Source: Promethearchaeota archaeon (lineage in GTDB: Archaea; Asgardarchaeota; Lokiarchaeia; Sigyniarchaeales; SOKP01). Taken from it: a stretch of 64,000 bases of DNA. A program made the position numbers and the translations under genes. Of this stretch, positions 1-64,000 are shown piece after piece. The notes under the pieces are model-generated. The model had not been told where the DNA came from. It did not search any database and saw only the letters and a list, made by a program, of their open reading frames with translations. The stretch lies in contig JBHLNF010000001.1 of assembly GCA_048937405.1 (NCBI GenBank), positions 880,785-944,784 of the forward strand, given 5' to 3'. How positions within the stretch are numbered: position 1 is the first letter of the stretch; each line of letters starts with the position of its first letter.

Positions 1-360
1 AAAGATATCTTGGAAAGTTTGAAAAAAACCAACAAATATTTTTAGAAGAGACATAATTTCTAACAGAAATTTTACTTTTAGCCTTATTTATTAAATCCTC
101 ATCTAAATTTTGTCAAAAAAGAACCAGTTTATCAAAAAATTAATAGCTTTATTAATTTAATCTTTGATTTTTAAAATTTTATTAAAAGCTAAATATTCAG
201 AGTTTTCCCATATAATATTTATAATTAAAACTACAATTTTTGAATTGAATGTAAAATTTTTAAATATTCAATTCTAATAATTACAAAGTAATTTATTTTG
301 AATGGAATATCGAAATCTAAATGTATAAATTTTTAATATAACATAAAAGTTGATAAATTA

Positions 361-3105
361 ATGACCGATTGGACAAAAAAGAATATAGCCATTTTACTTA
401 TTGTAATTATAGGTATTGGAAGTGGAGTAGGAGTAGGGATTTTTCTTCTTTTTTTTGATGGATGGCAATCACAAGAGGAGGAGGTATATCCCTGGAGTGC
501 CTCAGACTGTCCAGGTGCTCCAAGTTCTATTACTAGCGATCAAATAATTAAGATTGGATGTGCTGGTGATACAGGAACAATACAAGGTGATGCTAATTAT
601 AATGGAACTTTGTTTGCAGCACAAGAAATAAATGAAGCTGGAGGTATCGATGTTAATGGCGAAACATATTATTTTGGAGTTACCAGTGAAGATACAGATG
701 AATGCAATGTAACCCTCGATATCTCAAGGTCAGTTTCAGCAGCAAAAAGACTTATAAAATATAAAAAAGTTGATTTTGTAACTGGTGGGTTTCGTTCAGA
801 AGCATTAACAACATATGTAGAAGAATTTATGGATGCAAAAACAATTTTTTTTGGTACTGGAGCGCTAGATGATATTTTGTGTAAAAATGTTATTGATGAT
901 TATGACACTTATAAATATTTTTTTAGATTCATGCCCATCAATTCAACTGAATTAGCTTTTCAAATAATAGAAACACTAGTCGATTTTATAATAGAAATTG
1001 AAAATACTTATCCAGAATATGATGTTAGAGAGATTGGCGTCTTAGCAGAAAATTCAGATTGGACAGATCCTATAATAACATTGATAGAAACCTATTTACT
1101 TTATTATTATACCTTAAAAACTGGAATTCCTTTTTGGGAAATGGATGTATTAACACCAATATTATTTGATACTAACATTAATGGATCTGATATGAATATG
1201 CATTTACAATCACTCGAATCAGATGGAGCAGATATTGTAATTCCACTAATTTCTGGCTCAGGTGGCATCTCTATGATGCAACAATATGAACTTAACCAAT
1301 ATGACTATCTTATTTTTGGTGTCGATGAACAATCACAATTAGATACATTTTGGGAAGATAGTGGAGAATCATGCGCATATGAAACAATAATCCAAGGGAT
1401 ATACAGAACCAATATGTCAAACACTACAATTGCTTTTTGGGACGCATTTATCGCAGAATATCCCCATGAACCACTTTATAATGCAGCAGGAGCTTATGAT
1501 GCGGTAAATTGCCTAAAAGATGCGATTGTAGAAACGCAATCATTGGAAACAGATGATATTATTGCTCATATAGAAACATGGACGCCTTCTAATCCCCGTT
1601 CAAGTGTCTTAGGAGTAGGTGCATGGTGGTCAAATTCCCATGACCTGGTTGGCGGATATCCTTATAGATATCCCTTATGGTGTCAATGGCAACCCGATGG
1701 AACTAAGATAGTAATCCCGACTTCCATCTATCCAAATTCTTTAGCAACAGGGAATTATACTATGCCTCCATGGGTTCTCTATAAAGGTATTATACCCGAA
1801 ACATGGGTAACTCCTGGAGTATCTGGTATACCTGAAGAACAATGGATTAAGATCGGGATGATGGGTGATATCGGTGAACTCCAAGGTGATCAAAATTATC
1901 AAGGAGGTTATTTGGCTGCACGAAAAATAAATCAAGAGGGTGGTATTGTTGTTAATGGCACTAGCTATTATGTTGCTGTTGCAGCTGCAGATACAGATGA
2001 GGCTGCTCAAGATTTTTCTACAGCCGCAGGTGTTGCCGCAGCAGATCGGATGATCTACAGTCTGAAATGTCAGTACGCTGTTGGTGGCTCCACAACAGAA
2101 TCCCTCCTTGCTTATCGTGAACCTTTCATGGACAATGATATACCCTTTTTAAGCACTGGAGTAATGGCAGATATCTTCACTGAAAATGTTAGAGATAATT
2201 ATGCACGTTATAATTATTATTGGAGAATTAGTCCTTATAACTCATCATATTCGAGTAGTAGTTTTGTAATAAATACATTATCGTTGTATTCATATCTTCT
2301 AACAATATATGGACCTGATGATATCAATCACATAGGTATATTGGCAGAAGATTTACCTTGGACGGAGGGCATACGAATGGTAATCCCTAGTTATATAGAT
2401 GGTGCGTTCGGAGCAGGAACTGTACCAGCAGGAGGAGTTATTGCTTTTGATCCAGAGGTTACTCCATCAGTTATGAATAGTCATCTTGAAACATTGGAGA
2501 TCGCTGGATGTGATGTTGTACTTATAGCAATTTCAGGAGAAGCAGGGATTGTAATGTCTCAAATGTGGGCAGCAGCAGAACGACCTTTTCTATTATTTGG
2601 TTCTAATCTTCATGCTCAAACAGCGGGATACTGGGAAAAAACTAATGGAGATTGTGAATATGAAATAGGACAAACGACAGCCACAAGATGTAATAAAACC
2701 GTTCATACTATCGAATTTTATGATACGTTTTTTAATGAATTCAATGAACATCCTATTTATATAGGATTTGGTGCTTATGATGCCGTAAATCTAATTGTAG
2801 ACTCAATTGAAAAAACACAATCATTTGATCCAGATGATTTTGTGGCAGATATAGAAACTTATAATACATCCAACCCTAAGCATGGTGGCGCTGGTGGTGA
2901 CCCCGTCGCTTGGAACAGTAATCATGACCTTATTGCAGGGTATCCTTTCTCTTATGGTGTTTGGTTTCAATGGCAAAGTGGAATTAAAACACTCATTCCC
3001 TCATACACACCTTACCTAGCTTTGCCTCCAGAATATCCTAGCACTCTAGCACCAATGGGCACAATGCAATTACCAGATTGGATAACTTGGGACGTAGGGC
3101 CATAG
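361..3105 (+). CDS. Membrane-anchored solute-binding protein with two tandem type I periplasmic-binding (LIV/branched-chain amino acid-like) domains
   Basis: N-terminal hydrophobic anchor; two homologous halves (IKIGCAGDTGTIQGDANYNG..INEAGGI vs IKIGMMGDIGELQGDQNYQG..INQEGGI; GAYDAVN and HDL.GYP in both). Confidence 0.85.
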   Translation: MTDWTKKNIAILLIVIIGIGSGVGVGIFLLFFDGWQSQEEEVYPWSASDCPGAPSSITSDQIIKIGCAGDTGTIQGDANYNGTLFAAQEINEAGGIDVNGETYYFGVTSEDTDECNVTLDISRSVSAAKRLIKYKKVDFVTGGFRSEALTTYVEEFMDAKTIFFGTGALDDILCKNVIDDYDTYKYFFRFMPINSTELAFQIIETLVDFIIEIENTYPEYDVREIGVLAENSDWTDPIITLIETYLLYYYTLKTGIPFWEMDVLTPILFDTNINGSDMNMHLQSLESDGADIVIPLISGSGGISMMQQYELNQYDYLIFGVDEQSQLDTFWEDSGESCAYETIIQGIYRTNMSNTTIAFWDAFIAEYPHEPLYNAAGAYDAVNCLKDAIVETQSLETDDIIAHIETWTPSNPRSSVLGVGAWWSNSHDLVGGYPYRYPLWCQWQPDGTKIVIPTSIYPNSLATGNYTMPPWVLYKGIIPETWVTPGVSGIPEEQWIKIGMMGDIGELQGDQNYQGGYLAARKINQEGGIVVNGTSYYVAVAAADTDEAAQDFSTAAGVAAADRMIYSLKCQYAVGGSTTESLLAYREPFMDNDIPFLSTGVMADIFTENVRDNYARYNYYWRISPYNSSYSSSSFVINTLSLYSYLLTIYGPDDINHIGILAEDLPWTEGIRMVIPSYIDGAFGAGTVPAGGVIAFDPEVTPSVMNSHLETLEIAGCDVVLIAISGEAGIVMSQMWAAAERPFLLFGSNLHAQTAGYWEKTNGDCEYEIGQTTATRCNKTVHTIEFYDTFFNEFNEHPIYIGFGAYDAVNLIVDSIEKTQSFDPDDFVADIETYNTSNPKHGGAGGDPVAWNSNHDLIAGYPFSYGVWFQWQSGIKTLIPSYTPYLALPPEYPSTLAPMGTMQLPDWITWDVGP

Positions 3106-3474
3106 GTTAAAAATCATTTGAAACCAATAATAAAATATTTTATAAAAAATTCTTTTTTTTTTCCATTTTAAGTAATAACCACCTTACAAAAATACATAAG
3201 TTCATTAAGGTAATAGAAAATTTTATCTTGGCTAAATCCTTTTTTTATTTAATATCTCAACTCCTTATATAAATTAAAATAGCTCCAAACTCTACTTATA
3301 CGGCTAATTATTAGAGTATTTTATCAAATTTTTAAAAAAAACGAGTATATTTGCTAATTAATAGTTCTATTAAAATTATTAGAAAACTTTTTTACTCTTA
3401 ATCTATTAAAATGTAAGGTAATCATTTTTTTATAATTCAAACAAATAGCTTTAAAACTAGGGTATTTACGGGCA

Positions 3475-4662
3475 ATGAGTGATATTTATGAATTAGTAAA
3501 ACGATATCCTTGGCTCCCTTCTCTAAAAAAGTACTATTCTGATATAGCTTCAAGAAATCCTTTAGATTTTATTAATGACGTTTTTACATCTGATAAATCT
3601 GAGGATCTACAATCTAGAGTTTTAACTATATTCAACGATGCATTTAATAATATTGAACAGCTATCGGAATATGAGCTCGATGAGACAAATATTTATGTTT
3701 ACTTAATATTAAGAATTATCCTTTATATTTTAAATAACAAAATAATTTCTAATCGAATAGCAAACATCTATTCAAAAACCACATTCAATGAGTTAAATAA
3801 AGAAAATGAATATAATCTATATTATATTTACCAAGATCTAAATTTAGAAGTAATTTATGAAGAACACCCAATAGTCTATAAAAAACTAGTCATAAAAGAA
3901 CAACAAGAACTATTTAAAACGAATTTTAAGATATCTTATTTAGATTATTTAAAACTTGCTTCTAATCTAAAGGATGAATATCGAAAATTAGTAAATAATG
4001 CACTTCTAAAGGGTTATTTATATACTAAACCTGAAAATATTAATAGATTGTTGCAGGAATATGTTCGTTTAAAATTTTTAACTCAAAATAATGAAATTTC
4101 TGCGGAAATTAAAAATTTAAAAGAAACTCTATTAAAAATTCAGGAGTTCAAAAAACTATTTGATAATATAACAGCTATTTGGGATTTAAAAAAAGAAGAT
4201 TTTGAATACGCAGTTAATATTACCTTTAAAGAAGGAAAAGATATTTCAAATTTATTTCCACCTTGTGTAAGAGAAATACTTTCAAAAGCCCAAGAGGGTC
4301 AAAATTTAATACATACTGAAAGACTTTATATTTTATGGATCTTAAATTCACTTGAATATCCTCAGGATAAGATAGTCAATGTATTTTCTACATTACCTGA
4401 TTTTGATGAAGAAAAAACTATTTACCAAGTTAAATATGCTATGAAAAAAGGATATACTCCCTATTCATGCAAATCGTTAAAATCCTATAATTTATGCTTA
4501 GCAAAAAAGTATAATGATGAATTATGTCTAAAGGGGTATTTTTCAAGATTACAAGATACACAAAAAGAAATTTCACATCCTCTTAAATATATAGAAGTCA
4601 AACAATATCGTGACTCTAAGAAATTAAAAAATACAAAAGAACAAACTCTAGATAAACAATGA
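3475..4662 (+). CDS. priL: DNA primase large subunit
   Basis: FPPC, GQNL.H.ER, YQV, YTPYSC..L...NLC and HPL Fe-S domain motifs; overlaps priS start. Confidence 0.9.
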   Translation: MSDIYELVKRYPWLPSLKKYYSDIASRNPLDFINDVFTSDKSEDLQSRVLTIFNDAFNNIEQLSEYELDETNIYVYLILRIILYILNNKIISNRIANIYSKTTFNELNKENEYNLYYIYQDLNLEVIYEEHPIVYKKLVIKEQQELFKTNFKISYLDYLKLASNLKDEYRKLVNNALLKGYLYTKPENINRLLQEYVRLKFLTQNNEISAEIKNLKETLLKIQEFKKLFDNITAIWDLKKEDFEYAVNITFKEGKDISNLFPPCVREILSKAQEGQNLIHTERLYILWILNSLEYPQDKIVNVFSTLPDFDEEKTIYQVKYAMKKGYTPYSCKSLKSYNLCLAKKYNDELCLKGYFSRLQDTQKEISHPLKYIEVKQYRDSKKLKNTKEQTLDKQ

Positions 4663-5942
4663 ATTCTAACGATTACCTAAAACGCAGATTTAAGGAATAT
4701 TATAAAGATAATAGAGATAAGATTCCTTTTGTCAGTTTGTTTAATAAAAGAGAATTTGGATTTATTCCATGGGATCATCAAATAAGAATGATAAGACATA
4801 TGGGTTTTGCAAATGGAGAAAATTTTATACAACATTTAATAAATAACGGACCCAGACATGTTTATTCGAGTGGTTCTATTTATAACAATCCGGAGAACCA
4901 GGATATGATAAAGAAAGGATATGAAGGTTGTGATTTCATTATTGATATTGATGTTGATCACTTTTATACTCCATGTAAAGAAGATCATGATATATGGTAT
5001 TGTAAAGAATGTGGGAAAAATGGTAAGGGAATGATAAAAAAATGTCCAAAATGTGGGAAGTCAAAACTTAAGAAAATAGCGTGGATATGTGAAGATTGCT
5101 TAAATGCGGCCAAAAACGAGATAATCAAGTTAATTTATGATTTTTTATTACCTGATTTCAACATCGATCTTAAAAAAATAAAAATTGCTTTTTCTGGACA
5201 TAGAGGATATCATATGAAAATTGAAGATCATAATCTTAGATTACTATCAAGTGATGAACGTAGAGAAATAATTGACTATATTACAGGAGAAGGTATTTCT
5301 TTTGAAATTTTAGGTTTAAGAAAAATTGGAGATATTGTTTTTGGCTTTTCAAAAGAAACAATTGGTTGGTCTCAAAAAATTACCAGAGAAATTGAAAAGA
5401 TTTTAAAAATGTCGAGTGTTGAAATTGAGACTCTATTATCAGATAAAAGAAAGTTTAAGCTAAATCAAAATTTTATTGAAAATTTTCTTAACTATAAAGA
5501 TAATTTCCTCAAGATAATTAAGAGTAGTAACATGAATAATTGGACTCTTGTAAGTTCAAACATAAATACTTGGTATAATTTTCTGAAACCAATTGCTGAT
5601 CAAATTGGAATTGAAGTTGATGTACCCGTATCAATAGATATCCATAGACTTATCAGGTATCCTGGATCTTTACATGGGAAAACAGGTTTTAAAGTTCAAG
5701 AGTTATTACTTGATGAAATCGAGATATTTAATCCCTTAGATGAACAAACTGAGAAATTAGATCCAATCGTTTTTGTTAGTAAAGTAAAAACAACTCAAAA
5801 ATTAGAAATTATTGAATCTGATGTACCAGCAACAAAAATTAAAGGTGAAACCTATGGACCATATCAATTAGGTGAGAAAATAGAGGTTCCTCATCATATT
5901 GCAGTTTTTTTATTATGCAAGGGAGTTGCCAAATCGAATTAA
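4659..5942 (+). CDS. priS: DNA primase small (catalytic) subunit with Zn-ribbon insert
   Basis: REFGF, DIDVD, FSGHRGYH and DIHRLIRYPGSLHGKTG motifs; CxxC..CxxC insert. Confidence 0.95.
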   Translation: MNSNDYLKRRFKEYYKDNRDKIPFVSLFNKREFGFIPWDHQIRMIRHMGFANGENFIQHLINNGPRHVYSSGSIYNNPENQDMIKKGYEGCDFIIDIDVDHFYTPCKEDHDIWYCKECGKNGKGMIKKCPKCGKSKLKKIAWICEDCLNAAKNEIIKLIYDFLLPDFNIDLKKIKIAFSGHRGYHMKIEDHNLRLLSSDERREIIDYITGEGISFEILGLRKIGDIVFGFSKETIGWSQKITREIEKILKMSSVEIETLLSDKRKFKLNQNFIENFLNYKDNFLKIIKSSNMNNWTLVSSNINTWYNFLKPIADQIGIEVDVPVSIDIHRLIRYPGSLHGKTGFKVQELLLDEIEIFNPLDEQTEKLDPIVFVSKVKTTQKLEIIESDVPATKIKGETYGPYQLGEKIEVPHHIAVFLLCKGVAKSN

Positions 5943-5996
5943 GTTAAAAGATTTAAACTTAAGAATACTGTTAATTATAATAAAGTAATAAATTCG

Positions 5997-6668
5997 ATGT
6001 TTATGGATTTAAAAATAGACTATGAAAAATTATATCAACAATGGCTTGATGAATTCCATCAAACCAATTTAACTGAGTTAAATCAGGAAATTTTTAGCTA
6101 TTACAAGAATAATTTGAATCTTATCAACGATTATAAGGAAGAAAATCCTAATGAACTAAAAGAAGATATACTAAGGGTTTATAAAGATAATTTTACCTTT
6201 TTATTTAACGATTTATTAAAGCTGAGGGAAGTAAAAATCATAAATTCTGCCTTGAATTTAAAAGAAATTAATTTAAAGAATGTTATTGAATCAGAAAAGT
6301 TACTTTATCAGAATTTGGTTGCCGCAATCAAGGGATTTAAAAAAGTACAAGCTCTCTCTATTTTAGAAGAAGAAAAAAAGAATCTTGATGATTTAATTAA
6401 ATCAGAAATAAGGAAAAAAGAAGGAATTGTAGAAGAATCACTTTCTATTGAGAAAGAAAAAACCATCATTTCGGAATCAGACGAAGTTATTAATAAAAGA
6501 AAAACTGAATATACTTTAGTTAGGTTCTTAAAAAAGACCCCTCCTTTAGTAGGTATTGATCTTATTAATTATGGACCATTTGAGAAGGAAGATATTGCGA
6601 ACCTGCCTAAAGAAAATGTAAATATACTTTTATCCGAAAGTGTTGTAGAAGAAATAGAACTTCCCTAA
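5997..6668 (+). CDS. GINS complex subunit (Gins15/Gins51 type)
   Basis: Follows priS; C-terminal B-domain VRFLK..P..VG.D...YGPF..EDIA.LP..N. Confidence 0.85.
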   Translation: MFMDLKIDYEKLYQQWLDEFHQTNLTELNQEIFSYYKNNLNLINDYKEENPNELKEDILRVYKDNFTFLFNDLLKLREVKIINSALNLKEINLKNVIESEKLLYQNLVAAIKGFKKVQALSILEEEKKNLDDLIKSEIRKKEGIVEESLSIEKEKTIISESDEVINKRKTEYTLVRFLKKTPPLVGIDLINYGPFEKEDIANLPKENVNILLSESVVEEIELP

Positions 6669-6856
6669 CTATTTTTGAATTTTTTATCAAATTCTTCCTT
6701 AAAATATTCCAATCGATACTTCCCATATTTATCAATAGGAGAATACTTCGGAGGTCTAGGATTAATTAATCTCCCTCCACAATGATGACATTTTGATTCA
6801 GGATTCTGTAATCCATATCTATTACAATTTTCACACTTTTGAAGGTATTTTGTCAT
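6665..6856 (-). CDS. nop10: H/ACA RNP protein Nop10
   Basis: CxxC..CxxC and PPKYSP.DKYGKYR; downstream of aIF2a. Confidence 0.92.
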   Translation of the reverse strand: MTKYLQKCENCNRYGLQNPESKCHHCGGRLINPRPPKYSPIDKYGKYRLEYFKEEFDKKFKNS

Positions 6857-6880
6857 CTCTCACTATAAGATATGTTAAAA

Positions 6881-7702
6881 TTAATCTCTTATGAATTCAA
6901 ATTGACCATTATATTTTTCTGCTTTCTGTTCAATAATCTCCAAAGCATCGGATAAGATATTTTCAGCATCTAAATAATCCTTTGAAACCACTTCTAATCG
7001 ATAAAAGGGAGCTGCTATATAGTTTATATTTATATTTCTAGATGGCTTTTGCTCTATTACATTCTTAGCTTCTGTTAATGATTCTTTGATTTGATTTATC
7101 CCATTTTCTGAGGTAAAAGTAAGTTTAACTTTACCAGATATGCTTACTGTTGAAATACTAACATTTTCCTCAATTATTTTTAATAATGCTAATTTAATAT
7201 CATCAGTTATCCCTTCTAAATGAGATAAAATTTCTTCCCCACTTTCTTTAAGACTTTCAATAGTCTCTTGATAGGAATTAAAAAGGTCGAGAACTGGAAA
7301 ACCAATTAATTCATAAGCTTCATCTAGCGTTAAATTGATTCCTTCTGTCTCAGTAAGAAACTGTAGTAAATTCTCATATTTTAAGGCATACTTCCATTCT
7401 TTTATTCGATTTTCCCTTTGAGCAGAATTAACTCTTCTTAATGATAAATCAACATGTCCTTTATGGGCATCAACTCTCAATACTCGAAGAACAATTCTCT
7501 GACCAATCCGAGCATAATTACGAATATTCTTTATCCATCGAGAACTTATTTCTGAAATATGTATCATCCCCCTAGCGTTCTCTTCAGAATCCAAACCTTC
7601 AAAATCAATTAAATTAACATATACATATTGATCTTGTACTTCGGTTACCTTAGCTACGACGAATTCACCTTCCCGAGGGAATCTTGTTTTACTTTTTACC
7701 AT
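6881..7702 (-). CDS. eif2a: Translation initiation factor 2 alpha subunit
   Basis: S1 domain FP.EGEFVV..V, HISEIS.RWIKNIR, GHVDLSLRRV; C-terminal YIAAP.YR. Confidence 0.95.
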   Translation of the reverse strand: MVKSKTRFPREGEFVVAKVTEVQDQYVYVNLIDFEGLDSEENARGMIHISEISSRWIKNIRNYARIGQRIVLRVLRVDAHKGHVDLSLRRVNSAQRENRIKEWKYALKYENLLQFLTETEGINLTLDEAYELIGFPVLDLFNSYQETIESLKESGEEILSHLEGITDDIKLALLKIIEENVSISTVSISGKVKLTFTSENGINQIKESLTEAKNVIEQKPSRNININYIAAPFYRLEVVSKDYLDAENILSDALEIIEQKAEKYNGQFEFIRD

Positions 7703-8033
7703 TATATCTAGAAAACTATAGTTTATTATTTAATTTTTATAAATTCTTATTTCTAACTAAGGAACTATAATTTTTTATCTTTTTCATCTTTCAAACAAAA
7801 ATAATATAAAATCTATAGTTACAAAATTCCCAATAGATTTATTCACAATAAATAAGCTAAAAAAGAGGATTTTGAGAATAAAATTGTGAATTTGCTAAAA
7901 AGAACATTAAAACTTGCTCTTAATTAGATTTTCTGTCAATAATATGATAAGGATTTTGAAGATATAATGTTAAAATTTTAGATCAACAACGTTGGCATTA
8001 TATTTAAAAGGAAAAAATAAATGAGCTTATATT

Positions 8034-9899
8034 CTAAACATATTCAGATATCCACTCTACGTCTAATTCATCTAATTTAGCCTTTGTAGGTATCCCTTCA
8101 TCTGTCCAGCCCATCATCTTATAATACATCAAAATCGCATTCTTTAGTTTTTCTGGCTCAATAATTATTTCTGCAAGTGCTCCTGATGTATGAGGTTGGA
8201 AAAATCTCTCAGGTAGCCAATCATCATTTTTAGAAAACCCTTCTCTTATATTAAAAACCCTCGCCATTGTGGTAATTCTCTCTCCGACTTTCATTAATTC
8301 CCAAGATGAATTATACCAACCAGTTACAGCTCTAACAATCTCTGGTATATCAAGATAATCCCAAGGCAAAAAATAACAAATTAATAAGGCATTAAATACA
8401 TTTCTCCAATTCGAGTAATATACAAGAAGACGAATTTTTTTTGCACTCAAGTCATTTAGCTCCATTGGCTCTAATATCCCTATCGTATTATGAAGTGCTA
8501 TAGCTCTATCAGTGGTGAAAGAATTATCATGCATATTTGTCATATGTTCAGCTCCAGTCGGTGAAATTGTGTATCCAACTCCTAATCCCTGTTTATATCG
8601 AGGCTCATGCATGGGAATTTCTTGCCCCTTAACATGCATAGCAAAATTTTCAGCACCATTTTTTATTATCTCTGCTGCTTTTTTGACACCTTCAGCTAGA
8701 ATATTTCCTAAACCTTTACGTTTAGCAATCATTTCAACCAATTGAATCATTGCTTCAGCATCTCCAAAATCCAATTTTATTCCATTTATATCTTTATCAG
8801 TCAGAATTCCATTCTCATAACACTCCATTGCAAATCCTATAGAAACACCTGTAGAGATAGTATCTAATGAATATTTATTACAGAGTTCATTTGCTTTACA
8901 AACTGCCTTTAAATCATCTATTCCGCAATTAGAACCAAACGCAGCTATTGATTCATATTCAGGACCCCCATAAAGTGGATCCACCTCCCAAGGCTCTTTA
9001 ATATATACATTTTTTTTACATCGTAGAGAACAAGCATAGCACGCATCCATAGTAAGATTAATTTCTTCTTTCATAATTCCAGGATCTAAAGTTTTTGCTC
9101 CTGAAAAATTACCATCTCGAAAATTTCTTGTGGGAAGATTACCTGTATTTGCAAACATTTCCATTATCCCTCCTCCTGTACCATGCTCAAAATAACGAGC
9201 ACTAGTTTTATACCCTACATCATGATATTCTTTAATTTTAGCTCTCAGTTTCTTTTTATCACTTACTTCAAGTCTATTATGTCCTCTAACAGCTATTGCT
9301 TTTAAGTTCTTAGAACCCATTACCGCACCCATACCACCTCGACCAGCAGCATTTCTTAAATCATTTATAACACATGCATAACGGACTAATCGTTCTCCTC
9401 CAGGTCCGATTTGCGCAACACGGATCAGATTATCCCCTAATTCTTTTTGAATATTTTTTTGTGCTTCTCCAGTTGTCATGCCCCAAAGATAAGTTGCATC
9501 TCTTATTTCTACAACGCCATCATTTATCCATAAATAAACTGGATTTCTTGCTCTTCCTTCTACAATTATTGCATCAAATCCAGCATGCTTAAGCTCAGCT
9601 CCCCAATGACCACCAACTTCCGCTTCACCAAATCCTCCTGTTAGAGGAGATTTTGCTCCAACGCTATTTCTACCCGTGCCAGGTATTGCAAATCCAGTTA
9701 AAGGACCAGTAGCGAAGATAAGTTTATTTTCTGGAGATAAAGGGTCAATATCTACTTTTAGTTCCTTCAGAAGGTAATATGCTACAAATCCTTCCCCTCC
9801 AATATATCTTCGACAGAAAATTTCATCAAGATTTTCGGTAGAAGTTTCTTCTTTTGTTAGATTTACCCTTAAAAGCTTTCTAGCATATCCATTTACCAT
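8034..9899 (-). CDS. Tungsten-dependent aldehyde:ferredoxin oxidoreductase family protein
   Basis: KSPLTGG, AAGRGGMGAVMGSKNLKAIAV, CxxCxxxC, GPEYES and DTISTG motifs. Confidence 0.93.
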   Translation of the reverse strand: MVNGYARKLLRVNLTKEETSTENLDEIFCRRYIGGEGFVAYYLLKELKVDIDPLSPENKLIFATGPLTGFAIPGTGRNSVGAKSPLTGGFGEAEVGGHWGAELKHAGFDAIIVEGRARNPVYLWINDGVVEIRDATYLWGMTTGEAQKNIQKELGDNLIRVAQIGPGGERLVRYACVINDLRNAAGRGGMGAVMGSKNLKAIAVRGHNRLEVSDKKKLRAKIKEYHDVGYKTSARYFEHGTGGGIMEMFANTGNLPTRNFRDGNFSGAKTLDPGIMKEEINLTMDACYACSLRCKKNVYIKEPWEVDPLYGGPEYESIAAFGSNCGIDDLKAVCKANELCNKYSLDTISTGVSIGFAMECYENGILTDKDINGIKLDFGDAEAMIQLVEMIAKRKGLGNILAEGVKKAAEIIKNGAENFAMHVKGQEIPMHEPRYKQGLGVGYTISPTGAEHMTNMHDNSFTTDRAIALHNTIGILEPMELNDLSAKKIRLLVYYSNWRNVFNALLICYFLPWDYLDIPEIVRAVTGWYNSSWELMKVGERITTMARVFNIREGFSKNDDWLPERFFQPHTSGALAEIIIEPEKLKNAILMYYKMMGWTDEGIPTKAKLDELDVEWISEYV

Positions 9900-10261
9900 A
9901 TGAAACCCATTTGTCAGGTTTAATTTTTTATAGTTGGTTAAATTTCGACTTATTTATAACTCTTGTTTCAATGAAGTCTAGATGTTAAAATAATTGTCTA
10001 GAATTATAATTAATAATGAAATTTGCTAATTTATAGTTTGAAACATTGTATTTTTTCTGAAGTATAAAATGATTTCAAACTACTGAAAATACTTTGCTAT
10101 TTAAAGCATTGATAATATTTCAATACAATAGTTATTAATAATTGATAATTTCGCTGAAATATAGTAAAAAATATAAATTCAACAACATTTACAATTAACA
10201 TCTAATAAAAATTTTCATGCAAAATTAAATAAAATATAGTTAATAATTAATGTGATTTAAA

Positions 10262-11560
10262 ATGAGTTCTAAAACAAAGGACCATTTAAACTTGGTAATT
10301 ATTGGACACATTGATCACGGGAAATCTACAATGATGGGAGCAATGCTCATTGAAACAGGAGCGGTAACTGATAGAGAAGCTCGTGAGTTGGAAAAACTCG
10401 CAAAGGAATATGACAGAGATTCCTGGTCATACGCTTTTGTTTTTGATAGACTAAAGGAGGAAAGACAAAGAGGGATAACTATCGATCTTGCCTTCCGCAA
10501 ATTTGAAACTAAAACAAAATATTTTACAATTATCGACGCACCAGGTCACGCTGATTTCGTTAAAAACATGATCACAGGTGCTTCGCAAGCTGATGCAGCT
10601 ATCTTAGTCGTTTCTGGAAAGAAAGGTGAAATGGAAGTTGGAATCGCTGCTAATGGGCAAACTCGAGAACATGCATACTTAGCTCAAACCTTAGGAATAA
10701 AACAACTTGTAGTAGCGGTTAATAAAGCTGATGTTTATGAATATTCACAAGATCGATTTAACGAATGTAAAGAATCTGTTGGTGATCTTCTTAAAAGTAT
10801 TGGATTTAAAGATGTTAAATTTATTCCAACTAGTGGAATGGCAATGGAGAATTTATCAAAGAAAAGCGATAAATTGTCTTGGTATGACGGACCAACATTA
10901 ATAGATGCAATTGATCAATTTACTCTTCCTGAGAAACCAACTGGCAAACCTTTAAGACTTCCAATTCAAGATGCTTATAGGATTAAAGGAACTGGAGTAG
11001 TGCCTGTTGGTCGGGTAGAAACAGGAATCTTAAAGAAAGGAGATAAAATAATTATCATGCCAACTGGATTTCAAGGAGAAATTCGATCTATTGAAATGCA
11101 TCATGAAGAAATTCCACAAGCAATTCCTGGTGACAACGTAGGTTTCAGTATTAGGGGTATTACTTTAGCAGATGCAAGTCGCGGCGATTGTTTAGGTCAC
11201 CCGTCTAATGTACCAACAGTGATTACTCCTAATGGAAAGTGGACAGGACAGATCATTGTTATTTGGCATCCTACAGCACTAGCTCAAGGTTATACTCCAG
11301 TAATTCACGCACATACAGCACAAGTAGCTGCAAAATTCTCTAGCTTAGTTAAAAAATTAGATCAGAAGACTGGTGCTGTTATTGAAGATTCGCCAAAATT
11401 TCTTAAGAAAAATGAATCCGCTATTGTAGAGTTAACTCCGATTAAGAAAATGTGTCTTGAAAAATATGAAGATATTCCCGAAATGGGTCGATTTGCTGTA
11501 CGAGATATGGGAAGAACTGTAGCAGTGGGTATAGTTAAAGATATCGACACTGGCGCATAA
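10262..11560 (+). CDS. tuf: Elongation factor 1-alpha
   Basis: GHIDHGKS, RGITID, DAPGH, NKAD, RFAVRDMG. Confidence 0.97.
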   Translation: MSSKTKDHLNLVIIGHIDHGKSTMMGAMLIETGAVTDREARELEKLAKEYDRDSWSYAFVFDRLKEERQRGITIDLAFRKFETKTKYFTIIDAPGHADFVKNMITGASQADAAILVVSGKKGEMEVGIAANGQTREHAYLAQTLGIKQLVVAVNKADVYEYSQDRFNECKESVGDLLKSIGFKDVKFIPTSGMAMENLSKKSDKLSWYDGPTLIDAIDQFTLPEKPTGKPLRLPIQDAYRIKGTGVVPVGRVETGILKKGDKIIIMPTGFQGEIRSIEMHHEEIPQAIPGDNVGFSIRGITLADASRGDCLGHPSNVPTVITPNGKWTGQIIVIWHPTALAQGYTPVIHAHTAQVAAKFSSLVKKLDQKTGAVIEDSPKFLKKNESAIVELTPIKKMCLEKYEDIPEMGRFAVRDMGRTVAVGIVKDIDTGA

Positions 11561-11808
11561 TTAATTCTATTCTTGAAATTTTTTCTTATATTCTTATTTT
11601 TAATCGATAATTTTTTTAAAAAAATTCAACTATTTTACAGCTTTATTATTTCTGTAAATAAAGGGAATTTATAATCTTTATATATAGTTAAAATTTGACC
11701 AATCTCAGAATTTTATTAGAATACACCCATGACACAAGAATATTATTTTGATTTTTGTAGCATACTTTGCCTTTTCTACTTAACAAGGTTTTACTCAGAA
11801 AAGGTTGA

Positions 11809-12288
11809 TTTAAAGTTCATACAACAAAACAAAAAATTTGTGTATTAGGATTAAGTAGTGTTGGAAAATCATCATTAGTATCTTTACTTCAAGGTAGAGA
11901 AATTCCGAAGCAAAGAAATCCTACTGTAGGATTGGACATTGAAAATTCTGTACTCAATGGAAAAAAAGTAAATATTTGGGACTTCGGTGGTCAAGAACGT
12001 TATCATTTTATGTGGCAGGATTTTTTAAAAGGAGCTGGTTTGACTGTTTTGGTATGTGATTCGACAGAAGATAATATTGAAAAGACAAAAGATATATTTA
12101 ATAAGTTCTCAAGATATATGACCTCTAAAATTATTGCTATTGCAAATAAACAGGATCTCCCTGGTGCATTAAAAGCAAAGAAAGTACAGAAAAAGTTAGG
12201 TTTACCAACATATGGTATGTCTGCCATTAGATTGGATTTGCGTAAGAGAATGAGGGAAATTTTAGAGTATGAAATTCAAAAAGATTAA
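11809..12288 (+). CDS. Small Ras-superfamily GTPase; true 5' end lies upstream of the ORF-track start
   Basis: The same frame upstream of 11932 reads KICVLGLSSVGKSS (G1) and PTVG (G2), then WDFGGQ (G3), NKQD (G4), SA (G5). The frame is bounded by TGA at 11806-11808 and the start codon is unresolved. Confidence 0.85.
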   Translation, partial: FKVHTTKQKICVLGLSSVGKSSLVSLLQGREIPKQRNPTVGLDIENSVLNGKKVNIWDFGGQERYHFMWQDFLKGAGLTVLVCDSTEDNIEKTKDIFNKFSRYMTSKIIAIANKQDLPGALKAKKVQKKLGLPTYGMSAIRLDLRKRMREILEYEIQKD

Positions 12289-12304
12289 ACAAAAATATAA
12301 ATTA

Positions 12305-12865
12305 CTAAAAAATTCTACCAATTAAATGGGCCATTCTTACAGATTCTGGTAATTTGGAATCAATACATAATTTTTTCAAAAGAGATTCAGCGCTTTGAAT
12401 AGTAATACCTTTACAATGAAAAAATATCTTTGATAAACCTCCAGCAGTATTTATTTCTGTTTCGTATAAATTTCCTGCTTCTATTATATATCTTAATTTA
12501 CTTTTATATGTATCAGGGAATTTACTTCTGAGTGCTTTATTAACTGAATCAAGATCTACATCTCGTTCTGTTATGGCAATAATAGGTTTTTTTGTTTTAC
12601 TATAAATTTCAGTTAAATCTATAAGATTGAAACCTCCAAAAGTTATTGTATGAGTTAAAATATATTGCACATGTTTTTCATTGTCCCTAATTAGATTTAT
12701 TATTTTTTCAGTCGCATCGTCTCCGTCTATTGTAATATCATCTCTTACTACTCTTATCATCCTTGTTCCTTGGCAGATCACTCCAATTAATTGAGTCGCT
12801 TTAACACTATTTTTCAAATCAAATGTTGCATCATCAAATCCGATTGATATTGGATGATCTTTCAT
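12305..12865 (-). CDS. DUF99 / endonuclease dU family protein
   Basis: GFDD, IDGDDAT, ITFGGFN.ID, LPE.VR.AH motifs. Confidence 0.85.
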   Translation of the reverse strand: MKDHPISIGFDDATFDLKNSVKATQLIGVICQGTRMIRVVRDDITIDGDDATEKIINLIRDNEKHVQYILTHTITFGGFNLIDLTEIYSKTKKPIIAITERDVDLDSVNKALRSKFPDTYKSKLRYIIEAGNLYETEINTAGGLSKIFFHCKGITIQSAESLLKKLCIDSKLPESVRMAHLIGRIF

Positions 12866-12869
12866 ATTA

Positions 12870-13322
12870 TTATAATTCAGGTAAAAATTTTTTAGTATAA
12901 TTTAAAAGATTTGTAAAAGCGATTGTTGCTTTTTCAATTTCTTCATTTCTCTCATAAAGATCCCCTGAAAGATTATCTACTAAAAATTCTATAATTTCTT
13001 TTAGAGACATTTTATTACTAAGCCATACATAAGCTATTAATGATTCTACTGTATCAGCAAGATCATGAGTATTAGCTCTAGTTTTTGTAAAACTCTTCAT
13101 TCTAGCATTTTTTAACGCGTTTCCTAATATTACTTTACCGACTTTTTTTCCAGTCCTAATAATATTATTATTTGGATTGTTTTTTGTGAGAAAAATAGAT
13201 TTAGCTACTGAATAAGCTATGTTTACGATTCCATCACCGATTTTAGCCAAACCCTTATCAGTTCCAATAATCTTTTGTGATTTGTTTAGATTTAAATCAG
13301 AAATTAAAAACTCGTAATCCAT
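12870..13322 (-). CDS. Archaeal RNase III-like domain protein
   Basis: DKGLAKIGD.IVN..YS and AD.VE.LIAY motifs; usual position downstream of rpoL. Confidence 0.75.
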   Translation of the reverse strand: MDYEFLISDLNLNKSQKIIGTDKGLAKIGDGIVNIAYSVAKSIFLTKNNPNNNIIRTGKKVGKVILGNALKNARMKSFTKTRANTHDLADTVESLIAYVWLSNKMSLKEIIEFLVDNLSGDLYERNEEIEKATIAFTNLLNYTKKFLPEL

Positions 13323-13379
13323 TAAGATAAGTTGAATTAGGACTTCTTATAAATTTTTCATAAAAGAAAGAATATAGAT

Positions 13380-13877
13380 CTAAGTAATTTTTTTAAACAA
13401 TTTTTGTACTTCAATAACTTCACTTCTTAGTGACTCAATTCCTTTATGTAATATGTCTTTAATTTGATAATCTTTAGAATTTTCGAGACGGATAAAAATT
13501 TTTGGCAATTCTACATTATTTACTTTATAAGCAGCAATATTAACACCCTCAATTTCCAATAAATGTTTTACAAGAATATTGCAAAATCCATGTGATTGTC
13601 CTTCAACTGATACTTCATAATCATTTTTTCCTAATCCTCTATTTATTGTTACATTGAGATACTTATAATCAGGAAATCTTGCTTCTTCTTCAATCTCAAA
13701 TTCTTCTTCCTCTTCTATTGGTTCTTCGAATGATTCGGGTTCTGGTTCACGTTCCTTTTTTTTTTCTACTTCCGGGAATACTTCCTCGATTTCTTCCTCT
13801 TCTAATAATTCTTCCATTAGTCCATCGATATCATTATCTTCTGTATCTTCTGGTTTAACTGCTTTTTTTTTAGCCAT
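13380..13877 (-). CDS. rpoL: RNA polymerase subunit L (Rpo11/RPB11-like) with acidic N-terminal extension
   Basis: EG.SHGF.N.L...L....GV..AAY motif; csl4-rpoL synteny. Confidence 0.75.
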   Translation of the reverse strand: MAKKKAVKPEDTEDNDIDGLMEELLEEEEIEEVFPEVEKKKEREPEPESFEEPIEEEEEFEIEEEARFPDYKYLNVTINRGLGKNDYEVSVEGQSHGFCNILVKHLLEIEGVNIAAYKVNNVELPKIFIRLENSKDYQIKDILHKGIESLRSEVIEVQKLFKKIT

Positions 13878-13972
13878 TCTTTTTACTCCTAATGATTAGG
13901 ATTTGATAATCCTAATAAAAAATATGCAAAATTAAATAAATTTTTTTTGGTTTTCTTGAAAAATCATATATT

Positions 13973-14191
13973 TTAGAAATAACGATTTGCTAGATCTTTT
14001 AACCTTTCAGTTGCTAAATGTTGGAGATCTCTAGAACCAAAGAGGGTGATTTTTATAGTTTTCCCTTCAACGGAAACATTTAGATTAAGGTAATTTATTT
14101 TTTTTTGGACATCTTCAAGAAATTTAATCACGTTTTCCAAAATTCCGCTGTTATTATAGAAATGAATAATTTTTTTTCCAGTCTTTTTCAA
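13973..14191 (-). CDS. Small conserved hypothetical protein in the csl4-rpoL cluster
   Basis: 72-aa ORF, co-oriented between csl4 and rpoL. Confidence 0.6.
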   Translation of the reverse strand: MKKTGKKIIHFYNNSGILENVIKFLEDVQKKINYLNLNVSVEGKTIKITLFGSRDLQHLATERLKDLANRYF

Positions 14192-14228
14192 TAATAAACA
14201 CTTAATTTGTTCTGAATGAAAATGATAA

Positions 14229-14840
14229 TTAAAATCTTAAATTATTAGACACATTTCCATAATCAATAGCTAGTTTTCTGGATTCTTGGTTTCCACATCG
14301 GTCACACTGTAATTTATTATATCCAATTTTTATTAGAGGAAGTCCACAGATGACGCAATCAGCATAAATAACTCCAAGATCTTTTCCCACTGTGCTTAAT
14401 TTATATTCATTATAATTTTGTTCTACTACACGAGCACGTACAATATCAGTTATTTGAAAAGCATCACGAATTTTTTCTACATATTTATCTGAAATTTGTG
14501 ACACATGAATATTACCAAAATAACTGGAATTAAAATGAATTTTTTTGTTTATTGTATAAAAACTAATTCCAACTGAATACTGACGCAAAAAAAGGATTAC
14601 ACCAATAATAATATCCCCAATCTTCACAACTTTACGATCTTTTTCTTGATGGGTACTTATTTCAATTTTCCTTTCTTCATTATTAAAATTAATTAATCCT
14701 GCTTTACTGGCAAATATTTTTCCATCTTTAGTAAAAGTGCATTGTTTATCTGGAAGAAATTCTTCTACAACACCAAGAAATTCACCAGTTAAGACAATAT
14801 CATTATCTTTAAAAGATTTCTTACTCATTAGTATCAACAA
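14229..14840 (-). CDS. csl4: Exosome RNA-binding subunit Csl4
   Basis: N-terminal V.TGE.LG..EEF, S1 domain (IHVSQ..F...DIVRARV), C-terminal Zn ribbon with E.RK.A. Confidence 0.92.
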   Translation of the reverse strand: MLILMSKKSFKDNDIVLTGEFLGVVEEFLPDKQCTFTKDGKIFASKAGLINFNNEERKIEISTHQEKDRKVVKIGDIIIGVILFLRQYSVGISFYTINKKIHFNSSYFGNIHVSQISDKYVEKIRDAFQITDIVRARVVEQNYNEYKLSTVGKDLGVIYADCVICGLPLIKIGYNKLQCDRCGNQESRKLAIDYGNVSNNLRF

Positions 14841-14942
14841 TAGTTATTTTATTTCTCAAAATCTTTCTATTTTAAGTAAATATTATTAAATAAAATAAAT
14901 AAATTTAATGTATTAATTTAAAAAGAGTAAACATTTTTTTGG

Positions 14943-15587
14943 ATGAGAATTAGCAAAAGAGAATTAATCTCTATTATACAAAACACCGAATCATTCATTA
15001 ATCCGAAAATTCAATTAGAACAATATTGTATTGATGCAAATTGCGCTGTAGATATACTATATTATGCTGGTTTTGAAAATAATGATATCAGAGACGCTTT
15101 AGTTGTTGATTTAGGTGCTGGAACAGGAAGATTATCCATCGCTAGTGCTTTTCTAAATGCCCAATATATAATAAGCGTTGATATTGATATAGAAGCTCTA
15201 AATATTTTAAAAAAGAATATTTATAATCTAGAATTGAGCCAAATTATTTTCCCTATTTGCGCAGATATTGATTTCTTTCGTATTTCACATAGAAATCTAT
15301 CAAAAAAAAAACAAATAACCACAATTATGAATCCTCCATTTGGAGTACAGACTAGGTTCGCAGATAGAACTTTTTTGAAAAAAGCATTTGAATTTTCCGA
15401 TATTGTTTATTCTATCCATTTAGCAAATGAAAAAGTAAAAAAATTCATTTCAACTTATATTAACAATCTTAACTGGAAAATAGATAATATACTTCCTTTT
15501 ACAATGATTTTAGAAAAAAAATTTCCATTTCATACTCAAAAAACAAAGAAAATTAAAGTAAATATATATAGATTTTTAAAAAAATAG
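14943..15587 (+). CDS. METTL5-family N6-adenine RNA methyltransferase
   Basis: LEQY, DLGAGTG.L, NPPFG, YSIH, FH motifs. Confidence 0.9.
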   Translation: MRISKRELISIIQNTESFINPKIQLEQYCIDANCAVDILYYAGFENNDIRDALVVDLGAGTGRLSIASAFLNAQYIISVDIDIEALNILKKNIYNLELSQIIFPICADIDFFRISHRNLSKKKQITTIMNPPFGVQTRFADRTFLKKAFEFSDIVYSIHLANEKVKKFISTYINNLNWKIDNILPFTMILEKKFPFHTQKTKKIKVNIYRFLKK

Positions 15588-15628
15588 TAAAAAAAATATA
15601 AATAAATTACTCAATTTCAACTGAATTG

Positions 15629-16606
15629 TTAGACTCCATCCCAACCTACCAAACGAGCTAACATCCACCAGAACGCTATACCTTTATGCATACAATTTTC
15701 AAGAGAGGTGTGCGCAGCTTCACTGACATTACTGTATTCCCAGTGTCTCTTGGGAACAGTTATTGTCTCATTTCCATTATCATACTGATATGTACTATGG
15801 TCGTAAGGATTTCCATTAGAATCATATAACCAACATTCAATATCAGCAAAATCAAATAAGGTTTTATTATTTTCGATACAATATTGACGAATCAATTGAT
15901 TGTTAATATATCTGTTGTATCCTGCTGCTGGATCTCTTTCTCCCTCATATCCCTCAGCAGTAGGGCCCTCGGGGTAATCTCCTTCGTCACAATTTCCAGT
16001 CATATATACAAAAGTAATATTTCTCCCCTGATTGAGATAATGTTGTTCAAAAGCATTCATTTGGTCTAAATATGTTTGAATATTTTCAATCGGGTAATCA
16101 GTTACTTGACAGCACCAACACCACATTGAAATAACTATTGAAGGATTATGATCAATCACATCATAAGTATCATCAATTCCAGAAGAGGATTCCCAGTATA
16201 ATTGTGGAGTAATGTATGACTCGGATTCTTGACCATCAAAAATACACAATGATCCTTCTTCTGATGGAAGTGAACTATAACCTATTTCTACACTATAGTT
16301 TGAATAAGTATTCATTATTTCGAGCAAACCCCTAGTAATCTGCCCTCCATGTGAAGTGTGGGCATAGTGTACTTTCATTGTATTTTTTACAGTGTTTATC
16401 GATTCCAATGGGATTTGATTTAATTTTACACAATTATGATCGATAATTAAAGAACTCGTTGATGGCGTTATTGGATTTATTGGATCTATTGGATTTGTTG
16501 GATCATTGGAGTCCTTTTTGAATTTCTGATAAAAACCTATAACTAAACCCGTAGTAACTAAACTCCCTAGTATGATTACTCCAATGATAGTAGCTTTTGA
16601 TCTCAT
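15629..16606 (-). CDS. Membrane-anchored extracellular protein, possibly SGNH-like hydrolase fold
   Basis: N-terminal TM, Pro-rich linker ([14 protein letters not shown]), [19 protein letters not shown] motifs; fold call is tentative. Confidence 0.55.
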
Positions 16607-16775
16607 AATTTTTTTATCATTTTTTTAAGTAAATTTCAATATTATTATTCATAACGATATACATATATAAAATTAAATTTAGAACTTTACATTTGTGTCA
16701 GTATTTAGCTCAAAATCCTCCTAATTTCCATCTTTTTTTATGGAATATAAAAAGATAAAAAAATTAAATTAGATT

Positions 16776-18080
16776 TTAGATAAATTTTTTCCATGAATCT
16801 AAATTTTGGGGATATTTTGCATTTTCTCCCAGCAGTTCTTCAATCCTTAATAATTGATTGAATTTTGAAGTCCGATCTGACCTACAGGTCGCCCCAGTTT
16901 TCAATTGACCTGTACAGAGTCCAACTGCTAAATCAGCAATAAACGTGTCTTCGGTTTCTCCAGAACGATGTGATACCATAACATTAAATCCATTATTAAA
17001 AGACATTTTTGCAGCTTTTATAGCTTCAGTTAAAGAACCTATTTGATTCACTTTTAATAATAGAGCATTTCCTGCTTTCTCTTTTATCGCTTTCTCAAGA
17101 ATTTTAATATTAGTCACTGTTATATCATCATCAACAATTTGAATAGATTTATCAACTTTAGCGGATAAATTCGAAAAGTTTCTAAAGTCTTTTTCATCAA
17201 AAGGATCCTCAATAGATTTGAATGGATATTCACGGATTAGGTCCATATAATACTCCAATAATTCTTCTTCAGAAAGTTTTTTACCATCAATATTATAAAT
17301 ACCTTCTTCAAAAAATTCACTAGCGGCGGCATCCATTCCCAATACAAAATCAGTGCCTATTAAAAATCCCGCTGTTTCTATTGCTTCAATAATTATATCT
17401 ACTGCTTCAGATGTTAGAGTTAAATTTGGAGCAAATCCTCCTTCATCGCCCACATTAATTGCAGATGGGCCATACTTCTTAGCTAATAATTTTTTCAATG
17501 TTTGATAAACCTCAGAAACATTTTGTATTGCTTGAGAAAATGAATTAGCACCTACGGGTAAAACCATAAATTCTTGAATGGATAAGTTGTTTCCTGCATG
17601 TTCACCCCCATTTATGATGTTACAGCTAGGAATTGGCAACAAGTAATCATCCCTGGTTTTTCCATATGCTAATTCATACAGATGCTTAAACAATGGAACC
17701 TCAGATAATTGAGAAGCTAATTTAGCAACTGCTAATGAAACAGATAGAATTGCATTCGCACCTAAATTACTCTTATTTTCTGTTCCATCTATAGAGATCA
17801 TTTCTTCGTCGATTTTAGTTTGTTCTCTTACATCAAATCCTATTAATTTTTTAGCTAGAATTTCATTAACATTAGACACTGCTTTTAATACATGTTTTCC
17901 CATGAATGCTTTTCCACCATCTCGCAGTTCAAGAGCTTCCAACTCACCTGTTGATGCCCCTGAGGGAACAGCAGCTCTGGAATATTGTTTTCCAGCGAAC
18001 ACATCACATTCTACAGTAGGATTTCCTCGTGAATCTAAAATCCACCGAGCTTTAATTTTAGTAATTTTATAATCAGTCAT
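16776..18080 (-). CDS. eno: Enolase
   Basis: [42 protein letters not shown]. Confidence 0.98.
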
Positions 18081-18224
18081 ACTAATCTTATTTTTACTAT
18101 TATTATGAATATTAATAAGGAATTAAGCAAATTTAATTCTTAAGATATATTATTTAAAAAAAAAAGACTCGAATATGTTTCAAAAACTGGTATAATAATA
18201 AGATTAATGTCAGATAAATCTAAA

Positions 18225-18593
18225 TTAAGATGAGTTTTCTTTGTATTTCTTCCTCTTTTCCATGAATTTTTTCTTAGGAAGCAACACGATATCTACCTTA
18301 AGACCCTTTAGAGAGAATTTAATAACATTGTTGCTACGTCCCTTTTGTACTTGGCTACCCTTGTAATGATTCCTTAATTTCGGGATAATGTCATCATAAA
18401 CTTTTTGCTTTTGATATGTTTCAGCTATCCAGAAATCCATGTCTAAATCGCTTTTATCCCTAAAAGTTCCTTCCCTGCGAGATCCTTCCTTTGCTACACC
18501 TCCCACTTTCCAACCAGATTTAGTTTTAAGCCAATCAGATATTGATATCCAAAGGTTTTTATACCTTTTGGCATAACTTTCTCGTTCACTCAT
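18225..18593 (-). CDS. Minimal Pol-beta-superfamily nucleotidyltransferase (OAS/CD-NTase-like or MNT-like core)
   Basis: GS.R.GT....SDLD plus third Asp in KVDIV; only 122 aa. Confidence 0.8.
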   Translation of the reverse strand: MSERESYAKRYKNLWISISDWLKTKSGWKVGGVAKEGSRREGTFRDKSDLDMDFWIAETYQKQKVYDDIIPKLRNHYKGSQVQKGRSNNVIKFSLKGLKVDIVLLPKKKFMEKRKKYKENSS

Positions 18594-18680
18594 TAAATCA
18601 TATCTTGAATTCTAATTTCACAATTGGAGATCATTCATATCAATATTATTAAGCATTTAATTTTTTTGTAAGTTATATAG

Positions 18681-19679
18681 ATGAAGAAAATTAGAAATGA
18701 TTATTTTGAAGATCTTCCTTCAAATGATAAATTTGAAGTTCCTCATTCAAAAAAGGCATATAATGAGGCTTTGGATCTTTCTAGTGAGATCTTGAAAAAC
18801 ATTGAGTTGAGTGAAATTTCTCTAGCCTTAATTGCATTAAAAACTATTCGACTCACACGTTTATTAAATGATTTTGAGATGGTGAGGATTATGGAATTGG
18901 AAATCTCTGGATATCCAAAAATTGATGTTTACGAAGAAAATATTGAATTCCGTGAATTAGAAAGATTGGCAAGATTTGCAGGAAGGATAAATTTAGAAAT
19001 AAATGGATTTTTAAACTTTATTCCAGATGCAATAGAAAAATTAGAGAATGAGAAAAAAATTATAAGTAAGAGAATTGACACAGCAAGCGATTTAGATGAG
19101 CGTAATAAGTTACAAAAAAGATTTCAGGATGTCTCAGAAATATTAGCACATCGGCGAAAATTTATTCATGAATATATTACAAAAACCTACTTAGAACTAA
19201 ACTATTCTACCATAACTGAAGATATCTTTAGTGTGATAAAACAAAATGTTGATCAAAAAATAGGAGAAATAGTTCCTAAATCTATTGAGAAATTTGTTGC
19301 TATATATGAAAATCTCACTTCTAAAAATCCTGAAAATTGGTCAAACGCAGTACATAGTTGTCGAAGAATTCTGAAGGACTTAGCAGATGCTATTTATCCT
19401 CCAACTATGAATATCAAGAAAGGGATAGATGGGAAATCTCATGAACTTGGTGAGGAACAATATATCAATAGAATTATTGAATTTATTACTCAAAAAAGTA
19501 AATCAGAAACCTATATTAAAATAGTAGGATCGCATCTTAGATTTATAGGGGATCGTTTGAAAAGTATTTTAGAGGGTTCTCATAAGGGTACTCATACAAA
19601 CATTACAGACAGAGAGGAAGCAAATCGCATCGTGGTTTATACTTATCTCCTCTTAGGTGACATTCTTAGCTTAGTATAA
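18681..19679 (+). CDS. AbiTii-like N-terminal domain protein with C-terminal HEPN/Abi-like helical domain
   Basis: L..I.LK..RL.RLL.D......ELE.SGY pattern; C-terminal NAVHSCRRIL..LAD and HKGTH. Confidence 0.65.
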   Translation: MKKIRNDYFEDLPSNDKFEVPHSKKAYNEALDLSSEILKNIELSEISLALIALKTIRLTRLLNDFEMVRIMELEISGYPKIDVYEENIEFRELERLARFAGRINLEINGFLNFIPDAIEKLENEKKIISKRIDTASDLDERNKLQKRFQDVSEILAHRRKFIHEYITKTYLELNYSTITEDIFSVIKQNVDQKIGEIVPKSIEKFVAIYENLTSKNPENWSNAVHSCRRILKDLADAIYPPTMNIKKGIDGKSHELGEEQYINRIIEFITQKSKSETYIKIVGSHLRFIGDRLKSILEGSHKGTHTNITDREEANRIVVYTYLLLGDILSLV

Positions 19680-19697
19680 AGCTTGATGAAGTTCTAA

Positions 19698-21158
19698 TTA
19701 CCCTTCTAAGATTTGGATTTTTACATCTTCTAAATAGGAATACCAATCTTCATTCGACTGGAACTTTTTATTAACCCATATTTTTAATAGATACCATAGA
19801 AACTCTTTAAAATTAATTTGAATTTCTTCCATTAATCTTCCATGATAATAAATCTGAGGAATCCCATCATATAGAAATTCAGGTTGGAAATCGGGTTCTT
19901 TTATTTCTTCTGGATGAGCAATGTTATTTCGTACTGTAAAAGCATCGTTAAGGAATTTCTCTAAATTTTCTTCATATTTATTGTTAATATCAAAGTGAAT
20001 CCACTTCTTACTTTCTATCTCACTCATTTTTTTAAAAACTTTGATAACAGGTTCACGCTTATTTCTTGTATTTCCAACCAAATCTACACCAATGGACTTT
20101 TTATATAACAATCCTTCAAACGTGGATACTAAAATGAATACCTTTAAATCAGCATATTGAATGTTATTCAGCGTACGGATAGTGTTTACTGCATATCGAA
20201 AAATTCGCTTTGATTCTGATTCTCGATCATCCCCATAAAAAGCATGATAGTACCACTCATAATGCGATTGCCAATTAGATTTCCAAAAGATCCATGTATC
20301 AGTGTCATACATTCGTAAATAAGCGTTTGGACGGGGAAATGAATAATGAATGTATCCCTTTACAAATGGAAAATAATCTGAAAAAGCTGGAAGTTTCACC
20401 CAATAATAATGACTTATTGAAAATGGAAAAAATTCATGGCGATCTGAATATAACATAAAGAAATCTGGAATGCTAAGCACTATCTCGTCAAATTCTTCTT
20501 TTCCATTAGGATCTAAGGGATAATATGGCATCGCTGTATAAGGTTCCTCATCGTAAAATCTTTTTGTTTTGTTATAAGAGACTTCGATGCTTGTTGTTGC
20601 ATCTTTAGCCCATTTCTGCTCTTCCTTGCGTTTTGACCAAAAAAATGGAGGATTTCTGAAATCTTTAATATCATAGGGCACTTCATTATCCGCAATATTG
20701 ATAAAAATATGATTAATATCGAGCGAAAGGCTTTTTACATCCTTTAGTATAATATTAAATGCGGGGATGAGAATTTGGTAAGAAAAATAATCGGGAATGA
20801 GAACCTCGGACTCTAATAAAACATACTGTGAATGGAAATGGTCCTTAAGTCCCTGATTAGCTTTTAATTCTGCTTTCTGCATTTTTGTTATTTTTATTGA
20901 TTGATTCTGACAATATATATACATATTTCCTAAAAAATGCATCAAATAAACAGGAAGAATGTTAAATTCTTCACCTGCAACTGCTCTCCATTGAAATTTT
21001 CCAATTTCAGAAGTCTGAGTTAAATTCTCAACGTATTTTTGCCCAATTTTTTCATTAAAGATTTTACTTTCATAACCCCTTTCGAAATTTGCGAGATAAT
21101 GCTGTACTAATTTCCATGTTTCTTCTTTTATTTTTGGTAATTCTACTAAATTTGTCAT
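19698..21158 (-). CDS. HEPN-domain protein (ApeA-like architecture)
   Basis: C-terminal STFEGLL ... RNNIAH (RxxxxH). Confidence 0.7.
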   Translation of the reverse strand: MTNLVELPKIKEETWKLVQHYLANFERGYESKIFNEKIGQKYVENLTQTSEIGKFQWRAVAGEEFNILPVYLMHFLGNMYIYCQNQSIKITKMQKAELKANQGLKDHFHSQYVLLESEVLIPDYFSYQILIPAFNIILKDVKSLSLDINHIFINIADNEVPYDIKDFRNPPFFWSKRKEEQKWAKDATTSIEVSYNKTKRFYDEEPYTAMPYYPLDPNGKEEFDEIVLSIPDFFMLYSDRHEFFPFSISHYYWVKLPAFSDYFPFVKGYIHYSFPRPNAYLRMYDTDTWIFWKSNWQSHYEWYYHAFYGDDRESESKRIFRYAVNTIRTLNNIQYADLKVFILVSTFEGLLYKKSIGVDLVGNTRNKREPVIKVFKKMSEIESKKWIHFDINNKYEENLEKFLNDAFTVRNNIAHPEEIKEPDFQPEFLYDGIPQIYYHGRLMEEIQINFKEFLWYLLKIWVNKKFQSNEDWYSYLEDVKIQILEG

Positions 21159-21197
21159 TTTACTAAGGCTCTAGTGATTTTATTCTTAATTAAGTGA

Positions 21198-22397
21198 TCA
21201 TAATATTCTACTAATCTGACTATATAATCTTTCGGCATCTTTATTAGTCTTGCCATAAGCGTTTAATACTGGTTCATATAACCTTTTAATTACCTCTAAT
21301 TTACCCGTTGAAAGTTCCCCTATATTTACAATAACTTTTATAGTATCAAGGTTTAACTGCCTAGGATTAGAGGGAGGTTGTAGAAGTGACCAGCTTGAAA
21401 TTCCCATAATTTTCAATTGAATAGTTATTTCTCCAAAATAGAGAAAATTTTTGTACAATTCATGTAAAAAGTCAAAAAATCCCAAATAATAATTAGATAG
21501 ATATACCAAATTTAATTTTTGTTTTTGAGTCAATTCCTCCTGAGAATCAAATGGAACTTCATATCTCAAATTATAAATTATTATTCCATCTTTATGAATT
21601 AAAATATTTTTAAGTCGTTTTGATTCAGAATCGTAAATATAATCTTTCTGTCTAACAATAGGAGTTCCTTCAAACAATTCATCAGTTTTATTCGAATTTA
21701 GAAATAATTTTTTCGTAAGAAAACTAAGAATATCATCATTAAATATCGTTTTTCTAATATCTATAGGTCTAATTATTAAAAAAGTGCTTAAGATTAAATT
21801 TCCATGAGTATCCTTGCCATCAGTGAAGGTATAACCACTTAAATAATTATTTCGACGCAGATAATCTAAAAATTCTCTCTCAATGGAACCTACTAAATCG
21901 TCTTTTTCTTTCTCAAGTGTAAAAAAAGAATCAAAAGCTTGCTCAATTTCACTGTTCACCATAGGACTTGAAGTAAATTCTGTCCGTTTATAATATTTTT
22001 TATAACCTTTGGCTTGATGGATTCGAGGGTATTTTTTTGGTATAAATAATACATAGACATGACCTTCTATTTCATCAGTTTTAACTGGGATAGGAAATAT
22101 TCTTATATTTAATGGTGGATCTATTCCATCCTTAGTAATTAAATCGATTCTTTCTCTTACATCAGTTTGTAATATCGGAGTAATCTTCTTAGGTAGATGT
22201 TCTTTTTCATCAATACCATATATAATATTTCCACCATCTGAATTCGCAAAGGCTGAAATATCTTTTGCGATTTCGTTATTGTTCCCACTGACTTCTCTTT
22301 TATAATCTAGATGATGACTTTCTTGGATTTGATTTTTAATCAAACTTTCAAGATATTCTTGATTAGTGTTTTCGAAATCATTAGGTGTGATTAACAT
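21198..22397 (-). CDS. AlbA_2 (Schlafen-like) domain protein with unknown C-terminal domain
   Basis: E...LDYK, DISAFANSDGG.IIYGIDE, YYKR....S.PM. Confidence 0.88.
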   Translation of the reverse strand: MLITPNDFENTNQEYLESLIKNQIQESHHLDYKREVSGNNNEIAKDISAFANSDGGNIIYGIDEKEHLPKKITPILQTDVRERIDLITKDGIDPPLNIRIFPIPVKTDEIEGHVYVLFIPKKYPRIHQAKGYKKYYKRTEFTSSPMVNSEIEQAFDSFFTLEKEKDDLVGSIEREFLDYLRRNNYLSGYTFTDGKDTHGNLILSTFLIIRPIDIRKTIFNDDILSFLTKKLFLNSNKTDELFEGTPIVRQKDYIYDSESKRLKNILIHKDGIIIYNLRYEVPFDSQEELTQKQKLNLVYLSNYYLGFFDFLHELYKNFLYFGEITIQLKIMGISSWSLLQPPSNPRQLNLDTIKVIVNIGELSTGKLEVIKRLYEPVLNAYGKTNKDAERLYSQISRIL

Positions 22398-22915
22398 AAA
22401 AATTACCCTGAAAATACTTTTATCCTTAAATTTGGATTAATAACCTTATATTAGATTATTTCTGATAATTTAAAAGATTGTCCAATCTTTTGTACCAAAT
22501 GAATCCCAAAGAAATAGGATTCAAAAGCCATATCTTGAAATTAAATTTTGTTTTCTTTATAATTTTATTTATATATTCATCATTCAAGCCGAAATTTAAA
22601 GTTTGAAGGTAAAATGAAAAACTAATTTTCTAAATGAGATTAAAAACGCTTATTTAAAGAGTTAAACTTTGTTCCATCTGTTAATTCCGAAATTATTAAA
22701 TAGAAAAGTCTAGTTATATATCCGATTTTTAAATATTTAGCATTTCCTAATTTGTTGCTTATCTTATTGAATATTTCATTCTTAATGGAACTATTCTAGG
22801 AGGGGACAACAGGGGGAAGGGAAAAAAAAGAAAGATTATTCCTTCAATTAGTCTAGTAATTGGAGTTAAATTGGAAAAATGTGTTTTATAAGTCTAATTT
22901 TATCAAAATCTGAGT

Positions 22916-23833
22916 TTAAAAAGGATTTGGGGAATACCTTCCTCCCCCTGATCTCTTCATATCAGATAAACTAAAGATGACTAGACTATGTGAGTGGAAA
23001 AGCCGTTGATCTTCAAGAGCTTGACAAAGTTTTTGTAGAAAACTAATAATACCTTTAATTTGATTTTCTATTGTCAAATCATTAAAGAATCCTTCTCTAA
23101 ATCCCTCTTCTTGCCACATTTGGTTTTCATGCAAGATTATAGGGTAATCTTTAATAAGTTTAGAAGGAAAAAATTGGGGCCAGCGAGGATTATATGGTAT
23201 TTTTCCCCCATATTTTTTTGAGAAATCTACTATACCACTTACTTTATATGGAAGATCCCAATTCAATAATAATCCCTTCCGCATTATATAGAGATAATCA
23301 AATCGTTCACTTGGTTTGATGTCATTCTCAGTTACTACTTTTGTTATATTTTTTAATATTGAACCAAATTTCTTCCAGATTGTATCATACGCGAAAATAA
23401 AACAAAGTGGGGGATGAACCTGCCACCTTGGATCACCATCTAATCTTTTAAAAAAATTCATTCTTCTTAAATCTCTTATTTTTAGAAGGATTTCTTTTAA
23501 ATTTTTATTACTTAAGGTTGTTTTTACTTCAATACACATTGCAACACTCTCAATAAGAAAATATTCCGTTTCTGAATATATACGAGGGTATTTGGTTGAA
23601 TTCCAAATAACTATATCTTGCTCAGTTGATTCATTTCCATCTCGATCAAGTAATACCTTACTTCTAGCCAAATCAAATTTTCCAGGTAAAAACGATTTTA
23701 GGAAGTTGATGAGAACATCCTCATTTTCTCTTCCTTTTATACCCTGATGATTATAAAGAGAATTTAATTCACTAACTCTATTATTAAATTTATCATAAAT
23801 ATATTCCCAAAGGCGATTCTTCTTTGATTTCAT
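22916..23833 (-). CDS. DUF6602 / NucC-like PD-(D/E)xK nuclease
   Basis: G.E.E..L..FL...LP, D.DG..S.E.DIVI, IESV...IEVKT. Confidence 0.78.
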   Translation of the reverse strand: MKSKKNRLWEYIYDKFNNRVSELNSLYNHQGIKGRENEDVLINFLKSFLPGKFDLARSKVLLDRDGNESTEQDIVIWNSTKYPRIYSETEYFLIESVAMCIEVKTTLSNKNLKEILLKIRDLRRMNFFKRLDGDPRWQVHPPLCFIFAYDTIWKKFGSILKNITKVVTENDIKPSERFDYLYIMRKGLLLNWDLPYKVSGIVDFSKKYGGKIPYNPRWPQFFPSKLIKDYPIILHENQMWQEEGFREGFFNDLTIENQIKGIISFLQKLCQALEDQRLFHSHSLVIFSLSDMKRSGGGRYSPNPF

Positions 23834-24065
23834 AAAATCCTCCTTACGTAAAACCTATATATAGTATTTGGATCAAAATAATTTAAATTTTGTATTGTTT
23901 TAAATATATTTAAAATCCATTCTACTACTACTTTTTTCATGAGGGGATACATAAAGTGGATTGAAGTGAATTATCATGGAAAATTAGGAAAAAGATATAT
24001 TTCTGGTTTGTCTATTATTTGTAAGACAAAAAATTTAAAAAAGTAATAATAAGATTTTTGCTATA

Positions 24066-24866
24066 ATGAGTAATTCTGAAAAAATAAAGAAGAAAAAAAA
24101 AAAGGCATTAAGAAGTTTATATCAAAGAATTCAGAGAGAAGCAGAGAATGTAATTAATCAATGTCTAGCTTCCTCATCTAAAATAAAATACGCCCAACAA
24201 GCAGCGCCTAGGGAAATAATGATTAGATTATTAGATGAATATAATATAAATTTAAAATTTGTAGAAGAAGCTACAGAATGTAATTTTTTATTTAAAATCC
24301 AACCTTCAAATGATACATGGGATATGTTTGGACAATTATATAGGTTGGTGACAGAGTGTGAAAAAATAGTCCATATATTAGAGGAAGAAAAAACAGATAA
24401 AGGGATAACTCAAAAATTCATAAATCAATTAAAATCATTGAAAGATGATATTGAAAAAGAAAATATAATCGACTATGCTATAAAAAAGAATCTCGAAAAA
24501 TCTATTGATCTTTTTGAAAGAGGAGAAATAATATGTTCAGCTTTATTTTCAAGTAGAGTTATTTCATATACAATTGATCAATTTACTATTGATAAGAAAT
24601 TAATAGAGGAGAATGATGCTAAAAAAAAAAAAGAGAATTTTATTAACTTAATCATAAAAGATTGCATTAATAAAGGATTAATCGCAAAAGATAATAAAAA
24701 TTATATTAATAATTTACTCCAATTCATAAAGTTAGCTAGAAATAAATTAACTCACAATGTTTTATTTTTTCCTGAAGCAGCTGAATGTTTAGGCATTTTA
24801 TCCAATTCAATAGAATTAATCAAATTAAAAAATAAATTTGATGATTATCTTTCAAGAAAGGATTAA
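24066..24866 (+). CDS. Putative HEPN-like protein
   Basis: All-helical; C-terminal RNKLTH (RxxxxH). Confidence 0.55.
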   Translation: MSNSEKIKKKKKKALRSLYQRIQREAENVINQCLASSSKIKYAQQAAPREIMIRLLDEYNINLKFVEEATECNFLFKIQPSNDTWDMFGQLYRLVTECEKIVHILEEEKTDKGITQKFINQLKSLKDDIEKENIIDYAIKKNLEKSIDLFERGEIICSALFSSRVISYTIDQFTIDKKLIEENDAKKKKENFINLIIKDCINKGLIAKDNKNYINNLLQFIKLARNKLTHNVLFFPEAAECLGILSNSIELIKLKNKFDDYLSRKD

Positions 24867-25689
24867 ACATTCAATCTCTTTATTCTTATAATTTCGAAGA
24901 TCATCTTTTTTACAATCATAGAATTAGACTTGGTAACAACTTTTAAGTTGTTAATTTATCCAATATAAATAAGGTTATTAATACTATTAAATCTCTACAA
25001 CTAAGGTTTACATATTTGGAATATAGTTCAATACAATAATTTAAGAAAGAAACTTTGTAGCAATCATTGAGAATGTGGATTAAAAATATATTGATTTATT
25101 AGATAAAACTAAATATGCAAGGAATATTAATTGTCATTTGTACTTCAATTCATACCATTATTGATAAAAGAAAGAGGAAATTAACCTACTTCTAAAAAAT
25201 TAAAAATTATATTGTAAAATCTTTGTGATAAAGAGATCGAATTATATGAAGAGTTTATAAAAATATTAATTTTTTAATTATCCTTTTTTTCAAAGGAATT
25301 TTCATTGAAATCAGACTCTGAATTTACCTTTAGTATTATGTAATAAAAAATAAATATTAGTTATAAAATGAAAAAAATTAATTAAAGTTAAAAATTAAAA
25401 TAATGAGGAATTATTTGGAAAAATAAGAAAACCTAAATTTCAAATAATAATTATATATTGAATAAGCATCTTTTTTCTTTATTAGATTTAAAGAGTCTTT
25501 CCTATTATAATAAAATTTTTCTATTTCTCGGATTGCTTATACTACTATAAGGTATTTAGAGATTTTGAAAAAAAATATAGATTTTTAAAAACAATTGCAT
25601 AAATATTTATTGAGATGTATTATGTTTTAGATCCAAATAATAATTCATAATATAAAATATATTTTAGTTAATAAAATAAGGGTAGATGG

Positions 25690-27564
25690 ATGAATCAAAA
25701 TGAAAAAAAGGGATTAGATTCAAGAGATATGCATAACAGAGTTCTAAAGAAAAATTCTGAATATTATTGCACTAATAATTTCAAAAAATGCCATGATCAA
25801 AATAATACAATTAATAATTTTAATGAAAATGCTCAATTTCAAGAATATAATATTCTCAATAATAAAATTTTAAACTACACTATAAATCCGAATTTTACTT
25901 GCGAAGAAATGAATATAATTCATTACATACTTGAAGAAGCTGAAAATAAAAATATAAAATTAAAAGTATTCAAAAGAATAATTTCAGAAGAGCCTCCTTC
26001 AGGAGGTGAAAGAATTGCTTTAAATAAAGCAATATCCATACTGAAAAATCTCATTGACGAAGGAAGATTACCGATATATAGTAAGATAGATGAAATAGTA
26101 AGTCCTTATAAAGAAATTCTCGGAGATTATATTAATAAAGATCACCCTGAATTTGAATTTTATACTAATCAAACAAATAAGAAATATGTTCAAATCATCT
26201 ATGAAATTATAGCATTATTTGGAATGGGGACAACTACAGATACATACATAGGACATACTGCATTTAATAAGAAGGAAAGAATGATCGCCCATTTACGTGA
26301 ATCTTTAAAGCTATTTGTTGAAATTTATGAATTAAAAACACAAAATTCAATAATTGATTGGTTAGATGTCAAAAAAGATTCTCCATTAAAATCAGTTGAT
26401 TATTATCCTCCAAGATTCATTTTAAAAACATTCTTAGAAGGTTTAAAGAGACTTAAGGGTTTTAATAGTATTAAGGAACTTTACACATTTTCAAGAGGTA
26501 TTATTTCAGCTAAAAATGATTCAACTATTCAAGCCGAATGTGAAGAAATAGTAAATGAATTACTAGAAAATAAATTGATTGCAATGAATATACTAGAAGT
26601 TCACTTTTCTACTAAATTCGTATATGAAAATGAAAATTGGTATAAACTTCCACAGAATTATAAAAAAAAAGGGACTGTCTATCCAGAAGGATTAAATATG
26701 CATAACAATATAGAAGGCAAATCAGATTATAGAATGATACCTTTGTATGATACATCTTTCTTAATTTCTATAGGATATAAACCACCAATTATTGTAGGAA
26801 TACTCAACGAAGTGTATGGAGAAGATTTTAATGAGGTGCTAATTAGAACTAGATTGAATGAATCTTTTAATAATTCTCATTATAAAGAATTATTAAAATG
26901 TGTTTTTGAAGAAGTTTTGGAGAAAAAGCTAACTCTTAATCGGAAATTAATTACAAAAGCAATTAATCGTGGACAAGACTTTTTTTTTAGTGATGAATTT
27001 AAACAATGGTATGGAGAATCCGTTTCATTAAAAGAATTAAAGAAAGTTTTGAGAAGCAAAAAAATACATAATGAAGAATTCAATTGGGATAATATTCAAA
27101 AAGAAATTAATGATTATTATGAAAATAAGCTAATAAAAGGAATTCCTAAATCGCAATGGATTAGTTGGTTTATTGATAAAAGAATCGGAATGGATGATAT
27201 CGGTGAAAAAGCTGGTTACTCTGATGGACGGAGCTTTAGTAATCACTTCTGGAAACTTAATCGTGTTCAAGAAATTTTTGGAGTCTCAAGTATGAGAGAA
27301 GCAGTTGTAAAATATAGACGTAAAAGAGTTATTAAAGAATTAAAAAAGGGACAAACTATTTCAATCAACACTTTAGAAAGAATTTTTGTAGATATCTTTG
27401 GTTATAGAACAAAACAAAATTATTATAAATCTAGTTATTATTGGGCAATTATGAGTAGAGTGTTTAGAGAAATCTTCCCTGAATTTGATAATAACGATAA
27501 TTTATCTCCCAAACAATATCTTCAAGATTTGGTTTTTAAAATTTCATTGGGAGAATTTAAATAA
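25690..27564 (+). CDS. GIY-YIG-like endonuclease with C-terminal HTH-like region
   Basis: IIYEI..TYIGHT..ERM..H, later ENE.WY..GTVYPEGLN; C-terminal MDDIGEKAGYSDGRSFSNHF. Confidence 0.6.
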   Translation: MNQNEKKGLDSRDMHNRVLKKNSEYYCTNNFKKCHDQNNTINNFNENAQFQEYNILNNKILNYTINPNFTCEEMNIIHYILEEAENKNIKLKVFKRIISEEPPSGGERIALNKAISILKNLIDEGRLPIYSKIDEIVSPYKEILGDYINKDHPEFEFYTNQTNKKYVQIIYEIIALFGMGTTTDTYIGHTAFNKKERMIAHLRESLKLFVEIYELKTQNSIIDWLDVKKDSPLKSVDYYPPRFILKTFLEGLKRLKGFNSIKELYTFSRGIISAKNDSTIQAECEEIVNELLENKLIAMNILEVHFSTKFVYENENWYKLPQNYKKKGTVYPEGLNMHNNIEGKSDYRMIPLYDTSFLISIGYKPPIIVGILNEVYGEDFNEVLIRTRLNESFNNSHYKELLKCVFEEVLEKKLTLNRKLITKAINRGQDFFFSDEFKQWYGESVSLKELKKVLRSKKIHNEEFNWDNIQKEINDYYENKLIKGIPKSQWISWFIDKRIGMDDIGEKAGYSDGRSFSNHFWKLNRVQEIFGVSSMREAVVKYRRKRVIKELKKGQTISINTLERIFVDIFGYRTKQNYYKSSYYWAIMSRVFREIFPEFDNNDNLSPKQYLQDLVFKISLGEFK

Positions 27565-27693
27565 AAATTTTATTGAAATTTAATTTAAAACGCTAAAAAT
27601 ATATAAAAATAATTTGGAATGATATCTTTAATTATATTAATATTTATAAAATTAAATGTTTAGGATTTAATACTATATTATTAATTAAATATA

Positions 27694-28671
27694 ATGATGG
27701 ATAAAGTAGACAATCTTCCATGGGTTGAGAAGTATCGACCTAGAATACTAGATGATGTAGTAAATCAAGTGGGAATTATAAAAAGATTAAAACAATTTGT
27801 TAAAGACAAATCTATGCCTCATCTTATTTTTGCAGGTCCCGCAGGGACGGGAAAGACAACTTCTGCGTTAGCTATGGTAAGAGAATTATATGGGAGGAAG
27901 ATGGCAGTTAATAGGACATATTTAGAATTAAATGCTAGTGATGCTCGTGGAATTGATGTGATCAGGACTTTTATAAAAGATTTTGCAAAAGCACGACCTC
28001 CTGTGGATATTGCTTTTAAAGTATTAATATTAGATGAAGCGGATAACATGACGGCTCCCGCCCAACAAGCCTTAAGGAGAACTATGGAAAAATATACTAA
28101 GAACTGTCGGATGGTTTTAATTTGTAATTATTCAAATAAAATAATCCCTCCAATTCAATCTAGATGTGTAGTGTTTAGATTTGCTTCTTTAAATGCTGAT
28201 GATATTAAAAATAGGATAAAATATGTAGCACAACAAGAAAAAATTACGTTAATTCCTGGAGGATTAAATGCAATAGTAAATGTTTCTCAGGGTGATTGTA
28301 GAAGAGCAATTAATTATTTACAATCTTGTGGTACAATTTCTAAAAAAATAGATGAAGAAATTGTTTTTCGTGTTGCTGGAGAGGTTCCTCCTGAAAAGAT
28401 TAAAGAAATTTTAAATACTGCTATACAAGGACAACTATCCTTATCGATTAAACTTTTAAATGAATTGATTAAAGAATATGGACTTTCAGGACAAAACATC
28501 ATAAAAAATTTGCATAGAGAAATTTATGATTTAAACATAAAAGAAACTTTAAAAATAGAATTGTCAAAATTATTAGCTGAATTTGAATATCGGTTAAGCC
28601 AGGGTGGTACTGAAGAGATTCAACTTCAAGCTTTAATAGCTAAAATTGTCTTGCTGCAAAACCTTGAATAG
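27694..28671 (+). CDS. rfcS: Replication factor C small subunit (no intein)
   Basis: PWVEKYRP, GPAGTGKT, ELNASD.RG, DEAD, SRC. Confidence 0.97.
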   Translation: MMDKVDNLPWVEKYRPRILDDVVNQVGIIKRLKQFVKDKSMPHLIFAGPAGTGKTTSALAMVRELYGRKMAVNRTYLELNASDARGIDVIRTFIKDFAKARPPVDIAFKVLILDEADNMTAPAQQALRRTMEKYTKNCRMVLICNYSNKIIPPIQSRCVVFRFASLNADDIKNRIKYVAQQEKITLIPGGLNAIVNVSQGDCRRAINYLQSCGTISKKIDEEIVFRVAGEVPPEKIKEILNTAIQGQLSLSIKLLNELIKEYGLSGQNIIKNLHREIYDLNIKETLKIELSKLLAEFEYRLSQGGTEEIQLQALIAKIVLLQNLE

Positions 28672-29481
28672 ATTATATTTAAGGCCAAATTTGATCTCTT
28701 TTTGTGAGAAAAAAGCATTCATTCTACTCTTAGATTTTAAATCTTCAATAAATTTAATCTTATCATTATATTTAATATCCCAAAGAATTAATCCTCTGGG
28801 ATCTGCTGGTTGGTATGAATAAATTTTTGATGGATCGAATAGTTTGAGAAAATCTTCATAAAGAATTGTACCCATTCCTAACTCTAAAACTTTTTTAATT
28901 ATTCTTCTGATTTGTTGTCTAAGAAACGATTTACTTATAAATTGAAATATTAAATGATCATTTTGAATTGAAAGTATTACAGAATCCATATCTCTCACAG
29001 TATTTATGATTTCCGTTGTTGATTTTGAGAAATTAGAGAAATTGTGTCTCCCTTTCAATTGTAAACATGCTTTTTCCATAATATTGATATTTATATCTGA
29101 AGTCTTTTGAAGTATAGAAACTGGTACAGGCACAATATATATGTAATGTCTTAAGATAGCGCTATTTCTAGATGAGAATGCTAATGGTACTTTTGTATAA
29201 GCCCAAAAACCTATTTCCCTTGGCAATACACTGTTAATTTCCATTAATATTGGTTTTTTTTCAATAATACATGTGAAACATGCCCCTCGAGCAGATACAA
29301 GTCTGTCAGTTCTACTAGCAAATTCAAATTCTGAATTGCTACCTTTTTGAATGTATCCTCTATTCATTAAGGCAGATAGGATTGATTGCTCAATTGTTAA
29401 AAAATTAGGTTGCCTTTGAGAACCATAATATTTTTTTTTTCCAATATAGTATATTTTAAAGAGATATTTAGATTTTGCCAT
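28633..29481 (-). CDS. truA: tRNA pseudouridine(38-40) synthase
   Basis: G.QRQP, SRTD..VSA, G.HNFSNF, SFL.QQIR; 39-bp convergent overlap with rfcS. Confidence 0.92.
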   Translation of the reverse strand: MAKSKYLFKIYYIGKKKYYGSQRQPNFLTIEQSILSALMNRGYIQKGSNSEFEFASRTDRLVSARGACFTCIIEKKPILMEINSVLPREIGFWAYTKVPLAFSSRNSAILRHYIYIVPVPVSILQKTSDININIMEKACLQLKGRHNFSNFSKSTTEIINTVRDMDSVILSIQNDHLIFQFISKSFLRQQIRRIIKKVLELGMGTILYEDFLKLFDPSKIYSYQPADPRGLILWDIKYNDKIKFIEDLKSKSRMNAFFSQKEIKFGLKYNLFKVLQQDNFSY

Positions 29482-29664
29482 ATTGATCTTATCTTTAATT
29501 TTTTTAGATATTTATACTAAATATCACATACTACTTTCACATTTTTTAGATTTTATTTTCTTGTTTGGTTAAAGAAAAACATTTTAATCTAAAGGATTTT
29601 TTTAATATTCAAATTTTAATATGGTTATTTTATAAGTTAGTTATAAAATTGTTTAAGTAATATT

Positions 29665-32600
29665 ATGGTAAAGATATCTACTTCCCTAAGGAACTTTCGT
29701 GATCGCGTTAGAACATCAATATCAGTGAAAGCTAGCAATATTTTATTTTTTCTAGCATTATTTTTATTAGTAACTTTAGCTATTCTTATTAGATTAAGTC
29801 CACTTATCAGAGGAATAACAGTAATTAAAGCATTTGATCCTTGGATTCAATGGTACAATGCCGAGTACTTAAATGAGCATACTCTTTATGAATATTTTAA
29901 TTGGGTAGATTATAAAAGTTGGTATCCTCAAGGTTATTATAGAGGTGGTTTACGACCAGGATTAACTTTCACAGTAGTAGGGATTTATAAGATATTTAAT
30001 TTTTTGGGATTACCAGTATCCTTATATGATATATGTTTCTATTTTCCAGCATTTATGGGCGGGATAACAATACTTGTGACATATTTCTTAGGAAAAGAAG
30101 TACTTAATCGTGCTACAGGATTATTAGCAGCATTCTTTTTAGCTTTTAATCCAGGATACTTACAGCGGACTACTGCAGGATTTTTCGATAATGAAACAAT
30201 TGGAGTATTTGCTACATTAATGACTTTTTTATTTTTTCTAAAAGCGGTAAAAGGAGGAAAATTTTCTCATTCTGTAATAGGGGGTGTTTTTTTGGGCTAT
30301 TTATCATTAAGTTGGGGTGGATATCAATTTGTATTCTTAATAATACCTATTTTATGTGCCATTTTGATTTTAATAAATAAATACAATGAAAATGTATTAA
30401 TAGCTTATGCTGGAGTTCAAGGAACAGGCTTATTTATATTTTCACTATATAGTAGATTTAATTATGATACTCTATTTTCCGACCTAGATATTGGGGGAAT
30501 CTTCTTTGTTACCATTATTTTAATTATATTCCATATAATTTACACAAAAAAGACTGAACATCCAAAGCTATATAACAATTTAATAAATATAGTAAAATGG
30601 GGATTTATTCCAGTAGCATTAATACTTGCTATGGTAATATGGATTTCTCCTCAAATTTTGCCTTTTAGTTTTGGTTCACGATTCATGACCATCCTTAATC
30701 CTTCATTTCGAAACGAGATTGCCTTAGTTGCTTCAGTTGCGGAACAAATGCCAAGTGCATGGAGTGTGTTTTATTACAATACACTAATTCCTTTAGTACT
30801 TATACCTTTGGGTATTTATTTTTGTTTTAAAAGGTTAAATGCAGCAGACATTTTTATTATTGCCTTTGTTATTTTGATGTATTATTTCACTGGAAGCATG
30901 ATTCGCATAATCCTAATTTTTGCTCCAGCAGCAGCACTAGCGGGAGCATATGGTTTGAGTAGTATTTTAAAAATATTTGGGAGTTTTATAGGAGAAAGGA
31001 AAGTTGGGATTAGCAGAAAACGAAGAAGACAGATAAAGGAAACATTAGGAAGATCAGAAGTTCTTGTTGTATATCTTATTGTAGGTATTTTATGTACCGT
31101 ACAAATTACTCATGCCAGTAATATTGCTATTACTCAAATGTCTCATGCTCAGATGATACCTGGTGATGCATTGCATGACTGGGAGGAATCTTTAACTTGG
31201 ATGAAAAATAATTTAGATGGGACTGATGTCGTGGTGTCATGGTGGGATTATGGGTATTGGCTTACTCCAATCGGGAATGTTACAACAGTAAATGACAATG
31301 CTACTAAGAATTCAACTAGGATAGGCTTAACAGGAATGGCTTTGATGCAAACCAATGAAATTTATAGTGCTAAAGTATTTAAGAGACTTCATGCGGATTA
31401 TGCTTTAGTTTATTGGGGCTTTTTAAATCCTGGATTAGGCGGTGATGAAGGAAAATGGACATGGATGCTTCAGATTTGTAATGATCATTATGCTAAATAT
31501 AAACAGATGGGAATGGAAGAAGATAATTGGGCTGCAAATGCGGTTTTCGATGAAAGTAAATATTATAATGCGTCAAACCAAGGAGCTCGTGAAGATTCAT
31601 GGTTTGATAGTCAACTTGTTAAATTAATGTTTTTTCTTGAACCTACCACACCTCATGATTCACCACAAAGTATCCTTCAACAATTTCAGAATAATTATAT
31701 TTCATACATCAGTCAAGCCAAAGACGATGATGGAGATCCATGGATTTCTCATGTTCCTACTGACGGAAATTATCAATCTATAGTATTTTATCCAACTTAC
31801 TTTTCAGCGAATCATTTAGTAAAGTTATACAAGATTGATTACACTGTATTAGAATCGAGATTTGTTATTAATGATCCAGAAGTTTTTGAAAATGGATATG
31901 GTACATTTAAATTTAAAAATACTGGCACAAAAGATTTACAAATCAATAATGTAGAAATAAATGGAGAAAAATATCCTTTTAGGATAAGTAGTGGAAATAA
32001 TATAGTTATTAATGGAACTGAAGAACTTGTGTGGATTGATACTCAAGATTCAAATTTTCAGAAGGATGATATCGTCAAAATAAGTGTTACAACTCAATCA
32101 ACAGCACTATACAACAGAGATTATATCTTTACTAATGCAACAAGTAACTTTTTTGTTAAAGAGGCAAAAGAACAGGGAATTAGAATTAATAAAGAAAATA
32201 GTATAGTTATTCAGAGGGATCCTTCTAGTGTTGATATTCATTTAGAAGTAGAAAACATAGGAGAATCAATAGCCTTGTTAGACAGATTTTATGTTAATAG
32301 TAATACATTAGATAATACCTTTAACGAAACGAACATCGAATATTTAAGTGGTTCTGCTATCCTTGGACCAACAGAAAAAGCAAACATTTTGATACAAAAT
32401 ATTACAACTGACTTTTACCCAATCTCAACATTCAATAAAATAGGAGTTTCAACTCCAAATAACATTTCTGATGAAATTTTATTTACATCAAGTAATGAAA
32501 ACTTTTCTCTGTCAATTTTGAAACAGGATCGAACGATATCCCCCGAACTTAAGGCAACTCTTAATGGTAATTTCAGAAAACATATCCCAATCGATTTAAG

Positions 32601-33534
32601 TGAATCATATGCTTATACAACTGATATTGGAACTACTACTTTAAATATTAAGGTAAAAAATACTGGAGACATCATATTTGGGCTTGATTCAGTTTATTTA
32701 ACAGAATCTTTAGAGAAAGTACCTGATGAAAAAATAAATATTCCTTTGGGTGGTGAGAATTTAGATAGTGGTGAAGAAACAATAATCACAATAGATGCAA
32801 CCACCATCCCTGGTATTTTAGGAGAGATTAATGAAGAGATTTTAGTATGTATCACAGGAAATTTTGGAATTAATGGTTCTATTGTTACATCAGATATTGG
32901 ATATGTACATACTATAAACAATGAACCGGACATTCAAATAATCGATACTGTTGAAAATAATAATGTATCTTATATATATTCCAATGAAACAGGAAAATTA
33001 GTTATTAAAAATACTGGGAATGCTCCAATAAGGCTCACCAACATATCTATTAATAGTACTTCTGTTAGCAATCTTGTTTATACATATGGAGATTCTTCAT
33101 TAGATATTCAGGAATGTGCTGTAATTTCGTTTGATATTCCAGACCTAAAGATAAATGATTCAGATGAATGTATTGTAAAGATATTAACGAATTCTTCCTT
33201 ACAATTAAACAAAACATTATATGCGTATACAGATCCAACTTATTATAATATAATTATTGATGACGCAGGAACCTCAGCAGATTATTCCGGAGATTTGACG
33301 ATCTTAGTAAAAAATGAAGGTCTATTAAATGTTACTCTCGATTCGATTTACATTAATAATACATACTACTCTCTGGATCTTTTCAATATAGAATCCATGA
33401 TAATTGGGGCTGGAGAATCATCAGAACTTACAATTGATATGGGCCTTCTTCCATATATTGTTGATGATAAATTAGAAATATTGGTCCGTACTCTCGAAGG
33501 TGCGGAATATACTCACGAAGAAATTGTAATCTAA
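29665..33534 (+). CDS. aglB: Oligosaccharyltransferase AglB/STT3 with long C-terminal Ig-like repeat extension
   Basis: FDPW, GFFDNE, SVAEQ, WWDYG, DNAT, DEGK motifs; multi-TM N-terminal half. Confidence 0.95.
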   Translation: MVKISTSLRNFRDRVRTSISVKASNILFFLALFLLVTLAILIRLSPLIRGITVIKAFDPWIQWYNAEYLNEHTLYEYFNWVDYKSWYPQGYYRGGLRPGLTFTVVGIYKIFNFLGLPVSLYDICFYFPAFMGGITILVTYFLGKEVLNRATGLLAAFFLAFNPGYLQRTTAGFFDNETIGVFATLMTFLFFLKAVKGGKFSHSVIGGVFLGYLSLSWGGYQFVFLIIPILCAILILINKYNENVLIAYAGVQGTGLFIFSLYSRFNYDTLFSDLDIGGIFFVTIILIIFHIIYTKKTEHPKLYNNLINIVKWGFIPVALILAMVIWISPQILPFSFGSRFMTILNPSFRNEIALVASVAEQMPSAWSVFYYNTLIPLVLIPLGIYFCFKRLNAADIFIIAFVILMYYFTGSMIRIILIFAPAAALAGAYGLSSILKIFGSFIGERKVGISRKRRRQIKETLGRSEVLVVYLIVGILCTVQITHASNIAITQMSHAQMIPGDALHDWEESLTWMKNNLDGTDVVVSWWDYGYWLTPIGNVTTVNDNATKNSTRIGLTGMALMQTNEIYSAKVFKRLHADYALVYWGFLNPGLGGDEGKWTWMLQICNDHYAKYKQMGMEEDNWAANAVFDESKYYNASNQGAREDSWFDSQLVKLMFFLEPTTPHDSPQSILQQFQNNYISYISQAKDDDGDPWISHVPTDGNYQSIVFYPTYFSANHLVKLYKIDYTVLESRFVINDPEVFENGYGTFKFKNTGTKDLQINNVEINGEKYPFRISSGNNIVINGTEELVWIDTQDSNFQKDDIVKISVTTQSTALYNRDYIFTNATSNFFVKEAKEQGIRINKENSIVIQRDPSSVDIHLEVENIGESIALLDRFYVNSNTLDNTFNETNIEYLSGSAILGPTEKANILIQNITTDFYPISTFNKIGVSTPNNISDEILFTSSNENFSLSILKQDRTISPELKATLNGNFRKHIPIDLSESYAYTTDIGTTTLNIKVKNTGDIIFGLDSVYLTESLEKVPDEKINIPLGGENLDSGEETIITIDATTIPGILGEINEEILVCITGNFGINGSIVTSDIGYVHTINNEPDIQIIDTVENNNVSYIYSNETGKLVIKNTGNAPIRLTNISINSTSVSNLVYTYGDSSLDIQECAVISFDIPDLKINDSDECIVKILTNSSLQLNKTLYAYTDPTYYNIIIDDAGTSADYSGDLTILVKNEGLLNVTLDSIYINNTYYSLDLFNIESMIIGAGESSELTIDMGLLPYIVDDKLEILVRTLEGAEYTHEEIVI

Positions 33535-33684
33535 TTAACTTATATTCTTTCCTCTATTCTTAACTTTTTATTAATTAAAGTAAAAATCAAAAGTTATTAT
33601 TCATTAGAATTTCTATAGTCTTATTGTCAATATATACAAATTTATTTTACTTTAAAATATCTCATTAGTTCTTTAATTATTAAA

Positions 33685-35691
33685 ATGAAAGAAGATTTTA
33701 TAATTCACTCTGATTTTAAACCGATGGGTGATCAACCCTCCGCTATTCAAACTCTTAAAGAAGGAATTGAAAATAATAAAAGATTCCAAACTTTATTAGG
33801 TGCGACGGGTACAGGCAAAACATTCAGTATTGCTAATATAATTCAGGAAATACAGAAACCTACCTTAGTTATGGCACCAAACAAGACATTAGCTGCACAG
33901 TTGTATAACGAATTAAAAGATCTATTCCCTGAAAATGCTGTCCATTATTTTGTAAGTTATTACGATTATTATCAACCTGAGGCCTATATGCCCATAACTG
34001 GGCTGTATATTGAAAAAGATTTTAGTGTTAATGAAGAAATTGAACGTTTGAGATTAGCAGCAGCACATGCAATAAGAACTCGAAAGGATGTAATTATTGT
34101 AGCAACCGTTTCATGTATTTATGGATTAGGAAATCCAGATCTCTGGGAAAAAATATCACTTTATATAGAAACAGGTATGGTGATAAAAAGATCTGAAATG
34201 TTGAAACAACTAATAAAAATGAATTATGAAAGAAATGAGATTGAATTTAAACCTGGAAATGTACGAGTAAAAGGAGATATAATTGACATTTATCCTGCAT
34301 ATCTAAATAATGGTTTAAGAATTTCATTATTTGGAGATGAAATTGAATCCATAACAGAAATACATCCAATATCTAATAATCCAATAAGTAAAGTACCAAA
34401 TTATAGAATATTCCCAGCAACCCATTTTATCATTCCAGATGAAAATAAAATAAGAGCTCTAGAGTTAATAAAGCAGGAATTAGAGGAAAGAATTGAATTT
34501 TTTAAAAGTCAGAAAAAATATGCTGAAGCACAACGAATTGAGAGAAAAGTAAAGTTTGATTTAGAGATGATGAAAGAACTGGGTTGGTGCAAAGGTATAG
34601 AGAATTATTCTAGGCCTTTGGATGGAAGACCACCAGGAACACCTCCTATGACTTTAGTTGATTATTTTCCAGATGATTTTTTGATAGTAGTTGATGAGTC
34701 CCATATAACTATCCCACAAATCCATGGTATGATTGGTGGTGATCGCTCTCGTAAAAAGAATCTTGTAGATTATGGATGGCGTTTACCAAGTGCCTATGAT
34801 AATAGACCTCTTACATTTGAAGAATGGGAGAGCAAGATTAAGTATATTATTTTTATGAGCGCTACACCAGGAGAATACGAATTGGAAAAAAGCGAAGAAA
34901 TTTATGCTGAACAAATAATTAGACCAACTGGTCTTGTTGATCCAATGATAGAAGTAAGACCTGCTGAAAATCAAATTGATGATTTATTGGAAGAAATACG
35001 GAAGGTAATTGCAAAAAAAGGTAGGACTCTTATAACAACTCTCACGAAACGAATGGCAGAAGATATTGCCGATTATTACAATGAACTAGGTTTAAAAATA
35101 ACCTATTTACACTCAGAAATAGATACAGTCGAACGATTTGAAATTTTACGTCAATTGAGGGATGGTACTTTTGATGTGTTAGTAGGTATTAATCTGTTAA
35201 GAGAAGGTTTAGATCTCCCAGAAGTTCAATTAGTAGCCATTTTAGATGCTGATAAATTAGGTTTTTTACGAGATACGCGTTCTTTGATACAGACTATTGG
35301 TAGAGCGTCGAGAAATGTTGATGGAAAAGCTATATTATATGGAGATAGAATTTCACCAGCCATGAAAGCTGCTATTGATGAGACAAATAGAAGAAGGAAT
35401 AAACAAATAAAATATAATGAAGAACATAATATTACACCTCAAACAATTAAAAAAAATATTTTAAAATCTCTCTCCGAAGAGCAGGAATTTAAAGAAAGAG
35501 AAGTTAAAAGGTTAAAACAAAAAGTAAAAAATAAAATAACTGAGTTAGAAAAAGAAGGAGATATTGAAGTTGTTATTCAATATCTTGAAGATAAAATGTT
35601 CATGGCAGCCAGGGAACTAAGATTTGAGGATGCTGCTTATCTAAGAGATAAAATAAAAGAATTTAAGCAAACATATAAATTAACAACGTAA
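33685..35691 (+). CDS. uvrB: Excinuclease ABC subunit B
   Basis: GATGTGKT, YYDYYQPEAY, DESH, GINLLREGLD.PEV, C-terminal UVR motif. Confidence 0.98.
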   Translation: MKEDFIIHSDFKPMGDQPSAIQTLKEGIENNKRFQTLLGATGTGKTFSIANIIQEIQKPTLVMAPNKTLAAQLYNELKDLFPENAVHYFVSYYDYYQPEAYMPITGLYIEKDFSVNEEIERLRLAAAHAIRTRKDVIIVATVSCIYGLGNPDLWEKISLYIETGMVIKRSEMLKQLIKMNYERNEIEFKPGNVRVKGDIIDIYPAYLNNGLRISLFGDEIESITEIHPISNNPISKVPNYRIFPATHFIIPDENKIRALELIKQELEERIEFFKSQKKYAEAQRIERKVKFDLEMMKELGWCKGIENYSRPLDGRPPGTPPMTLVDYFPDDFLIVVDESHITIPQIHGMIGGDRSRKKNLVDYGWRLPSAYDNRPLTFEEWESKIKYIIFMSATPGEYELEKSEEIYAEQIIRPTGLVDPMIEVRPAENQIDDLLEEIRKVIAKKGRTLITTLTKRMAEDIADYYNELGLKITYLHSEIDTVERFEILRQLRDGTFDVLVGINLLREGLDLPEVQLVAILDADKLGFLRDTRSLIQTIGRASRNVDGKAILYGDRISPAMKAAIDETNRRRNKQIKYNEEHNITPQTIKKNILKSLSEEQEFKEREVKRLKQKVKNKITELEKEGDIEVVIQYLEDKMFMAARELRFEDAAYLRDKIKEFKQTYKLTT

Positions 35692-36030
35692 AAAAATTCT
35701 TAAACTTTATACTTAGAAAATATTTAAACTTTAATTCAGATGATATATCTCTATAAAAGGTTATAGTCATTATGAAAAAAATAAAAATTAAGATACTCAA
35801 TACAAAAAAAAGAATACGATTGGTTATTAAATAAATAAGATGGTCGAGTGCTATTTAACTCAAAAAATTTATATTTGAATTAGAACTTATTTCTTCCTAA
35901 TAGTTATTTTAATTAAACATAAAAAAAACTTTAATAATAACTAAATATACATTTAGGAAATAAACTTTCATTATTGTTTAGTTCAATAATGATTTCTTTC
36001 TAAATAAAAAAGTAAGGAGGTAACAAAGTA

Positions 36031-36258
36031 ATGCCAGATAAATATAATGTTGACATGACATTGGGGGAACTTCTAGAAGATGAAGTTTCTGGGAATTATC
36101 TTAGAGAAAAATTAGGAGAACTCATTAATAGTCCTCAAGCACAGATGGCGATGGGATTTTCATTGCGCCAAATTCAACAATATGCAGAATCAATGGCTCC
36201 TGGTCAATTTCCAGCAGAAAAACTTGATGAATTAGATGCTGGATTAAGAGCTCTATAA
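36031..36258 (+). CDS. Small helical hypothetical protein
   Basis: 75-aa ORF preceded by a clear AAGGAGGT Shine-Dalgarno. Confidence 0.7.
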   Translation: MPDKYNVDMTLGELLEDEVSGNYLREKLGELINSPQAQMAMGFSLRQIQQYAESMAPGQFPAEKLDELDAGLRAL

Positions 36259-36534
36259 AAAAATTGTAATTTTTAGAACATAATTGAGTAATTCTAACTT
36301 TTTAATTCTTTTTTTTTATATTTTTTCTCTTAAATTAATCTATTGATAATTGGTCGTATCAATAAGATTACTTTTTATTTAATTCCTAAATTATCTAATT
36401 TCTTTGAGTTCATGATTAGAAAATCAAAATACTTTAGGATCACATTAAAAACATTATTGGATCATAAAATAAAGCAATGAAGTTTTTATTTAGTAAATAT
36501 TTCTTCTACTATTTTTTTAAAATATTATACTATG

Positions 36535-37518
36535 TTAAAGAATTTTTTTTTTTGAATTAGAATGTATTATGAGAATATAATGTGATGGTATTTTTTGTGG
36601 ATAGACCATATCTTTTTTTATTGCATTAAATGATAATTTGTTATATCTTTGAATTTTTATTCTACGCATATTTCCTATTTTTTTTCTATATGACTCAGTA
36701 ATATATTTATAGTGTAAATACCTACAATGTTTTCCTCCAAGATTTAGTAGGATTGAGTATGAAAAGTCTTTAAATAATCTTACAATCTTTGAAATTGTTC
36801 TGGGCGTATACTGTCTTACACCATGAAAACGATAGAGCGGTAAGGAAGCCTTTGAAGGTAATCCGTGAATTTGAATTACTTCTTTTCTTGAAGAGGATAT
36901 ATAATCTCTTATTTGTTTAAAAAAAGTTAAATCTTCCTCGAAATGTTCGACAGCAGATTGCGTAACAAAAAAGTTTGTTTCATGAGGAATTAAATCAGTG
37001 AAATCTTTACCATCAAATTTAATGAATTGAAAGAAAGAATACTTCTTCTTTAAACTAATCCAGTTATTATTCGTTTTAATATCTAAACCTAAATATCTAT
37101 TGATATTATTCATGCTAAAATCAACAAATTTCTCCCCATAACTCCCTGTACCACATCCTATATCTAAAATATTTATATCATTCAATTCTCTCTTTATTAA
37201 ACCCCATGGCAAATTAATCCAAAATAATTCAGATAGTTTTCTACTCGGAGAATAAGTAATAGGACACTTAGACCAATTTTTCTTTAAATTTTTATCATTG
37301 AAATTACGAATCTCTAAACTTTTATCAACTTTGTAATATGGAAATGAATTATTTATCTTATTTAATAAATAATAGAGCATTTTTAATGGAAGATTTAAAC
37401 CTCTATCAGCATTAAGAATATGAATGGAAGTTGTTTTGTTTGAATTTAAAAAATTTGAAAGAAAGTTTAACTCTAATCTTTGACCATAATGTTCAAACAA
37501 ATTTTTGAAGATAATCAT
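36535..37518 (-). CDS. Class I SAM-dependent methyltransferase
   Basis: ILDIGCGTG, YLGLD, SAVEHF motifs. Confidence 0.8.
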   Translation of the reverse strand: MIIFKNLFEHYGQRLELNFLSNFLNSNKTTSIHILNADRGLNLPLKMLYYLLNKINNSFPYYKVDKSLEIRNFNDKNLKKNWSKCPITYSPSRKLSELFWINLPWGLIKRELNDINILDIGCGTGSYGEKFVDFSMNNINRYLGLDIKTNNNWISLKKKYSFFQFIKFDGKDFTDLIPHETNFFVTQSAVEHFEEDLTFFKQIRDYISSSRKEVIQIHGLPSKASLPLYRFHGVRQYTPRTISKIVRLFKDFSYSILLNLGGKHCRYLHYKYITESYRKKIGNMRRIKIQRYNKLSFNAIKKDMVYPQKIPSHYILIIHSNSKKKIL

Positions 37519-38267
37519 GACAAGTTCAGCTGGTCAACTATTTTAAAAATAAATCTTCCACAAAAAAGTTCATTTCCATTATTTTATTGTTTTATTCTTC
37601 ACTAAAGGAGGAAATTTATCTCGAATATTTAAATAATTCATTCTTTCTATGTTTTTATGAAAAATTTTCTCTTCCTCTCTACTATTCAATCAAATTATTA
37701 TAGATTTTATTAACTAAAAAGGGTTATGTTATACATTTATATTCATTTCACCTCAAAACCTAGATTATTGATTCTATGAACCTTGTTTATCACAATTTCC
37801 GTGAATGAGTAGTTAAGATAACAACAAAAAATCAATCTGGGAAAGTAAAAGTACCTATTCATGAAGATACTAAATAATTTTTTTCTTGTAAGTTCAAACA
37901 CGGTTTTAAGAACTTTTAAAATTATGATTTTTCCAAGAGGAACTTTTATGATTGAATCATCTTATTCCAAAATAACAATTCCTTCTTAATTATAATCTAG
38001 TTGACGTATTAAAGCTTAATATGCTTTTTCTTTTGATTTAGAATATATCGTTTTGACTAAATATGAAGTTTATGAATTATATCCAATTTTTTAAAATCAG
38101 AATTTATTGATTTCATTAAATATACTAATATACTTAGAGAAAATAATTTGAAAAATCTACCATTTTCAAAAGGGAAATAAAGGATGAATCTTTTGGAAGA
38201 CATCAAGAAAAATCTGGCTTTCTTTTAAACTTTTATTAGTGAAAATGAAAAAACTAATTTTAATAAT

Positions 38268-38500
38268 AATTCATAAATTAAATTCCCTACTTCTGAATAT
38301 ATTTTTTAAATTGTAAATATCAATATAAGGTTTTATAATATCTCAGAAAAATTTTTTTGATTTTCTGAATTAAAAAGATATAGTAGAATATGAATGAATT
38401 CATTGTCATTAAGGGTACTAGAGAAAACAATTTAAGAGATATTGATGTAAAAATACCATGTAATAAACATATGTTTATAATTAGTATTAGTTGGAGTGGT
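38268..38500 (+). repeat. Direct repeat copy A of uvrA promoter plus first ~37 codons (partner 41188-41420)
   Basis: Collinear alignment at offset 2920, e.g. gaattaaaaagatatagtagaatatgaatgaattcatt in both. Confidence 0.92.
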
Positions 38501-38512
38501 CATTATAAATAA
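38390..38512 (+). pseudogene. uvrA: Decayed uvrA 5' fragment
   Basis: MNEFIVIKGTRENNLRDIDVKIPCNKHMFIISISWSGHYK* vs intact MNEFIIIKGARENNLKDIDVKIPRNKLVVVTGISGSGK. Confidence 0.9.
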
Positions 38513-38556
38513 ATCCACAGTGTAAATTTAAATATAAAAAAAAATATAATTGAATT

Positions 38557-40986
38557 ATGGTAGTTCAAGATATCAAAATGTCTCCTCTTCAAGGGATTCC
38601 ATCTGAGAGGGTTAGAAAAATTAGAGATAAAATGTTGTCCCAACCCTTCGAATATGATCTTGAACGAGCCCGATGCTATTCGAGGATTTGGAAACAGATG
38701 GAAGATGCTCATCCCAGCATGAAAAAAGCCAAAGCTCTGGAGGAATTTTTACGCTGCCTTTCTATAAGGATTGATAGTGATGAGCTTCTTGTAGGAGTAA
38801 AATCCAGCAAAATTAGGGCTGATCCTTTTGAAATTGAACTTGGAAGGCACGTTCGAACTTATGATTTTCTCTTAGATGAATCAATAGATGAAGCAGCTAA
38901 AGATCATTTCCGTAGACGTAATCCTATCATTAGACGTTATGTTCCTCTTACAGAACAAGAGCTTAACGAATTGAAAAATGATATTATCCCCGTTTGGAAA
39001 GGAAAGACATTAGCTGATCGAAAAGAAGAGCTCTGGAAGGAAGCAGGCTTATTTAAGGAGAAAAATAGTTCTATGGAACGAGCTATGAGTTGGATTAACC
39101 CATTTTATGCGGAAATGCAAGGTCATACGATTCCAGGTTATAAACGAGTTCTTAATATAGGATTTAAAGGAATAGAAAAGAGAGCTACTGAAGAACTTAA
39201 AAAACTTAGAGAGACTGATGAGGATTACGAACAACGTAAGACTTTTTATGAAGCAGTTCAGGTTACTTCTCAAGCTGTTTGTGATTATTCCAATCGGTAT
39301 GCAGATCTCGCAATGGAAATGGCTAAAAATGCATCAGAATCAAGAAAGGTAGAACTTTTAGAAATTGCTGGGCGTACAAAACGAGTACCGGCCCTCCCAC
39401 CAAGAACATTCATGGAAGCACTTCAATCGATATGGCTGACGAATGTTGTTATGGAAATGAGTTATGGTGAGAGTAATATCTTTTCTCAAGGAAGAGTTGA
39501 TCAATATCTTTACCCCTATTATGCCACTGATTTAGCAGAGGGACGGATTACTTATGAGGAAGCTTTAGAAGCAATTGAAGAATATTTAGTGAAACTTGCG
39601 TCTGTTGTTATAGCTGGACAGAATAATATCACTATTGGAGGGTTAGATAAAGATGGAAATGATGCTACAAATGATATATCATATATGTTTCTTGAAGCTG
39701 TTGCAAATGTAAAAAGTTTATTGAATACAATATCAATACGGATTTCTTCCAAAACACCTCGGGATTTTGTGAAAAGAACTATTGAAGCTTTTAAATATAC
39801 CGGCGGAATGGGAATTCATAATGATGAAATTTTAGTACCACAGCTTCAAGAAGATGGCTATTCACTAGAACATGCCCGAGATTACTCACTCGTAGGGTGT
39901 GTAGAACCTCATGGTACAGGTTTTGATTTTTCATATACTGCTGGTAATGGTGTTCGATTGTCAATCGTTTTACATATGGCTTTAAATGAAGGACGAATTC
40001 TTATAGCAGGGAATCGTCAATTTGGAGCAAAAACACCTGATCCAAGTACTTTTAAAACGTTCGAAGATGTCAAAAAGGCTTTTGTAGATCAGCTTTCCTT
40101 TGGAGTAGATTTAGTTGTGAAAAAAGCAGAGTTAAAAGATCAGGCCTTTGCAGAAGGTTTTCCCTCCCCATTGCTTTCATCTACAATCGAAGGATGTTTA
40201 GAGAGTGGAAAAGATGTAACTCGAAATGGAGCGCGCTATAATAATAACCCTATTGGCTGCCAAGCATTAGCAACCGTAACCAATTCATTAGCAGCAATTC
40301 GCTGGGCAGTATTTGAAGAAAAATTAGTGACAATGGGAGAATTAGTTACTCATCTTAACAATAATTTCAAGGGAGCAGATAAAATTAGAGAACTTTTAAG
40401 AAATAAGGCTCCAAAATACGGTAATGGTGATGATCGTACAGACGAACTTGCAATATGGGTTGCGAATACCTTATGTGATATTGTGAGAAAATATCCTGCT
40501 AGAGGTGGTGCGGGTATTTATCGTACATATTTTGTATCTTCAGGTCTTAATATTCTTGAGGGTAATATGTTAGGAGCGACTCCCGATGGAAGATTATCTG
40601 GTGAAGCTGTTTCTAATGGCATATCTCCTGCAAACGGAACTGAGAAAAATGGTCTTACTATGACGCTCCGATCAGTAGCTTTAGCAACAAAAGACGCTCT
40701 CCTAACCGGTGGAGCAAGCATGAACATAAGAATCAATCCTAATTTATTAGAATCAGATGAGGGCTTAGATAAATTGACTTCTATTGTAGAAGCTTATTTA
40801 GAGTTAGGGGGAAGAGAACTTCAGATTAATCCTGTAAGTTCAGAAACATTAAGAGACGCACAAGCTCATCCAGAAAAATATTCTGATTTATCAGTTAAGG
40901 TAACTGGTTATTCTGCACGTTTTATAGAAATAGGCAGGAGACTTCAAAATGACATCATCACCCGTACAGTATTTAACGAATTATAA
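38557..40986 (+). CDS. Glycyl radical enzyme (PFL-like family, substrate unknown)
   Basis: GRVDQYLYPYY, Cys loop GCVEP, APKYGN, ATPDGR, glycyl loop KVTGYS. Confidence 0.92.
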   Translation: MVVQDIKMSPLQGIPSERVRKIRDKMLSQPFEYDLERARCYSRIWKQMEDAHPSMKKAKALEEFLRCLSIRIDSDELLVGVKSSKIRADPFEIELGRHVRTYDFLLDESIDEAAKDHFRRRNPIIRRYVPLTEQELNELKNDIIPVWKGKTLADRKEELWKEAGLFKEKNSSMERAMSWINPFYAEMQGHTIPGYKRVLNIGFKGIEKRATEELKKLRETDEDYEQRKTFYEAVQVTSQAVCDYSNRYADLAMEMAKNASESRKVELLEIAGRTKRVPALPPRTFMEALQSIWLTNVVMEMSYGESNIFSQGRVDQYLYPYYATDLAEGRITYEEALEAIEEYLVKLASVVIAGQNNITIGGLDKDGNDATNDISYMFLEAVANVKSLLNTISIRISSKTPRDFVKRTIEAFKYTGGMGIHNDEILVPQLQEDGYSLEHARDYSLVGCVEPHGTGFDFSYTAGNGVRLSIVLHMALNEGRILIAGNRQFGAKTPDPSTFKTFEDVKKAFVDQLSFGVDLVVKKAELKDQAFAEGFPSPLLSSTIEGCLESGKDVTRNGARYNNNPIGCQALATVTNSLAAIRWAVFEEKLVTMGELVTHLNNNFKGADKIRELLRNKAPKYGNGDDRTDELAIWVANTLCDIVRKYPARGGAGIYRTYFVSSGLNILEGNMLGATPDGRLSGEAVSNGISPANGTEKNGLTMTLRSVALATKDALLTGGASMNIRINPNLLESDEGLDKLTSIVEAYLELGGRELQINPVSSETLRDAQAHPEKYSDLSVKVTGYSARFIEIGRRLQNDIITRTVFNEL

Positions 40987-41309
40987 AATTAGCATCACCA
41001 TTATCTTCTTTGTCGTTAGATAATTTGCCCTTAAATTCTGTTCATTTATTCTATTGAGTAATTTTATCAAATTTATCAGTTTTTATTATATAAATTTTCT
41101 ATTTTTATCCTATAAAAATTCTGGATGCTTTTCAATAGAAATTAATTTAATAATATCCTAAATAAGTTTTTTAGGATTAAGATTAAAAATTCATAAATTA
41201 TTTACCCTGCATTTGAATATTATTTTTTAATTGTAAATATTAACAAAAAGTTTTATAATATCTTAGAAAAATTTTTTTGACTTTCTGAATTAAAAAGATA
41301 TAGTAGAAT

Positions 41310-44180
41310 ATGAATGAATTCATTATCATTAAGGGTGCTAGAGAGAATAATTTAAAAGATATTGATGTAAAAATACCACGTAATAAGCTTGTGGTGGTAA
41401 CTGGCATTAGTGGGAGCGGAAAAAGTTCCCTTGCAATGAATACATTATATGCAGAAGGACAGCGAAGATTCTTAGAGTCATTATCAAGTTATGCCAGACA
41501 ATTCTTAGGAGAGATGGATAAACCCGATGTAGATTCAATAGAAGGATTATCTCCCGCAATTGCAATTGAGCAAAAACCACTCTCAAAAAATCCACGAAGT
41601 ATAGTTGGGACAGTTACTGAAATTTATGATTATTATCGATTGCTATATGCAAATATTGGTATCCCTCATTGTCCGAATTGTGGAAAAGAAATAAAACCTC
41701 AAACACCACAGCAAATTATTCAACAGATCCTAGGAACAATAAGTGAAAATCAAAAATTTATTGTTAAATCTCCAGTTATACGAGATAGAAAAGGAGAATA
41801 CAAAGATCTTTTACAAGATTTAAAAAAACAAGGATATGTTAGAGTAGAAATTGATGGGATACAATATACATTAGATGAAGACATTTCTATGGAAAAGAAT
41901 GTTAAACACAACATTAATGTTATTATTGACAGATTAGTAATGCGAAAAGATATTAGAACAAGATTAGCTGATTCGATTGAGACTGCATTAGAACTATCAG
42001 AAGGGTTAGTAATTGTTGAGATTGTTGAAAAAACGGAACAAATTTATTCTGAACATCTTGCTTGTATTGATTGTGGAATTTCATTTCCTCCAATAGACCA
42101 TAAAATGTTTTCCTTTAATATTCCTCATGGAAGTTGTAAATATTGTAGTGGATTAGGTAATGTTATGGAATTTGACTATGGTTTATTATTAGGAAATGAC
42201 TTAGATGTTCCACTACAAGAAACTCCGATTAGAGATATTCCTGGTTTTGGATCTGAAAATGGATATTCCTGGCAAACTATAGTACAAGTTGCTAAACACT
42301 ATGGATTCGATACTAAGTATACTCCAATTAAGGATATTGATCCAAAAAAACTTCATAAAGTTTTGTTTGGAACAGAAAATGAATCAATTGATTTCCATTT
42401 TAAAAGTGATAATAATGAATATAAAAATCACAATGGAGAATTTAAATCTTCTTGGCAAGTGCTAAGGCCATTTGAGGGAATAATTCCAATTCTTCAAAGA
42501 AGATATATGGAAACTCGTTCAGAATGGGCTCGTGATGTCTATGAAAGTTTTATGAAGAGGATAAATTGCCCTCAATGCAAAGGTAAAAGGTTAAAACCTG
42601 AGAGTTTGGCTATAACGATAAAGGATCTTAATATTGCTGATTTATCTAACCTATCTGTAAAGGAATCCTTAAATTTTTTTAATAAATTACAATTAAATGA
42701 GACTGAAAAGATAATAGTTAAAGAAGTATTAAAAGAAATATTAGATAGACTATCTTTTCTTAAAAATGTGGGGTTAGATTACATAACTCTAAACCGTCGT
42801 TCAGATACACTATCTGTAGGGGAAGCTGAAAGGATACGATTAGCAACTCAATTAGGCTCTAGTTTAGTAGGTGTTTTGTATGTATTGGATGAGCCAAGCA
42901 TAGGATTACATCAAAGAGATGTCTCACGCCTCATTAAAATGCTAAAGAAGTTAAGAGATTTAGGAAATACAGTTATAGTAGTTGAACATGATGAGGCAAT
43001 AATGCGTAGTGCTGATCACATCATTGATTTAGGACCATTAGCAGGCGAAAGAGGGGGTGAAGTAGTAGCTGAAGGTCCGATAGAAACAATAATTAATTCA
43101 GATAGTTTAACAGGAGAATATTTATCAGGGAAAAAGAAAATTAATATTCCAAAAGCTAGACGCGAAATTAATAAAGATATAATTGAAATAATAGGAGCAA
43201 AAGAAAATAATTTAAAAGATATTAATGTAAAAATTCCTTTAGGTATATTTTCCTGTATTACTGGAGTTTCTGGGGCAGGGAAAACAAGTCTTATTATCGA
43301 TTGTCTATATAAAGGGCTTCATAATATAATAAACACTCGAAGTTCTAAACTAAATCCAGGAGAATTTGATAAAATTATAGGATACGAAAAAATAGATAAA
43401 ATTATAAATATTGACCAATCTCCCATAGGAAGAACTCCAAGATCTGTACCTGCTACTTATACAAAAGCATTAGATTACATTAGAGAAATCTTTGCTGGTT
43501 TGCCAGAATCTAGAGAACGAGGTTATAAGAAGGGAAGATTTAGTTTCAATACAAAAGATGGACATTGTAAAAAGTGTAAGGGTACAGGTTACATCTTGAA
43601 AGAAATGTATTTCCTCCCTGATGTGTATATCAAATGCGATTTATGCAAGGGTAAAAGATATAATGCTGAAACATTAGATATAAAATATCGCGAAAAATCG
43701 ATCTTTGATGTATTAAAAATGACTTTTCATCAAGCATTAGAATTCTTTGATAGTTTTCCAAATTTAAAGAGAACAATAAAAACTGTAGTAGATGTTGGAT
43801 TAGGGTATTTAGAATTAGGTCAATCCTCAACAACGCTTAGTGGTGGAGAATCACAAAGGTTGAAAATAGCGAGGGAGTTAAGAAAAACTAGTACTGGTAA
43901 TACATTATTTATTTTAGATGAACCTACAACAGGTCTCAGTTCGTTTGATATTAATTATTTATTAAGAGTTCTTCAAAAATTAGTAGATAAAGGTAATACT
44001 GTAATTATTATTGAACATAATATGGATATTGTAAAATCTGTCGATTATATTATTGATCTTGGTCCTGAAGGTGGTGAAAAAGGAGGTCATATTGTAGCTC
44101 AAGGTACTCCTGAAGCAATAATTACAAATAATAAATCCTATACTGCTCAATATCTTAAACCATATCTCAACTCCAAATAA
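41310..44180 (+). CDS. uvrA: Excinuclease ABC subunit A
   Basis: Two ABC cassettes (GISGSGKS, GVSGAGKT, LDEP), Zn fingers. Confidence 0.98.
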   Translation: MNEFIIIKGARENNLKDIDVKIPRNKLVVVTGISGSGKSSLAMNTLYAEGQRRFLESLSSYARQFLGEMDKPDVDSIEGLSPAIAIEQKPLSKNPRSIVGTVTEIYDYYRLLYANIGIPHCPNCGKEIKPQTPQQIIQQILGTISENQKFIVKSPVIRDRKGEYKDLLQDLKKQGYVRVEIDGIQYTLDEDISMEKNVKHNINVIIDRLVMRKDIRTRLADSIETALELSEGLVIVEIVEKTEQIYSEHLACIDCGISFPPIDHKMFSFNIPHGSCKYCSGLGNVMEFDYGLLLGNDLDVPLQETPIRDIPGFGSENGYSWQTIVQVAKHYGFDTKYTPIKDIDPKKLHKVLFGTENESIDFHFKSDNNEYKNHNGEFKSSWQVLRPFEGIIPILQRRYMETRSEWARDVYESFMKRINCPQCKGKRLKPESLAITIKDLNIADLSNLSVKESLNFFNKLQLNETEKIIVKEVLKEILDRLSFLKNVGLDYITLNRRSDTLSVGEAERIRLATQLGSSLVGVLYVLDEPSIGLHQRDVSRLIKMLKKLRDLGNTVIVVEHDEAIMRSADHIIDLGPLAGERGGEVVAEGPIETIINSDSLTGEYLSGKKKINIPKARREINKDIIEIIGAKENNLKDINVKIPLGIFSCITGVSGAGKTSLIIDCLYKGLHNIINTRSSKLNPGEFDKIIGYEKIDKIINIDQSPIGRTPRSVPATYTKALDYIREIFAGLPESRERGYKKGRFSFNTKDGHCKKCKGTGYILKEMYFLPDVYIKCDLCKGKRYNAETLDIKYREKSIFDVLKMTFHQALEFFDSFPNLKRTIKTVVDVGLGYLELGQSSTTLSGGESQRLKIARELRKTSTGNTLFILDEPTTGLSSFDINYLLRVLQKLVDKGNTVIIIEHNMDIVKSVDYIIDLGPEGGEKGGHIVAQGTPEAIITNNKSYTAQYLKPYLNSK

Positions 44181-44305
44181 TTAAATACAAATCCTAAAAA
44201 TTTTTTTAAAGCTTTAAACAAAATTCTAAACCTATAATAGATTTATTTATAATGCAAGTATTGTTAAACTATTTTAAATATAAAATCTGAAAATCGTGGT
44301 AAAAA

Positions 44306-44533
44306 ATGACAGATGAAATGAATAAGATAATTAGAGCACCTATAGTGTGTATTCTTGGTCACATTGACCATGGAAAAACTACTATATTAGATTATATCAG
44401 AGGTACTGTTGTCCAACCAAGAGAAGCAGCAGAGATTACGCAACATATTGGTGCATCATAATTTCCAATAGATGACATAAAGGAATTTTTAAGAAAATCA
44501 AAACAAGAATTTGCTGAAAAAGAAATAAAACTT
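44306..44533 (+). pseudogene. infB: Truncated aIF5B/infB 5' fragment with internal stop
   Basis: [75 protein letters not shown]; TAA at 44459-44461; absent from the ORF track. Confidence 0.93.
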
Positions 44534-44770
44534 GCACCCTTAATGATAATGAATTCATTCATATTCTACTATATCTTTTTAATTCAGAAAGTCAAAAAAA
44601 TTTTTCTACGATAGGATTAAACCTTATATTGTTATTTACAAATAAAAAATAATATAAAGAACCAGAATTTTTAATTTATGAATTATTTTCATTAAAATCG
44701 ATTCTTTTCTTCTTTATCCATAAATTCTTGAAGGAAAAATACAACTTTCTTAATATCTTCTAAAAGATTT
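44534..44770 (-). repeat. Third, inverted copy of uvrA promoter plus first ~10 codons
   Basis: 44534-44608 is the exact reverse complement of 41264-41338 (75 bp); weaker similarity continues to ~44770 against ~38187-38345. Confidence 0.9.
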
Positions 44771-45180
44771 TGAGCTCGCTCAAAAAAACTCATTTATACA
44801 ATACTAAATTAATCAGGATCAAGGTTAATATATTTAAAGAAGCCTTTAAAATTATTCAAGGTCGATGGATAATTGAGATTTATGATAAGGAAAAAATTTA
44901 CTAAACTCCAAACTATTGAAAAATCTACTCACGAATTCATTGCTCAAAAACCTGATGATCCTAAACATGCTAAAATATTCTTAAAAAGCATCTTAAATTT
45001 TATATGTTAATTTTTATTGATTTAAGCTGTAACGATGATTCTATATTAGAAGAAAATTAAGATTTAAAAACTTTTATTGAAGACGGTATTATTGAATCAA
45101 AAGGCGATGATTATTTGATCCCCTATGTTCAGAGTTCGTCATATCTAATCCCTTATGTTTTTTTAAGTGAAAACATATCC

Positions 45181-45990
45181 TTAACGTAAAAAACCATGAA
45201 TATTTTCAGAATAATTTAAGAAATTCTTTAAAGTTATTTCAGGATGGTGATAACGAGACCTTCCTTTTGTAGTTTTACCATATTGAATGGCTTCTTGTGG
45301 ACACCAATTCAAGCAGGCCATACATTGTTGACACTTATGATGCCATTGAGGTTTATCATTAATAATCTTTATATTTTGTACAGGACAAACTTTCTCACAA
45401 ATACCACAGTTATTACAGTTCTCTTTAACCCAAAACTTACGATCCATTTTTGGTATTTTTCGATAATTACCTTCTTGTAAAAGGTTCATAATTTTAATGT
45501 TAGCGCTTGAAATTTTTATATTTTTATGATTTTCTATAGTTTTACTAATCTCATTTACTTTTTGTTTTGCATTCTTAAATCTTTCTTTTTGATCTTCTTT
45601 TGATGATGGTTCATAAAGAGGTATATAATTACCAGGCATTAAGATAGCAAAACTTGCATTTAAACATTTTCCTTTTTCTTTAAGAACGTTGTTAATTATG
45701 TCAAACGTAGCTCCTAAGATTCTATGGTAAGTAGCGACAGTATATAGATAATCAATCTGTGTTAGATCAAGTATTTTTATAAAATCAGCTACAACAGGAG
45801 GAAGAGCATGAAAATATACAGGAAAGATGATTCCAGCAGTTTCAATTGGATATTTGATTTTTCCGTTAATTACATTTGGAATTGAGCAAATTAACGTATT
45901 CTTTAATCTCTGAGCAAGTTCTATACTTATTCTCAAAGAATTTCCAGTGCCTGAAAAATAAAAAATCCTATTATTTACCGAGATAGTCAA
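45181..45990 (-). CDS. Flavodoxin-like plus 4Fe-4S ferredoxin protein (EFR1 family)
   Basis: YFSGTGNS, FPVY, MP.NY, two CxxCxxCxxxCP motifs. Confidence 0.9.
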   Translation of the reverse strand: MTISVNNRIFYFSGTGNSLRISIELAQRLKNTLICSIPNVINGKIKYPIETAGIIFPVYFHALPPVVADFIKILDLTQIDYLYTVATYHRILGATFDIINNVLKEKGKCLNASFAILMPGNYIPLYEPSSKEDQKERFKNAKQKVNEISKTIENHKNIKISSANIKIMNLLQEGNYRKIPKMDRKFWVKENCNNCGICEKVCPVQNIKIINDKPQWHHKCQQCMACLNWCPQEAIQYGKTTKGRSRYHHPEITLKNFLNYSENIHGFLR

Positions 45991-46117
45991 TCAATTTCAC
46001 TCTCGTTTATTATTATATTAAAGTTAATATTGAGAATATTTCGTAATTCATATTCCATTTTATTTAAAAGCATACGAATATCAAGCCTGTTTATAAGTTT
46101 AATATCTTAATAAGGCT

Positions 46118-46690
46118 CTAATTTATTTTATTAAAGATAAAGGCATTAAACATGGGATTTTTTTTAATTTGTATTGATAAATGAAAATTTCTTGCGTAAT
46201 CTATAGGATCTACAGCCTCTGGGTGTGTTGGAAATTTCTTTCTTGCTATTTTAATTCTTTTACGAGTAGGTTCGAATATGCAAATAACACCGTTTGGTTT
46301 TATTGTGCGAACACATTCTTTAAACGCTGAAGCACTATCATCCATGTGATGGAGAGCTCCCATAACGAAAATTGCGTCAAATGATTCATCTTCAAAAGGC
46401 ATTTCTTCGGCATTAAATGGCTTAAAAGTTATTAAATGATCAACATTAAAGCTTTTGGCATTTTCTAGCCAATTTTGTTTAGCGTGCTCTGAATTATCAT
46501 TTTCAGGTTCTCCAGTAAGTACTTTAAAATTATTTAAAGCCAATGTAATTGCCATTCTACCTTTTCCCGTCCCTACATCCAAAATTTTTGCGTTCTTATC
46601 TAATTTTAAATCTTGAACGACGGGATTGATAATATCAAAAATAGAACTAAATTCATTCTCTAAAACATCTTTCATTTGTTCTTTTTCCAT
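46118..46690 (-). CDS. Class I SAM-dependent methyltransferase
   Basis: ILDVGTGKG, MPF.DESFD, ALHH motifs. Confidence 0.88.
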   Translation of the reverse strand: MEKEQMKDVLENEFSSIFDIINPVVQDLKLDKNAKILDVGTGKGRMAITLALNNFKVLTGEPENDNSEHAKQNWLENAKSFNVDHLITFKPFNAEEMPFEDESFDAIFVMGALHHMDDSASAFKECVRTIKPNGVICIFEPTRKRIKIARKKFPTHPEAVDPIDYARNFHLSIQIKKNPMFNAFIFNKIN

Positions 46691-46724
46691 TTTTTTCTAC
46701 TTTTTACTTTTCTTTTTCTTCTTT

Positions 46725-46858
46725 ATTTTTTTAAATTTTTATTTAAATTTTTTTAGTTCGATCTCTGATAGTACGAGATCTGATTATAATACATTAAACT
46801 TAATATTTAAAGATTTTGAATCACCTAAACTCGAACTATCTGGAAATAATTATCAATT
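46725..46858 (-). repeat. 134-bp inverted repeat, left arm (promoter/operator of the methyltransferase gene)
   Basis: Reverse complement of 47505-47638 with 2 adjacent mismatches. Confidence 0.95.
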
Positions 46859-46892
46859 CAGATTAAAGATTTAGATTAAAAAATAGCTTAAT

Positions 46893-47366
46893 TTATAAAG
46901 AATCTAAATTATCAAGCAATTTTTTAATTAATATGGATAATTGCTCGATTTCTTCAGGTTTAAAGTCCTTACAACAATTTATCATTAATCTTTCATTTGC
47001 AGGTATTGATTTACAAAGATTCATACCTTTATCTGTCAATTTAACGAATAGACTTCTCCTATCTTCTGGATTTGCTTTACGAATAACTAATCCTTTTTTT
47101 TCCATCGTATCAACAACTGATGTAATGGTTGATCTGGAAGAATAACAAATTTCTGCCAAATTTTTAAATTGAAGTTTACCATGTTTTTCTAGTTGTTCTA
47201 AAATAAAATATTGAGGAATAGTTAATCTAAATTTTCGAACTATTGGTCTTTGTAATTGGTAGAATTTTTTAGCAACTATATCAATTGATTTAAAAATCTC
47301 CTCAATTTTACTTGAGTTAACATTAATATTAGAACTACTAGAATAATGGTTTGAATTTTCATTCAT
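46893..47366 (-). CDS. MarR-family transcriptional regulator
   Basis: LT..QY.IL, T..VD.ME.KGLV.R....EDRR...V.LT..G. Confidence 0.92.
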   Translation of the reverse strand: MNENSNHYSSSSNINVNSSKIEEIFKSIDIVAKKFYQLQRPIVRKFRLTIPQYFILEQLEKHGKLQFKNLAEICYSSRSTITSVVDTMEKKGLVIRKANPEDRRSLFVKLTDKGMNLCKSIPANERLMINCCKDFKPEEIEQLSILIKKLLDNLDSL

Positions 47367-47504
47367 AGGTTATCAATGTAATAATTTTACTTTTAATTAA
47401 TTGTATTCTAATTATCTTATATGGTTTTTATTCTTATTATTTTTCTCTTATAATGAAGAAATTGATTCGAATTTATATACGCACTTATTAAAATTTATCA
47501 ATTT

Positions 47505-47638
47505 AATTGATAATTATTTCTGGATAGTTCGAGTTTAGGTGATTCAAAATCTTTAAATATTAAGTTTAATGTATTATAATCAGATCTCGTACTATCAGAG
47601 ATCGAACTAAAAAAATTTAAATAAAAATTTAAAAAAAT
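47505..47638 (+). repeat. 134-bp inverted repeat, right arm (promoter/operator of the C-GCAxxG-C-C gene)
   Basis: Partner of 46725-46858. Confidence 0.95.
47552..47603 (+). promoter_or_regulatory. Putative TATA box (TTTAAATA) followed by palindrome GATCTC-N9-GAGATC, candidate MarR operator
   Basis: Palindrome at 47583-47603 sits about where an archaeal TSS is expected; duplicated in the left arm. Confidence 0.55.
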
Positions 47639-47659
47639 CAACAAGTACAAGTGTATTAA

Positions 47660-48091
47660 ATGTCAAAAGTAGAACAAGCTGTTTCATGCTTTATGAAAGG
47701 ATTTTCATGTGGGCAAGCAATTCTTTCTACCTATGCAACAGAATTTGGATTAGAACGAGAACTAGCTATAAAGGCGGGTACTGGTTTTGGAGCAGGGATG
47801 GGTAGATTAGGTAAAACTTGCGGAGCAGTGACTAGCGCAATTCTAGTTCTCAGTTTAAAGTATGGAAGCAATAAAATAGATGAAAAAGCAAAAAATGAAA
47901 CATATGGCCAAGTTAAAAGATTCATAAAAAGTTTTATATCTGTTAATGGTTCAATTATTTGTAACGAATTGCTTGATTGCGATATTACCACTTCTGAAGG
48001 TATGAAGAAAGCAATTGATAATAATTTATTTAAAACTATTTGTCCTAATTTCGTGAGATCATCATCTGAAATCCTTGAACAAGTCTTATAA
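47660..48091 (+). CDS. C-GCAxxG-C-C family putative redox-active protein
   Basis: SC.QA, GFGAGMG, TCGAV, later C..C. Confidence 0.88.
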   Translation: MSKVEQAVSCFMKGFSCGQAILSTYATEFGLERELAIKAGTGFGAGMGRLGKTCGAVTSAILVLSLKYGSNKIDEKAKNETYGQVKRFIKSFISVNGSIICNELLDCDITTSEGMKKAIDNNLFKTICPNFVRSSSEILEQVL

Positions 48092-48324
48092 GAATATAAT
48101 AGTCTGTTTCACATTAAGAAATTTTGGTTAATTTTATAAATGAAAGATAAATTAACTGAAATTCATAAAACTGTTTTTATTTTACTTAAATAATATTTAC
48201 TTTTTAAATAAATAATTGATTGTCATTTTGGTTTCGAATCCCTCAAACTCGTGATAACTAAAAGAAATTAATTCGTGTTATACTTTATGTCCTCAATATT
48301 CTTTTTACAGTTTCTAATGTTTGG

Positions 48325-48579
48325 TAGTAGATAAAGGTAATACTGTAATTGTTATTGAACATAATATGGATGTTGTAAAATCTATCGATTATATTATTGA
48401 TCATGGTCCTGAAGGTGGTGAAAAAGGAGGTCATGTTGTAGCTCAAGGTACTCCTAAAGCAATAATTACAAACAATAAATCCTATACTGCTCAATATCTT
48501 AAACCGTATCTCAACACCAAATGATTAAATACTATTCCTAAAAATTTTCTTAAGGCTTTAAACAAAATTCTAAACCTAT
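48325..48579 (+). pseudogene. uvrA: Duplicated uvrA 3' end plus ~55 bp downstream (direct repeat of 43981-44235)
   Basis: 255-bp collinear match, about 10 substitutions in the coding part, mostly non-synonymous (e.g. DLGP to DHGP). Confidence 0.95.
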
Positions 48580-48685
48580 GGTAATTTAATTTTGGTTAAT
48601 ATTTCTCAAAATTAGAAGTCCTTCTATATTTTTAACACATAAATACGATATAAATATATGAAATTATTATTCAAATAATTTAATC

Positions 48686-50116
48686 ATGTCAAATAGAAAA
48701 AATATATATTGTACTATGGAAAAAAATTTTGAAAATAATAAGAAATGCAAAATAAACAGCATTACAAGATATAAAATTCAGTATGATAAATTAAAGACTA
48801 ATAATACTTTACAATTCATTGAAGATTTACTTATTGAGCTTCAAAAAAATCCTGAATTATTAGCAGATATCTTTCCAGAACGAGTAAAAAAATTTACGGA
48901 TAGAGCACTCTCTCGATTTTGGAATCGTCATGAAAGGTTTATTGATAAGTTGAAATTAAAAATAAAAAAATTCAACTCTGATAATAGTTTCACTTTTAAA
49001 GATCTAAATTATCTTAAAAATAAATATATCAATGATTTTAATGATAAAGCTCATGATTGTATGAGAATGATTAATAGTTATCAAAATAATGAAATAAATA
49101 CTCTTGAGTTTATTGAGCAATTTAAAATTGAATTAGGAAAAATTTCAGGCAAAATTGAAATATCTAAACAAGAATTGAGTATTTTATTTGGACATTACCC
49201 TGGATTTATATCAGAGATTATGTCAAAAATTAAAAAATCACATATTCAAAAGAGTTATCCTAATTATAAATTTTCTTTAGAAAATTTAAAAGATTTGGAG
49301 GAGAATCTCATCGAAATATCACATCCTTCTTTAAACAGATTTTTAAAACTAATCAATAAGTATAGAAGTCTTAATTCTAATTTAAAAGAATATTCAAAGC
49401 AACAATATACAATAAAAAATCCAAATTTATTTTCAGAAATCATTTTGTTATCTACTGCTTATTGGTATGGATTTCTTTGTGCTGATGGTTGGATTAGTAA
49501 AATTTGTGAAAATAAATATAGAATTGGATTTAAACTTGCTAAAAAAGATCGAGACCGAATTAATTCATTTGCTGATTATGTAGGTTTTAAACGAAACCGA
49601 ATAAGAGAAGTCTATCAATTTAGGAAGAATAATGAAGGTGAGATTAAATTATATGAAAGTCTTAGTATTGAATTTTGTTGTAAACCTATGTATAAAGATC
49701 TAATAGAACATGGTTTCGATGATTTTAAATCCAATAGAGAAGGTGTTCCAAAATTTGTGAAAAAAGCTATCAAACAAGCAAAAGAAGAAGTATTTAGTAC
49801 TAATCTTCATTGGTCTCAATCATTTGAGGGCAAAATAGCTTTTGCTTGGCTTCTTGGTTTTTATGATGGTGATGGTCGATATCGAGGAGGTTATTGTGCT
49901 GAACTATATTCTTCTAATAAAAAATTATTAGAAGAAATCAAGGAATTTTTTGAATGTCCAAATGAAGTAAGATTTTTAAGGGAACCAGGTGAAATCAAAT
50001 TAATTTTTAATAAAGAAACAATTTGTGAAGGTTATTATATTTTAACAACTGGTTCTGAGATATTTAAGTGTATGTTATTAAGTTATAGTAATAGTATGCA
50101 ACGAAAACGACCCTAA
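48686..50116 (+). CDS. Free-standing double-motif LAGLIDADG endonuclease with ~240-aa N-terminal extension
   Basis: AYWYGFLCADGWI and AWLLGFYDGDG motifs; no intein splicing motifs seen. Confidence 0.88.
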   Translation: MSNRKNIYCTMEKNFENNKKCKINSITRYKIQYDKLKTNNTLQFIEDLLIELQKNPELLADIFPERVKKFTDRALSRFWNRHERFIDKLKLKIKKFNSDNSFTFKDLNYLKNKYINDFNDKAHDCMRMINSYQNNEINTLEFIEQFKIELGKISGKIEISKQELSILFGHYPGFISEIMSKIKKSHIQKSYPNYKFSLENLKDLEENLIEISHPSLNRFLKLINKYRSLNSNLKEYSKQQYTIKNPNLFSEIILLSTAYWYGFLCADGWISKICENKYRIGFKLAKKDRDRINSFADYVGFKRNRIREVYQFRKNNEGEIKLYESLSIEFCCKPMYKDLIEHGFDDFKSNREGVPKFVKKAIKQAKEEVFSTNLHWSQSFEGKIAFAWLLGFYDGDGRYRGGYCAELYSSNKKLLEEIKEFFECPNEVRFLREPGEIKLIFNKETICEGYYILTTGSEIFKCMLLSYSNSMQRKRP

Positions 50117-50241
50117 CTTTTAACTTTTATATATTCCATTAACTTTTATTACAATAACATTGTTAAAATCAAAATACTTTTATTATTAGTGCAATATTAG
50201 TTTTAATTTTATAATAATTAACAAAAAAGTTTTGTGATAAA

Positions 50242-52044
50242 TTGATTGAACAAAAAAAAGTAATTAGAGCACCAATAGTATGTATTTTAGGACATATAGA
50301 TCATGGTAAGACTACAATATTAGATTATATCAGAGGGACAGTTGTCCAGCAACGAGAAGCTGCAGGAATTACTCAACATATTGGTGCATCTTATTTTCCA
50401 ACAGAAGATATCAAAGAATTTCTAAGAAAATCTAAACAAGAATTTGCTGATAAAGAAATTAAACTTCCAGGAATATTGGTTGTTGATACACCTGGACATG
50501 CTGCATTTCTAAATCTCCGAAGACGAGGTGGTGCTGTTGCTGATATAGCGATTCTTGTTATAGATATAACTGCGGGTACTATGCCAATTACTTGGGAATC
50601 TGTACGGATTTTAAGAGAAAGAAAAACACCTTTTGTTATTGCTGCCAATAAAATAGATAGATTATCTGGATGGAAATCAAAAAAGGATGCTGATTTTCTC
50701 GATTCCTATAATTCTCAAAAACCACACGTAAAAGATTTCTTAGATGAGAAAATTCTAGGTATTGTTGGTAATTTCTTAGAGGAGGGATTTAAGGGTATAG
50801 ATCGCTATGATAAAATAAAAGATTTTACAAAGAAAATAGCGATTGTACCAACAAGTGGTAAAACTGGAGAGGGTATCTCAACACTTTTAATGATTTTAAT
50901 GGGATTGGTTCAACAATATCTAACAATAAATCTTCAATTTTCAGAAGGATCAGCTAAAGGCGTAGTATTAGAAGTTAAAAAAGAGAAAGGTCAAGGAAAA
51001 ACAATGGATGTTCTTATTTATGATGGTATTATTAATAAAGGAGATGAATTTATTGTTGGAGGATTAGAAAAACCGATTAAATCTAAAGTAAGAGCTTTAT
51101 TAACTCCAAAACCTCTGGATGAAATTCGGGATCCAAGACAAAAATTTGATTCTGTTGATTTTATTAGTGCAGCAGCCGGTATTAAAATCCTCTCTCCAAA
51201 TATAGATGACGTCGTGGCAGGTTCCCCATTTAGAGGTATTAAAGATCCTTCTGAAGAAGAAACTATATATAAAGAAATTGAATCAGAAGTTGAAAGTATT
51301 AGGATAAAAACTGATAAAGCAGGGGTAGTTTTAAAAGCAGATACTTTAGGTTCATTAGAGGCATTGGAAAATCATTTTACAAAAAATGGAGTGAAAATAA
51401 GTATTGCGGACGTAGGACCAATTAAAAAAGAAGATGTTATAAATGCAAATATAGTTAAACAATTAGATCCTTATTCTGCTACAGTCTTAGGATTTAATGT
51501 ACAAATATTACCTGAAGCTAATGAACAATCTATTAAAGATAATATTCGAATTTTTACAAATAATGTTATTTATCGTTTATTAGAAGAATACATCGAGTAT
51601 GCAGAGATAAGAAAAGCAAAAGATACTGCTAAAGGTTTAAGTGAGCTTGTATTACCTGCTAAAATTAAAATGTTTCCTGAATTCATATTTCGAAATTCAG
51701 ATCCTGCGGTTTTTGGGGTATCTGTTGAAGCTGGGACTTTATATCCAAAAGTACAATTAATTACTGATAAAGGTAAACGTGTTAGAAGGATTCATCAAAT
51801 TCAAGATAAAGGACAAACACTCGAAAAAGCTCCTAAGGATTCAGAAGTGGCTATTTCTATTCGAGGTATTGAAATAGGTCGAGATCTTGAAAAAGATGAA
51901 ACTTTATATGTTTACATCCCAGAATCTCATGTTCGGCAACTTATGGGAAAATTTATTGATGAATTAACTACAGATCAAAAACAAGCTTTGAGAGAATTTG
52001 TCATTTTAATGCGTAAGGTAAATCACCCATGGTGGGGGATGTAA
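50242..52044 (+). CDS. infB: Translation initiation factor aIF5B (IF-2), no intein
   Basis: [37 protein letters not shown]; TTG start. Confidence 0.97.
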   Translation: MIEQKKVIRAPIVCILGHIDHGKTTILDYIRGTVVQQREAAGITQHIGASYFPTEDIKEFLRKSKQEFADKEIKLPGILVVDTPGHAAFLNLRRRGGAVADIAILVIDITAGTMPITWESVRILRERKTPFVIAANKIDRLSGWKSKKDADFLDSYNSQKPHVKDFLDEKILGIVGNFLEEGFKGIDRYDKIKDFTKKIAIVPTSGKTGEGISTLLMILMGLVQQYLTINLQFSEGSAKGVVLEVKKEKGQGKTMDVLIYDGIINKGDEFIVGGLEKPIKSKVRALLTPKPLDEIRDPRQKFDSVDFISAAAGIKILSPNIDDVVAGSPFRGIKDPSEEETIYKEIESEVESIRIKTDKAGVVLKADTLGSLEALENHFTKNGVKISIADVGPIKKEDVINANIVKQLDPYSATVLGFNVQILPEANEQSIKDNIRIFTNNVIYRLLEEYIEYAEIRKAKDTAKGLSELVLPAKIKMFPEFIFRNSDPAVFGVSVEAGTLYPKVQLITDKGKRVRRIHQIQDKGQTLEKAPKDSEVAISIRGIEIGRDLEKDETLYVYIPESHVRQLMGKFIDELTTDQKQALREFVILMRKVNHPWWGM

Positions 52045-52052
52045 TTAATTAA

Positions 52053-53510
52053 ATGCCCTCTATTAATGAGATTTTTAATGAAATTCTCATTGAAATAATT
52101 CCTACACGAAAAGAAATAGTTTTTATAGAGAATGTTATAAAAAAATTATATAATTTATTGTCTAAGAAAGCAGAAGAATTAAATATACATTATACAAAAA
52201 TAGAACCACAGGGTTCAACTGGTATCAAGCAAACACAATTAAAAAATGATTTTGACATTGATCTTTTTATAGGTTTAGATTATGACCAATTTAAACCTAA
52301 ATATCAAGGATTAAGTAAAAGTAAACTTAAAAAAGATTCTAAAAAAGATTTTTTAGCATTATGTAATAATTGGATTCTTCCAAGCTTAACTTTAAATGAA
52401 TTTAAGAAGCCACGCTTATTATATGCTGAACATCCATATGTTACAGTTGATTACCTTTTAGATGATATAAAAGTAAAAATTGATATAGTTTTATATTTTG
52501 ATTTAGATTTAGATTTTATTAAAAGGAATGGACCTATTACTGCTGTCGATAGATCACCCTGGCATGGCTGTTTTGTAAGAGATGAATTAACTTATGAACA
52601 AAAAAATGATGTTAGACTTTTAAAGCAATTCTTTAAATCCTGCTATAGTTATGGTGATAAAAGCGCAATAGGAAAAGTTGGTTTTATTGGTTATAGTGCT
52701 GAATTATTAATTTATTATTTTAATAATATAATAAATCTTTTCAGAAATTTTCATAAGTTAGATAAGTTAGTACTTGATTTCTATAAGAGAAATGAAGAAG
52801 AATTAAATAAAATTATCCATTTTCAGAAAGATTATCTTATCATTATAGACCCAATTGACAAAAATCGAAATGTTGCTTCAGCAATTTCCAAAAGAGCTTA
52901 TAAATATTGTAATCAAAAAGTAAGTGAATTCCTGAAAAATCCAAGTTCAGACTTTTTTAAGATTAAACCAATTACAGAAGTAGATTTATCAAATAAAGAT
53001 GATTCCCTCTTATCAAAAATTTATATTATCGAATTACAGAATACTAACTTTAAAGTCCATTATACTATTAATAGAGATAAGTTATATTCCTTAGGAGACA
53101 CTATAAAAGCTAATGGAGAACAAGAATTTTCTCACGTTGAACGTTTTGGTAAAATTATATTTGAAGTCTATTTCGAAGATGAGAAGGATGAATATAATAT
53201 AGCTATTTTTTGTGATAATCCTAATATTTCTGAATTTTATATTAGAAAAGGACCTCCAATTACAGAAGAAAGGCATGTTATCAATTTTAAAAAAAAAAAT
53301 CTGAATTATTTTGAGAAGGAGGGTTATTTATGGGTAAAAACTAAAAGAGATTTCAGTGATTTCTCTGAATTTTTAAAAGAAATTATTACTAATAAAATTC
53401 CTGATAATTTAAAAATTGTAAATTTATCATCTGCTTTTAATACTATAACTTCTTCAGGAAAGAAAGCAATAAACATCTTGAAAAAAATAGTTTTACCTTT
53501 CTATATTTAA
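52053..53510 (+). CDS. cca: Archaeal (class I) CCA-adding enzyme
   Basis: GS....T.L..D.DIDLF, YAEHPYV, TAVDRSPWH, GF.GY..ELL, DPID..RNVASA, GPP. Confidence 0.92.
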   Translation: MPSINEIFNEILIEIIPTRKEIVFIENVIKKLYNLLSKKAEELNIHYTKIEPQGSTGIKQTQLKNDFDIDLFIGLDYDQFKPKYQGLSKSKLKKDSKKDFLALCNNWILPSLTLNEFKKPRLLYAEHPYVTVDYLLDDIKVKIDIVLYFDLDLDFIKRNGPITAVDRSPWHGCFVRDELTYEQKNDVRLLKQFFKSCYSYGDKSAIGKVGFIGYSAELLIYYFNNIINLFRNFHKLDKLVLDFYKRNEEELNKIIHFQKDYLIIIDPIDKNRNVASAISKRAYKYCNQKVSEFLKNPSSDFFKIKPITEVDLSNKDDSLLSKIYIIELQNTNFKVHYTINRDKLYSLGDTIKANGEQEFSHVERFGKIIFEVYFEDEKDEYNIAIFCDNPNISEFYIRKGPPITEERHVINFKKKNLNYFEKEGYLWVKTKRDFSDFSEFLKEIITNKIPDNLKIVNLSSAFNTITSSGKKAINILKKIVLPFYI

Positions 53511-53539
53511 TCTTGAAAAGGTCAATTTATATCAATTTT

Positions 53540-54490
53540 TTATTTTTTGATTTTTAATTTAAATTTCTGAAGGGTCATCATTAAAGCAATTCCAATTAGT
53601 GTAAATAACAAGAAATACTTCCCAAAGGAAATTGTATCATCTTTAAAACCCATCATGATATCATAACTTAAGGAAATATAATCTTCATAAATTCTTACAT
53701 TGTTCCATTCCCATAAATAACTTTTTCCACCTTTGATATTTGAAATTGTACAGTTTTTACCATAAGCACCATCTGATCCACTGCGCCAACAATTGAAATG
53801 ATCAGGTTGATATCCTTTAACTCTAAATTCAACAGATTCTGTTATATTCCCAAACCATGTCCGAGCTGTACCCACTTGATATATAAATTCTATCGCATAA
53901 TAAGAAGATCCTAATATTGGTGGAGTTGCTATATGAGTATTAAAATTGTATTCCAACACTAAATTACTATTCTCTGGAAGTGTAATGTTGCATAAAAAAC
54001 AAAACATAAAATTATAAGAATCTTCTCGATAACTTTTAGGAAAATAACAAATCTCATATGGAATAATAGTATTGTTAATTTTGATGGTAGAATTAAAAAT
54101 CAAACTAGGTATTTCTAGAGGTGTAATTTCATAATAAGATCCACCTGCTTCATCCATAAGATCATCTAAAGTATGATAATCTATTCCCAGCATGTTTATG
54201 GGAAATGGGGCTAAAATAGTCACATTCTTGTTATTGTTAGGATTAAATATTGTATAATTACCCTTGAAATGCAGATTAATATAACTATTGGGCTTAATAG
54301 CATCAATTTCAACTAAAACGTTTGCATATGGCATTGAATATGTATTATTATCTGTCATTAAAATACCTCCATATCCAGTTATATAAGGTGAATATGGATT
54401 TGCAAGGCATTCTTTAGTATATTGGGTATTACAGCATATAATAAGAAATGATACTATCAATAAACAACTGCGTATTTTGCTTGATTTCAT
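53540..54490 (-). CDS. Secreted/membrane-anchored hypothetical protein
   Basis: N-terminal signal-like segment, Y..GTA.TW.G.I motif, C-terminal TM. Confidence 0.6.
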   Translation of the reverse strand: MKSSKIRSCLLIVSFLIICCNTQYTKECLANPYSPYITGYGGILMTDNNTYSMPYANVLVEIDAIKPNSYINLHFKGNYTIFNPNNNKNVTILAPFPINMLGIDYHTLDDLMDEAGGSYYEITPLEIPSLIFNSTIKINNTIIPYEICYFPKSYREDSYNFMFCFLCNITLPENSNLVLEYNFNTHIATPPILGSSYYAIEFIYQVGTARTWFGNITESVEFRVKGYQPDHFNCWRSGSDGAYGKNCTISNIKGGKSYLWEWNNVRIYEDYISLSYDIMMGFKDDTISFGKYFLLFTLIGIALMMTLQKFKLKIKK

Positions 54491-54621
54491 CTCTTCAATA
54501 AATACTATGTATTATTTTTATTTAAGTCTTTTTGCGAACTTTTTTGACTAAAAGAAGCTTTCTATTATATTCTTTGCTTTTTTTAAAAAATAATAATATT
54601 TTATTTTTCTAAATCTTAAAT

Positions 54622-55929
54622 TTAATGAGCTTCAGGAATTATAACAATAATAGTGGTACCCTGTGTATGATCTCCCTTAATCTTATCTTCAACCCATATT
54701 TTACCAGAAAAGCTTTTTATTACCTCATTTACAAGCAATAATCCTAATCCAATTCTCTTGAAACCTTTTGGTTTCTCATAAATTGGTTGAAAAAGAGTTT
54801 TTTTCATAGAATCTGGTATTCCTACACCATTATCGATGAATTCTATTTTAATGTCTGAACTAATCTCTTTTTTGTTTTTAGAAATTTTAATCAAAATCTC
54901 TTTTGTAGAATTATCATTATATCTTACTGCGTTATTTAATATGATTCGAAATGCATTTACTAATAAAGTATTAGCATTGACAAAAATATCCTCTCTCTCA
55001 CCAACCAATTCAATCTTAATTTGTTCTTCATAAAATCTTTCTTTTATCTCATTAATTATTTTGTCTAAAATTTCATACAGATTTGTCGGTACGATTTGAA
55101 TTTCTCCTTTCTCTATATCAGAGAGGATTTTAACGTTTTGACCCAATTCTGCACCTCGTTTTACTTGACTAACTGCAATATTTATCAACTCATCTAAATC
55201 TCCCTTTTTATCATAACCTTCTAAATTATGAGAAATTATTTCCAGTGAAAATTGTAAATTTTGCAATATATTGTTTATGTCATGGACAAATAGATCTTTG
55301 TAAAATTCCGCTCTATTATAGGATACTCGATATTTAGTTTCTGATTTAAGAATTAAATCTTCAATAAGAGCGATAACTCCAGTTATAAGCATCATTGTAG
55401 CCATCATAACTCTAGAGAACTCTAAGAATTCTTCCCCTCCAGGAAATCCTAGATCTCTTAAAATACTTGCAATTAATTGTAGAAAACCTGTTATTAAAAT
55501 AAAACTCATAAATGCATACAAAGGTGTTCTTTTTTTAAAATATATTTCTGCGCTCAGGAACAATGCTATAATTAAAAAAAGAGCAATTAATAATTGAAGT
55601 AATAGACTGGTAAAAATTTGAATATTTACAAATAATATTAGATTAAATGATATTATTTTTGATCTTACTGAAAAGGTGTGGTAATATTCCTTAGCTACAG
55701 CAATTACGAATATTAAAACAGTCAAAGCCGAAAACGTGATAGAAATCAATTCTAAAAAATCATAAAGTTCTTGAGACATTAATCTAAAGACTTCTGATAT
55801 AGAAGCAGCAATATAAGCTAAAAGCCATGAAAATAAATCTCTCCTTGTAATGCATACTTTAGCAAGAATAAAAGTAGCGAGAATTATAACGATTGATGTT
55901 GATAAATGGATAATAAAATAATCGCTCAA
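54622..55929 (-). CDS. Membrane sensor histidine kinase
   Basis: About 6 TM segments, H-box HDINNILQ, N-box NAVRY, DNG.GI, GLGL, GT. Confidence 0.92.
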   Translation of the reverse strand: MSDYFIIHLSTSIVIILATFILAKVCITRRDLFSWLLAYIAASISEVFRLMSQELYDFLELISITFSALTVLIFVIAVAKEYYHTFSVRSKIISFNLILFVNIQIFTSLLLQLLIALFLIIALFLSAEIYFKKRTPLYAFMSFILITGFLQLIASILRDLGFPGGEEFLEFSRVMMATMMLITGVIALIEDLILKSETKYRVSYNRAEFYKDLFVHDINNILQNLQFSLEIISHNLEGYDKKGDLDELINIAVSQVKRGAELGQNVKILSDIEKGEIQIVPTNLYEILDKIINEIKERFYEEQIKIELVGEREDIFVNANTLLVNAFRIILNNAVRYNDNSTKEILIKISKNKKEISSDIKIEFIDNGVGIPDSMKKTLFQPIYEKPKGFKRIGLGLLLVNEVIKSFSGKIWVEDKIKGDHTQGTTIIVIIPEAH

Positions 55930-56198
55930 CTAAAAAACCAATTCCTATATCAAATTTAGTTGTTAAGATCTTAATGGATTTAGATATTATAAATGTGTAT
56001 CTATCATAAAAGGTAATTTATAATAAATATTTTTTATAAAAACTCTATCTTTTGTATTCATTTTATATTATTAGTGAAAATAAAATGAGTATAATTTTAC
56101 TCGTTTTAATAGTCTATCCATCAATTGTTTTAAATTAAAGTTGAAGAGTCTAAAAAAAGTCTAAAGGTCCATATGCACTCCTAATACAAAAACTATTT

Positions 56199-56909
56199 AT
56201 GGATTTCTATTATATAGTTCAAATAATGATGTTATCATTACACACGGGATATAAAGAATTAGATTATCTCTTAGATGGAGGAATTCATCCAGGTAGAATT
56301 ACAGAGTTTTATGGTCATACCTGTACAGGAAAAACTCAAATTATTCATCAAATAATTGTGAATTCTTATCTTCCAGAAAATAAAGATGGTTTAAACGGAG
56401 GAATACTTCATATTGATACTAATGGAGATTTCTCTCCTGAAAGAATTATTCAGTTATGTGAATCCAAAGGATTAGATCATGAATCAATCTTCAATGATAT
56501 TCTATTAATTAGACTCATCAATGAAGCGCGTTTATTAGATATGTTTAATATTATAGAAGAAATTGTTCAAAACCAGCAAGTTAAATTGATTACTATTGAT
56601 TCTTTAACTTGGCCTTTAATCAAAATGATTGATGAAAAACAGATTAATGAATCTAGTCTTGAAAAACTATATGACTACCTTATTCACCTTATTGAAAAAT
56701 TCCCTTCTCTTTCAATTGTTTATACAAGTAATTATGTAAAAAAAAACCATTTAACTAGTTATATGACTCATGCTAATATTACTCGCGTAAAATTACAAAA
56801 TGTTAAGGGAAAGCATAAAAGAGCAGAATTAATACAACCTAGTGTAAATTCTAAACAAATAGATTTTAACATAACCAAAGATGGACTTTCTGATCATGGG
56901 ATCGATTAA
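56199..56909 (+). CDS. RadA/Rad51 paralog (ATPase core only)
   Basis: LD.LL.GG, ITEFYG..CTGKTQ, IDT.G.FSPER, IDSL. Confidence 0.85.
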   Translation: MDFYYIVQIMMLSLHTGYKELDYLLDGGIHPGRITEFYGHTCTGKTQIIHQIIVNSYLPENKDGLNGGILHIDTNGDFSPERIIQLCESKGLDHESIFNDILLIRLINEARLLDMFNIIEEIVQNQQVKLITIDSLTWPLIKMIDEKQINESSLEKLYDYLIHLIEKFPSLSIVYTSNYVKKNHLTSYMTHANITRVKLQNVKGKHKRAELIQPSVNSKQIDFNITKDGLSDHGID

Positions 56910-57156
56910 TAAGATGATTCAGTAAAGATATAAATAAATTAACTTTTAATCAACCATAACTACATTTTTTAGAGATAATTTGAAAGGCAGTATATTAGAA
57001 TTAGTTCAATTTTTATAAATAAAATAGTATAATAAAAGCATTATTCCAACTTTATTGATTATTTTTCATTAACTCATAAAATTTTTATGATTTCCCGAAT
57101 TCCTTTCTTTAATTATATCATGATGATATTAAGAATTTATAGTAAGTGAATTATTA

Positions 57157-59409
57157 ATGGTTAAAGTTAAGAACCCAGAAGAAATTGCTAAACTGGTTAC
57201 ATCTGGTTCATATGAAAAAAAAAGGATTTTTAGCATTACTGCTCATATTGATCACGGTAAGACTACAGCTACAGACTACTTATTGCGTAGAGCTGGACTT
57301 ATGCGACCTGAAGACGCAGGTCAACTTCAAATGACAGACTCGGATGATGAAGAGCAAGAAAGAGGAATTACAATTTTTACATCTGTAGTACTGCTTGCAT
57401 TCAATGATCCAAGAAAACCTGATGATGATGAACCTTATATTATTCAACTTAATGATACCCCAGGTCATATTAGTTTTACTGGAGAAGTATCTCGAGCTCT
57501 TAGAGGTTCAGATGGTGCAATCGTGTTAGTAGATGCTCTGGAAGGAGTAATGACACAAACAGAAACTAACATTCGATTATCTGTAGGTGAAGAATTCTGT
57601 AAACCGGTTCTTTTTATTAATAAAGTTGATAGATTGATAAGTGAATTAAAATTAAGTCCTCAAGAAACTTTTGCGAAAATTGATAAAATTACCCGAGAAG
57701 TAAATGATTTAATTAAAAAAGTTAGACCTGAAGGGTCGGATTGGAGTATAGATTTTGCCAAAAATTCTGTTGCTGTTGGTTCAGCTAAACATGGATGGGG
57801 ATTTACTTATGAAATTTTACTTGAAAAGGGTTTAAAACCTCAAGATGTCTTTGCAAAATATAATGAAGGAGACATCCAATGGTTAAGAGATAATTTACCA
57901 TTAGATGAGCCCATGTTACGGATGATTGTAGATCATCTTCCGGATCCAATATCTGCTTCTAAATACAGAATTCCTCATATTTGGGGTCATGATTTAAATT
58001 CAGAACTTGGACAGGCACTTCAAAAAAGTGATCCAAATGGACCCTTGTATGGTATGATTACAAAAATTTTTCTTGATCCTAAGAGAAATTATCAAGCGAC
58101 TCTTATAGGTCGAGTCTTTTCAGGCACATTTGATCAATCCGATACAATTTATCTTATTAACAGTGAGTCAAGTAATCGAGTAAAAAGATTAGGAGTTATG
58201 GAGATAACAGATATTCTAGATATTCCTAAAATACCCGCAGGTAACTTATTTGCATTATTTGGTTTTATCTGTCCTTCTGGTGAAACATTTATGTTAGCAG
58301 ATAATATACCTAAAGATAAGGAAGAAAAAAGAAGATTACCTTCATTTGAAAAAATCCATTATGCTTGTGAAGCGGTTGTCTCTAGAAGCATTAAACCAAA
58401 AGATCCGCATGAAATCGATAAATTAGATGAAGTTGTAAGTAAATGGCTAAAAGCAGATCCTACTGCTGAATATAGAAGAGATGAAGAATCAGGAGAATTC
58501 ATATTATCTGGAATTGATCCATTACAGATTGAAATTTTAGTAAAAAGGATAAATAATCAGGTCAACATTAATATTGGAGAACCAATAATCGTATATCGAG
58601 AAAAAATCACTCAAAAGAGTCCAGAATATTATACTAAGTCGGCAAACACACACAACCGTATTTTATTATACATAGAACCTCTAGATGAAACATCAGAACA
58701 CCTAATTGAAACTGGAAAAGTCAATGACTTACAAAATGAAAAAGATCGAGCCCAAATACTTAGAGAAGAAGCTGGATGGGACGCAAAAGAGGCAAGACGT
58801 ATTGTTGATGTATATCAAGGAAGCGTTCTTGTAAATGGTACCACAGGATTACAGAGATTTGATCGAGTAAAATCATATTTGAGTGCGGCATTTAGAGATT
58901 GGTTAGGTAATTGTATTATCGCTAAAGAACCAGCAACAGGAGTTAAAGTAGTTTTCACAGATATGACAATTCATGAAGACCCCAGACATACACAATATGG
59001 GCAGATTGCAGGAATGTTCTTTTCAGGTGTCTCCTTAGCTATGTTAGACGCAAATCCTCATCTTTTCGAACCAATCCAGAAAATAGATATAAAATCACCT
59101 CAAGGAACGGAAGGAGGAATTAGTACAATCATAACAAAGCGACGTGGTCGAATCACCAATGTAATTCCAGAAGGAGAATACGTAAGAATCCAAGGTCAAA
59201 TCCCTGCAGCAGAGACTATCGGTATTGCTGATGACATTAGAGGCTCAACTCAAGGACGTGCATTCTTTGGCTACGAATTTTTAGGTTTTGAAAAAGTGCC
59301 TCCAAGTTTAGAAGAAAATCTTATCATGGAAATTCGTAAAAGAAAGGGAATGCCTGAAGAATTGCCATCCAGAAAAAGTTGGGAGCGATTTATATATAAA
59401 CGTACGTAA
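57157..59409 (+). CDS. Elongation factor 2 family protein (divergent, probably the Asgard EF-2 paralog)
   Basis: AHIDHGKT, RGIT, DTPGH, NKVD; domain IV loop HEDPRHTQ; not beside rps7/rps12. Confidence 0.9.
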   Translation: MVKVKNPEEIAKLVTSGSYEKKRIFSITAHIDHGKTTATDYLLRRAGLMRPEDAGQLQMTDSDDEEQERGITIFTSVVLLAFNDPRKPDDDEPYIIQLNDTPGHISFTGEVSRALRGSDGAIVLVDALEGVMTQTETNIRLSVGEEFCKPVLFINKVDRLISELKLSPQETFAKIDKITREVNDLIKKVRPEGSDWSIDFAKNSVAVGSAKHGWGFTYEILLEKGLKPQDVFAKYNEGDIQWLRDNLPLDEPMLRMIVDHLPDPISASKYRIPHIWGHDLNSELGQALQKSDPNGPLYGMITKIFLDPKRNYQATLIGRVFSGTFDQSDTIYLINSESSNRVKRLGVMEITDILDIPKIPAGNLFALFGFICPSGETFMLADNIPKDKEEKRRLPSFEKIHYACEAVVSRSIKPKDPHEIDKLDEVVSKWLKADPTAEYRRDEESGEFILSGIDPLQIEILVKRINNQVNINIGEPIIVYREKITQKSPEYYTKSANTHNRILLYIEPLDETSEHLIETGKVNDLQNEKDRAQILREEAGWDAKEARRIVDVYQGSVLVNGTTGLQRFDRVKSYLSAAFRDWLGNCIIAKEPATGVKVVFTDMTIHEDPRHTQYGQIAGMFFSGVSLAMLDANPHLFEPIQKIDIKSPQGTEGGISTIITKRRGRITNVIPEGEYVRIQGQIPAAETIGIADDIRGSTQGRAFFGYEFLGFEKVPPSLEENLIMEIRKRKGMPEELPSRKSWERFIYKRT

Positions 59410-59457
59410 TTTTTTCTAAATTTATTTTTTTAAACTAATTCAAAATATTTAAATTTC

Positions 59458-60030
59458 TTAAGAGAAATCAGAAATCTTAGCTATCTGATATAATTTTCTA
59501 ACAAGTACCTTAAAAGCGTCGGTAACCCCTTGACCTGTTAACGCACTTGTTTTATAATACCCTAAAAATCTATTCATTTTAGCAAATTGAATCACATTTT
59601 CATCTGAAGTAGGTAAACTAGGATTTGATGCTAATGTTCCATCATCAACTAAATCTACTTTATTTCCAAATAGAACTATTGGTATATTACCACAGTGTTT
59701 TTTAAGATCGTCAAGCCATCGAGAAACATGTTCAAAAGATCGTTCTTGCTCTGGATCAAGAGAGAAGACGATTATTGCTCCTGCACTTCCAATATAGAAT
59801 CGTTGTCGTAGGGCTTGAAATTGTTCTTGTCCAGCAATATCCCAAAGAAACAATTCAACTTTCTCTCCATCTATTTCTTCTTCAAATTTTGAAAATTGTG
59901 TTCCTAAAGTAGCAATATATTCCTTTTTAAAAGATCCTTGAGTGTATTTCTTAATTAGAGATGTCTTTCCCACAGCACCATCCCCAATAATTACTACCTT
60001 GAACCCATATCCTTTTCCTTCTTCATTCAT
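59458..60030 (-). CDS. Rab-like small GTPase
   Basis: GDGAVGKT, Y..TLG..F, WDIAGQE, GNKVD, TSA. Confidence 0.92.
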   Translation of the reverse strand: MNEEGKGYGFKVVIIGDGAVGKTSLIKKYTQGSFKKEYIATLGTQFSKFEEEIDGEKVELFLWDIAGQEQFQALRQRFYIGSAGAIIVFSLDPEQERSFEHVSRWLDDLKKHCGNIPIVLFGNKVDLVDDGTLASNPSLPTSDENVIQFAKMNRFLGYYKTSALTGQGVTDAFKVLVRKLYQIAKISDFS

Positions 60031-60213
60031 TATTCTGATTCAACAATAAAAACTATACATCCCTTGTATAGATTATAAAAGTAAGATATTTTAAATTTTT
60101 ACTAAACCTAAACTCATTAATACTTAATAATCAAATCAAATAAATGAAATTAAAAGAGTTATAATATCTCTATATTTTTAAAAGATAATATATAATTTGA
60201 TAAAATAAAGATT

Positions 60214-60768
60214 TCATATATTAGCTTGACGATATAGTCTAAATACTAATGAATGAAAACCCTCTTCAACACCTTGACCCGTTAAGGCGCTTGTTTTGAA
60301 GTATTTCCCTATATTGTAATCTTTTACAAATTTCATAACATGAACATCTGAAGTGGCATAATTAGAGCTAGTTGCTAATGCATTTTGATCAACTAAATCA
60401 GCTTTATTTCCAAATAGTATTACAGGTATATTTCCACAAGCTTCTCTTAAATCTGATCTCCATTTAGTAATATGATTATAAGTTTCAATTTCTTCGGGAG
60501 CAAGAGAAAAAACAATTATAGCGCCACTGCTTCCTTTATAAAATCTATCGCGTAGGATACCGAATGACTCTTGTCCAGCTAAATCCCATAATAATAACTC
60601 CACCATTTCTCCATCAACATCCGTTTCAAATTTTGAAAATTGCATTCCTAACGTAGAAATATAGTCTTTTTCAAATGTATTTGTTGTATATCTTTTAATT
60701 AACGATGTTTTTCCAACTGCAGCATCGCCTACTACAGTTATTTTAAAACTAAAAGCTTTTTCGCTCAT
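60214..60768 (-). CDS. Rab-like small GTPase (tandem paralog)
   Basis: GDAAVGKT, WDLAGQE, GNKAD, TSA; collinear with 59458-60030. Confidence 0.92.
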   Translation of the reverse strand: MSEKAFSFKITVVGDAAVGKTSLIKRYTTNTFEKDYISTLGMQFSKFETDVDGEMVELLLWDLAGQESFGILRDRFYKGSSGAIIVFSLAPEEIETYNHITKWRSDLREACGNIPVILFGNKADLVDQNALATSSNYATSDVHVMKFVKDYNIGKYFKTSALTGQGVEEGFHSLVFRLYRQANI

Positions 60769-61120
60769 TTTTAAGATTTAATTTAATAGTTTTTCTAGTA
60801 ATAAAAATAAGATTTTTTAAGCCTTACTAAAAACTAAATAATATATAAATATCAAAACTTCAAATATTATAAATAGTTAAACAGATAGTCTTTTCTTCAT
60901 TTTATATCTTTCTCGTAATATTTATTTATTCAATTATCCTTGATTAGAATATGAAAAAATTAAGCCTATTAAAAATATTCAAAATACCATTTAGTAAGAT
61001 TAAGGTCTAGATTGTCCCTGAAAAGTTTTAAATTGATCAAACTTAAATATTTATTAATTTATGTATTTCTAAAGAAAAAAATTAAAAATTCAATTAGTAT
61101 CATTTAGATTTTTAAAAATT

Positions 61121-62044
61121 ATGCCCACTCACTATGAAGAGGATGATTTTTTTGAAAAGGATGCAGAAGAGGAACCCTCTTGTTGCGATAGTCCTAAAAT
61201 CAGTGAAGAAGATGGTTTTTATGTTTGTCTAAATTGTGGGTTTGTATATTCACGTATTCTTGATGATAGCCCTCGGAGGGCTTTTACTCAAGAAGAAATT
61301 CAAAAAAGGAAGAGTAATGAGCGAGTTTATAGCCCAATTGGTCCTAGAACAATTATTAGAGGAACACGAGATGCAAGGGGGACATTATTAAGTCCAAAAT
61401 ATAAGTCAAAATTCAACCGTTTGGCAAAAATTCATCGATCTTTAACAACTAGCTATGAAAGAAATCTTTGGATAGCTCTACCAAATTTACAACGTCTACA
61501 AAAGAGATTAGGGATTCCAGACGCAGTTGCTGAAGATGCACTCAGAATCTATACTCAAACAGTCAAAAAGAAGCTAACAATGGGTCGTAGTATTGATACT
61601 TTATTATCAGCTTCGATTTTTGCTGCTCTAAGAGTTCATGGAATACCTAGAACTGCGGAAGAAATCACAAAAGTTGCTCAGATTCCAAAAAAGAAAGTAA
61701 TTAAAAGTTATAGATTAATTTTAATGGAAGTATTACCCAAGTTAAATCTTAAAGTCCAGCACTTCAGTGCTGATCGTTATGTTGATAAATTTAATGAAGA
61801 ATTAAAACTATCCATGAAATGTCGTAATATTGCCGTTAAAATTATTACAAAGGCAAAAGAGAGTGGATTTAATTCAGCAGGAAAAGATCCGAAAGGAATT
61901 GCAGCAGCAGCAATTTATATTGGTTCGAAAATTTGTAATGAGAACAGAACTCAGAAAGAAATAAGTAAACTTGCGAAAGTTACAGAAGTAACACTTCGAA
62001 TGCGAGTAAAAGATTTGCAACGTTATGCAAATGTAATTGAATAA
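61121..62044 (+). CDS. tfb: Transcription initiation factor TFB/TFIIB
   Basis: N-terminal Zn ribbon (CC..CxxC), ERNL..AL, GRS, GKDP.GIAAAAIY, VTEVT.R. Confidence 0.92.
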   Translation: MPTHYEEDDFFEKDAEEEPSCCDSPKISEEDGFYVCLNCGFVYSRILDDSPRRAFTQEEIQKRKSNERVYSPIGPRTIIRGTRDARGTLLSPKYKSKFNRLAKIHRSLTTSYERNLWIALPNLQRLQKRLGIPDAVAEDALRIYTQTVKKKLTMGRSIDTLLSASIFAALRVHGIPRTAEEITKVAQIPKKKVIKSYRLILMEVLPKLNLKVQHFSADRYVDKFNEELKLSMKCRNIAVKIITKAKESGFNSAGKDPKGIAAAAIYIGSKICNENRTQKEISKLAKVTEVTLRMRVKDLQRYANVIE

Positions 62045-62058
62045 ATAAAATCAAAAAT

Positions 62059-64000
62059 CTAGGCTTCAATTTCAATTAATAATTCTTCTTCCTCAAATAT
62101 AGGGAGAAATTCTAGCATCCCTTTAATCTTTGGTAAATAAGTATCAAAACTATATAATCTTATATCAATTAGAAATAATATAAGCATTATATATAATGTT
62201 TCCTCAAGCATATTCTTGTTCACTCCTAAATTAAATAAAAAATTATCGATATTCTTTTTAATTGATTTTAAAGGTTCTCCTGCTTTTAGAAGGGCTAGTC
62301 CATGTAAAAGAATCATCAATGAACAAGTTTCAAAGTCTTTTCTTTTTGAAAATGAGGTTCCTAATTCCAAATATTCTTTTGCAGCGTCTTTAAATTTATG
62401 AGATTTCAACATCTCTAGGATTGATGAGTAATACCGTTTTTTCATTGGTTTTCTCTTCTTGTATATAATATCCTTATCTCTTTGAGCCTCTACCTTTTTA
62501 GATTGGATTTTACCAAATCTTTGATCAATTTCTATTTGTAGCTTAGATTTTTCTCCAAATTCCTTTCGTGTAATTTTATCTCTAAGTTCTTTTTCTGTAG
62601 AAACTATTTTTTCTTTTAGAATTTCTTCCTTTTCTTTTCTAGATGTATCTAATCCCAAATAATCATTTAATAGATCTAATTCTTCTTCAAATAAGGGAAG
62701 TACTTCAAAAAATTGGAGTGAATCTTTAAATTTTGATACATCCTGAATTTCTTTTAATCCAATTATATATTTCAACAAAGTTACAGCAAAAGTTTCTGAA
62801 AATAATTTACCTAAACCCGAGAGTGGTTTTATTGTTTGCTCTAATAGTTTCTTAGCATCATCAAATCTATCTTCTTTTATTAGGATTAGACAGGCTACAG
62901 CTAAAGAAACTCCCGCTAGGCGATATTTATTTCTTAAATTAAATCGATCAATTGTATTTTTATATATCTCAAAAGCTTTATCATACTGTTGATTCTTTAG
63001 ATAAATCAATCCATCACTAAAATATCTCCTTTTTAGTCCTTTCCTTTCCTTTTTATCATTTTCTTTGTCTAATAACGCTTCTCGAGCCCTAGTTTCAATA
63101 ATAGAACCTTTTTCTTTTAATTCTTCTCCTCTACGTGTTTCTTTAGCTTTTTCTGACCGAATAGCACTTTTCTCAGCTTCTAATTTTTCAATTTTCTTAT
63201 GAATTTCTGTTTTATATTCTTTTTTAACAATTTTATCATTATAAATTTGAGCTAAATGTAAATGATCTAAATTAATATAAATTTCAGCAATTTTTTTGTA
63301 AATTTTATTAAAAGTAATATCAATGCTTTCTTCCTTTTCTAAATATGATGTCCTTAAATCTATTACTTTTTTCACATACATTTCTGTTTTATTAATTGAT
63401 GATAGATTTTCTTCTTTTTCCAAAATATCCAAAACTTCACTCTTAATTAGTTTGATAAAAATTGTACTTATTTCTTTAGATTGATCGTAAAGCATTTGAT
63501 TTCGATATATTTTAATTGAATTTTCAAATATCATCTCATTTTTTTTAAAATCCTCTGATTTCCTTAATTCCTGTAGTTTTTGACAAAATTTCGGAAATAT
63601 TCTGGTTAAATATCTTTTCTTCATATCACCAGAAAGTTCAATAAAAAAAGAAAAAAAATCTTCAAATCTTAGACCCTCTAGCAGTGTGTCTAAAGATTTT
63701 GTGAGAATTTGATCTCTTATATCTTCTTTTCCGATCTTTTTAAGGTATTCTGCGTGATTTTTTAAGAGTTTTGCAGCTTTAAGATAACGATTTTGACTTG
63801 CTAGCTCTTTTGCCTTATTTATTTTTTGAGTATTTTCCATTGAAATTATATCGATTTCAGCTTGAACAAAATCTCTTAAAATTTTAATTCCTTTATTAAT
63901 ATAATGTTCAACTTCTTTCTTTTTCAAGACATTATACTTATCTTCTAACTCATCACGGATTTTTGCAATTTGTTGTTTTAATTTCCTTGAAGTTAATTTC
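62059..64000 (-). CDS. Large alpha-solenoid/TPR-like protein, 5'-partial (frame stays open to window end)
   Basis: No in-frame stop between 63927 and 64000; helical repeats and a duplicated C-terminal module. Confidence 0.7.
   Translation of the reverse strand, partial: KLTSRKLKQQIAKIRDELEDKYNVLKKKEVEHYINKGIKILRDFVQAEIDIISMENTQKINKAKELASQNRYLKAAKLLKNHAEYLKKIGKEDIRDQILTKSLDTLLEGLRFEDFFSFFIELSGDMKKRYLTRIFPKFCQKLQELRKSEDFKKNEMIFENSIKIYRNQMLYDQSKEISTIFIKLIKSEVLDILEKEENLSSINKTEMYVKKVIDLRTSYLEKEESIDITFNKIYKKIAEIYINLDHLHLAQIYNDKIVKKEYKTEIHKKIEKLEAEKSAIRSEKAKETRRGEELKEKGSIIETRAREALLDKENDKKERKGLKRRYFSDGLIYLKNQQYDKAFEIYKNTIDRFNLRNKYRLAGVSLAVACLILIKEDRFDDAKKLLEQTIKPLSGLGKLFSETFAVTLLKYIIGLKEIQDVSKFKDSLQFFEVLPLFEEELDLLNDYLGLDTSRKEKEEILKEKIVSTEKELRDKITRKEFGEKSKLQIEIDQRFGKIQSKKVEAQRDKDIIYKKRKPMKKRYYSSILEMLKSHKFKDAAKEYLELGTSFSKRKDFETCSLMILLHGLALLKAGEPLKSIKKNIDNFLFNLGVNKNMLEETLYIMLILFLIDIRLYSFDTYLPKIKGMLEFLPIFEEEELLIEIEA

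Follow-up and report, generated by a model that had tools for sequence, protein, structure and literature searches.

Free-standing GIY-YIG homing endonuclease genes have been described from T4-like phages (PMC2988022, PMC2790892). In Asgard archaea, the mobile element HeimM2 of Heimdallarchaeum appears to have co-opted a homing endonuclease of the rRNA-intron type for site-specific integration, its insertion lying between a 16S rRNA gene and a tRNA gene (Wu et al. 2022; PMC8813620). The locus analyzed here, a 9.6-kb block of nuclease/toxin-type genes (g1-g7) between eno and rfcS of a Promethearchaeota (Loki-type Asgard) genome, resembles both. As in HeimM2, a recognisable integrase is lacking and a homing-endonuclease-like protein (g7) may provide site-specific insertion between two conserved genes, but the enzyme is of the GIY-YIG type, site and cargo are different, and the island arose in layers and not by a single acquisition. 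With the Seg proteins of T4-like phages and their intronless homing, g7 shares (i) a predicted GIY-YIG domain with I-TevI fold plus separate helix-turn-helix (HTH) domains; (ii) an intergenic position between conserved genes; (iii) presence or absence at one fixed site; (iv) flanking sequence carried along; and (v) degenerate copies. In contrast to these, g7 resides in an archaeal chromosome, is a nuclease gene by prediction, encodes 624 aa with a helical insert in the GIY-YIG domain and an AraC-type double HTH, belongs to a unit that supplanted the promoter and initial codons of a gene essential for replication, and has accessory/defence cargo building up 5′ of it. The interval is probably a real, lineage-specific, composite genomic island that was built in layers.

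The features are listed by their positions in the window, i.e. the whole stretch of 64,000 nucleotides that was analyzed.

16776-18080, minus strand: eno (enolase), conserved left flank (Pfam Enolase_C, E 5e-120; Enolase_N, E 2e-52)
18081-18165, no strand: leftover of the ancestral eno/rfcS intergenic DNA, with the left junction at about 18161-18165
18233-22571, no strand: module A, the four-gene block g1-g4 (91% nucleotide identity to G054:C6:391857-396155)
18225-18593, minus strand: g1, candidate minimal nucleotidyltransferase (NTase) of 122 aa with GS...DxD...D (Pfam NTP_transf_2, E 0.007, under the cut-off; PADLOC and NCBIfam cyclase models)
18681-19679, plus strand: g2, AbiTii-domain protein of 332 aa with an uncharacterised helical C-terminal part (PADLOC AbiTii, E 2.5e-9)
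19698-21158, minus strand: g3, 486-aa protein with a C-terminal HEPN domain and ApeA-like architecture (R410-N-N-I-A-H415; structure matches)
21198-22397, minus strand: g4, Schlafen/AlbA_2-domain protein of 399 aa (Pfam SLFN_AlbA_2, E 2.3e-17)
22916-23833, minus strand: module B, g5, NucC-like PD-(D/E)xK nuclease (DUF6602, E 2e-23) of 305 aa with a C-terminal extension
24066-24866, plus strand: module C, g6, DUF4145-like HEPN protein of 266 aa (RNKLTH, an Rx4H motif)
25285-25331, plus strand: 47-nt dispersed repeat, recombination-site-like, left edge of the conserved g7 unit and sole copy in the window
25690-27564, plus strand: g7, predicted free-standing GIY-YIG nuclease with HTH DNA-binding domains, homing-endonuclease-like by motifs and fold
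27568-27705, plus strand: right junction, replacement rfcS promoter and first codons, part of the g7 unit (90% identity to G085)
27694-28671, plus strand: rfcS (replication factor C small subunit), conserved right flank (Pfam Rep_fac_C, E 2e-21; AAA)

An earlier sequence-only reading had described seven ORFs in mixed orientation between eno and rfcS, and their coordinates were found exactly as claimed. All seven are intact, with no housekeeping gene among them. The assignments made in that reading (NTase, AbiTii-like, HEPN, AlbA_2/Schlafen, NucC-like, second HEPN-like and GIY-YIG-like) were upheld, several by weak or indirect matches: g1 and g2 score under the Pfam cut-offs, and g3 and g6 lack a curated family match. 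Its negative observations were also borne out, as no tRNA was detected in the window, no Pfam integrase among the seven ORFs, and no terminal repeats of the island other than AT-rich chance matches. The gene combination matches no canonical multi-gene system, as had been stated.

The distance between eno and rfcS is 9,613 bp in this genome. Among same-family genomes with both genes on one contig, 102 of 108 carry eno and rfcS as divergent neighbours 103-271 bp apart, which amounts to an empty site in about 94% of the family. Compared among relatives, the interval is thus non-core accessory DNA whose cargo turns over, while orthologues of eno are 79-93% identical across the genus. The DNA next to eno matches the ~110-bp intergenic region of empty sites to about position 18161 and is divergent beyond; this left breakpoint is common to G085, G089, L021, and L022. 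The right junction is present at all g7-bearing loci. There, the N-terminus of rfcS reads MxDKVxN versus MSFEN at empty sites, and the alignment with rfcS orthologues from empty sites begins only at residue 5-6.

Orthologues of g7 with 70-80% identity were found directly upstream of rfcS on six metagenome contigs; in two of these, eno is as close as 0.7-1.0 kb and g1-g6 are all missing. These six loci and G085 have the left breakpoint, a ~105-nt right junction, and the altered rfcS N-terminus in common. Degenerate forms were also detected: in the sister genome G089, g7 is reduced to its last 170 codons beside eno; G085 has lost g7 but kept its tail; and L019 and L020 carry an internal TAG. In G018, G097, and G089, a g7 paralogue (31-35% identity) has orf119 on one side and a radical-SAM gene on the other, with extra cargo upstream of it in G089; this second site is empty in the present genome. 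Judged by these comparisons, g7 is an older, laterally spreading, homing-endonuclease-like resident and the founder of the locus.

The motifs IIYEI and YIGHT as well as R197, H201, E315, and N336 of g7 are conserved in 22 homologues. Profile searches gave no link to Pfam GIY-YIG or to solved GIY-YIG proteins. In the AF2 model (pLDDT 80.5), a helical insert of ~95 residues interrupts the predicted GIY-YIG domain. Its best VIA fold match among 48,161 chains was the I-TevI catalytic domain (1ln0_A; rmsd 2.6 Å, 90/92 residues), with a middling Z of 7.0, followed by further matches including T4 EndoII; the C-terminal region 480-620 resembles an AraC/MarA-type double HTH (Z 6-6.9). PD-T4-3 (9u75), a GIY-YIG defence nuclease, is also among the fold matches (Z 4.8). 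Together with the intact ORF, a dN/dS of about 0.3, and cargo that is defence-like here and partly so in L023 (PDC-S39-like and PDC-S33-like genes), this match favours the alternative that g7 is no homing endonuclease but a defence nuclease (type IV restriction-like GIY-YIG) or a DNA-binding regulator, in an ordinary defence hotspot exchanging its content only by homologous recombination via the eno/rfcS flanks.

The history of the site bears on this alternative. A single clade of the loci with g7 or its border was rejected in both the eno tree (AU p 1e-7) and the rfcS tree (p 6e-6). Across the genus, at least three clades placed apart from each other in both trees have identical junctions of the g7 unit, with decayed copies in others, which indicates that the g7 allele moved laterally into this one site. 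For the same genome pairs, dS was 0.13-0.54 for g7 versus 0.49-2.07 for the flanking genes. The factor between them is similar (about 2.6-3.7) in every pair, including that with G089, so part of the signal could stem from a synonymous rate lowered at this locus in place of repeated transfer, a point in favour of the alternative. No co-conversion gradient was visible within rfcS. We nevertheless regard a defence nuclease or regulator as unlikely, because (i) g7 stays while its neighbours switch to non-defence genes such as an EcKL-like kinase or a CBM96 protein; (ii) the identical junctions belong to clades that are polyphyletic in both flank trees; (iii) the unit replaces the promoter and first codons of an essential neighbour gene; (iv) truncated and deleted copies exist; (v) the paralogue is present or absent at a second fixed intergenic site beside housekeeping genes; and (vi) flank dS shows no sign of long tracts transferred along with g7. 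The recurrent junctions and decayed copies fit a homing-endonuclease behaviour of g7.

The cargo occupies the stretch from eno to the 47-nt repeat that precedes g7, and its content differs by lineage. Other occupied alleles carry instead an EcKL-like kinase, a RelA/SpoT-TPR protein, PDC-like genes, or IS605 TnpB; the CBM96 protein is a further non-defence cargo beside g7 elsewhere. In the present genome, sequence comparisons show at least three separately acquired modules (g1-g4, g5, and g6), all of them under purifying selection. The idea of one island of seven stand-alone defence genes therefore had to be abandoned, g7 being the older resident. That a single integrative element, such as a decayed provirus, plasmid, or ICE, brought in g1-g7 jointly as one multi-gene defence system is extremely improbable: although the genes are contiguous, without housekeeping interruption, and of uniform, genome-like base composition, at least six other loci have g7 at this site but none of g1-g6, G054 has g1-g4 but lacks g5-g7, and g5 is present in G122, G123, and G048 unaccompanied by the others. 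Furthermore, the modules differ in dS to their nearest copies (0.17-0.31, about 0.6, and 0.3-0.5), and no integrase, att duplication, terminal repeats, or viral genes were detected at the island.

Module A was found in identical gene order at a different locus of G054 (Promethearchaeota MAG LW40_45), which belongs to another genus (g14). With dS of 0.17-0.31 and dN/dS of 0.11-0.29 between the two copies, the block is, by sequence comparison, horizontally transferred. The assignment of g1 (dN/dS 0.11 against its G054 orthologue) is weak, with matches to the PADLOC cyclase PDLC00808 (E 5.5e-6) and to NCBIfam CBASS_cyclase_a (E 1e-6), of which only positions 18-130 of 317, the N-terminal part, are covered. 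It is of the size of MNT in MNT-HEPN toxin-antitoxin pairs, but it is divergent from g2 and not co-transcribed with a HEPN gene, and a g2 paralogue on contig C20 (43% identity) has no adjoining NTase. In Pfam, g2 reached 26.9 bits for AbiTii against a cut-off of 27.6, which its G054 orthologue and the paralogue passed. The g3 motif is invariant in nine homologues; every VIA match of residues 334-465 was a HEPN protein (Z 4.7-6.2), Atlas matches were Apea-like HEPN clusters (score 0.94), and the C-terminal part on its own matched HEPN_RiboL-PSP (E 0.0096). Like ApeA and other single-gene HEPN abortive-infection proteins, g3 and g6 have Rx4H HEPN domains behind unrelated N-terminal domains, but g3 matches no ApeA profile in Pfam or PADLOC. 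Finally, g4 belongs to a large Promethearchaeota family, its best full-length relative outside the transferred block being 38% identical.

Module B has copies in three other genera (g10, g17, and g21) with 84-92% nucleotide identity and dN/dS of 0.14-0.15. The g5 protein matches PADLOC NucC (E 3.7e-16) and aligns to the solved NucC chains 7zgv (E 3.5e-7) and 6p7o (E 1.8e-6), in a way that superposes and retains the catalytic D...E-x-K motif. It differs from the NucC effectors of CBASS and type III CRISPR systems by about 60 extra C-terminal residues and by the lack of an adjacent cyclase; no Cas10 or SMODS was found in this genome. The NucC homology of g5, the match of g1 to the N-terminal catalytic part of CBASS cyclase models (E 1e-6 to 5e-6), and the lack of any other detectable cA3 source in this genome (no SMODS, Cmr2, or Csm1) would suit a dispersed CBASS-like signalling pair, in which a cyclic oligonucleotide made by g1 activates g5. 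Moreover, the g5 orthologue of G123 (83% identity) adjoins a 212-aa ORF that matches a PADLOC oligonucleotide cyclase (E 9.4e-11) and is 25% identical to g1. We consider such a pair very unlikely, since g1 has only 122 residues without the C-terminal lobe of CD-NTases, travels with g2-g4 and not with g5 (G054 has g1 but no g5), and lies 4.3 kb from g5 in a different module, and since no NTase lies beside the g5 orthologues of G122 and G048. For module C, matches to Atlas DUF4145 clusters (score 0.95, 190-193 shared features) and the alignment of residues 135-261 to HEPN models (TM 0.58-0.67 by target) point to a HEPN protein. Its homologue in G122 (46% identity) has the 47-nt repeat downstream, as in this genome.

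The 47-nt repeat, which had gone unmentioned in the earlier reading, is present in 24 copies in this genome, all intergenic, and with 93-100% identity in nearly all genomes of two genera. On contig C28, arrays of it separate single accessory genes. Homology between this locus and other g7 loci begins exactly at the repeat. In G130 and G121, it is located about 70 nt upstream of an operon for 172-aa and 302-aa proteins, the tyrosine-recombinase operon, which is multi-copy in congeners and absent here, together with any matching tyrosine recombinase. As the repeat heads this operon, it is probably the recombination site of the 302-aa enzyme, and some cargo may thus derive from site-specific recombination, in trans or in the past. 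The claim of an integrase-free island consequently stands in cis, but does not extend to a lack of mobility signatures, given the GIY-YIG gene and this site. In separating single-gene cassettes, heading a recombinase operon, and marking the exact switch of homology between genomes, the repeat resembles the sites of integron or dif-module cassette arrays; in contrast to those, it is not an attC (no R'/R'' boxes) and its recombinase is missing from the genome. The island holds one copy only, bordering g1-g6, so this cargo is not a cassette bracketed by two sites.

As in bacterial core-flanked defence islands and hotspots, conserved core genes enclose a cargo that varies among relatives, with nuclease and Abi-type genes concentrated. 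However, the eno/rfcS site seems permissive only after insertion of the g7 unit with its 47-nt site, and the cargo of sister lineages is partly non-defence. The term hotspot thus applies to lineages with the g7 unit, the site being almost always empty elsewhere. An antiviral role of the cargo genes would follow from their domain families. Alternatively, they could be selfish toxin/addiction genes or nucleic-acid-binding regulators kept through mobility: sensor or antitoxin partners are not evident, HEPN and MNT proteins are well known as components of toxin-antitoxin systems, the modules are mobile across genera, and source records name AlbA_2 homologues of g4 'helix-turn-helix domain-containing' or 'ATP-binding'. 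AlbA_2 proteins are frequently annotated as regulators. This explanation seems improbable, as all six cargo genes bear domains recurrent in defence islands, homologues of g5 and g6 in G122 and G123 adjoin other defence-type genes (FRG, a RiboL-PSP-like HEPN protein, and a cyclase), and purifying selection acts on cargo genes in two hosts; the selfish and antiviral readings are, moreover, compatible with each other.

For the layered island, we propose the following scheme. In a first layer, a unit made up of the repeat (47 nt), a leader of ~360 nt, g7, and a tail of ~130 nt inserted into the compact divergent eno/rfcS promoter region. The unit's own version took the place of about 35 bp that comprised the core promoter and first four codons of rfcS. 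The structure is evident from the junctions; the most likely mechanism would be intronless homing, in which the empty site is cut by g7 and repaired by copying of the g7 allele. Occupied alleles would be immune to g7 through their altered rfcS 5′ end, and truncated, deleted, and stop-bearing copies would represent the usual decay phase of such genes. In a second layer, the space between eno and the repeat gathers different cargo in each lineage, some of it perhaps by site-specific recombination and the rest presumably by ordinary recombination. The third layer comprises the separate acquisition of g1-g4, g5, and g6 in this genome. Based on their families, the cargo genes would each act mostly solo, as abortive-infection or toxin-type nucleases, with the HEPN proteins cleaving RNA and g5 cleaving DNA upon infection. 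The locus illustrates how a defence-gene island may form without an integrase of its own, the nucleus of its stepwise assembly being a selfish gene for a homing-type nuclease together with a short repeat of the recombination-site type.

Seven ORFs had been reported between eno and rfcS in the sequence-only reading, and all seven were present at exactly the positions listed here, with eno on the left and rfcS on the right:

16776-18080, minus strand, eno (enolase)
18225-18593, g1, NTase-like ORF (weak call)
18681-19679, g2, AbiTii-like ORF
19698-21158, g3, HEPN-like ORF
21198-22397, g4, Schlafen/AlbA_2 ORF
22916-23833, g5, NucC-like ORF
24066-24866, g6, second HEPN-like ORF
25285-25331, 47-nt repeat
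25690-27564, g7, predicted GIY-YIG nuclease gene
27694-28671, plus strand, rfcS

ORFs g1-g6 are referred to as cargo (modules g1-g4, g5, and g6), and the 47-nt repeat, leader, g7, and tail as the g7 unit. GC content of the region was genome-like (0.27-0.32), except for the non-coding stretch 24867-25689 (0.20). No Rfam family was found in window positions 18000-27800 at E-values up to 1. The initial impression that integrase, tRNA, and terminal repeats were missing held up: none of the seven proteins matched an integrase family, no tRNA gene was found in the window, and the search for terminal repeats or a target duplication at the island ends returned only short AT-rich chance matches. Integrative elements are recognized by their own integrase and an att duplication, often with a tRNA as target. 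The island does not match such an element, as neither an integrase gene nor a tRNA target nor flanking direct repeats were detected.

The site was compared in 134 genomes from the family to which the host belongs (13 genera; genomes are denoted by G, their contigs by C, and loci cut from genomes or metagenome contigs by L), 108 of which carried eno and rfcS on one contig. Both genes were divergent neighbours with a spacing of 103-271 bp in 102 of these 108 genomes (i.e. the site was empty). The six exceptions comprised G000, the genome under study (9,613 bp), G099, and four genomes of genus g15. In G099, an IS605 OrfB/TnpB gene (433 aa) occupied the eno-rfcS intergenic region (L010, G099:C14:43300-45100), where it had inserted independently. 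The four sampled genomes of genus g15 (e.g. L011 and L014; G047 and G055) all had a single gene for a class-I SAM methyltransferase (280-289 aa) between eno and rfcS. In G085, which was represented by two overlapping contigs, the interval spanned ~2.6 kb and held an EcKL/APH-like kinase and an unknown ORF. Alignment of the borders showed that G000 retains ~85 bp of the ancestral intergenic region beside eno, and that the rfcS-proximal part was replaced together with the first four or five rfcS codons (MMDKVDN versus MSFEN).

A g7 orthologue (70-80% identical) was located immediately upstream of rfcS on six metagenome contigs. On two of them, eno was just 0.7-1.0 kb away and g1-g6 were all missing. 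The left breakpoint, the ~105-nt right junction, and the altered rfcS start were common to the six g7 loci and G085. Because the junctions are identical in all carriers, the insertion of the g7 unit has a single origin. Carriers of the unit were scattered over at least three positions in each of the two gene trees (eno and rfcS), and a one-clade constraint was rejected for both genes by AU tests run after the trees had been seen (p = 1e-7 for eno and 6e-6 for rfcS). For one carrier, L022, incongruence between its placements in the two trees was not significant (AU p = 0.34).

Synonymous divergence of g7 was consistently low. For the pairs of G000 with L021 and L022, dS was 0.42-0.46 for g7 versus 1.26-2.07 for the flanking genes (rfcS, eno, truA, and the next large ORF). 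The corresponding values were 0.30 versus 0.83 for G000 and L019, and 0.13 versus 0.49-1.17 for L021 and L022. In every pair examined, including the sister genome G089, g7 dS was 2.6-3.7 times below that of these four flanking genes. A ratio this uniform across pairs could partly stem from a local rate difference, and we regard the low dS as supporting, not decisive, evidence for lateral spread. No co-conversion gradient was seen within rfcS.

Several alleles contained degraded copies of g7. In G089, the gene was reduced to its last 170 codons, fused to the left junction, and in G085 g7 was gone while its downstream tail was kept. In two SMTZ1/Ga0209427 contigs (L019:2173-4038 and L020:3717-5582), the orthologue was split by an in-frame TAG into ORFs of 116 and 446 aa, which may indicate a pseudogene or an assembly error. 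Decayed copies fit the life cycle of homing genes. A second fixed site, flanked by a 119-aa ORF and a row of radical-SAM, ROK, and PGM genes, was occupied by a paralogue of g7 (31-35% identity) in three genomes:

L018:4504-6243, g7 paralogue at the second site in G018
L017:501-2894, g7 paralogue at the second site in G097
L016:4013-5707, g7 paralogue at the second site in G089

This second site is empty in G000 (G000:C28:214932-214954). In G089, it held extra cargo 5′ of the paralogue, namely a TPR protein and a 243-aa ORF.

The family of g7 is small (23 clusters among 1.84 billion representative proteins), and no curated Pfam profile matched g7 at E-values up to 10. A search of PDB sequences with the family profile gave only noise. 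We required a GIY-(10-11 aa)-YIG motif, a conserved Arg, a catalytic Glu, and a metal-binding Asn for a GIY-YIG assignment. The alignment of 22 members displayed the complete set (IIYEI, YIGHT, R197, H201, ILEVH, E315, and GLN336), with IIYEI...YIGHT, R197, E315, and N336 being invariant or nearly so. An AlphaFold model built with the family alignment reached a pLDDT of 80.5. As Foldseek with the whole model returned nothing from the PDB below E = 0.3, a domain-level VIA search was needed. In this exhaustive search (48,161 chains), the top match was the I-TevI catalytic domain (1ln0_A), with a middling Z of 7.0, an rmsd of 2.6 Å, and 90 of 92 residues aligned to model residues 167-339; T4 EndoII (Z = 5.3) and PD-T4-3 were among the lower-ranked matches. 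Residues 480-620 resembled the AraC/MarA double HTH (VIA, Z = 6-6.9, 103-110 residues aligned), and a second, small HTH was located at residues 345-400, giving g7 a putative module for sequence-specific DNA binding apart from its nuclease domain. Based on motifs and modelled fold, which bear out the initial GIY-YIG-like call, g7 is predicted to be a homing-endonuclease-like GIY-YIG nuclease.

Presence or absence at one site, identical junctions, and lateral spread are features that the g7 locus shares with free-standing homing endonucleases. Such endonucleases, taking flanking DNA along, are well known from T4-type phages (PMC2988022 and PMC2790892), and an Asgard element is thought to insert site-specifically by means of a homing endonuclease (PMC8813620). 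Our literature search yielded no description of an archaeal GIY-YIG homing endonuclease that is both free-standing and chromosomal.

Upstream of g7, homology between G000 and L019-L021 started exactly at the 47-nt repeat (window 25285-25331). Sites matching the repeat at 93-100% identity were numerous and present in nearly every genome of two genera. G000 contained 24 copies, all intergenic. Many of these formed an array on contig C28 (L030, G000:C28:330000-343500), in which they separated single accessory genes encoding GrpB, an acyltransferase, an EcKL kinase, a GNAT protein, and a zinc-ribbon protein. Two copies bracketed one gene in L020. Further copies were found after a g6-like gene in G122 and 90 nt past a block related to g1-g4 in G054. 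The window copy (25286-25331 by nhmmer, E = 7.6e-16) lay at a module boundary. Prediction of an RNA structure in the repeat was not convincing, with z-scores of -0.03 (window copy) and -2.2 (a long copy). Some 70 nt downstream of the repeat, G130 and G121 carry an operon of two genes, for a protein of 172 aa and a tyrosine recombinase of 302 aa (Pfam Phage_integrase). This arrangement held in all five operon copies whose upstream region was on the contig. The multi-copy operon was found at the following loci:

G130:C168 (L054), recombinase operon, repeat ~70 nt upstream
G121:C129, C122, and C7 (L057-L059), recombinase operon copies, repeat ~70 nt upstream

Compared with a cassette system of 47-nt sites and tyrosine recombinase, the island has the site but differs in two respects: the cognate recombinase is missing, as the two-gene operon was absent from G000, and the cargo has no second site. 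The repeat occurred as a single copy in the whole window, with no second copy bracketing the cargo, and g1-g6 are therefore not enclosed by two sites. At the left junction, window 18160-18180 reads AAAAAAGACTCGAA and matches TTTAAAAAGACTCGAAC in the leader of the G130/G121 recombinase unit. This match of eight bases (GACTCGAA) may be due to chance, given only eight specific bases, or may be a recombination scar.

Origins of the cargo were examined by a nucleotide search of the family genomes with window 18166-25689. Module g1-g4 (window 18233-22571) was 91% identical at the nucleotide level to G054:C6:391857-396155, with the same gene order and orientation. G054, a Promethearchaeota MAG, belongs to another genus; its enolase is 78% identical to that of G000 at the protein level, and its eno-rfcS site is empty. 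For the four genes, dS was 0.17-0.31 and dN/dS 0.11-0.29. Copies of g5 with 84-92% nucleotide identity were detected in G122, G123, G048, and G042, i.e. in three other genera (dN/dS = 0.14-0.15), and g6 had a relative in G122 (46% identical). Directly 3′ of g5, window 22791-22913 gave matches of 74-87% at unrelated places in G089, G097, G078, and G044; judged from these sequence matches, it may be another short dispersed element.

Metagenome contigs bearing g7 differed in what this position held. L019/L020 encoded a CBM96 protein, an EcKL kinase, and an ORF of 220 aa, whereas L023 contained at least 10 kb of cargo, in which genes for a PDC-S39-like protein and a RelA/SpoT-TPR protein (PDC-S33-like) were identified. 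Cargo turnover in the eno-rfcS interval, which had been suggested as a check, was thus observed. Only g2 had a paralogue within G000. This AbiTii paralogue (43% identical) was located at a contig end (L009, G000:C20:546-3984), beside a DUF1848 gene and next to a 402-aa ORF with a LAGLIDADG_3 domain.

Profile and structure searches agreed with the domain calls of the sequence-only reading, albeit with differing strength. The calls for g4 (Schlafen/AlbA_2, E = 2e-17) and g5 (DUF6602, E = 2e-23; PADLOC NucC, E = 3.7e-16) were clear. Against solved NucC chains, g5 reached E-values of 3.5e-7 to 9e-6, with the D...E-x-K motif aligned and kept. For g2, AbiTii was supported by PADLOC (E = 2.5e-9), and the Pfam score (26.9 bits) was slightly under the cut-off of 27.6, which both its orthologue and its paralogue passed. 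The NTase call for g1 (122 aa) was weak (NTP_transf_2, E = 0.007); CBASS cyclase models matched with their N-terminal catalytic part only (positions 18-130 of 317, E = 1e-6 to 5e-6). Both g3 and g6 displayed features of HEPN proteins (Rx4-6H in a four-helix fold), with moderate scores throughout. In g3, the motif RNNIAH was invariant in nine homologues. Its structure model was poor overall (pLDDT 51.7) and usable for the C-terminal part alone, for which all structural matches were HEPN proteins (Cas13, AbiA, AF_0298, a HEPN toxin, and sacsin; Z = 4.7-6.2). No curated family in Pfam or PADLOC matched g3, and its sole link to ApeA was a feature similarity of 0.94 to Atlas clusters named Apea-like HEPN. 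For g6, evidence consisted of an RNKLTH motif, similarity to Atlas DUF4145 clusters (0.95), and alignment of the C-terminal half to HEPN models.

Comparison with known systems showed that MNT-HEPN and ApeA each lack at least one defining feature here, as AbiT probably does. An MNT-HEPN pair g1-g2 was not supported: the genes are divergent with an 87-bp spacer, and no NTase gene adjoins the g2 paralogue. For AbiT, in which abiTi would lie in the same operon as abiTii, g2 has no co-oriented neighbour, g1 being divergent and g3 convergent to it. ApeA was discarded as g3 matched neither the HEPN_Apea nor the ApeA_NTD1 profile (Pfam, PADLOC). We also rejected g3 and g4 as a conserved pair. Homologues of g3 with 51-56% identity had no g4 counterpart, so the pair is seen solely in the transferred block; the next best relative of g4 was 38% identical.

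As a NucC-family PD-(D/E)xK protein, g5 shares the effector feature of CBASS, but no full-length CD-NTase/SMODS gene adjoins it. CBASS is unlikely for the island: at 122 aa, g1 falls far short of a CD-NTase, is located in another module than g5, and travels without it. Nor were SMODS (PF18144), Cmr2, or Csm1 found in G000, except for one 72-residue sub-threshold match to Csm1. A dispersed, CBASS-like combination of cyclase and NucC has a small probability. In its favour, a cyclase-like ORF adjoins the g5 orthologue in G123. On this contig (L027, G123:C89), a 212-aa ORF (4174-4812) matched the PADLOC oligonucleotide cyclase (E = 9.4e-11) and was arranged tail to tail with the 83%-identical g5 orthologue (5063-5980), alongside a RiboL-PSP-like HEPN ORF; the two could form a minimal cyclase/NucC pair. 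For the cargo of G000, the known roles of the families make largely independent abortive-infection or toxin-type nucleases most likely.

Taken together, the island is layered: a homing-type GIY-YIG gene seeded it, and a recombination-site repeat accompanies it. The locus is a variant of free-standing homing endonucleases, defence hotspots, and cassette arrays. The sequence-only reading of an Asgard defence hotspot thus stands as regards an accessory, variable, defence-like locus in an Asgard host, while its picture of seven stand-alone defence genes without trace of mobility gives way to this layered structure. Tentatively, and at less than even confidence, we propose a two-tier route by which Loki-type Asgard archaea would acquire defence islands without a resident integrase. 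In the first tier, a chromosomal free-standing GIY-YIG homing endonuclease would drive its own insertion at the promoter of an essential replication gene, whose lost promoter and N-terminus would be replaced by versions from the g7 unit (a "home-and-rescue" design). In the second tier, the short recombination site brought by the g7 unit would become a landing pad, on which nuclease and toxin cassettes from other genera may accumulate. The g7 paralogue would have followed the same course at another housekeeping locus.

Several proteins are compact candidates for assays, i.e. the ApeA-like HEPN protein, the DUF4145-like HEPN protein, and the 122-aa NTase; the orphan NucC-like nuclease, encoded by a genome in which no cA3 source was detectable, is another. 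To our knowledge, little is known about how archaeal defence islands form, and Asgard genomes are closely watched for their link to the origin of eukaryotes. The locus puts a recent gene transfer between genera on record (91% nucleotide identity of g1-g4 versus ~78% amino acid identity of enolase) and provides a dated, stepwise example in which empty site, founder allele, cargo-variant alleles, and decayed alleles can all be compared. If g7 is a homing endonuclease, archaea would have a chromosomal, free-standing enzyme of the GIY-YIG type, and one that has rewired the start of rfcS.

Follow-up and report, generated by a model that had tools for sequence, protein, structure and literature searches.

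A free-standing LAGLIDADG gene in the uvrA-infB spacer of a Lokiarchaeial genome, its linked infB 5' block, and a duplicated relic of the empty site

Introduction

[quoted passage not shown] In intronless homing of this sort, the allele lacking the endonuclease is cut and that of the carrier resists cutting. LAGLIDADG homing endonucleases cleave specific sites in long targets (~14-40 bp), and the acidic residue that closes each of their motifs serves in metal binding and catalysis. The Goddard-Burt cycle describes the life of a homing endonuclease as invasion, degeneration, and loss. Decay following invasion has also been described elsewhere (PMC13619312).

The locus reported here shares several properties with the Seg (GIY-YIG) and Mob (HNH) genes of T-even phages (PMC2988022; for SegB, PMC2330249): the gene occupies the spacer that separates two conserved genes, close relatives differ in whether they have it, a stretch of the neighboring conserved gene is inherited with it, and the putative cleavage site may sit some distance inside that neighbor. 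It differs in that the predicted nuclease belongs to the LAGLIDADG family and its gene resides in a cellular archaeal chromosome; in place of phage co-infection, its transfer would require DNA exchange between cells. Like the LAGLIDADG enzymes of archaeal rRNA introns and inteins (I-DmoI and PI-PfuI type), the protein has a monomeric fold with two motifs, keeps the conserved acidic residues, and matches Pfam LAGLIDADG_3 weakly, and Foldseek finds likeness to I-DmoI, PI-SceI, and the TliVMA intein. Unlike those enzymes, it has its own open reading frame and an extra helical N-terminal domain of ~210 residues. As in the Goddard-Burt cycle, one locus has intact copies (in the genome described here, G000, and in the metagenome contig L005), a remnant (in genome G008), and empty sites (in most species), but here a relic empty site and a filled site are found in one genome. 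In the literature searched, we came across no account of free-standing LAGLIDADG genes that home in archaeal chromosomes or among the Asgard archaea.

Results

The window analyzed is a 64,000-nucleotide stretch of a Lokiarchaeial chromosome. Its intact uvrA gene (956 aa; 41310..44180, forward strand) contains the Pfam domains UvrA_inter, UvrA_DNA-bind, and ABC_tran and encodes a protein 92% identical to that of genome G001. It is followed by an empty 125-bp spacer (44181..44305), which in a spacer alignment carries the conserved TATA-like block of endonuclease-free species, and by a relic of the native infB 5' end (44306..44536, forward) with an ATG start, the N-terminus MTDEMNKII, a stop codon at 44459-44461, and truncation after codon 77. 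Abutting this fragment is a reverse-strand piece (44531..44769) that takes in uvrA leader sequence and the opening 32 nt of the gene itself, and within which a perfect 75-bp inverted repeat pairs with 41264-41338. A cargo block (44770..48324) comes next, with four genes assigned by Pfam: a Fer4/flavodoxin-like gene (45181-45990), a methyltransferase gene (46118-46690), and a MarR gene (46893-47366), all on the reverse strand, and a C_GCAxxG_C_C gene (47660-48091, forward). Beyond it lie a dead uvrA 3' end (48325..48592, forward), the LAGLIDADG gene (476 aa; 48686..50116, forward), a second 125-bp spacer (50117..50241) common to L005 and G008 and unlike the spacers of empty sites, and the live infB gene encoding aIF5B (50242..52044, forward). 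Upstream of uvrA, its leader and 5' end recur in a third, decayed copy (38187..38499, forward) ahead of a glycyl-radical-enzyme gene (38557-40986). The inverted leader piece and this third copy had been overlooked in an earlier note on the region. No syntenic counterpart of the cargo block was found in the relatives searched, exact-protein look-ups for the C_GCAxxG protein and for two ORFs that span junctions came back empty, and an exact 36-nt pattern over the junction 48324/48325 had no match in JGI metagenome contigs.

The earlier note had proposed that the uvrA-3'/infB-5' junction is present twice, and we located both pairs of repeats. The uvrA repeat, comprising the final 200 nt of live uvrA and the left part of the native spacer (copy d; 43981-44248, forward strand), is 93% identical to the dead uvrA end (copy d'; 48325-48592). 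The infB repeat (44314-44536 versus 50247-50469) is 83-85% identical. High identity between the uvrA copies ends at 44235/48579, the break that the note had given; past 48579, copy 2 still resembles the empty spacers of other species for ~20 nt, a likeness that the first reading had missed. Copy 2 also keeps the infB TATA-like block, at 48556-48570, from which the endonuclease gene might be transcribed. The 200 nt of coding sequence in the uvrA pair contain 10 differences, 7 of them non-synonymous, 2 synonymous, and one a TAA>TGA change, in keeping with an initial estimate of ~95% identity and mostly non-synonymous change. A manual count of ~29 differing codons in 68 for infB, ~23 of them synonymous, likewise held up on recounting (31 of 70 codons, 23 silent; 33 nt differences), and the Nei-Gojobori method gives 24 synonymous and 8 non-synonymous changes. 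In the P-loop LGHIDHGK (44354-44377 versus 50287-50310), 7 of 8 codons differ, all silently, as had been noted.

The infB relic is nearest to G001, with 10 differences in its first 105 nt and a P-loop 1 nt away from that of G001, and it carries 5 private substitutions. Spacers of 87-126 bp separate uvrA from infB in 17 of 22 congeneric species, with the gene order uvrA-infB-CCA, and copy 1 can thus be identified as the ancestral empty site, as had been claimed; by these comparisons it is evidently the native, uninvaded allele of the lineage of this genome. The dead uvrA piece shares G000-specific residues with the live gene, all 10 coding differences are derived in the dead copy, and one of them alters an invariant residue (L>H in IIDLGPEGG). 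For this pair dN = dS = 0.048 (omega ~1), and to judge from these comparisons the piece is an own-lineage duplicate in neutral decay, which agrees with the proposal of duplication followed by decay. The relic had further been regarded as a fossil empty site left by homing. It is indeed uninvaded, but it is bounded by the illegitimate junctions of a duplicative cargo insertion, and its survival is attributable to the duplication, together with that insertion, of the stretch that runs from the end of uvrA into the start of infB. The glycyl-radical-enzyme gene, bracketed by 236-bp uvrA-5' repeats, represents a similar duplicative insertion without an endonuclease, and the uvrB-uvrA gap measures ~5.5 kb here, compared to adjacent genes in G001. 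Several rearrangement histories fit the locus, among them Campbell-type integration of a circle and entry of an inverted piece of uvrA with a later inversion via the 75-bp repeat, and none of these is decisive as a single simple history.

We do not retain the proposal that the silent infB changes are a special, cleavage-resistant recoding. At 0.90, dS between the two infB copies matches the value that separates G000 from the closest species across these codons. Three endonuclease-free genomes, G023, G002, and G019, have P-loop codons only 1-2 nt away from the endonuclease-linked ones. On this codon evidence the silent differences are ordinary between-species divergence. The P-loop was considered as the determinant of resistance and may still be one, but non-carriers have the carrier codons as well. 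As a candidate target the P-loop is no better than the conserved spacer/promoter block, and the putative target would lie on the infB side of the endonuclease gene.

The gene is neither fixed nor widespread at this site, as a comparison of junctions across relatives made clear. Among 22 relatives there are 17 empty spacers, 4 with other cargo, and 1 with an endonuclease remnant; among 54 species genomes, the block is found at the uvrA-infB site in 2, namely G000 and G008, the latter with a 279-nt remnant. L005, a contig from the Loki's Castle sediment metagenome, has an intact copy (79% aa identity) adjoining infB. A scan of metagenomes for relatives added L100, a second contig of the L005 lineage that is 98% identical, and two distant paralogues; it found no further endonuclease-linked infB alleles beyond the L005 lineage. 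Of 24 relatives, 11 have members of the family as a whole; copy number ranges over 0-4, and several copies have internal stops. A paralogue flanked by the S6e and L7Ae genes likewise varies in its presence from species to species, and in G001 it is a pseudogene. The family is small, Lokiarchaeial, patchy, multi-copy, and often pseudogenized, and its behavior is that of mobile DNA. Further endonuclease remnants were sought in the enlarged spacers of G002, G013, G024, and G018; what these contain is an unrelated GNAT gene, itself a remnant in G018.

The infB gene linked to the endonuclease is a mosaic. The three carriers (G000, L005, and G008) share a TTG start, the N-terminus MIE..V, and their own spacer, compared to an ATG start and MTE.E.KI in copy 1 and all endonuclease-free species. 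In its first 105 nt, copy 2 infB differs at 5 positions from L005, at 6 from G008, and at ~19 from G001; the remainder of the gene is G001-like. MaxChi places one breakpoint at ~50322-50394 (G008-like 14:1 on the left, 82:161 on the right, p 0.0005) and another at ~50571 (L005-like 41:15 versus 15:36, p 0.001). Between G000 and L005, dS is 0.21 in the endonuclease gene, 0.42 in infB 50245-50640, and 2.46 in 50641-50880 (Fisher p 6e-6). Separate trees group G000 with L005 (98) and G008 (86) in the 5' part, and with G001 for the infB 3' part and the CCA gene (97 and 94). For the 5' 399 nt, the AU test did not reject monophyly of G000, L005, and G001 (p 0.083) or a grouping of G008 with G005 (p 0.38), and few fixed nucleotide differences between carriers and non-carriers were found past the start-codon region. 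Co-conversion was also sought on the uvrA side, where none was seen. The endonuclease gene, its 125-bp spacer, and the first ~100-330 nt of infB (from ~80 nt at the lowest estimate) form one haplotype block, and the suggestion that a distinct infB 5' allele co-segregates with the endonuclease stands for all three carriers, with significant breakpoints inside infB. The block seems to have passed from one species to another, among lineages in which the rest of infB and the CCA gene group differently.

The protein has two motifs, YWYGFLCADGW (~259-269) and LLGFYDGDG (~389-397), which are conserved across 19 homologues; an acidic residue closes each, and D267 and D394/D396 are invariant in all 19. 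In an AF2 model (pLDDT 84.8) the motifs correspond to helices spanning 255-267 and 380-396, with beta strands after each, in a double LAGLIDADG core (residues ~255-476) preceded by a helical N-terminal domain (~38-250). A Foldseek search returned 111 PDB chains at E<=0.001, and the best 50 of the 111 all have the LAGLIDADG fold, comprising homing endonucleases in natural or engineered form, a maturase, and inteins that carry an endonuclease; the top matches, at probability 1.0, included bI3 maturase, I-AniI, PI-SceI, I-DmoI, and I-SceI. The Pfam LAGLIDADG_3 match sits right at threshold (22.5 bits), and comparison with the sequences of solved structures gave chance matches only. For the N-terminal domain no Pfam family was found, and its best match to PDB structures (Z 5.4) is within noise for helical proteins. 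The ORF stands alone between the dead uvrA end and infB, with no Hint domain and with infB uninterrupted, and a search for Rfam introns over 43800-50600 found none. The original description of a LAGLIDADG gene free of intron and intein is upheld, and from the model the ORF is predicted to encode a monomeric two-motif protein. Between G000 and L005, omega is 0.34 for the LAGLIDADG domain, indicating purifying selection, and 0.91 for the N-terminal domain, which is almost neutral. The conserved motifs suggest that the protein is an endonuclease.

Discussion

We consider it probable that a mobile LAGLIDADG gene occupies the uvrA-infB spacer with a co-converted infB 5' block, and that a native relic was saved by duplication. 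A free-standing endonuclease gene would have been inserted into the spacer, and the haplotype block transferred between species in the pattern expected of double-strand-break repair with co-conversion, that is, of intronless homing. The uvrA-3'/infB-5' segment would have been duplicated along with the insertion, through illegitimate junctions, of a 3.8-kb block containing the inverted uvrA-leader fragment and four accessory genes, and both redundant fragments, the infB relic and the uvrA piece, would have decayed afterwards. Both the origin of the infB mosaic in homing and the sequence in which the duplication and the invasion took place are inferred here. The empty relic and the filled site would coexist in this genome because of the segmental duplication.

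Against homing, an apparently intact endonuclease gene shares the genome with a relic of its empty site, and were the enzyme active on the relic sequence, the relic would be expected to have been cut or converted. This persistence is also what might be expected if uvrB-uvrA-infB is a hot spot of recombination and insertion in which the LAGLIDADG gene is one cargo among several, moved by ordinary homologous or illegitimate recombination, with the nuclease inactive or irrelevant to the mosaic. The GNAT gene in the same spacer and the endonuclease-free duplicative insertion at the uvrA 5' end imply that the locus recombines for reasons not requiring homing; the expanded uvrB-uvrA interval and the nearly neutral N-terminal domain point the same way. 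Such passive carriage is possible but doubtful, given the invariant catalytic aspartates and the purifying selection on the LAGLIDADG domain, a family pattern of invasion, decay, and loss at two independent sites, and a shared tract that is short, begins at the gene, and enters the conserved neighbor in three different backgrounds. A stronger form of homing, in which an active endonuclease homes between Lokiarchaeial cells at the aIF5B promoter/5' end and its breaks seed aberrant repair, seems unlikely to us; on this view the loss of native infB sequence past codon 77, immediately ahead of the DTPGH motif, the capture of the inverted filler, and the arrival of the cargo block would all be products of such repair, the endonuclease would help to build a gene-accretion hot spot, and the relic would be a snapshot of failed homing.

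The position of the gene directly upstream of infB and its large extra domain, together with the recruitment of LAGLIDADG folds as regulators elsewhere (PMC3384342), could suggest a domesticated protein, either a DNA-binding regulator with WhiA-like logic or a maturase-like factor for infB expression, inherited vertically and lost in most species. We regard this as very unlikely, given retention of the acidic residues, occupancy of the site in just 2 of 54 species genomes, one of them a remnant, scattered and pseudogenized paralogues, and the mosaic infB phylogeny. That reads from an endonuclease-free and an endonuclease-bearing strain were joined in one contig would be conceivable, as the assembly is of metagenome type, has 29 contigs, and carries 5.7% contamination, and yet a chimera is very improbable: neither fragment is a live allele, both having decayed into pseudogenes, the infB relic with its stop and private substitutions and the uvrA piece with its L>H change and omega of ~1; L073, an independent contig from short reads, is 100% identical over 48476-50310, the variants specific to the dead uvrA copy included; and strain collapse does not produce a 239-nt inverted filler and 3.6 kb of unrelated genes at the junctions.

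The preferred reading, a mobile gene with a co-converted infB block, bears on the use of the infB/aIF5B 5' end as a phylogenetic marker, which in this genus can be mosaic. If the protein is active, the native and invaded substrates would constitute a natural pair within one genome, the family would provide new LAGLIDADG scaffolds carrying an extra N-terminal domain, and the locus would allow DNA exchange and homologous recombination among Asgard archaeal cells and species to be put to the test in a concrete case.

Organization of the locus and its duplications

The window (29% G+C) belongs to contig 7 of a 4.47-Mb assembly in 29 contigs. Pfam matches identify uvrA (41310-44180), infB/aIF5B (50242-52044), and the gene for a CCA-adding enzyme (52053-53510); immediately upstream of infB, a 476-aa ORF (48686-50116, forward strand) matches LAGLIDADG_3 at threshold. 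Both duplications described in the earlier note are present, the uvrA 3' end (43981-44248 and 48325-48592) at 93% identity and the infB 5' end (44314-44536 and 50247-50469) at 83-85%. The two infB copies differ at 31 of 70 codons; the 23 silent differences agree with the earlier note, which had put the total at about 29 of 68. Its P-loop count, with seven of eight codons silently different, was upheld. Nei-Gojobori estimates are dS 0.90 and dN 0.051 for the infB pair (omega 0.06) and dS = dN = 0.048 for the uvrA pair, giving an omega of about 1.

The earlier note lacked several further rearrangements. The infB fragment, ending at 44536, abuts an inverted copy of the uvrA leader and first 32 nt of uvrA (44531-44769), which four accessory genes (Pfam) separate from the dead uvrA end. 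The inverted copy holds one arm (44534-44608) of a perfect 75-bp inverted repeat, the other arm being 41264-41338; the repeat flanks uvrA and lies within a 157-nt repeat only 86% identical overall, which suggests either that gene conversion was recent or that the 3.2-kb segment can invert. A third copy of the uvrA 5' end (38187-38499) lies upstream of a PFL-like glycyl-radical-enzyme gene (38557-40986), which sits between two direct copies (236 bp, 86% identical) of a segment comprising the uvrA leader and first ~110 nt of uvrA (38187-41419). The gap between uvrB and uvrA is ~5.5 kb; the two are adjacent in the nearest species, G001, so about that length has been added here. Among the accessory genes, a MarR gene is enclosed by 170-nt inverted repeats, 91% complementary (46703-46872 and 47491-47660), which end beside methyltransferase and C_GCAxxG genes, both pointing outward.

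In four runs from two studies, 78-95% of sampled words of 43900-50500 were present, and one short-read contig is identical to 48476-50310, including at the variants that mark the dead uvrA copy. Both fragments are pseudogenes, a state that argues against two live strains having been joined into a chimera.

The empty junction and its counterparts in relatives

The CCA gene follows infB in 22 congeneric species, and 21 of these have uvrA no more than 1.5 kb upstream. The spacer is 87-126 bp long in 17 of the 22, with a conserved TATA-like block; in these 17, infB starts with ATG and its product with MTE.E.KIIRAP. Copy 1, the junction carrying the infB relic (44306-44536), has this ancestral arrangement and an N-terminus of ancestral type (ATG, MT...KIIRAP), matching the uninvaded junctions of relatives as expected of the fossil empty site that had been proposed. 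In three species the spacer is occupied by a GNAT acetyltransferase gene of ~140-155 aa (L039 928-1350, G002; also G013 and G024), with a remnant in a fourth (G018); the GNAT gene was inserted independently at the endonuclease gene's site.

Comparison across genomes, as the earlier note had proposed, found the endonuclease gene to be patchy. Of 54 species genomes from the genus, two have its 3'-end/spacer block, the window's own (G000) and G008. In G008, uvrA and infB are separated by 1794 bp, and all that can be recognized there is the final 157 nt of the gene together with the 122-nt spacer (88% identity). An intact endonuclease of 79% amino acid identity lies directly upstream of infB in L005, a Loki's Castle sediment contig, and in the near-identical L100; the context upstream of the gene in L005 differs from that in G000. 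L005 and L100 match at 98% identity starting ~1.07 kb before the gene; farther upstream they are unrelated, and neither carries uvrA in that part, so the left flank has been rearranged in that lineage too.

Linkage of the endonuclease to the infB 5' end

The three carriers (G000, L005, and G008) agree in having a TTG start, an N-terminus (MIE..V) shorter by one codon, and a 125-nt spacer of their own. Over the first 105 of 210 aligned nt, copy 2, the live infB 5' end (50242 on), differs from L005 at 5 positions, from G008 at 6, and from G001 at ~19; the nearest relative of copy 1 is G001, with 10 differences. Across the downstream infB and CCA gene, G001 is closest to G000. Trees built separately show this switch of partners: the 5' 399 nt of infB place G000 with L005 (98) and G008 (86), and the infB 3' part and CCA gene place it with G001 (97 and 94), G008 grouping with G005. 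MaxChi with permutation located the breakpoint at ~50322-50394 for G008 versus G001 (p 0.0005) and at ~50571 for L005 versus G001 (p 0.001). For G000 and L005, dS rises from 0.21 within the endonuclease gene and 0.42 in infB 50245-50640 to 2.46 in 50641-50880 (Fisher p 6e-6). AU tests gave weaker support: G000+G008 was rejected for the 3' part (p 0.033), and G000+L005+G001 was not rejected for the 5' part (p 0.083). No sign of conversion was seen on the uvrA side when the live and dead ends were compared with relatives; the dead end shares G000-specific residues with live uvrA, and all its differences are derived.

The proposal that infB was recoded for cleavage resistance was not supported. 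The dS of 0.90 for the two copies is matched by that for G000 and G001 at these codons (0.90), and pairs of species typically show 79-87% identity. Within the genus the P-loop is commonly encoded in one of two synonymous ways: the version in copy 1 differs by 1 nt from that of G001 and G011, and the carriers' version by 1-2 nt from those of endonuclease-free G023, G002, and G019. The copies are therefore two alleles of different ancestry rather than products of dedicated recoding. The P-loop lies inside the most tightly shared infB tract and is a candidate target; an equally good candidate is the conserved block of the spacer, where the gene is inserted, in which case insertion alone would give immunity.

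The endonuclease and its paralogues

The ORF has 20 database homologues, several with LAGLIDADG_3, and only one bears an organism name ('Promethearchaeia archaeon' MAG). It contains two LAGLIDADG motifs, with D267, D394, and D396 invariant in the homologue alignment. The AF2 model (pLDDT 84.8) has as its top Foldseek matches only LAGLIDADG folds: homing endonucleases, a maturase, and endonuclease-bearing inteins. No Hint domain was found in the ORF, and no intron RNA family in 43800-50600. The N-terminal domain (48686-49440, residues ~38-250) is a confidently modeled, all-helical unit of ~210 residues (pLDDT 87), without a Pfam family or convincing PDB match (best Z 5.4); between G000 and L005 it evolves almost neutrally (omega 0.91).

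Members of the family were found in 11 of 24 relatives, with 0-4 copies per relative and internal stops in several; G000 has four. One paralogue lies between the S6e and L7Ae genes in G000 (L003, contig 7, 997791-998594), G001 (a pseudogene), G024, and G012. None was detected in other species within the 1.5-kb flanks of S6e examined (L074-L095), and in nine of these the ~0.7-1.2 kb separating S6e from L7Ae has no endonuclease match. S6e is directly downstream of infB in other Lokiarchaeial families, so two paralogues adjoin genes that neighbor each other elsewhere. A third (L004, contig 20, 3037-3906) adjoins an IF-2B-family gene and a DUF1848 gene; the fourth (L002, contig 28), with an internal stop, lies between NosD-like and DeoC-like genes.

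Origin of the relic junction

Over 255 nt, the dead uvrA end differs from the live one at 14 positions, in line with the decay the earlier note ascribed to it, and the infB relic has 5 private substitutions in 210 nt, including a stop. This similar neutral decay of two redundant fragments fits a single event. As assembled, 44536/44537, ~44769/44770, and 48324/48325 are illegitimate junctions, and in relatives nothing syntenic with the intervening block was found. Two routes are plausible. A duplicative cargo insertion may first have copied the uvrA 3' end through infB codon 77, with homing into the live copy as a later step; alternatively, two chromosomes of one lineage, one bearing the endonuclease and the other free of it, may have recombined. 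The 236-bp duplication around the glycyl-radical-enzyme gene is analogous to a duplicative insertion at the uvrA-infB junction and, with the ~5.5 kb added between uvrB and uvrA, indicates that such insertions do not need the endonuclease here. Under either route, copy 1 is the pre-invasion allele.

Our literature search found no description of intronless homing by a free-standing LAGLIDADG enzyme in an archaeal chromosome. [quoted passage not shown]
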